NCBI GenBank assembly: GCA_023267755.1
Contig: JAHFMR010000006.1
Span: forward strand, 1 to 41,270
From: a bacterium
Lineage (GTDB): Bacteria > Patescibacteriota > Minisyncoccia > Phycocordibacterales > Phycocordibacteraceae
Length of the DNA stretch: 41,270 nt
Reading direction: 5' to 3'
In this document: in pieces, positions 1 through 41,270 of the stretch
Layout of the letters: each line of letters starts with the position of its first letter
How positions within the stretch are numbered: the first letter of the stretch is position 1
Translations under genes and position numbers: made by a program
Notes under the pieces: model-generated
Seen by the model: only the letters and a program-made list of their open reading frames with translations
Database searches by the model: none
Told to the model about the DNA's origin: nothing

Positions 1-454
1 ACCTGCCAACCGTTCTTCTGATTGAAGGCTGGCTTGGGGAAGTAGCGGTCGAGAGCGGAGGAGAGGGAGATAGAGACAGTGCCCTCTGGGGGGTGGTGGA
101 GGTAGAGGAAGGGGGAGTTGCCGACGAATACGTAAGAACCCGATAAGGCGCTTGTTACGAAGTTCTGAAACCCATTCAGCGTGAAATCATCTATTGCACT
201 TGCGCCATATCCGGCAGCATAAGTTTTCGTGCAGGTCAGAGAGAAAAAACAACAGGTTGGCCAAACCATCCATGCAAGTCTGTGTAAGTGACATTTTTAG
301 TGCAGGAATACCCTGCTGCCGTGAGACTGTCCACGGCATACGGTAGGCTCTCTACGCCTGAGCGAGTAAGAATCTGATCTGCTTTCACTGTTGGCACTTG
401 CAGGAAAAGAGTCGGGATGATTATCAGGGAGATTACTATGAAAACCTTTTTCAT
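1..454 (-). pseudogene. Secreted protein gene, apparently frameshifted near 237-250 and running off the window edge
   Basis: ORF 454-236 starts with a signal peptide (MKKVFIVISLIIIPTLFLQVPTVKA) behind GAGAGGA. It stops at GTTTTTTCTCTCTGA, while a second frame stays open from about 239 to base 1 (LTCTKTYAAGYG...NSPFLYLHHPPEG...QKNGWQV). Confidence 0.5.
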
Positions 455-497
455 ATCCTCTCATAGTACCACTGCTGAAGTGACTGTTTCCCACCAA

Positions 498-1601
498 TTA
501 CTGATACTGAATATAAATTGGTGCGGGAGTGAGGCCAAGTACTTCACCCGTGGTGAGTAGTCCGGTGGAGGGCGGCTTCAAGTCGGCTTTGTAGAAGAGC
601 TTGATGCCGGTGAACTGCACCGGCTCGGGGATGATGACGTGACTATAGGTCCCCTTCTTCTTAGCTTGTGAGCCCCAGCCGTCCATATCCATCACCACTT
701 GCACCTCCGGTAGCGGCCGTATCTGTTTATAATTCGTCACCATAGCTTCGGTGAAGCGATGCACGATAAGCACCTTCGGTGGGAGGTGATAGGCGTGCAC
801 GAGACTCGCGAGATAGCTCGCCGCGTAGTTCACGTCGGCGGCGTCGAAGGTGCCGATAACGGTGCCAGGCGGATTGCCGAACTTCATCGAGAACTCTGGG
901 TCGATAGCCAGATGCACGCGCGGCATACTTAAATATTTCTCGAGTTGCGGGAGCTCGTGCTGGAGTGTGCTCTGCCCTACCTGCACATCGAGGATGAGGA
1001 CGCCGTGTGCGCGGTCTGCCAAGTCGAGCGCGTGGTCGATCTGGTCGTCGGGCATCCGGAGGATATACTTCCCTTCCTTCCCTGCTGACCCTTGTGCCAC
1101 CACCGCGATGTATTGGATCGCGGGGAGCACCGGCGTGGTTGGGTCAGCCGCCTCCCACGTGGCCGTTGTGCTCGCGAGCATCGCAAGCATAGTGTCAGAC
1201 GGATACTCTCCGAGCACGCCCATCCTTGTGGAATAGAAATTGCCATAATACGCGACGATGCGCTTAAACGGGAAGATGGCATCGGTCCCGGGATAGACAG
1301 TGGGTACTGGCCACGCGCGCCCCGCTATAGACACGCTCGTTGTGGCAGTAGAAAATGGGGGGATTGGCGGAGTCGAACTGGCGGTCGTGGAGGCGACTCT
1401 CGCGGGAGGCGCGTAGTGCGCGAGCGCGAGCATACGCGCATTGTAGTCAGCCGTGTTGAACTCCGGCAGCGCGATGAACCGCTCGGGAGCGTCTGCCGCC
1501 TCAGAGCGATACTCGCTCATCACGAGACTAGAGAACGTCATCCCGTAGACGAGCACGAGTGTGGCAACACCCAGTCCGATTATCTGTACTCGTGTGCTCA
1601 T
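498..1601 (-). CDS. Membrane-anchored conserved hypothetical protein (possible glycoside-hydrolase-like barrel)
   Basis: 367-aa ORF: N-terminal TM helix, S/T/P linker, globular domain with RIVAYYG, HLAIDPEF and DMDGWG motifs. Confidence 0.6.
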   Translation of the reverse strand: MSTRVQIIGLGVATLVLVYGMTFSSLVMSEYRSEAADAPERFIALPEFNTADYNARMLALAHYAPPARVASTTASSTPPIPPFSTATTSVSIAGRAWPVPTVYPGTDAIFPFKRIVAYYGNFYSTRMGVLGEYPSDTMLAMLASTTATWEAADPTTPVLPAIQYIAVVAQGSAGKEGKYILRMPDDQIDHALDLADRAHGVLILDVQVGQSTLQHELPQLEKYLSMPRVHLAIDPEFSMKFGNPPGTVIGTFDAADVNYAASYLASLVHAYHLPPKVLIVHRFTEAMVTNYKQIRPLPEVQVVMDMDGWGSQAKKKGTYSHVIIPEPVQFTGIKLFYKADLKPPSTGLLTTGEVLGLTPAPIYIQYQ

Positions 1602-1644
1602 AGCGTCAGCTTATTCTAGCCGACTTGAGCAAAAAACGTTATGG

Positions 1645-4242
1645 CTAGGGGAAGACGAGATGGTAGGCCTTCACAATCAGACTTCTTAAGAAACCGAGGA
1701 AAGATTGCGAGGACTGCGCGTTGGCAACGGCGGCTGTCCCATTGGTAAGGTCGACAAACCCTGGCACGGTACCCACTCCTGATGACGGCGCGACCGAAGC
1801 GCCCGGCTTCTTCTTGCCAATTATTGCCGGAGTCTTTGTGCGCGCAGGAGTGGTGGTCGAGACGACAGGGCTGTGGATAACCGCCGAAATGCTCAAGATG
1901 CTCCCCGACGAAGTCGCATTTGTTGGCAAAAGCGATGCGAACCAGCCGATTGACCCGTTGTTGACTACGGCACCCCCTGCCCCGCTGCCTCCCGCTCCTG
2001 CTCCGCCGCCCGGAGCCACTGGAAGAGCTGCGACAGTTACTGGCGTTGAGAAGGTGGACACGAGACCGAAGGAGTCGGTGAGAGTGAGCGTCACGGTGTA
2101 AGTGCCCGCAGCAGCGTAGGTGTGTGCGGGAGTATCACCGATGAGCGCCACGGTCGTCGTCGCTCCCGAGCCATCGCCGAAGTTCCAGGTGTAGTTCCAC
2201 GAGTCGCCAAGTGTCCCTCCGCTGTTAGCATCACTGCTCGCATCAGTAATCGTGACAGCAAGCCCGGCGGCAGTGGTTGAGAAAGACGCGATGGGCGGAT
2301 AGTTAAGAAGATTGGCGAGCGGCGTCGAGGTCGCGATGATGATAGGTGCGCCTCCACCAACCGGGATGATAGAGCCCGAGAGGATGACGTTGTTCACCAC
2401 AACCGCGTTGATGAGAGTCGTATTAGATAGTGTCGAATTGGTCACGCTGGAGTTCGTGAGAAGTACGTTCGTGAGTGTCGAGGAAGCGATGTCCCACCAC
2501 GTGGAGAGCGTTGAGCCGGTGATAGTCGAGCCAGTTGTTGAAGCGGCCACAGCCTGAGCGAGCGTCGGAGAGAACACGCCGTAGTAGGTGCCGCCGATGG
2601 TCGAATTGGTGTAAAGCACGTTTGAATCAGAAAGGATGATTGGGCCGTAGACTGCCGATGGCGAAACGCTACCGGAAGTGTCGACTGAGCGCACGTGGAA
2701 GTAGTAGGTGTTGTACGGGAGGACAGCGAAGGTCGTCGATGTTGCCGCAGTATTTATCACCACACCTGGGACTGTGGTACTTGCCGAATCGAGGAGGAAT
2801 GCGTATCCGCCGATGCCGGGTCCGCCCACGTCAGTAGCGTCTGCCCACTGGATAGTCGCTGACGTGAGCGGCGAGATAGTCCCCGCGACAGGATTGGCCG
2901 AGACGAATACTGGTGTTGAAGGGAGCACTACTGGCAGCACTGCGCCCTGCACCGAGAACTGCGCATCAATCGTGTGGGCGGCGGCAATGGCGGCAAAGGT
3001 ATAGGTGGTGGAGGTGGCGATGGCAGTGCCGTCGATGGTAAGGGAGGCAATGTCATAGCCTGCTGCTGGGGTGATGGTGTACGTCTGCGAGGCGCCAGAG
3101 GCAACGGTGGTGGTGCCGAGCGGAGTCACCGATCCGTTGGTGCCGCTGGTGGCCACCAGGGCAAAGGTGACTGGTGGCGGGACGATAGCGGCATTGAAGA
3201 CCGCCACCGCTGCGGTGAGCGTCACCACCTCAGCATCTATCGTCGTTTGCGGCGAAGAGGTTGTAAGTGCGAGCGCGATATTGACTGCGTTTGTAAGCGT
3301 CGCACTCGAACCGACAATATGATTGCCCGGCACCACTCCTTCGACAACCCCTACAAGCGCCGCGTTTGCGATACCGATCTCGGCGTTGAGCGTTGTGAGA
3401 TTAGACGGGGGGACGACTGCGGCGTTGAAGGCGGCGAGAGCCGCAGCGAGTGTCGCGGCGGCTGTGTTGACCGTCAACTGTGGCTGAGCGCCCGTCACCG
3501 CCTGTGCGACCGCTATCGCGGTCGCGAGCGTCGCACTCGAACCAACGAGATGGTTTCCTGGCGTCGCTCCCTCGACAACGCCAACGAGCGCCGTGTTCGC
3601 AAGGATGACCTCAGTAGCGAGTACCGATGTGTCTGACAACGGAACAATTGCTGCGTTGAAGGCGGCGATTGCGTTGCTGAGCATCGTCGTTGCGGCATCG
3701 ATCGATGCCTGATCATTGTTCGCGCTCAGCGCACTTGCTGCTGCGATTGCTGCGGCGAGCACTGCTGAAGAACCGATTGTGTGTTGGCCAGGCGTCGTTC
3801 CTTCGGTCGAGCTCGCAAGCGTTGTGTTCGCGGCAGTGATTTCAGCGTTAAGCGCGAGAACATTTGATGGCGAAACAATCGACGCGTTGAAGGCCGCGAG
3901 GGCATCCATAAGCGCTGTCGTCGCCGAATTAACAGCCGACTGATCCCCGCTGCTCATCGCCGCATTTGCCGCCGTGATAGCGGCATTAAGCGCCGCTATC
4001 GAACCGGGTGTGTGTTGTCCCGGCAATGTCCCCTCAGTAACACCAACCAAAGCCGCAGTCGCAATCCCTATCTGCGAGTTAAGCGCTGTGTGATTTGCCG
4101 GCACCACGAGAATGATGATCGGCGGAGGTGGCGGCGGGGCGAACTGTGCCCGCGCGAACCCTGGTGCGGCAAGGAGAAAAAGCACCAGTACCGGCGCTAT
4201 CGCGACTGTATATGCTGCTTTCTTCAGGCCTGCACCCGTCAT
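1645..4242 (-). CDS. Large secreted/surface protein: 4 FIVAR-like helical repeats, InlB-B-repeat-like domain, Fn3-like domain, PKD domain
   Basis: Signal peptide; four repeats of about 78 aa (EGxxPGxHxxGS...AFNAAIV); YTITPAAGYDIASLTIDG; TYYFHVRSVD; PKD motif YTWNFGDG...HTYAAAGTYTVTLTLTD. Confidence 0.8.
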   Translation of the reverse strand: MTGAGLKKAAYTVAIAPVLVLFLLAAPGFARAQFAPPPPPPIIILVVPANHTALNSQIGIATAALVGVTEGTLPGQHTPGSIAALNAAITAANAAMSSGDQSAVNSATTALMDALAAFNASIVSPSNVLALNAEITAANTTLASSTEGTTPGQHTIGSSAVLAAAIAAASALSANNDQASIDAATTMLSNAIAAFNAAIVPLSDTSVLATEVILANTALVGVVEGATPGNHLVGSSATLATAIAVAQAVTGAQPQLTVNTAAATLAAALAAFNAAVVPPSNLTTLNAEIGIANAALVGVVEGVVPGNHIVGSSATLTNAVNIALALTTSSPQTTIDAEVVTLTAAVAVFNAAIVPPPVTFALVATSGTNGSVTPLGTTTVASGASQTYTITPAAGYDIASLTIDGTAIATSTTYTFAAIAAAHTIDAQFSVQGAVLPVVLPSTPVFVSANPVAGTISPLTSATIQWADATDVGGPGIGGYAFLLDSASTTVPGVVINTAATSTTFAVLPYNTYYFHVRSVDTSGSVSPSAVYGPIILSDSNVLYTNSTIGGTYYGVFSPTLAQAVAASTTGSTITGSTLSTWWDIASSTLTNVLLTNSSVTNSTLSNTTLINAVVVNNVILSGSIIPVGGGAPIIIATSTPLANLLNYPPIASFSTTAAGLAVTITDASSDANSGGTLGDSWNYTWNFGDGSGATTTVALIGDTPAHTYAAAGTYTVTLTLTDSFGLVSTFSTPVTVAALPVAPGGGAGAGGSGAGGAVVNNGSIGWFASLLPTNATSSGSILSISAVIHSPVVSTTTPARTKTPAIIGKKKPGASVAPSSGVGTVPGFVDLTNGTAAVANAQSSQSFLGFLRSLIVKAYHLVFP
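3181..4101 (-). repeat. Four tandem intragenic repeats of about 234 bp (FIVAR-like units)
   Basis: Aligned translated repeats; boundaries approximate. Confidence 0.75.
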
Positions 4243-4295
4243 AAGGAGATTTCTGCTAAATCCTGATAATTCTGAACTTCCGAACTAATAGCCTA

Positions 4296-4322
4296 TAAAG
4301 GACATTGAGGAAATGTCCTTTA
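4296..4322. repeat. Intergenic palindrome TAAAGGACATT-GAGGA-AATGTCCTTTA (GGACAT-type)
   Basis: Perfect 11-bp stem; shares GGACAT...GTCC with elements at 5770 and 41215. Confidence 0.6.
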
Positions 4323-4464
4323 GATTACGCACCTTCATATGTCGAGAACACCGCACAGTGACTCACTTTTTTACTGATGACTGACCTTCCGAGAGAGCTC
4401 GAGAGGTGAAAGAACAGGGCCGAGAAAGGGCTGTTCAAATAGAAACGAAGAAGCTAGCTACGAT

Positions 4465-4734
4465 TCAGCGTACTCCGAGCTGTCCCTTTGTCAAATCGAG
4501 CTTCTTGGTGCGTGTCCAGCTCTTAATTTCTGCCTCCCTCTTCAGCGCCGCACTCCGGCTCGGAAGTGTCTCGGTATAGAGGATACGTCGCGCGCCTCTG
4601 GCGCGTGTATAGTGCGCTCCTGTACCGCTCTTGTGCTCGGCCAAGCGTCGGGCGATATCGATCGTCACGCCTGTATAGAGCGTTCCATCATTGCACTCGA
4701 GCACATAAACGAAATAAGGCTTCGTCGCTCCCAC
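4465..4734 (-). CDS. GIY-YIG nuclease family protein (UPF0213/YhbQ-like)
   Basis: YFVYVLECNDGTLYTGVTIDIARRLAEH and ALKREAEIKSW motifs; GTG start. Confidence 0.9.
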   Translation of the reverse strand: MGATKPYFVYVLECNDGTLYTGVTIDIARRLAEHKSGTGAHYTRARGARRILYTETLPSRSAALKREAEIKSWTRTKKLDLTKGQLGVR

Positions 4735-4756
4735 GTTAGGGTAAGTTCATATTTTG

Positions 4757-4827
4757 CTGCCAGGCAGGGAATCGAACCCCAATTCACGGCTTCAAAGGCC
4801 GCTGTCCTACCGTTAGACGACCTGGCA
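4757..4827 (-). tRNA. tRNA-Gln(TTG)
   Basis: TGCCAGG/CCTGGCA acceptor stem, anticodon loop CT-TTG-AA, GGTTCGATTCC T-arm. Confidence 0.95.
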
Positions 4828-4859
4828 ATAGATAAACTTTAGCACTCTTTAGTAATTAG

Positions 4860-5663
4860 TTAAGACCCACAAACAGCGCGCAGGTCGGCGAGGTCGGCTG
4901 TGGTGGGCGCTAAGTTACCGCTCTCGTTCTTGGCGAACATAATCGACTTGGGGTCGCTGTTGTGTCCGAGACCGATAGCGTGACCGAACTCGTGCGCGAG
5001 CACCCGTTCGAGCTGGAGGGTGCCAACAAACTCGAAGATGTTGATGCGTTCGCCCGAGACATCGCGAGAGTATTGTCCCTCCTCGAAGGTGCGCCCAGCA
5101 CTCTGGTTGAACTGTGCTACCACCGCGTTTAAGTCAGCAACGCCTTTGTTGAAGACGGCAACCTGATTATTGATGGTGTCCCCGAGCGCGTTCAGCGAGT
5201 CGCGCTCGGCGTTCAGTGTGGCTAGCTCGCTCGCTGTAGCGCCGCCGCGCGCGTTTACCGTCGCCACCTCCTGATTGTAGGTGGTCTGCCGCGCTGCGTA
5301 GTCAGCCTGGAGCGAGTCGAGTGTCGTGCGCGCGGCGTCGGCATTAGCCTGCTCTCGCGCTATCTCGGTGCCGAATTTAGCGTTCGCCTCGCGCGAGTCG
5401 TAGATGAGATTGACCTTCAATGCTGCGGTCGGATCATAGGTGAGGATCGTCTTTCCTGCTGCTTTGTTCCAGATCGCCACCGCAGTCTTGGTGTTGGTGA
5501 TGAGTTCAGTCTTCGTGATATCAAAGCGCGGATCCACCGTACCGATAGCATATGGGATTGGGTGCACACACGAACGCGTCTGCTGGTAGAAGTAATATGC
5601 TCCGCCTCCCACCGTGAGCGCGATAGTTACGACGATAAGCCAACGCAGTGCCTTTCCTATCAT
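4860..5663 (-). CDS. Matrixin-family (M10-like) zinc metalloprotease with coiled-coil insert
   Basis: N-terminal TM, HEFGHAIGLGH zinc motif, SIM Met-turn. Confidence 0.88.
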   Translation of the reverse strand: MIGKALRWLIVVTIALTVGGGAYYFYQQTRSCVHPIPYAIGTVDPRFDITKTELITNTKTAVAIWNKAAGKTILTYDPTAALKVNLIYDSREANAKFGTEIAREQANADAARTTLDSLQADYAARQTTYNQEVATVNARGGATASELATLNAERDSLNALGDTINNQVAVFNKGVADLNAVVAQFNQSAGRTFEEGQYSRDVSGERINIFEFVGTLQLERVLAHEFGHAIGLGHNSDPKSIMFAKNESGNLAPTTADLADLRAVCGS

Positions 5664-6706
5664 TCTCCTTGATAGAGCTCCAGGACCGCAAGCTCCAGAG
5701 GTAGGGCGGGGATTGGCGCGTAACGGATGCGTTCTGCAGCAGTAAGGAAGGCAAGCATCGTCGCGTGAGTAATGTGGGACATCGTAAGTCCCACATTAGG
5801 GTTGGCGAACTTCTCAAGCGCAGCGAACTCATCAGTGCCAAGCTCTTGCTCGAGCTCTTCGCGCAGATCAGGCGCGTAGCGGATAAGCAGTGTGGTGCGC
5901 AGGGCCTCGAGCACCAGCTCGAGATAGAGCTTCATATCCGCACCGGCCTTTGCTGTCTTCTCGATAGCGGCGAGCGCCTTGCCTCGCTCGCCCGCGGCGA
6001 GCGCGCTGATGAGCGCGTGTACCTGTTCCTGTTTAGGCGCTCCCGTCACCTCCTCGACTATCTCGCGTGAGAGTTGCTTGGAGGTCCGGCCTCCAAGTGT
6101 TTTTTGGAGGATCGAGAGCGCGTCGCGATATGAACCGTCGCCCAGAAGCGCAATAAGCTCGGCGGCATCTGGAGCGAGCGTGTAGCCCTCCTTCTTCGCG
6201 ACTGCCACGACCATTTTGGCCGCTACAGCACGCGTCGGCTTCTTAAACTCGAACACCTGACAACGTGATTGCACGGTCTCGGGTACCTTCTCGAGCTCGG
6301 TCGTCGCGAGGATAAAGACTGCGTGTGCGGGCGGCTCCTCGAGCGTCTTGAGAAAGGCGTTCCACGCGCCCTTGGAGAGCATATGCACCTCGTCGAGAAT
6401 GTAGACCTTGTAGGGAGAGGAGAACGGGAGCGTGTAGACACCCTCGGTGAGCGCGCGGATATCCTCGACACTATTGTTACTCGCGGCATCAATCTCGTAG
6501 AGATCATTCTCACCACAGCCGATCTCGCGCGCGAAGATGCGTGCCACTGAGGTCTTACCTAGCCCGCGACTACCGGCAAAGAGGTAGGCGTGCCCGATTG
6601 TTTTACTCCTCGCTGCCTCTGCAAGCGGCTTGGTGACCTGCTCCTGCCCGACAACATCTGCGAAGGTCGCAGGTCGATGCGTTCTATATAAACTCTGATG
6701 CGCCAT
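5660..6706 (-). CDS. dnaX: DNA polymerase III subunit gamma/tau
   Basis: LYRTHRPATFADVVGQ, GSRGLGKT, EIDAAS, DEVHMLS, SRCQ; start set at ATG 6706 downstream of TGnTATACT. Confidence 0.95.
   Translation of the reverse strand: MAHQSLYRTHRPATFADVVGQEQVTKPLAEAARSKTIGHAYLFAGSRGLGKTSVARIFAREIGCGENDLYEIDAASNNSVEDIRALTEGVYTLPFSSPYKVYILDEVHMLSKGAWNAFLKTLEEPPAHAVFILATTELEKVPETVQSRCQVFEFKKPTRAVAAKMVVAVAKKEGYTLAPDAAELIALLGDGSYRDALSILQKTLGGRTSKQLSREIVEEVTGAPKQEQVHALISALAAGERGKALAAIEKTAKAGADMKLYLELVLEALRTTLLIRYAPDLREELEQELGTDEFAALEKFANPNVGLTMSHITHATMLAFLTAAERIRYAPIPALPLELAVLELYQGE
5770..5798. repeat. Palindrome inside dnaX: TAATGTGGGAC-ATCGTAA-GTCCCACATTA
   Basis: 11-bp stem; 17-nt core GGGACATCGTAAGTCCC identical to the intergenic copy within 41215-41235. 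Confidence 0.85.
6077..6097. repeat. Palindrome inside dnaX: CTTGGAGG-TCCGG-CCTCCAAG
   Basis: 8-bp perfect stem; AGGT-CCG-GCCT core resembles AGGT-TCA-ACCT at the transposase. Confidence 0.65.
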
Positions 6707-6824
6707 AGTGTCCAAAGTATAGCAAAGATAGTGAATTGACTTGCTTCTTTTAGAATTGCTTGACTTTATATATGTATGATGTTTAACTATACGTAGTCAA
6801 TCTTGACCTTTCCGGGAGCGCGTT

Positions 6825-7238
6825 ATGTCACAGATTCTGTGGGCTTTTGCAATCGGCTGTGGCTTCGTCCTGTGGCCGATTGCCGGGAAATTCCTCGGTA
6901 TGAACGGTTCCTGGGTAACCACAATCGTAGTCGTAGGAACATCCCTAAGTGCACTTGCTCTGGCTAGTCAATCGGCAATGGCGAGCGGAGTTCCTTCGAT
7001 ACGGAGTTGTCTACTGCTTCTGATCGCGGGAGTTGTGAACGGGGTCGCTCTGTATTTCTACAGTGTGAAGGCGGCTGACCCCCTCGTCTCAACCGGTGTG
7101 TTCATTACGACAGTGACGACCGTCATGCTAGTCATGGGGCCAGTCCTTGGCTATTTCCTGAACGGAGAAACGCTTTCCTCAAGACAGGTTGCTGGACTCA
7201 TTGGTGCTGTTGTGTCGGTTTATCTTCTTGCAGGATAA
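6825..7238 (+). CDS. Small multi-pass membrane protein, EamA/DMT-like
   Basis: 137 aa, about 5 hydrophobic helices, C-terminal LGYFLNGETLSSRQVAGL typical of the DMT superfamily; GGGAG upstream. Confidence 0.7.
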   Translation: MSQILWAFAIGCGFVLWPIAGKFLGMNGSWVTTIVVVGTSLSALALASQSAMASGVPSIRSCLLLLIAGVVNGVALYFYSVKAADPLVSTGVFITTVTTVMLVMGPVLGYFLNGETLSSRQVAGLIGAVVSVYLLAG

Positions 7239-7256
7239 GGAGGCCTGCGACTTCAT

Positions 7257-7278
7257 GGGGCACACTTCGGTGTGTCCC
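7257..7278. terminator. Hairpin between convergent genes
   Basis: GGGGCACAC-TTCG-GTGTGTCCC with a UUCG loop; weak U-tract. Confidence 0.55.
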
Positions 7279-8237
7279 TAACTATTTATAAGTTGTTCCA
7301 GCTCGGCGGCGGTGTTCGCCTCCATCAGCTTGGCGCGCAGGTCGGCGGCGCCGGGATAGCCGGTGATAAATGCTTTGATGTGTTTCTTCAATATTGAAAA
7401 GTTCTTGGAGGGTCTAAGCTGTTCGAAGAGGCGAGCGAGCTCAGTAAGCGCCGCGAGCTTCTCGACAAGCGGTGTGTCCTCGCTCTTACGGCCAGCAAAG
7501 ACCCAGGGGTTCCCGAACATCCCGCGACCGATCATCACGCCGTCGCAATCGGTCTCTGCCGCGAGCCGCTTCCCTTCTTCGACACTTTGCACATCGCCAT
7601 TGCCGATAAGGAGCGTATCGGGAGCGAGCGCGTCTCGGAGTGCTACTGCCCGCTTCATACGCTCCCAGTCGGCAGGTACGAGCGAGAGCTCCTTGCGCGT
7701 GCGCAGGTGGAGCGTGAGCGTAGCCGGCTGTGCCAGAAGAATCGGCGTGAGCCATTCCTCAAGTGTCTCCTTGTGGTAGCCGATGCGCGTCTTCACCGAC
7801 ACTGGGAGCCCCGCGGTCTTAGCGACGGCGATAAGCTCCACTGCAAGCGCCGGCGTCTTGATGAGTGCGGCGCCTGCGCCCTGTCGCTCGATGGCTCTAT
7901 CGGGACAGCCCATATTAAGGTCAACGCCATCGAAGCCGAGTTCGGCGACAAGCTTCGCGGCGTACGCGACCATCTCGGGCTTGCTTGAGAATATTTGCGC
8001 GACGATCGGATGTTCTTGCTCACTGTAAACGAGGTCGCGCATCAGCGGATTTTCAGCATCCGGCATCTTGGCGATCTCGCGTGTATGATACAGCCCGTCA
8101 GCCGAGACGAACTCGGTCCAGAAAACGTCCGGCTTGCCACGCGTGGCGACGAGCGCGCGGAAGGCCGCGTCGGTGACGTCGGCCATCGGCGCCATCACGA
8201 AGAACGGCTTCGCCAAGCGATTCCAAAAAGATTCCAT
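7278..8237 (-). CDS. dusB: tRNA-dihydrouridine synthase (DusB-like)
   Basis: MAPMADVTD, DLNMGCP, PVSVKTRIG, NGDV, DGVMIGRG. Confidence 0.9.
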   Translation of the reverse strand: MESFWNRLAKPFFVMAPMADVTDAAFRALVATRGKPDVFWTEFVSADGLYHTREIAKMPDAENPLMRDLVYSEQEHPIVAQIFSSKPEMVAYAAKLVAELGFDGVDLNMGCPDRAIERQGAGAALIKTPALAVELIAVAKTAGLPVSVKTRIGYHKETLEEWLTPILLAQPATLTLHLRTRKELSLVPADWERMKRAVALRDALAPDTLLIGNGDVQSVEEGKRLAAETDCDGVMIGRGMFGNPWVFAGRKSEDTPLVEKLAALTELARLFEQLRPSKNFSILKKHIKAFITGYPGAADLRAKLMEANTAAELEQLINS

Positions 8238-8259
8238 CGCTTTACCGTATCAGAAAGCG

Positions 8260-9087
8260 TTACGGTTTGCCTACCGCCTGCCTCTTTACGTAGACTCGCC
8301 CGTTAAAGCGCAGGTCAACATATTCAATCGAGCTATCAGCGAGATTGACACTCTTTTGCGCCGATACGAGCGCGGTGAAAGCGTCCTGCTCGTGGGCGAG
8401 CAAGTAGGTAATCCGCGTTCCACTCGCGAGGTAGTCATCCACCTCATCGCCTCTAATGGCAATGCCGGCAACTGACCCGCCGAGCGTCGCGAGCTGGCGC
8501 GCGAAATCAAATGTGGATGGCAGATCAAGCGCGTTTGGAAGTGTAGAGGTAAGAGGGTCGGCTACGTCACCGAGCGGCTCGTATACTGCAAAAGCGTTCA
8601 CTGGTTGGAGCGCACTCGTTGTGGCGAAGATGAATCCACTCGCGTCAAAGAGATAGCATGTCGACGAGGAAAATGTGCCCCTTGTGGTGAGCGGGGTCGA
8701 ACCACACCAGCGCGCGATAGGAACACGGTCACTTACCTTTATCGAGAGTCCAGTGAAGCCATTACGGAAGATGGAGACAGCCGCGATATCTGGGTGGAGC
8801 GCGATTATATCGGAACGGATGCGCGACGCTGGGAAAAAGAGTGTGGAGTCGCGTGGGATGAGCCCGAGATATTTCCCCTGCATCGCGAGTGTAGCGATGT
8901 CGGCATAGGATTGGTCTGCACCGTACATCTGCACGTGCGCGATGCGTAGCACGCTCTGATTCAGCTCGTAGATAATCCCTGCACAAAGTAGTAGTAAGAG
9001 GACGGCGAGGACAAACGGCATACGCCGACGTGTGCGACGACGACGCGCGGCGAGCGACTCGCGGCGCAGACTACTGTGCTTTTCCAC
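8260..9087 (-). CDS. Cell division FtsQ/DivIB-like protein
   Basis: Basic N-terminus, single TM, POTRA-like region, C-terminal IEYVDLRFNGRVYVK. Start uncertain (GTG 9087 overlaps the serS end). Confidence 0.7.
   Translation of the reverse strand: MEKHSSLRRESLAARRRRTRRRMPFVLAVLLLLLCAGIIYELNQSVLRIAHVQMYGADQSYADIATLAMQGKYLGLIPRDSTLFFPASRIRSDIIALHPDIAAVSIFRNGFTGLSIKVSDRVPIARWCGSTPLTTRGTFSSSTCYLFDASGFIFATTSALQPVNAFAVYEPLGDVADPLTSTLPNALDLPSTFDFARQLATLGGSVAGIAIRGDEVDDYLASGTRITYLLAHEQDAFTALVSAQKSVNLADSSIEYVDLRFNGRVYVKRQAVGKP
8683..8706. repeat. Palindromic element inside ftsQ-like gene: TGTGGT-GAGCGGGGTCGA-ACCACA
   Basis: 6-bp stem around a TGAGyGGrkTCGAA core shared with 39385-39409; encodes CGSTPLTT. 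Confidence 0.65.
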
Positions 9088-18017: not shown

Positions 18018-18890
18018 ATGTTGAAAATCTTGTGCATCGCAGGGCCGACCGCCTCAGGCAAGTCAAGTCGAGCTGTCGAAGAAGCGCTCGCGCGTGATGG
18101 TGAGGTTATTTCTATCGACTCACGTCAGGTCTATCGCGGGCTCGATATCGGGACCGAGAAGATATCGGCTACCGAAATGCGCGGCGTGCCGCACCATCTA
18201 ATAGATATCCGCAATCCCGAGGAGAATTATTCTGCCGGCGACTTTGTCACCGATGCAATACGCTTGATTGAAGAAATCACAGCGCGTGGGAACCTGCCGA
18301 TACTTGTCGGCGGGACGCACTTCTACTTCGATGCGCTTCTTAACGGCCTCCCAATCGGTGTCGACGCCAATCCGCAGCTGCGTGAAGAGCTCGAGCAGCT
18401 CTCGACCGAGGAGCTGTATGCGCGCGTCCGCCAAGCGGACGCGCGCCGTGCCGCAGAGCTGGACCCGCAGAACCGTCGCCGACTTATCCGCGCGCTCGAG
18501 ATTATCGCCTCCCTTGGGCACGTTCCACTCCGACACGAGGGGCACCCTCGTGCTGCACGAGGGTGCCCCTCGTGGGAGGTCGAGTGGATAGTGATTGACC
18601 CGTCGCGTGAAGAGCTGCGAGAGAGAATTAACACACGTCTCGCCACCGCCTTTAAGCGTGACCTCATCGAGGAGGTGCGCCAGGTGCGTACCCGTGTCGG
18701 CGATACGCGCCTTAACGAGCTTGGGCTCGAATATAGAATAGTCGGCGAGTACGTGTCCTCCTCCGCTGAAGCTACGGAGGACACGGCGCGTATCCAAGAA
18801 AAATTATTGCCGGTTCTATCGGCGAAGCTTTGGCAGTATGCCCGCCGCCAGAAAGCCTGGCTCCGCAAGCTTGGCCACTCGGCGTCCTAA
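18018..18890 (+). CDS. miaA: tRNA dimethylallyltransferase
   Basis: GPTASGKS, DSRQVYRGLDIGTEK, PHHLID, VGGTHFY, YARRQKAW. Confidence 0.95.
   Translation: MLKILCIAGPTASGKSSRAVEEALARDGEVISIDSRQVYRGLDIGTEKISATEMRGVPHHLIDIRNPEENYSAGDFVTDAIRLIEEITARGNLPILVGGTHFYFDALLNGLPIGVDANPQLREELEQLSTEELYARVRQADARRAAELDPQNRRRLIRALEIIASLGHVPLRHEGHPRAARGCPSWEVEWIVIDPSREELRERINTRLATAFKRDLIEEVRQVRTRVGDTRLNELGLEYRIVGEYVSSSAEATEDTARIQEKLLPVLSAKLWQYARRQKAWLRKLGHSAS
18534..18574. repeat. Inverted REP-like doublet inside miaA
   Basis: CACGAGGGGCACCCTCGTGC-T-GCACGAGGGTGCCCCTCGTG; perfect 20-bp arms, each arm itself a hairpin with a 3-nt loop. Confidence 0.9.
18752..18785. repeat. Second palindrome inside miaA
   Basis: CGTGTCCTC-CTCCGCTGAAGCTACG-GAGGACACG; encodes VSSSAEATEDT. 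Confidence 0.7.
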
Positions 18891-19849
18891 TTACAGGTAC
18901 AAGAGTCTTTAAGGGTGTAGTGAACAGGATCTCCCGGGCCATACCAAGTCAAACACGAAGCTGTTGCTTTCGCTTGCGCATCTGAAGAAGATTGGTCGAA
19001 CCCAGTAACATCTATCGCCTTCCCTGCTGTGTGATTTGAATTCGTTGCTACTGGCCTACTGCAACTCAAAGCATGTCTTGTTAACTCTGCGGAGACACTG
19101 TTCTTGAGAGCGCTGCACGCAGTACTCGTATTATATTGAAGACCTTGCGTGCACCACCGATCTCGTATCTCAAATAAATGTGTCTGATATGTCTGCGGTC
19201 TATATGCAGAAGTAACCGTACCGCCAATCCCAGGTTGGGTGATGAATTTTGTTGCACATGGTCGTAATCGAGGATCCGCGCCGGTCCACACCACTGTTTG
19301 TCCGTCTTCCATCTGGAGCGCAGCCGAATCCGTAAGCGGTGTGAGCGCCGGTACAGAGCAGGCCACCGTAACACCTGCAGGTACGACTGCACCCGACGTA
19401 TACGGTGCTCCCGTCTGCGGCAGACAGAAATTCTGCCCGCCCGAGGTGATGAGGCTCGACCAGGACCCTAGCGAGCCGTTATAAAGCACCACCATCATTG
19501 CGTCGACAATCATCCAACCCGCGAGCGCGATGACGATGCCGACGATGGTATTGGTAAGGACACTCTTCGCTTTATCTATCCCACCAGAGTTCACCGGATT
19601 CACCACGAAAAGGAAGCCAGCATACGCGACTGAGAGCGGTGCGACAAAGACGATACCGAGCGTAATAAGAAACTCAATGACGTTATTGAAGACCTGAATA
19701 AGCATCCCCCAGCCCGCTGGACATGAAGCATAATTCCCTTGTTGTGGAATGATAGGCCCGAAAAACGGTATCATCGCGTGTGCCACGACAGGGAGCAGAA
19801 GCGAGCCTGTCACCAGGAAGAGTGCGAGAAGAGGGGCGCGAGAACGCAT
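18887..19849 (-). CDS. TrbC/VirB2-like pilin fused to a DD-peptidase-like (M15-type) domain
   Basis: Pilin TM-loop-TM (YAGFLFV...KAKSVLTNTIVGIVIAL); C-terminal SAYRP...SNHTAGKAID...H motif. Confidence 0.72.
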   Translation of the reverse strand: MRSRAPLLALFLVTGSLLLPVVAHAMIPFFGPIIPQQGNYASCPAGWGMLIQVFNNVIEFLITLGIVFVAPLSVAYAGFLFVVNPVNSGGIDKAKSVLTNTIVGIVIALAGWMIVDAMMVVLYNGSLGSWSSLITSGGQNFCLPQTGAPYTSGAVVPAGVTVACSVPALTPLTDSAALQMEDGQTVVWTGADPRLRPCATKFITQPGIGGTVTSAYRPQTYQTHLFEIRDRWCTQGLQYNTSTACSALKNSVSAELTRHALSCSRPVATNSNHTAGKAIDVTGFDQSSSDAQAKATASCLTWYGPGDPVHYTLKDSCTCN

Positions 19850-19932
19850 ACTTCATATCATACCGCCCTTCTGTGCGTCTGGAACAGCTTTCCCCACTGC
19901 CCTTCCTCTGGTATCGTTCATCTGTGTGCGCA

Positions 19933-20003
19933 GGGTCCATCGTATAATGGTAGTACATCGGTCTCCAAAACCGACAGCCCAGGTCCGATTCCTGGTGGGC
20001 CCG
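19933..20003 (+). tRNA. tRNA-Trp(CCA)
   Basis: GGGTCCA/TGGGCCC acceptor, loop CT-CCA-AA; T-loop reads TCCGATT. Confidence 0.9.
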
Positions 20004-20042
20004 CAGCTTGTTATAACACCACCGTACCCATACAATTGACGT

Positions 20043-20966
20043 ATGGAACCGCAGAAAAGTATTTTGTTCGTGTGCACGGGAAATATCTTCCGCAGCCTTG
20101 CCGCAGAACAGAGTTTCAAGCAATACCTCGCCGCCAACGCTATCGAGGGGTGGCGCGTCGCCTCTGCGGGTATCGTCGCTGCGCCACAGCCGACCGACCC
20201 AAAGACGCTTGAGACACTTCAGGAGCTCGGTATGGATGGCACCCGTCACGAGCAGCAACGTCTCACTCGCGAAATGCTTACCGAATACGACGTCATCGTC
20301 GGTATGGCAGAGAATCATATCGCGTATATGAAGTCCGAATTCGGCTACAACTACGCCTTTCTCTTCAACGAGCTCGCGACAGGAGAGAAGACGTCTATCT
20401 GGGATATTGAAGATGAGGTGTCGGACTACGCTCATAATCGGCAGGGTGTAGAGGAAAAGATTGCGCACACCGTGAGAAGTATCCACGACAAGATCCCCGC
20501 CTTGTTCGAATCGGCCTCTGAACGCTTCTACCTATTTAAGGATTTCATTGACGGAAAAGTTGCTCACCGGCACAACGGGTATCCTTTTATCACGCTAGAC
20601 GAGACGCCTCATTCTATCGCGTTTATGTCTATCGATATTCCGTTCAACGAAGATGGGCACGTCCTCGTAATCCCGAAGAAACGCTACTTCGACCTCTCCG
20701 AGATCCCCGATGAGATCCTGAGCAACATTCTCGCTTCCATCAAGAAGATAGGGCGCGCTCTAAACGTCGATCATGGCGGCTATAATATTCTCCTCAACAA
20801 CGGATTCGATGCCGGGCAATATATTATGCATACGCACTTTCATATCATCCCGAGACGGAGCGATGACGGTATAACAGTAGAAGGATGGGCGCATCCGAAA
20901 ATCAGTCTGGAGGATTTTGTCAGACTCAACGAGAAGCTTAAGCGACAGATAGAAGCAGTCTCTTAA
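20043..20966 (+). CDS. Fusion of an LMW phosphotyrosine-phosphatase-like domain and a HIT domain
   Basis: ILFVCTGNIFRSLAAE; GHVLVIPK and AGQYIMHTHFHIIPR. Confidence 0.85.
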   Translation: MEPQKSILFVCTGNIFRSLAAEQSFKQYLAANAIEGWRVASAGIVAAPQPTDPKTLETLQELGMDGTRHEQQRLTREMLTEYDVIVGMAENHIAYMKSEFGYNYAFLFNELATGEKTSIWDIEDEVSDYAHNRQGVEEKIAHTVRSIHDKIPALFESASERFYLFKDFIDGKVAHRHNGYPFITLDETPHSIAFMSIDIPFNEDGHVLVIPKKRYFDLSEIPDEILSNILASIKKIGRALNVDHGGYNILLNNGFDAGQYIMHTHFHIIPRRSDDGITVEGWAHPKISLEDFVRLNEKLKRQIEAVS

Positions 20967-20971
20967 CATAA

Positions 20972-21004
20972 AAGTAAAACCGCCCCGAAGGGGCGGTTTT
21001 ACTT
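20972..21004. terminator. Bidirectional intrinsic terminator
   Basis: AAGTAAAACCGCCCC-GAA-GGGGCGGTTTTACTT between convergent genes. Confidence 0.85.
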
Positions 21005-21007
21005 ATT

Positions 21008-21163
21008 TTATTTCTTCGTTTCCTTGAAGAGGACGCGCTTTTTGAGTGTCGGGTCGAACTTCACGACCTCGATCTTGCGTTCGACGGTTTTCTTATTCTT
21101 GCGCGACCAAATAACGTGACTGGACTTGGTCGACTTGAGCTTAAGCAGGCGGTCTTGTGACAT
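21008..21163 (-). CDS. rpmG: 50S ribosomal protein L33 (cysteine-free form); not in the supplied ORF track
   Basis: Manual translation MSQDRLLKLKSTKSSHVIWSRKNKKTVERKIEVVKFDPTLKKRVLFKETKK. Confidence 0.92.
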   Translation of the reverse strand: MSQDRLLKLKSTKSSHVIWSRKNKKTVERKIEVVKFDPTLKKRVLFKETKK

Positions 21164-21190
21164 AGAAGAAATCTACCAGATACACCGCTC

Positions 21191-23869
21191 TTAAGCAACC
21201 GCTGCCCTAGCGCGCGAGGCAGATGGCGTACGTTTCTTACTCACCTCGAAATGCGGCTCGCCGCCCTTTATCGAGACAGTAATCGTACCGCCCTCCATCA
21301 CGCCCTGTGCAACCATCAGCGAGGCGATTGGGGTCAGTATCTTGTCCTGTATCGTGCGCCGGAGCGGCCGAGCGCCATACTGCGGGTTGTAGCCCTTATC
21401 GGCAAGCCAGGTGTGCACCTCGCTTAGGAGTGTGAGTGCGATGCGCTTACCCGAGAGCCGCTTCATCACTTCGGCGACTTGAGTGTCGACAATCTTAGCG
21501 AGTGCCTCCTTCGCGAGTACGTCGAAGATGATGATATCGTCGAGACGATTGAGGAACTCGGGGCGGAAGTGCTCCTTAAGCGCGTCCATCACCTTCTCCT
21601 TGGTCTCTTCGTAGCGAGAAGCGTCGGTGGCGTCAGCAGTGCCGAAGCCGATATGCGCGAGTTTGTCGATGAACTCACCACCGATATTACTCGTGAGTAC
21701 GATAATCGTGTTCTTAAAGTTGACCTTGCGACCCTTGCCGTCGGTCAGATGTCCCGAGTCGAGTACTTGCAGGAGGATATTAAATACTTCCGGATGCGCC
21801 TTCTCTATTTCGTCGAAGAGCACCACCGCGTACGGACGATGACGGATGCGCTCGGTCAGAGTGCCTGACTCCTCATAGCCCACATAGCCCGGTGGCGCGC
21901 CGATAAGCTTAGCGACCGAGTGCTTCTCCATAAATTCGCTCATATCTACCCGCACGAGCGCATCGGGATCATTAAACATAAATTCTGCGAGCTTCTTAGA
22001 AAGTTCGGTCTTCCCCACGCCGGTGGGCCCCAGGAAGAGGAATGAACCGATAGGGCGATTAGGATCACTGATGCCCACGCGCGAACGCTTCACTGCGTCA
22101 GTAACCAGTTTTACCGCAACGTCTTGACCGATGATGCTTCCCTTGAGAGCCTCTTCCATACGACTAAGCTTCGCGGCTTCCTCCTCGAGCATACGCGCCA
22201 CGGGGATACCGGTCCACCGACTCACAACACCGGCGATATCCTGCTCGGTAACTTCTTCATTTAACACCCGCCGCGACTTCTGGAGCGTCTTCAGACGCTT
22301 CAGCTTGGTCTCCAAGTCCTTTTGGATGTGCGGGATCTTGCCGTAGCGAATCTCGGCGACAGTGCCAAGGTCAGCGGCGGCCTCGGCATTGTCCGCCTGT
22401 ATCTTAAGCGCTTCAAGCTCGGTCTTGGCCGAGCGAATATCCACCAGGACTTCCTTCTCATTCTTCCACTTGAGTTCGAGCTCGCTGGTCTTCTCCTTCA
22501 GATCGGCGACTTCTTTGTCGATAATCTTGATGCGCTCCTTAATCTCTTTGGCGTGCTCGCCCTCGAGATCCTTCTGGAGCGCCTGCCGCTCTATCTCGAG
22601 GCGGCGAATCTTCCGATCTGTCTCTTCAAGAAGCGGTGGTTTGTTCTCGAGTGCGATGCGCAATCCCGAAGCCGCTTCGTCGATAAGATCAATCGCCTTG
22701 TCGGGGAGGAACCGATCGCTGATATAGCGTGATGAGAGCTCCACTGCGGCGACAATCGCGCCGTCAGTAACCCGCACGCCGTGGAAAAGCTCATATTTAT
22801 CGCGGAGTCCGCGCAAGATGGCGATACCGTCTTCGATAGAAGGCTCATTTACAAAAACTGACTGGAACCGACGCGTGAGCGCGGCGTCCTTCTCGATATA
22901 TTTCTGATATTCCTTTATCGTCGTGGCTCCGATGACGCGTATTTCACCACGGCTAAGCGCCGGTTTGAGCATATTGGAGGCGTCGAGCGAGCCCTCGGCG
23001 CTCCCCGCACCCACGAGCGTGTGGAGTTCGTCGACGAAGAGTATTACCTTCCCTTCTGCACGTTCGACCTCCTTCATCACGTTTTTCATTCGCTCCTCAA
23101 ACTCGCCGCGGTACTTGGTCCCGGCGATTAAGAGTCCGAGATCAAGCGAGAGGAGCTCTTTCCCTTTCAGCGATTCGGGAACATCGTTCTGCGCCATACG
23201 CGCGGCGAGCCCCTCGGCTATAGCTGTCTTGCCGACGCCTGCTTCGCCGATGAGGATGGGGTTGTTCTTGGTGCGGCGCGCGAGAATCTGGATCACTCGA
23301 TTAATCTCCGTGTCGCGACCGATGACCGGATCAAGCTTGTTCTCAGCGGCAAGCTTGGTCAAGTTGCGCGCGTACTTGGCGAGTGCACGAAAACGCTTGG
23401 GCTCGGCGCCCTGCCCGTCCTTAGAGCTCTTGAGCTCTTTGAGGATAGCAAGCGCTGCATCACGCCCGATAGAGAAGCGTGCAAGGATGTCAGTGGCCGG
23501 ACCCGGATGCTCGATAACCGCGAGGAAGAGGTGCTCGGTGCCGACGAAAGAATCGTTCATCCTCGCTGCAATCTTGCCTGACGCCTCGAGTGCCTGCGCG
23601 AGGTCAGGCGTGAGGTATATCTGGTACGAGGGTGAGAGTACCGACGCACTCTCGGGCGCTTCGAGATGCTCGAGTACCGCATCAGCGAGCATAATAGTGT
23701 CGACCTCCATCCGATCGAGCATTGAGAAGACGAGCGACTCCTCCTGGAGCACGAGTGCGGCGAGGAGGTGGAGTGGCGAGACGTGGTTCTGCCCGCGCTC
23801 TATCGCGAGCTCGTGTGCGCGACGCACTGCTTCTTTAGCTTTGGTAGTCAGATTACTAAAGGGGGGCAT
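21191..23869 (-). CDS. clpB: ATP-dependent chaperone ClpB
   Basis: Clp N domain, GEAGVGKT and GPTGVGKT Walker A motifs, long M-domain coiled coil, GAPPGYVG. Confidence 0.95.
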
Positions 23870-23884
23870 AGCGAATAATGATGA

Positions 23885-24655
23885 TTATTTTGCGACTGAC
23901 GCGGCAGCGGCAGTCGAGGTGGCGATGAGGAGCGCAGTAATCCTCTCTGTAGGGATGAGCAACCCGGCTGTCTCTCCAGCGCTGATACCGATAAGGTTGC
24001 CTGCGAGATCGACTGCAGCGCTCCCGACACCGATATTCGGCAGTGTGGTCTGAACACCCTTGTCGCCCACACGTGCGACGATGCCGGTAGCGGCAGCACC
24101 CTCGGCAGAGAGCGCGAGCGCTGTCTCGCCGAGTTTCAAGTCGCTTGTGGCGACCAAGACAGGAGAGGAGGTCGTCTTAGGCAACGCTGCTCCATCAGCA
24201 AACCCATAGATCATAATCCCCTTCCCTTGGTGTGCGAGCGACGCTGCGACGTAGGAGCCGTTCGGGAACTTAACAAGCACTTCTTTCGGCAGAGCGTCCT
24301 GTGCTGCTGTCACAATCGCGCGCGCCTTGGGGAGGTACGTCCCGACACTTATTGCAGGAGTCGAGGTACCCGTCTCAGCGGCGTAGAGCGCCACCGTGCG
24401 TGATGCTGCCGCGCCGATAGCGGCCGTAACGAGATCCTGGTTTGACGGCGCCGGCGCCTGGACGATTATCGCTGGCGCGGCTGCGGCCACCGTTTCAATC
24501 GTGTGCTCGACAACACGGTTCACCGTCTGCGTGACGAAAGCGGGTGCGTGATCAAGAAGCGACACGGTAAGAATCCCGGTCGCGACCGAAGTCACGAAGT
24601 TCACAAGAATCGTGAGGAGGATAAGCTGCGATTTGGAGAGTTCCTCTATGTTCAT
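23885..24655 (-). CDS. Membrane-anchored protein, possibly a degenerate trypsin-like (S1C) fold
   Basis: N-terminal TM; [13 protein letters not shown]; C-terminal [14 protein letters not shown] resembles the S1C GGPL.N..G..IGI motif without a clear catalytic triad. Confidence 0.55.
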
Positions 24656-24667
24656 ATCACTATAATG

Positions 24668-25828
24668 CTACCCTCTCGCGCCGCTGTCAACAAAAGCGAC
24701 TGCCCGCACGAGCTCACCTGCAAAACGCGTCAAATCACCCGCCCGTGTGGACGGTCCCCAGGAGACGCGCAACGTCGTGTGCGCTCTCTCCTTGTCGCCG
24801 GTGAGAATGAAAACTGCGTGCGAGCCCTCCTCTGAATCAGTCTCGCACGCGCTTCGCGAGGAGACGGCAATTCCCGCCTCATCGAGGAGTGCCACGAGAT
24901 AATCAGTGTCGCGTCCTGGGAGCGAGAGACTAAGAATATTCGGCGTTTGTCTGTGACCCTTATTTATATATACGTCTGGGATATCCCGCGTGACGCGCTC
25001 TACGAGCCTCTCTCGCTCTTGTTTAGCAGTCGTATAAAACACTTCGTGGCTTCGCGCAGCGGCGCTAAGCGCCTCCGCAAATGCTCTTGCGAGCTCGGGC
25101 GTCTCGCTCCCAGGACGCAATCCTCGTTCTTGACCGCCGCCACGATAGAGTGGTGCAAGCGGAATAGTGCGATGTGCGATGAGCACGCCAATGCCGCGAA
25201 GTGCGCCGACCTTCGCGCCGTCGAACGTGAGCAGATCGGCGCCAAAGTGTGCACGAGTTATCTTCTCCGTAAGCGGCGCCTGACTCGCATCCACGTGCAG
25301 CAGCGCAGCGGGGAAAGTGATTTCTTCGCGAGTGGCTGCCCTGCCTCGAGCGAGCGAGAAATTACTTTCCCCGCTGCGCGTGCCCCGAAGTGTTGCAGCC
25401 ACCTCGCGCGTATTCCAGATGACTCCCGTCTCACCGCATACCGCATCCATCGAGATGAGAACTGTCTCGGGTCGGAGCAGCCTTGCGAGCGCTTCTGTAT
25501 CTACCGCTCCATCCTTAATCGGGAGCGCTTCCACTACCGCTCCACGTTCTTCGGCCATCTTCATATTCTCCACGATAGACGCGTGTGCACTCGGCAAGTA
25601 GAGCAGATGAGCTCCGGGCCGAGCGAGACCGAGGATAGCAAGCGCGTTGGCCTCAGTCGCCCCGCTCGTGAAGATGACATCATCGGCCTGTGCCTCAACC
25701 AGCCGCGCGATAGTCGTCCGTGCGTCTTCGAGTACCGCCTTCGCCTGACGGCCCTCCTCGTGCGGCGATGATGGGTTCCCGGCCACGCCAGCGGCTTGAT
25801 CAAGATTGAGTCTCTTCTGCCACCACAT
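24668..25828 (-). CDS. Cysteine desulfurase (class V aminotransferase, NifS/IscS-like)
   Basis: GNPSS, FTSGATEAN, HVDASQ, GGGQERGLRPGSE, SSRSAC, LRVSWG. Confidence 0.88.
   Translation of the reverse strand: MWWQKRLNLDQAAGVAGNPSSPHEEGRQAKAVLEDARTTIARLVEAQADDVIFTSGATEANALAILGLARPGAHLLYLPSAHASIVENMKMAEERGAVVEALPIKDGAVDTEALARLLRPETVLISMDAVCGETGVIWNTREVAATLRGTRSGESNFSLARGRAATREEITFPAALLHVDASQAPLTEKITRAHFGADLLTFDGAKVGALRGIGVLIAHRTIPLAPLYRGGGQERGLRPGSETPELARAFAEALSAAARSHEVFYTTAKQERERLVERVTRDIPDVYINKGHRQTPNILSLSLPGRDTDYLVALLDEAGIAVSSRSACETDSEEGSHAVFILTGDKERAHTTLRVSWGPSTRAGDLTRFAGELVRAVAFVDSGARG
25303..25379. repeat. Long hairpin inside the cysteine desulfurase gene
   Basis: GCGCAGCGGGGAAAGTGATTTCT...AGAAATTACTTTCCCCGCTGCGC; 23-bp arms with one G-T pair. 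Confidence 0.85.
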
Positions 25829-25893
25829 ACGTTCATTCTACACGAACCGCCCTGATTGCAACTTAGTCATTTTTGTGATGAAATAGGGGCACT

Positions 25894-27375
25894 ATGGCGC
25901 GGGAACAACGACCGCCTGTCATCGCGGTGATGGGTCATATAGACCACGGCAAGTCCTCTCTTCTGGATTACATCCGGAAGGCAAATGTCGTGGCCGGCGA
26001 GGCGGGTGGTATCACTCAGCACGTCGCCGCCTATATCGCCCTGCATAACGGACGCCCGGTCACCTTCCTCGATACGCCCGGGCACGAAGCCTTTAAGACC
26101 ATCCGTGCGCGCGGTGCGGCCGCCGCAGATATCAGCATCCTCGTCGTCGCGGCCGACGAAGGCGTGATGCCGCAGACGCTCGACGCGCTCGCCGCGATAC
26201 GTGAGGCGGCTATCCCTTTTATCGTCGCGATTACGAAGATCGACAAGAACAATGCCGATATCGAACGCGCGAAGCACTCGCTCCTCGAACACGAGGTGCT
26301 TCTCGAAGGTCTCGGCGGCGATACCGCGTACTCTCTCGTCTCGTCGAAGACGGGTGAGGGTATCGACGAGCTCCTCGATCTCGTCCTTCTCTCTGCCGAC
26401 CTCCTCGAGCTCTCAGGCGACCCCGAGGTTGTTGCGACCGGCTTCGTCCTCGAGTCGACCCAAGACCCCAAGCGCGGCGCCTCCGCCACGCTCGTGATTA
26501 AGGACGGCACACTCACTAAGGACGGCTTCGTCGTCGCCGGCGAGGCCTATGCGCCGATACGCTTCATCGAAGACTTCCTCGGCACGCGTGTCGAGAGCGC
26601 GGGGCCCTCTGCGCCGGTGCGTATCTCCGGATTCAGCAAGCTACCCACCGCCGGATCTCTCTTTACCGTGGTGAAGACAAAGAAGGAGGCTGAGGCGGCA
26701 GTTGAGGAAAATAAGAAGGAGCTCGCTGCGATGCCTGAACGTATCGCCACAGTAGAGGGCATAACCGAGTTCCCGCTTATCGTGAAGGCTGACGTCGCCG
26801 GCTCTATTGACGCGATCGCTCACGAGTTGAAAAAGATTGCCCACGAGCGCGGGATCGTGCGGATTATCTCTTCTGGCGTGGGAACCGTTTCCGAGAACGA
26901 TATCAAGACGGCCCACGCGAGCGGCGGAACGATTATCGCCTTCAACGTCTCTACCGACGCCATCGCGAGCGAGCTCGCGGAGCGCGACAATGTTCCCCTC
27001 TTCACTTTTTCAATCATCTACGAGCTCTCGCAGAAGGTGCAGGAGCTTCTCGACGCAAGCATCCCCGCAGTCGCCTCTGAAAAGGAGCTCGGCCGCGCTC
27101 TGATCCTTAAAGTCTTTTCTTCAAGTGCTAAGAAGCAGGTATTGGGGGCGCGATATATCTCGGGCTCGCTCGCTGTGGGCAGCCGTGTGAAGCTCCTACG
27201 GAAAATCGGCGGCGAGCATAGCGAGATCGCCCGCGGGAGCATCAGTAATCTCCAGCAAGCGCGCAGCGATGTGCAGGAGATCCACACCGAGGGCGACTTC
27301 GGCACCGAGGTGGAGTGCCGCGCCGACGCAGCCTACGGCGACGAACTCGTCTCTTTCGTCGTCACCCAATTATGA
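25894..27375 (+). CDS. infB: Translation initiation factor IF-2 (lacks the N-terminal extension)
   Basis: RPPVIAVMGHIDHGKS, GGITQH, FLDTPGHEAF, IVKADVAGS. Confidence 0.95.
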   Translation: MAREQRPPVIAVMGHIDHGKSSLLDYIRKANVVAGEAGGITQHVAAYIALHNGRPVTFLDTPGHEAFKTIRARGAAAADISILVVAADEGVMPQTLDALAAIREAAIPFIVAITKIDKNNADIERAKHSLLEHEVLLEGLGGDTAYSLVSSKTGEGIDELLDLVLLSADLLELSGDPEVVATGFVLESTQDPKRGASATLVIKDGTLTKDGFVVAGEAYAPIRFIEDFLGTRVESAGPSAPVRISGFSKLPTAGSLFTVVKTKKEAEAAVEENKKELAAMPERIATVEGITEFPLIVKADVAGSIDAIAHELKKIAHERGIVRIISSGVGTVSENDIKTAHASGGTIIAFNVSTDAIASELAERDNVPLFTFSIIYELSQKVQELLDASIPAVASEKELGRALILKVFSSSAKKQVLGARYISGSLAVGSRVKLLRKIGGEHSEIARGSISNLQQARSDVQEIHTEGDFGTEVECRADAAYGDELVSFVVTQL

Positions 27376-27707
27376 ACCCCGACAACCGATCACGCTCGCC
27401 GCGCCGACAGAGCGACCGCGCCACGCTCATCGTCGCGCACGAAGCCGCCCAGTTTATCGCTCGCGAAGCGAGCAAGGACTCGCTCATCACCGTCATCCGT
27501 GCCCAGAGTGTGGCACACGGCGAACGTATGTTGGTCTTCGTTAGTATCTTCCCTATCGAGAAGGCGCGAAGCGCACTCGCATTTCTCGAGCGCCAGCGTG
27601 AAGCCTTTTCCGATCACCTGAAGGCACACGCACGCTTACGCCTCCCGCGAATAGACTTTATGCTCGACAACGGCGAGGAATCGCTTCCCGACTCCCCCGT
27701 CAGGTAG
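27372..27707 (+). CDS. rbfA: Ribosome-binding factor A-like protein
   Basis: ATGA overlap with the infB stop, infB-rbfA synteny, LITV...VFVSIFP...LPRIDF. Confidence 0.75.
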   Translation: MNPDNRSRSPRRQSDRATLIVAHEAAQFIAREASKDSLITVIRAQSVAHGERMLVFVSIFPIEKARSALAFLERQREAFSDHLKAHARLRLPRIDFMLDNGEESLPDSPVR

Positions 27708-27721
27708 TATCATCAGGGAAC

Positions 27722-27793
27722 GGCCCGGTGGTGAAGTGGTAACACAGCGGTCTGCAAAACCGCGATGCGCGGGTTCGATTCCCGCTCGGGCCT
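27722..27793 (+). tRNA. tRNA-Cys(GCA)
   Basis: Loop CT-GCA-AA, GGTTCGATTCC, U discriminator. Confidence 0.95.
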
Positions 27794-27825
27794 CACGTTT
27801 TGAAATAGAGTAAGATGTAGACATT

Positions 27826-27917
27826 GCCAAGGTGGCGGAATGGTAGACGCACAGGACTTAAAATCCTGAGAGGGCCTAAAAACCTTCGTGTGGGTTCGAG
27901 TCCCACCCTTGGTACCA
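27826..27917 (+). tRNA. tRNA-Leu(TAA), CCA encoded
   Basis: Loop CT-TAA-AA, long variable arm, ends CCTTGGTACCA. Confidence 0.95.
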
Positions 27918-27950
27918 GGATAAAATGTGCTAAATTATAAAAGTCAGTCT

Positions 27951-28023
27951 GCGCCTATAGCTCAGTTGGTAGAGCAGCTCCCTCTTAAGGAGACGGTCCC
28001 AGGTTCGAGCCCTGGTAGGCGCA
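27951..28023 (+). tRNA. tRNA-Lys(CTT)
   Basis: GCGCCTA/TAGGCGC acceptor, loop CT-CTT-AA. Confidence 0.95.
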
Positions 28024-28057
28024 CAAAAATCGTATCGACTTGGTATAGTACGAGCAG

Positions 28058-28139
28058 GCTGGGATGGCGAAATTGGTAGACGCACTAGCCTTAGGAGCTA
28101 GCGGGGCAACCCATGGAGGTTCGAGTCCTCTTCCCAGCA
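28058..28139 (+). tRNA. tRNA-Leu(TAG)
   Basis: GCTGGGA/TCCCAGC acceptor, loop CT-TAG-GA, variable arm. Confidence 0.95.
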
Positions 28140-28140
28140 C

Positions 28141-28168
28141 TTGACTTTCTGTTAGTTTCGTGTATTAT
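28141..28168 (+). promoter_or_regulatory. Putative sigma70 promoter TTGACT-16 nt-TATTAT
   Basis: Near-consensus hexamers upstream of AGGAGG and ATG 28220. Confidence 0.5.
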
Positions 28169-28219
28169 GCACTCTAGAGTGCAGCTCTTTCTGCTGCTCA
28201 TACATTAGGAGGAAACGTC

Positions 28220-29380
28220 ATGTCAGACATTCTGGTTGGAGTAGCACTGGGTCTCGTCATCGCAGCTGTTGTTGGTCTCGCTCTCCTTGTTTACCAGCTG
28301 GCGCAAAGTAAAGTCTTCTTTACCTCGCCGAAGGAAGGTACCGTGGAGTTCGTCATGGCCGGCAACAGTATCCGCAATATGATACTCGTATGGAAGGGTC
28401 ACCAGAAGCATGGTGTACCAAAACCAGACGATGCGTTTGCGGAATATGAAGTTGAAGTGTCGCCGTCAAATCAACCCCAAAGACTAACGGGCCGACGTGC
28501 ACTTAATCCCCTTAACTGGGGCGAGTCGTTCGGCATCTACTGGGTCGGCCTCTGGCCGTTCTACAAGATCTATCGCTACGACTTCTTTTGGGTCGAGGAA
28601 AAAATCGACGAAGGCACGAACCAACTGGTTCCGTTCGCAAGAAAGGCAACAAAGGAAGATAACGGGGGTCAAACGCCCTTCGCTTACGTGAACGACTTCA
28701 ACTATGTCTTCTTTGTCAATGACGTGAAGACGAAAGATGGCGTACCGCTGAAGCTCTCGTTCATCGTTACCATTCGTCTCGTGAACCCGTATAAGGCGCT
28801 GTTTCTCGGTGAGGACTGGCTCCAACGTGCGGGCGGAGCGATAAGTCTGATGACGATTCGTTACGCTGGTGTCCTCAGTTACGAGGAAATCATTGCGAAC
28901 AAGCCTGCACCGATTCCAATCATCGACAGTAGGACTGGTGGAATTATCGAAACACCTCATACTTTGGAAGACCTCATCAAGATGCTTGCCGATGGCCAAC
29001 CTCATGGCGGACTCGATCACGATCTTTTGACCGAATACGGCGTCAGGATTGTTGCTGCAAAAACCAACGCAATTGATTTTGCCGATGGTACCGCAGCAGC
29101 GGAATACAGCAAGGCAACAACCCAAAGATATGTTGCCGAGCAAAAGGGGCAGGCCGAATTGGCTGAAGCAAGAGGAAAAGCCGAGGCAATAGGAGTTCTT
29201 GCTGAAGCAGAGCGTAATCGCATCGAAACGGCATATAGTCCTATTGCCGGAACTGACAAGGATGCACGGATGAGAATCCGCCAGCTCGAAGCACTGGAGA
29301 AATCTGGTGAAAAGGGTGGGCACACCATTGTCATCCCGGACAACATACTCGGACTCGCAGGTCACTTGATTAACAAATGA
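28220..29380 (+). CDS. SPFH/band-7-like membrane protein
   Basis: N-terminal TM, KTKDGVPL...IRLVNPYKALF, EYGV, C-terminal AE-rich coiled coil (AEARGKAEA). Confidence 0.7.
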   Translation: MSDILVGVALGLVIAAVVGLALLVYQLAQSKVFFTSPKEGTVEFVMAGNSIRNMILVWKGHQKHGVPKPDDAFAEYEVEVSPSNQPQRLTGRRALNPLNWGESFGIYWVGLWPFYKIYRYDFFWVEEKIDEGTNQLVPFARKATKEDNGGQTPFAYVNDFNYVFFVNDVKTKDGVPLKLSFIVTIRLVNPYKALFLGEDWLQRAGGAISLMTIRYAGVLSYEEIIANKPAPIPIIDSRTGGIIETPHTLEDLIKMLADGQPHGGLDHDLLTEYGVRIVAAKTNAIDFADGTAAAEYSKATTQRYVAEQKGQAELAEARGKAEAIGVLAEAERNRIETAYSPIAGTDKDARMRIRQLEALEKSGEKGGHTIVIPDNILGLAGHLINK

Positions 29381-29392
29381 AAGGAGTAGATC

Positions 29393-30061
29393 ATGCTTAT
29401 GATTATCCTAGCGTTTCTTGGGACGCTGGTGGCTATCGGCATCGTCGGAGGGATTGTTTACGCAGTCGTAACAAAGAAAAAACCTTCCGCTGATTGGCTG
29501 AAAGTGACCGCAGTAATCCTGGGTGTTGTCTTTATCGTCGGCCTTAGCATCTGGCTGGTCGGTAAGGACCTGAGCGCACCATCGTTGGCGACAGTCAACG
29601 CTTGGAGACAGCACTTCTGGCTCTGGATATTGATCTTCTCTGTTTTCGTCTACGTGGAAGCATCCTTCATCCCGAAGAGCGCGGCCACTCTAGCGGACAC
29701 ACTAAAGACCGTGCTGGCACTTATGGTCGTTACGCTCTTCATCGTCTTCCCGATTCTCGGGATGTTCAGTGGAGGGAGTGGTGACTCACAAGCTACAAGC
29801 AGCGCGCGGGAAGAGAGGCCGATGAACTCATTGGTCTTACCCGCAAACGGCTATTCCGAGCACGTCAACGCACCTGTGGGATACTTCGTAAGATTCCACG
29901 GTCACGGTTACACCGTTCACTGCGTCTACAGTGACGGACACGAGGGGGTGGTTGGCGATCAGTCGCGCCCCTGCGAAGACGGACCGACCTTGTACTGGTA
30001 TCTCCAAGATACAACAGGAGCGCCAAACATGGTCCCCTATGAACGAGTACGTTCCTTCTGA
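29393..30061 (+). CDS. Hypothetical protein with 4 TM helices and a C-terminal soluble domain
   Basis: 222-aa ORF, AAGGAG SD, in an apparent operon with the SPFH gene. Confidence 0.7.
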   Translation: MLMIILAFLGTLVAIGIVGGIVYAVVTKKKPSADWLKVTAVILGVVFIVGLSIWLVGKDLSAPSLATVNAWRQHFWLWILIFSVFVYVEASFIPKSAATLADTLKTVLALMVVTLFIVFPILGMFSGGSGDSQATSSAREERPMNSLVLPANGYSEHVNAPVGYFVRFHGHGYTVHCVYSDGHEGVVGDQSRPCEDGPTLYWYLQDTTGAPNMVPYERVRSF

Positions 30062-30079
30062 CGTGAGCAGTTCTTGTAA

Positions 30080-30119
30080 AAGGCCGCCCCGGTTTACCGG
30101 AGCGGCCTTCTTCTTTTTT
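30080..30119 (+). terminator. Intrinsic terminator
   Basis: AAGGCCGCCCCGGT-TT-ACCGGAGCGGCCTT followed by CTTCTTTTTT. Confidence 0.8.
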
Positions 30120-30125
30120 ATCTAC

Positions 30126-30386
30126 TTATCTTGTGATTGGAGTAACGCCAAAGGTGGAGAGAGCGAGGTTGATAATCCCGTACGCGCCGAAGATAATCAC
30201 TAGTCCAACGAGCCCCCAGAGGATAGCCTGCTTCCCTTCTGAGCGCTTCGCCTCGTCTCCTGCGTGCGCTATGAACTCGAACACTCCCCAAAGGAATACG
30301 ACGAAAGCGAGTGCCGCGAGAAGGAGAATAATCGGATTAACGATCTGTACGACGACCTTGTCGAGGAAGTTGTTAAGAGCAGGCAT
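30126..30386 (-). CDS. TrbC/VirB2-like pilin
   Basis: TM-loop-TM with FLWG...EGKQAILWGLVGL. Confidence 0.8.
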   Translation of the reverse strand: MPALNNFLDKVVVQIVNPIILLLAALAFVVFLWGVFEFIAHAGDEAKRSEGKQAILWGLVGLVIIFGAYGIINLALSTFGVTPITR

Positions 30387-30393
30387 TTATCCA

Positions 30394-30762
30394 CTAGCTT
30401 CCGATGTGCGTGCCCGTGCCTGGCACGGAGCTAGGACCAGTTGAATTGCCGAAAACGACAGTGCCGAGGAGGATGTTCACGAGACCCCAGATAGAGACCA
30501 TCACAAAGAAGCCGATAAGACCCCAGAGCATCAGGTTCTTACCTTTCTCCTTCACTTCCTCATTCTGGGCACCGATGATGAAGACCTCAAACGCGCCGTA
30601 GAGGAAGACGATAAAGGCGACCGCGAAGAGGACTGGGACGAGAACGTTATTGATAGTGGTGATAACGAAGGTTCCGACATCCGAGACATTGCTAATTGCA
30701 GCAAGAGAGACGAGCGGAGCGGCGAACGCGGCGGCAGTAACGAGGGCAATTACTTTTTTCAT
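30394..30762 (-). CDS. TrbC/VirB2-like pilin with signal peptide
   Basis: NNVLVPVLFAVAFIVFLYG...KGKNLMLWGLIGF. Confidence 0.82.
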   Translation of the reverse strand: MKKVIALVTAAAFAAPLVSLAAISNVSDVGTFVITTINNVLVPVLFAVAFIVFLYGAFEVFIIGAQNEEVKEKGKNLMLWGLIGFFVMVSIWGLVNILLGTVVFGNSTGPSSVPGTGTHIGS

Positions 30763-30843
30763 GAGATAGATAAGTGATTAACAGGTTAATTGTAACGTTT
30801 CTAGGGGCGTGGTCAATGCACGTTTACGGCTCGTGTGGATATC

Positions 30844-31833
30844 TTATTGCCCGCACGTAGGATCGGTAGAACAACAACTATTGGAAAAATCCCATGATCC
30901 GTAGTCCGCTTCGCAAACACAGATTTCAGAAACGCCGGTGTTTTCCATACATGTTGTGTATGCGCTCGGCGTGACTCCGTTATTCGGCATACAACTCCCA
31001 GTATCATCACAGGTACCGGCCTGCCCACCAACCGTACAAGCAGTGTAGGCTGTACAACCACCGGTACCAACAGAAGCGGGGTCCTGACAAATATCACCAC
31101 CGTAGTTAGTATCGGGTGCACACTCGAGACCAGACGCACATGGTCGGGTGGCGCTGCAACTCCAACCCTGCTGAGCGACTGCGTCACTCCCTACGGGCGA
31201 CCCGGTCCCACCATATGCAGTGTATGCCGGGAGACATTCAATAGCTGTGTTGCCGCTATTAACACAAGAGTCGTAAGCTTGTTGCGCGAGGCCCTGACTG
31301 CTTCCGCCCAAACCATTTAACGCCGCGTTGTATGCATTCGTGGCAGTACCGCACGCAGCGCTCGACGCGCTGGCACCTGTACAAGCGGCCTGTTGTGCAG
31401 CGTATGCACTGTTCAACGCAGCTGTCTGTGCGGCAGTATAGCTCCCGCCAGTCACGTAGGAGCCCGCACCAATCGTCGGGAAGGCCGGCGCGGAGGTGCC
31501 AGCCGAGAGACCGAAGGTACCCATAACTAAGTTCACGATTCCCCAGAGCGAGAGAATGACGACAAAACCGATAACCCCCCAGATTGTGAATTGTCGGCCC
31601 TCGGTCCGATCCTTTTCATCAGCTGCACCGAGGATGAAGTACTTGTACACCCCGTAGAGAAAAACGAGGAACGCGATCGCCATCAGAAGCGGGACGAGGA
31701 GAGAGTTGATGACGTTGATAATACCGACAGAGTACGCCGAGATGGCAGAGGTGTTGATGCCCGTCTGTGCAGAAGCGAGGAACGGTGTGGCGAGGAGGGT
31801 GAGCGTCGTGACGAAGCGAAGAGTGTTTTTCAT
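30844..31833 (-). CDS. TrbC/VirB2-like pilin with a long cysteine-rich C-terminal extension
   Basis: Start set at MKNTLRF; pilin core EGRQFTIWGVIGF; G/A/T/C-rich tail with many Cys. Confidence 0.8.
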   Translation of the reverse strand: MKNTLRFVTTLTLLATPFLASAQTGINTSAISAYSVGIINVINSLLVPLLMAIAFLVFLYGVYKYFILGAADEKDRTEGRQFTIWGVIGFVVILSLWGIVNLVMGTFGLSAGTSAPAFPTIGAGSYVTGGSYTAAQTAALNSAYAAQQAACTGASASSAACGTATNAYNAALNGLGGSSQGLAQQAYDSCVNSGNTAIECLPAYTAYGGTGSPVGSDAVAQQGWSCSATRPCASGLECAPDTNYGGDICQDPASVGTGGCTAYTACTVGGQAGTCDDTGSCMPNNGVTPSAYTTCMENTGVSEICVCEADYGSWDFSNSCCSTDPTCGQ

Positions 31834-31844
31834 AAAACAGAATA

Positions 31845-32180
31845 CTACAGAGGGATTGAAGAGGGCGGCGTCGGTGCATAGAAGCCGCCGAGACCAAAGG
31901 TGCTTGCGACGACGTTCACGATGCCCCAGATGGAGATCATCACCACGAAGCCGATGATGCCCCACATAAGGAGCTTGTGCCCTTCTGCGACCTCGTCTGG
32001 CTCTCCGTGAGAGAAGATATAGGCCTTAGCGATACCATAGAGGAAGACGATAAAGGCAATCGCGAAGAGGACCGGTACCAGGACGTTATTAATAAGGTAG
32101 AGGAGGTTGGTCGCAATCTGGCAGATACCAGAAGCGCAACCAGAACCGAAGGAGAACGTGAGTGAACCGTTAATATTCAT
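31845..32180 (-). CDS. TrbC/VirB2-like pilin
   Basis: NNVLVPVLFAIAFIVFLYG...EGHKLLMWGIIGF. Confidence 0.82.
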   Translation of the reverse strand: MNINGSLTFSFGSGCASGICQIATNLLYLINNVLVPVLFAIAFIVFLYGIAKAYIFSHGEPDEVAEGHKLLMWGIIGFVVMISIWGIVNVVASTFGLGGFYAPTPPSSIPL

Positions 32181-32204
32181 AGCGAGTGAGTATATTGTAA
32201 TACA

Positions 32205-32462
32205 TCAGGCCGAAGGCGCGATGCCGAGCGTGGATAAGAGCAAGTTGACGAAGCCCCAGACCGAGAAGAGCATCACCATCCCCAGGAAGCCCCAGAGGAT
32301 GAACGTGCGGCCTTCTTCCCTCTTCTTCTCGTCCCCCGGGTGGAGAAAGAAGTAGTTGACAATGCCCCAGACAAGCACGAGGAATGCGAGCGCGAAGATG
32401 ACCGGCACGACAATCGTGTTAAGGAGGGTGATGAAGTCGTGTACGTAGATGGCGAAGGTCAT
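32205..32462 (-). CDS. TrbC/VirB2-like pilin
   Basis: IVVPVIFALAFLVLVWG...EGRTFILWGFLG. Confidence 0.8.
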   Translation of the reverse strand: MTFAIYVHDFITLLNTIVVPVIFALAFLVLVWGIVNYFFLHPGDEKKREEGRTFILWGFLGMVMLFSVWGFVNLLLSTLGIAPSA

Positions 32463-32469
32463 ATTCTAA

Positions 32470-32844
32470 TCAGCCCCCGAGCGACTGTGCGGTCGCCTGT
32501 ATCGCGAGCGCTATCGCCTTGGCGCCGAGCAGGATGAGCGCGCCGACGACTGTCCAGAGGAGCATCGTGCGCGCCTCGCTTATCTTCGATTCATTCCCTT
32601 GCGCCGTGACGAACTTGTAGCCGACATACACCACCATTAAGACCACGACGATAGCCCCGATGCGGATGACAAAATCGAGAATGCCAAGAAGAAATGATTC
32701 AAGATTCCCTCCCCCTTGGAGCGGGTTGATGAGAGTAACGGCTGTATTGGTGTTGGTGTTTGTATCTGTTGCGTAGACAAACGCCATCGGCGCGAGAACG
32801 AATAAGGGGGTGAGAGCAAGAGCAGCAAGAGAGCGAAAGCGCAT
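32470..32844 (-). CDS. TrbC/VirB2-like pilin with signal peptide
   Basis: LINPL...YVGYKFVTAQGNESKISEARTMLLWTVVGA. Confidence 0.85.
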   Translation of the reverse strand: MRFRSLAALALTPLFVLAPMAFVYATDTNTNTNTAVTLINPLQGGGNLESFLLGILDFVIRIGAIVVVLMVVYVGYKFVTAQGNESKISEARTMLLWTVVGALILLGAKAIALAIQATAQSLGG

Positions 32845-32846
32845 AA

Positions 32847-34154
32847 TTATTGTTGGAGGAGCGCAGTAAACGCTTGCTCGGTAGCGACGAGTGCGGCTTG
32901 GAGACTAAGGCGACCGATAATCACATTCGTAATCATACTCGAGAATAGGGCGTCTGTGCTCACGGGCATTGGGGACAGCCAGCCGTGCGCGTAGAGTGCC
33001 TCGGCGTAGGCGACCGCTGCGATTGGGTCGGAAGGGCGCACCGCGAGCTGGGCAAGCGTGGCGGGAGCGAGTCCGGTATCCGCTGCGACGGTCGCTTGGC
33101 TCGTTGCGTTGATGAGGATAGTAGCCGCCTGGAGCGCGCCCGATGCATTCTTCGCCCCGCGTGGCGTCATCAGTGAGTAGAGGAGGCCGTACGCGTTCTT
33201 TGTCGCAGCGGTGGCCGGTTGAGGTACGGGGGAAACGCCGAAGTTGAGGTTCGGATTCGCCGTTGTCATAAAACGCGCTTCAGATGCGTAGCCGAGGTAA
33301 AGAGCGAGATTCCCCGCGAGGAACATCCGCTGCGAATCTGGAAGTGATGCATTCCAGGTATACGAGACCTTCGAGGGATCAGCGAATTGGGTGTAAAAAG
33401 TGAGTACCGCGAGGCCCGGCGACTGCCCTCCTGACGCAGCTGCGTTGCCGAGATTCGCCGTAAGCGCCCCGCCTGTAGTATGTGTTGAGATTGGGACATT
33501 CGTTTGCAGAAAAATCGTAGAGAGTATCCCGCGTGCGTTGTGCACATTGTCGTACGTACCGAGCCCTATAAGGCCGCGTGTGACCTGTCGTGCGGGTGTT
33601 AGTTGCGCGACAGTCGGCACAAGACCGGTGAGGGCTTCCCATGTTGAAGGGGGTCGTGCGATACCATCAGACGAGAGGATAGAACGATTGGCGAAGAGAA
33701 CAAGCGGGTCAATAAGAAAAGGAATGCCGTAATACCCCCCTTCCGGCGCAGCGAGCACGCTCCCTTCTCCAACAAATGTGCTTTCGAAGGTATTCGCGGG
33801 GAGCGTCGCTGCCGATATTGGCACAATAAATTTTGCAAGCGTATGAAGCTCCTCTTGCGAGGCCAAAACGAGATCAGGAGCCTCGCCGGTGGCTATCGCC
33901 GCAGCGAGATCTGTCGGGAGGGTTGCTGCGCTCTTCTCTTGATAACTTACCCCCTTGAGGCCCACTTGTGTCTGGCCCAACGTGTTCAGAGCGGTAGTTA
34001 TGCTTTCCTTCGGTAAAGTTCCCCAGATTATGACTGGGCCGACCGCGTTACTACCCGTGTTCTTGCTCGTGTACGTGGCGAAAACGAAGAGCCCGATAAG
34101 TGCCGCGATGATGAATACGCCGTAGAGGATACCTTGGAAGAGGGAGACTTTCAT
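32847..34154 (-). CDS. Extracellular solute-binding protein (sugar ABC family 1-like)
   Basis: N-terminal TM, AAAIATGEAPDL, YGIPFLIDPLVLFANR, PPSTWEAL, FLAGNLALYLG. Confidence 0.82.
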   Translation of the reverse strand: MKVSLFQGILYGVFIIAALIGLFVFATYTSKNTGSNAVGPVIIWGTLPKESITTALNTLGQTQVGLKGVSYQEKSAATLPTDLAAAIATGEAPDLVLASQEELHTLAKFIVPISAATLPANTFESTFVGEGSVLAAPEGGYYGIPFLIDPLVLFANRSILSSDGIARPPSTWEALTGLVPTVAQLTPARQVTRGLIGLGTYDNVHNARGILSTIFLQTNVPISTHTTGGALTANLGNAAASGGQSPGLAVLTFYTQFADPSKVSYTWNASLPDSQRMFLAGNLALYLGYASEARFMTTANPNLNFGVSPVPQPATAATKNAYGLLYSLMTPRGAKNASGALQAATILINATSQATVAADTGLAPATLAQLAVRPSDPIAAVAYAEALYAHGWLSPMPVSTDALFSSMITNVIIGRLSLQAALVATEQAFTALLQQ

Positions 34155-34687
34155 GGGGCTGTAAAGAGTATACCGTAGTGATGCGGCCCGGCGCGGAAGG
34201 ACTTGGTCTTATGGAATCCCCCGTTGATAAAAAACGCTTCAGCATCACTCTCGGGGACGACCTTCTCGCTCGTGGGGCCCATCCCGCCGTAGCTCCCTGC
34301 CCAATCAACCACGAGGAGCTTCCCGCCTGGTTTGAGAACACGTTTAATCTCCTCGAACAGCCCGAACCTGTTCTCGATCTGGAAGAAGGTGTTAGCGAGG
34401 ATAACTGCGTCAAGAGACTGATCGCGTAGGTGCGAGCCTCCCTGCTTCTCGATATCGCCCCAAACGGTGCTGATGATGCTCTGGTGGTGCTCGTGCGTGT
34501 TCAGCTTCAAGTGCTTGAGGATGTCTTCCTGCACGTCAACCGCGTAGACCTTCCCGCTGTGCCCCACCACTGCTGCCGCTGCACGCGCATAGTGACCGCT
34601 TCCGGCGCCGAAGTCGCCGACCTTCATCCCCTCGTGCAAGCCGAGCTGGAGCACTGTCTCGTGTGGAGAACTAAAATGCGCGCTCAT
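34151..34687 (-). CDS. Class I SAM-dependent methyltransferase
   Basis: VGDFGAGSG, VYAVDVQ, RVLKPGGKLLVVDW; start set at ATG 34687. Confidence 0.88.
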   Translation of the reverse strand: MSAHFSSPHETVLQLGLHEGMKVGDFGAGSGHYARAAAAVVGHSGKVYAVDVQEDILKHLKLNTHEHHQSIISTVWGDIEKQGGSHLRDQSLDAVILANTFFQIENRFGLFEEIKRVLKPGGKLLVVDWAGSYGGMGPTSEKVVPESDAEAFFINGGFHKTKSFRAGPHHYGILFTAP

Positions 34688-34704
34688 ACTCTTATAAAAT
34701 AACA

Positions 34705-34727
34705 CGCGCGACCCTCCGGGTCGCGCG
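34705..34727 (-). terminator. Hairpin, likely terminator of the 35047-34745 gene
   Basis: CGCGCGACCC-TCC-GGGTCGCGCG followed by TGTTATTTT on the minus strand. Confidence 0.6.
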
Positions 34728-34744
34728 CAATCAACATCTCCAGT

Positions 34745-35047
34745 TCAAGCTATCCGGAGAATCTTCTTGAGCTTCCTTTCTCCTTTCTGAAAAGCCCTTA
34801 TCCTCTCGAGAGTCTGAAGGACTTTTGCTGCCGCCTCTTCCTCCGTTTCGCCGTAGGCAAACGTATCCTTGGTCTCCGACGGATGGAGTTTGTCGAGACC
34901 CCCGGTACCCGGTGTCACAACACGCACCAAGTATCTCGCCGGGCAATTCGGACTATATTCGACTTGGTAGACCAACCGACGCAACAGCTTCATCACGTCG
35001 CTGGTTACAACCCGCTTCTCTTCACTCTTCTTTTCCGCACGGCTCAT
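34745..35047 (-). CDS. Hypothetical protein (100 aa)
   Basis: Start MSRAEKK preceded by AGGGAG; no family recognised. Confidence 0.6.
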   Translation of the reverse strand: MSRAEKKSEEKRVVTSDVMKLLRRLVYQVEYSPNCPARYLVRVVTPGTGGLDKLHPSETKDTFAYGETEEEAAAKVLQTLERIRAFQKGERKLKKILRIA

Positions 35048-35133
35048 GACTAATCTCCCTTGTTTGTGAAAAAACAATGAAATACCAAAACTTCCCCGAT
35101 AGTACTCTCCTCCCTCCATCCCCGCAATCTGTC

Positions 35134-35152
35134 TACAAGGTTCAACCTTGTA
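35134..35152. repeat. REP-like palindrome upstream of the transposase
   Basis: TACAAGGT-TCA-ACCTTGTA. Confidence 0.9.
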
Positions 35153-35180
35153 AAAATATACCGCTATAATAAGGGGTGCT

Positions 35181-35840
35181 ATGGCACGCACTTTTTCATT
35201 CGCTCCCGGTGAGTTTTATCACTTGTATAATCGCGGCACAGAAAAGCGGAATATATTCACTTCTAAAGCAGACCGCGACCGGTTCCTTACGCTTCTCTAC
35301 CTAGCAAACCAAGACATTCCCGCTGACTTAAAATTACAAGGTTCAACCTTGTTAGAGATAGTGAAACCAAAAGCGGGAGCTCCGCTTGTCGAGATCGTCT
35401 GTTATTGCCTCATGCCGAATCATTTCCACTTACTAGTACGCGAATTAGAAGACGGTGGGATTAGTAAATTTATGCAAAAAATTACGACTGGATACACGAT
35501 GTATTTCAATAAACGCTCCGACCGGAATGGCGCTCTCTTCCAAGGAAGATTTAAAGCGACTCACGTAGCTGATGATCGATACCTGCGCTACCTCATCTCA
35601 TACATTCATCTAAACCCTGTAAAACTTATCGAACCAAAGTGGAAAGAGACGGGTATTGCCAATCAAGTACACGCCGAGCGCTACCTCGAGACATATACTG
35701 CTTCAAGTTATCCCGATTATCTAGGTAAAAAACGCGCTGAAGGAATGATTCTTACTAAAGAAGCTCTGCCCGAATATTTCTCCTCTGGCTCCGACTTCAA
35801 AACCTTCGTCACAGAATGGCTTACCTATAAGTCCGATTAG
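35181..35840 (+). mobile_element. Y1/HUH tyrosine transposase (IS200-like, REP-associated RAYT-type)
   Basis: YHLYNRG, YCLMPNHFHLL (HUH), LFQGRFK, YIHLNP; no TnpB; bracketed by identical palindromes. Confidence 0.88.
35335..35352. repeat. Copy of the same palindrome inside the transposase ORF
   Basis: TACAAGGTTCAACCTTGT, read as LQGSTL. Confidence 0.9.
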
Positions 35841-35861
35841 TACAAGGTTCAACCTTGTACT
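35839..35861. repeat. REP-like palindrome at the transposase stop
   Basis: AGTACAAGGT-TCA-ACCTTGTACT. Confidence 0.9.
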
Positions 35862-35868
35862 TAGGAGC

Positions 35869-36021
35869 CTATACCTTGGTTCGCCAATTTATTTCAAAAC
35901 AAATTGAATGCTTACCTGATATGTTCCATTTGGAAAATCTCAGCCAGAGGAATTGAAACTTGTTGTCGGCGATTTTCCCAAAACCAAACCGATTCAACGT
36001 AAGCTCTATATCTATAGACAT
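35869..36021 (-). CDS. Possible small AT-rich ORF (50 aa)
   Basis: MSIDIELTLNRFGFGKIADNKFQFLWLRFSKWNISGKHSICFEINWRTKV fills the gap between gyrA and the palindrome. Confidence 0.35.
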   Translation of the reverse strand: MSIDIELTLNRFGFGKIADNKFQFLWLRFSKWNISGKHSICFEINWRTKV

Positions 36022-36040
36022 ACGCTGGGATGTTGATGTT

Positions 36041-41270: not shown

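Follow-up and report, generated by a model that had tools for sequence, protein, structure and literature searches.

The window analysed here, the whole stretch of 41,270 nucleotides, holds a gene for a predicted, intact single-strand-DNA nuclease/transposase of the HUH/Y1 fold, which is bracketed by one perfect palindrome and carries a further copy of it in frame, and which is a member of a large Patescibacteria clade nearest the REP-associated tyrosine transposases (RAYTs). The palindrome, perfect over 17-23 bp, is a REP-like repeat of low copy number that belongs to this gene lineage alone, and the layout of a hairpin at the promoter, another in frame and a third at the stop codon recurs in many related genes, each time with a different hairpin. 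We favour, with moderate confidence, the reading of this unit as a REPtron variant, that is, a RAYT-like enzyme with its cognate perfect low-copy hairpin, whose copies would be kept alike by an ongoing process at the level of DNA and would probably restrain expression, by a mechanism that we infer.

The Y1 gene and the copies of its palindrome

Table 1. Coordinates in the window of the RAYT-like gene, its palindromes and adjoining features
Feature	Position	Strand	Description
Palindrome copy 1	35134..35152		TACAAGGTT-C-AACCTTGTA, 19-nt perfect palindrome
TATAAT -10-like box	35165..35170	+	10 nt before ATG
RAYT-like HUH/Y1 gene	35181..35840	+	219 aa, intact
Palindrome copy 2	35335..35352		in frame, residues 52-57, LQGSTL (codons L-Q-G-S-T-L)
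Palindrome copy 3	35839..35861		AGTACAAGGTT-C-AACCTTGTACT, 23-nt palindrome, 11-bp arms
Low-GC spacer, copy 3 to gyrA stop	35860..36046		187 nt

The gene (Table 1) is the sole sizeable open reading frame of a low-GC stretch (0.41-0.45, with 0.44 in the gene itself and 0.55-0.63 in the surroundings). Its product has the HUH motif as H81/H83 (35421-35429), the catalytic Tyr141 (35601-35603) and, after the Tyr helix, a C-terminal extension of about 70 aa, as against about 25 aa in the E. coli RAYT. Among 82 aligned relatives, from which one locus with an in-frame stop (L068) was omitted, H81 and H83 are conserved in at least 90% of the sequences and Y141 is invariant. The window protein matches Pfam Y1_Tnp (PF01797; E 3.4e-10, 40.5 bits against a cut-off of 23), while its closest profile is REP_Tyr_transpos of NCBIfam (NF047646), reached with 51.4 bits, below the cut-off of 80, which is one point of difference from the described REPtrons. 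The IS200 transposase profile (NF033573) had no match to the window protein and was matched by just 3 of the 82 relatives, weakly (E 0.002 or worse), whereas all 82 matched the REP_Tyr_transpos model (best E 8.7e-17).

The fold points in the same direction as the profiles. With an AlphaFold model based on the alignment of 82 sequences (pLDDT 93.7), the top PDB match in the structure search was 4ER8_A, the E. coli RAYT with its REP hairpin (E 7.2e-6; TM 0.52 on the query and 0.67 on the target), followed by the IS608/ISDra2 transposases, matches of IS200/IS605 type taking ranks 2 to 38. By sequence, the subfamily profile reached 4ER8 marginally (E 0.13), and the profile of the 82 relatives gave no match among PDB sequences at E <= 0.01; the placement relative to RAYTs and IS200 is one by profile and fold comparisons. 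An HUH/Y1 fold with 4ER8 as the top match, and a RAYT model as the best profile, are features shared with REPtrons.

The 18-mer TACAAGGTTCAACCTTGT has exactly three sites in the window (35134-35151, 35335-35352 and 35841-35858), all on the plus strand and with an identical loop base. These positions, with the profile and the fold, bear out the description in the earlier note, by which a single palindrome brackets the Y1/HUH transposase-type gene and also lies within it, three times in one orientation. In 100 dinucleotide-preserving shuffles of the window the 18-mer was never matched, even at <=3 mismatches. Copy 1 ends 12 nt before the TATAAT box and 28 nt before the ATG (35181), copy 2 lies 66 nt upstream of the codon for the first HUH histidine (35421), and copy 3 overlaps the TAG stop codon (35838-35840). 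Folded as single-stranded DNA, the three copies reach -5.3 to -8.9 kcal/mol on either strand.

Two absences claimed earlier were found as well: a 5' GTAG tag is missing at every copy in the flanks inspected, and the island around the Y1 gene has no open reading frame of TnpB size. Unlike classical REPs, the repeat thus has perfect stems, no GTAG/CGTC tag and no bulge. In the source genome (583,495 bases in 21 contigs, 98.7% complete), a search found one further copy of the 18-mer, on the opposite strand of another contig (C19:99055-99071), 11 nt past the stop of a class II aminoacyl-tRNA synthetase gene, which brings the repeat to four copies against a single copy of the gene.

The inner copy and its change in step with the flanks

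The first survey of relatives comprised 83 of 89 matches, from 29 of the 41 genomes of the order, after omission of the six shortest partial matches; the locus with the in-frame stop was kept, with X, both here and in the tree. With hairpins defined as perfect, with a stem of at least 7 and within 150 nt upstream, 75 of the 83 genes had an upstream hairpin, 64 had a downstream one, and in 52 both were of one family. A hairpin of the gene's own flank family lay inside the gene in 27 of the 83 (34 hairpins in all), at two homologous places, reference residues 52-57 and, in 8 genes, residues 152-166, directly after the catalytic-Tyr helix. Codon shuffles, 20 per gene, produced 0.0 cognate inner hairpins, and when genes were paired, as a control, with the flank hairpins belonging to other subfamilies, 17 of 5242 pairs matched.

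With a 10-sequence alignment of the window subfamily as query, a search recovered at least 594 relatives from species-representative genomes of Patescibacteria. The second survey took the best 80 of them, reduced to 79 by removal of one duplicate of the first survey (L013 = L137), from assemblies of Kaiser-, Adler-, Nomura-, Yonath-, Taylor-, Lloyd- and Campbell-bacteria and others. An upstream hairpin was present in 72/79, a downstream one in 63/79 and both of one family in 47/79, and 37/79 had an inner cognate copy; 33 of the inner copies lie between +152 and +174. The question raised in the earlier note, whether homologs carry their own flanking motif at the same loop, is answered in the affirmative by 24 of 83 genes in the first survey (residues 52-57) and 33 of 79 in the second, in which the best 80 of at least 594 were taken (+120..+185). 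Under a looser test, in which decayed copies are included, the inner match was significant for 29 of 79 genes, and in 26 of these it fell at residues 50-69. The in-frame inner copy is therefore a feature of the family and sits in a variable surface loop, at a position common to many relatives. In the window protein this loop (residues 44-68) is the lowest-confidence part of the AlphaFold model and lies at the surface, between the helix of residues 29-41 and the strand of residues 70-78 that leads to the HUH motif. As 56 of the 83 relatives, among them whole subclades, are without an inner copy, it is not required for function.

The ten nearest relatives (68-100% protein identity) are the most informative. 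All encode 219 aa, their third-codon identity is 35-56%, and all have the inner copy, at +154/+155. Within each group that has the same flank palindrome, the inner 17-mer is 100% identical; between groups, the outer pair changes from A..T to C..G and the loop from TTCAA to TCGAA, on both sides and in each of the three copies. The other large subfamily behaves alike, its loop peptide shifting with the palindrome, as in V..Y to S..R through two-sided stem changes. The self-insertion put forward earlier is not supported as it was worded, since the common position in all ten relatives and the change in step with the flanks show that the inner copy is no one-off or recent insertion. Equally, chance, or convergence at the protein level in which selection on the loop peptide yields the inner match, has a practically negligible probability: it is ruled out by the window shuffles, by the codon shuffles and by the concerted change of inner copy and flanks, the peptide changing whenever the palindrome changes.

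Just 6 of 327 cognate hairpins have interrupted stems, and in 2 of these the interruption is a G:T pair, for which reason selection at the RNA level was rejected. The copies are alike despite near-saturated synonymous sites, and their stems are strictly Watson-Crick; the constraint therefore acts on DNA and not on the protein or on an RNA fold. Among the copies of one gene, the outer stem often differs and is yet palindromic at each site, with the apical 7-10 bp in common. The same orientation of the copies, true of the window, does not extend to the family as a rule: between upstream and downstream hairpins the loop orientation is the same in 45 cases and flipped in 50, so that a fixed strand orientation was rejected, and between upstream and inner hairpins it is the same in 20 and flipped in 34. 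This want of conservation speaks against a strand-specific role, and the hairpins may be passengers.

Alternatively, the inner copy may not be inherited in step with the flanks at all: by recurrent self-insertion at a hot spot, the current hairpin would have been newly inserted into, or written over, a permissive or preferred loop, independently in many lineages. This would generalise the self-insertion of the earlier note. On the maximum-likelihood tree the copy at the first inner site is clustered, with 11 changes against 21 in shuffles, and at least 8 of the changes fall on well-supported branches. This minimum of 8-11 gains or losses on the tree counts in favour of recurrent insertion, and fits an old copy that was repeatedly lost as well as one that was repeatedly gained. 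Three observations run the other way: the loop is no longer in genes with an inner copy than in relatives without one, the nucleotide position +154/+155 is shared by all ten nearest relatives, and relatives that lack a perfect inner hairpin have frequently retained a decayed version in that spot (15-17 of 19-21 positions). On balance we consider recurrent insertion unlikely, though by no means far-fetched.

Residence, dispersed copies and comparison with known systems

The source genome has five paralogs of the Y1 gene, all intact and 32-40% identical, and five different palindromes flank them. The window family counts four palindrome copies in the genome and the other four families 6, 15, 3 and 2. 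One paralog, on the minus strand of contig C5, mirrors the layout of the window with an unrelated 25-nt palindrome, which stands upstream of the gene, again in frame at a distance of 202 nt (201 nt in the window), and once more past the stop. Each paralog and ortholog possesses a palindrome of its own, the sequence of which tracks the protein tree. Co-diversification of enzyme and palindrome is a likeness to known systems, having been described for two groups of TnpA-REP (PMC8266576).

The gene might alternatively be a minimal insertion sequence of IS200 type, in which the whole gene unit transposes by way of the two outer hairpins as its ends, the inner copy having no part in this. Elements of this type have perfect palindromic ends (PMC8266576), and IS200/IS605 TnpA proteins (IS200, IS608, ISDra2; PDB 2A6O, 2XM3, 2F4F) share the Y1 catalytic core and a hairpin-bordered gene with the unit described here. 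Hairpins at both ends of a Y1 gene, a gene GC of 0.44 against 0.55-0.58 in the flanks, and an interval between a methyltransferase gene and gyrA that is empty or held by differing subfamilies across genomes would all suit such an element. Against it, the genome has one gene copy at 100% (the window gene) and the next best at 40%, which runs against the multi-copy classical IS200 that the earlier note named as its refutation, and hairpins are found not only at the ends, but also inside the gene and as distant solo copies far from any Y1 gene. A recent horizontal arrival as the cause of the low GC was rejected, because all five paralogs and the relatives checked are equally low. Furthermore, a syntenic ortholog in a congeneric genome (G024), in the order methyltransferase, Y1, gyrA, is 72% identical with a third-codon identity of 41%, which implies long residence. 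IS200/IS605 elements differ also by their multiple copies and optional TnpB, and the IS200 profile, as given above, is matched by few members. The gene unit is therefore a long-term resident and not a multi-copy insertion sequence, and we judge the IS200-type explanation quite improbable.

Long residence does not mean that the units never move. The interval between the methyltransferase gene and gyrA is about 50 nt long and free of Y1 genes in two genomes (G013 and G006); it holds the window subfamily in G000 and G024, and another Y1 subfamily with its own hairpins in G011, so that units do move on long time scales. In G024 a fourth palindrome lies beside the gyrA stop, about 400 nt from the terminal copy of the gene. 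A contig from a co-occurring strain (one contig at a depth of 5.1, hence weak evidence) has 8 nt in place of the spacer 35860-36046, and the break of this 187-nt replacement falls exactly at the 3' end of copy 3, a strain-level difference that would also suit an IS200-type element. In contigs of three groundwater DNA runs of one study, an assembly form that drops rare variants, no joint was found between the three palindromes, and the replacement after copy 3 was the sole joint at a palindrome. Units and neighbouring segments are thus gained and lost beside palindromes over long time scales.

Palindromes of the paralog families were found in frame within the genes of AlaRS, LigA, TsaD, TrmD and MiaA (window 18535-18573), and also in a DNA polymerase III delta-family gene (DNA_pol3_delta2) and an exo/endonuclease/phosphatase gene (window 11355-11379). 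A perfect palindrome occupies one loop of MiaA in 13 of the 23 genomes of this genus, different in each and, in several genomes, without any gain in length; in 3 of 10 genomes tested it matches the hairpin beside a Y1 gene of the same genome. The different palindromes in this loop indicate that landing positions are reused while the sequences turn over. Dispersed palindromes in frame in housekeeping genes, and a reused MiaA loop, also count for recurrent self-insertion, so that repeated re-insertion at a reusable landing site, made plausible by MiaA, is the main rival of our reading, with a probability that we would still put well on the low side.

In the REPtron variant that we prefer, the enzyme would bind the hairpin as single-stranded DNA, as the E. 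coli RAYT binds its REP, and the copies would be kept alike through repeated copying or overwriting at fixed landing sites. The likeliest copying agent would be the enzyme itself, with a preference for its own gene, which it might meet first if a leaderless transcript were translated on the spot; short-tract gene conversion would be the alternative. The inner copy would keep enzyme and target genetically inseparable. A more specific proposal, offered tentatively and rather doubtful as a whole, is that the hairpins are fixed landing pads, some at the promoter, in the coding loop and on the stop codon of the enzyme's gene and others in loops of essential genes (miaA, for example), which the Y1 enzyme overwrites time and again with its current hairpin. 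Their positions would then stay over long periods while the sequence turns over with the specificity of the enzyme, and the in-frame copy would serve as a protected reference that links enzyme and target and throttles the enzyme's own expression. If true, this would be a mode of repeat maintenance so far undescribed for REP/RAYT systems, and would provide a natural co-variation table for a programmable recognition code of single-strand-DNA hairpins.

It has been reported that REPs flank RAYT genes, for instance that of E. coli RayT/YafM (PDB 4ER8; PMC3479197), and REPtrons have been described as RAYT/TnpA-REP genes with flanks of cognate REP/BIME or REPIN (Nunvar 2010, PMC2817692; Quentin 2018, 10.1101/279083; PMC8266576). 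The present genes resemble them in being single-copy in each lineage and in being bracketed by a palindrome that is also found elsewhere in the genome. They differ by the number of repeats (tens to hundreds for classical REPs, against 4 in 583 kb here and 2-15 for the other families), by the five orthogonal pairs in a 583-kb genome, and by a cognate copy that is read in frame within the coding sequence, in one or two loops of fixed position. Earlier work has described REPs inside genes, and also Rickettsia palindromic elements (RPEs) inserted into the reading frame of protein genes (Di Nocera 2013, PMC3733652, citing Ogata 2000); like the palindromes here, they are short, are translated in frame in loops of functional and often essential genes, and have a terminus that supplies or overlaps the stop codon (PMC3733652). 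Unlike them, the palindrome here has as its host the presumed enzyme's own gene, at a position common to a large clade, and its inner copy and the flanking ones change together. A literature search over full texts, supplements excepted, found no REP inside a RAYT gene and no description of this layout, and, supplements aside, four papers on REP/RAYT systems (PMC3479197, PMC8266576, PMC3733652 and 10.1101/279083) make no mention of Patescibacteria.

Since the recognition of REPs by RAYTs, and their spread and maintenance, are still poorly understood, the clade could be of use as a source of hundreds of natural enzyme-hairpin pairs (at least 594 relatives, with five orthogonal pairs in one genome). 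For each pair, at least three copies of a simple perfect hairpin change with the protein, and together they make a data set for the recognition rules of HUH/Y1 enzymes. These enzymes serve as sequence-specific tags and tools for single-strand DNA. Some HUH initiators have their nick site in their own gene, as in the origins within phiX174 gene A and pT181 repC, and are comparable in that an HUH enzyme encodes its own DNA target in its coding sequence; their sites, in contrast, are replicon origins used once per round, whereas here at least three copies belong to a chromosomal, non-replicative unit. The in-frame copies, which lie in the enzyme's own gene as well as in essential ones, also show how a reduced genome with almost no intergenic space fits a repeat system into protein loops.

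Promoter and stop-codon geometry

Of 161 genes, 141 have a TAnnnT box whose end lies 4-12 nt (mode 6) ahead of the start codon, compared with 16 of 163 control windows, and a Shine-Dalgarno-like motif was found in 4 of 163 genes. Given a -10-like box so close to the start codon and a Shine-Dalgarno-like motif that is nearly always missing, the transcripts of the family are most likely of leaderless type. In the window, a scan for the full sigma-70 consensus over 34700-36200 returned no -35/-10 pair, the -10-like box being without a -35 partner. In most genes the upstream hairpin ends 0-20 nt before the box, and the upstream copy thus appears to occupy the -35/spacer position of a leaderless-type promoter, which it abuts, a further departure from REPtrons. 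This placement is relevant to the possible autoregulation raised in the earlier note.

This geometry bears on the possibility that the hairpins are RNA elements unrelated to the enzyme (terminators, attenuators or RNase sites), their link to the Y1 gene being coincidental. Copy 3 on the stop codon, the fourth genomic copy shortly past a tRNA synthetase gene, and a scan in which the inner palindrome resembles a terminator on the minus strand are compatible with such a role. Nevertheless, with the box so placed before the ATG, the upstream copy would lie outside the transcript; no T tract follows copy 1 or copy 3; G:U-type pairs are practically unused in the stems; loop orientation flips freely; and the hairpin sequence co-diversifies with the protein. 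We regard a role as RNA elements unrelated to the enzyme as very unlikely.

On the REPtron reading, self-restraint would result from hairpins across the -35/spacer, inside the message and on the stop codon, which would all keep down the level of a nuclease that may be harmful to the cell. With its fixed positions relative to a leaderless promoter and the stop codon, the arrangement offers a directly testable model for the self-limitation of a domesticated nuclease. In E. coli, REPs located no more than about 15 nt from a stop codon reduce expression via ribosome stalling, and if this effect holds here, copy 3 would also restrain expression; in about half of the genes of the family, the downstream hairpin begins between -2 and +5 nt relative to the end of the stop codon.

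A variable slot next to the gyrA stop

The methyltransferase gene and gyrA are separated by a variable slot (window 34706-36040; loci L198-L222 in the genomes compared), about 50 nt long in two genomes and filled in three others by unrelated DNA of 390-440 nt. Its occupant is a member of the Y1 subfamily of the window in this genome (G000) and in G024, another genome of the genus, and a member of another Y1 subfamily in G011. At the left edge of the slot, most of the loci inspected retain a GC-rich hairpin with AATCAACA after it. An ORF of 100 aa (Table) separates the Y1 gene from the methyltransferase gene. The Pfam search at E 0.1 returned no match for it, and a homolog, 47% identical, occupies the same slot of G010, there without a Y1 gene. 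The sequence of the ORF (…YGETEEEAAAKVLQTL…) may resemble HicB-type antitoxins.

On the other side of the Y1 gene, the low-GC spacer of 187 nt (window 35860-36046) is replaced by 8 nt in one contig of the groundwater DNA run X1. In this strain, as judged from that single contig, the third palindrome, which overlaps the Y1 stop codon, would be flanked by convergent genes and separated from the gyrA stop by 2 nt. The syntenic ortholog in G024 (L207, contig C5) has about 440 nt from the Y1 stop to the gyrA stop, with a fourth palindrome copy 6 nt from the latter; the terminal copy of the Y1 gene and this fourth copy enclose about 400 nt, in which there may be a small ORF on the minus strand.

Palindromes inside protein-coding genes

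The Y1 paralogs elsewhere in this genome each have their own palindrome family, and copies of these families are found in frame in other genes (Table), including an exo/endonuclease/phosphatase-family gene of the window. In miaA, two copies of the contig C5 paralog's palindrome, arranged as an inverted pair, are translated in frame within a loop of the protein. A perfect palindrome was found in the same MiaA loop in 13 of the 23 genomes of the genus, its sequence differing between genomes, and the length of the loop is unchanged in several of the palindrome-bearing genomes. Of ten miaA-loop palindromes tested, three matched a hairpin adjacent to one of the Y1 genes in their own genome.

Locations of the features in the window and on other contigs of G000
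Feature	Location	Strand	Context
C2-paralog palindrome copy, 2 mismatches	window 11355-11379		in frame in ORF 11206-12063 (+)
Inverted palindrome pair, C5-paralog family	window 18535-18573		inside miaA, 18018-18890 (+)
ORF, 100 aa	window 34745-35047	-	
Paralog-family palindrome	C4:21205		in frame, alanyl-tRNA synthetase gene
Paralog-family palindrome	C6:35993		in frame, NAD-dependent DNA ligase gene
Paralog-family palindrome	C11:8888		in frame, TsaD gene
Paralog-family palindrome	C16:28846		in frame, TrmD gene
Paralog-family palindrome	C7:3839		in frame, DNA polymerase III delta-family gene
Low-copy perfect palindrome families, arms TTCAAGGT…, TACATAGG…	C1:2804, C13:210, C6:22950; C12:1560, C9:122		

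Palindromes apart from a Y1 gene, and an interrupted Y1 gene

Perfect hairpins (stem of at least 8, loop of at most 5) number 213 in this genome vs 46 in shuffles. The low-copy families of the Table are similar to Y1-gene hairpins of other genomes, and no Y1 gene adjoins their copies here. Among the 163 Y1 genes surveyed (83 of the 89 matches in the order and the best 80 of at least 594 subfamily relatives), only one, L068 (G034:C1:65950-67964), has an in-frame stop, despite which its cognate hairpins are retained inside the gene and upstream of it.
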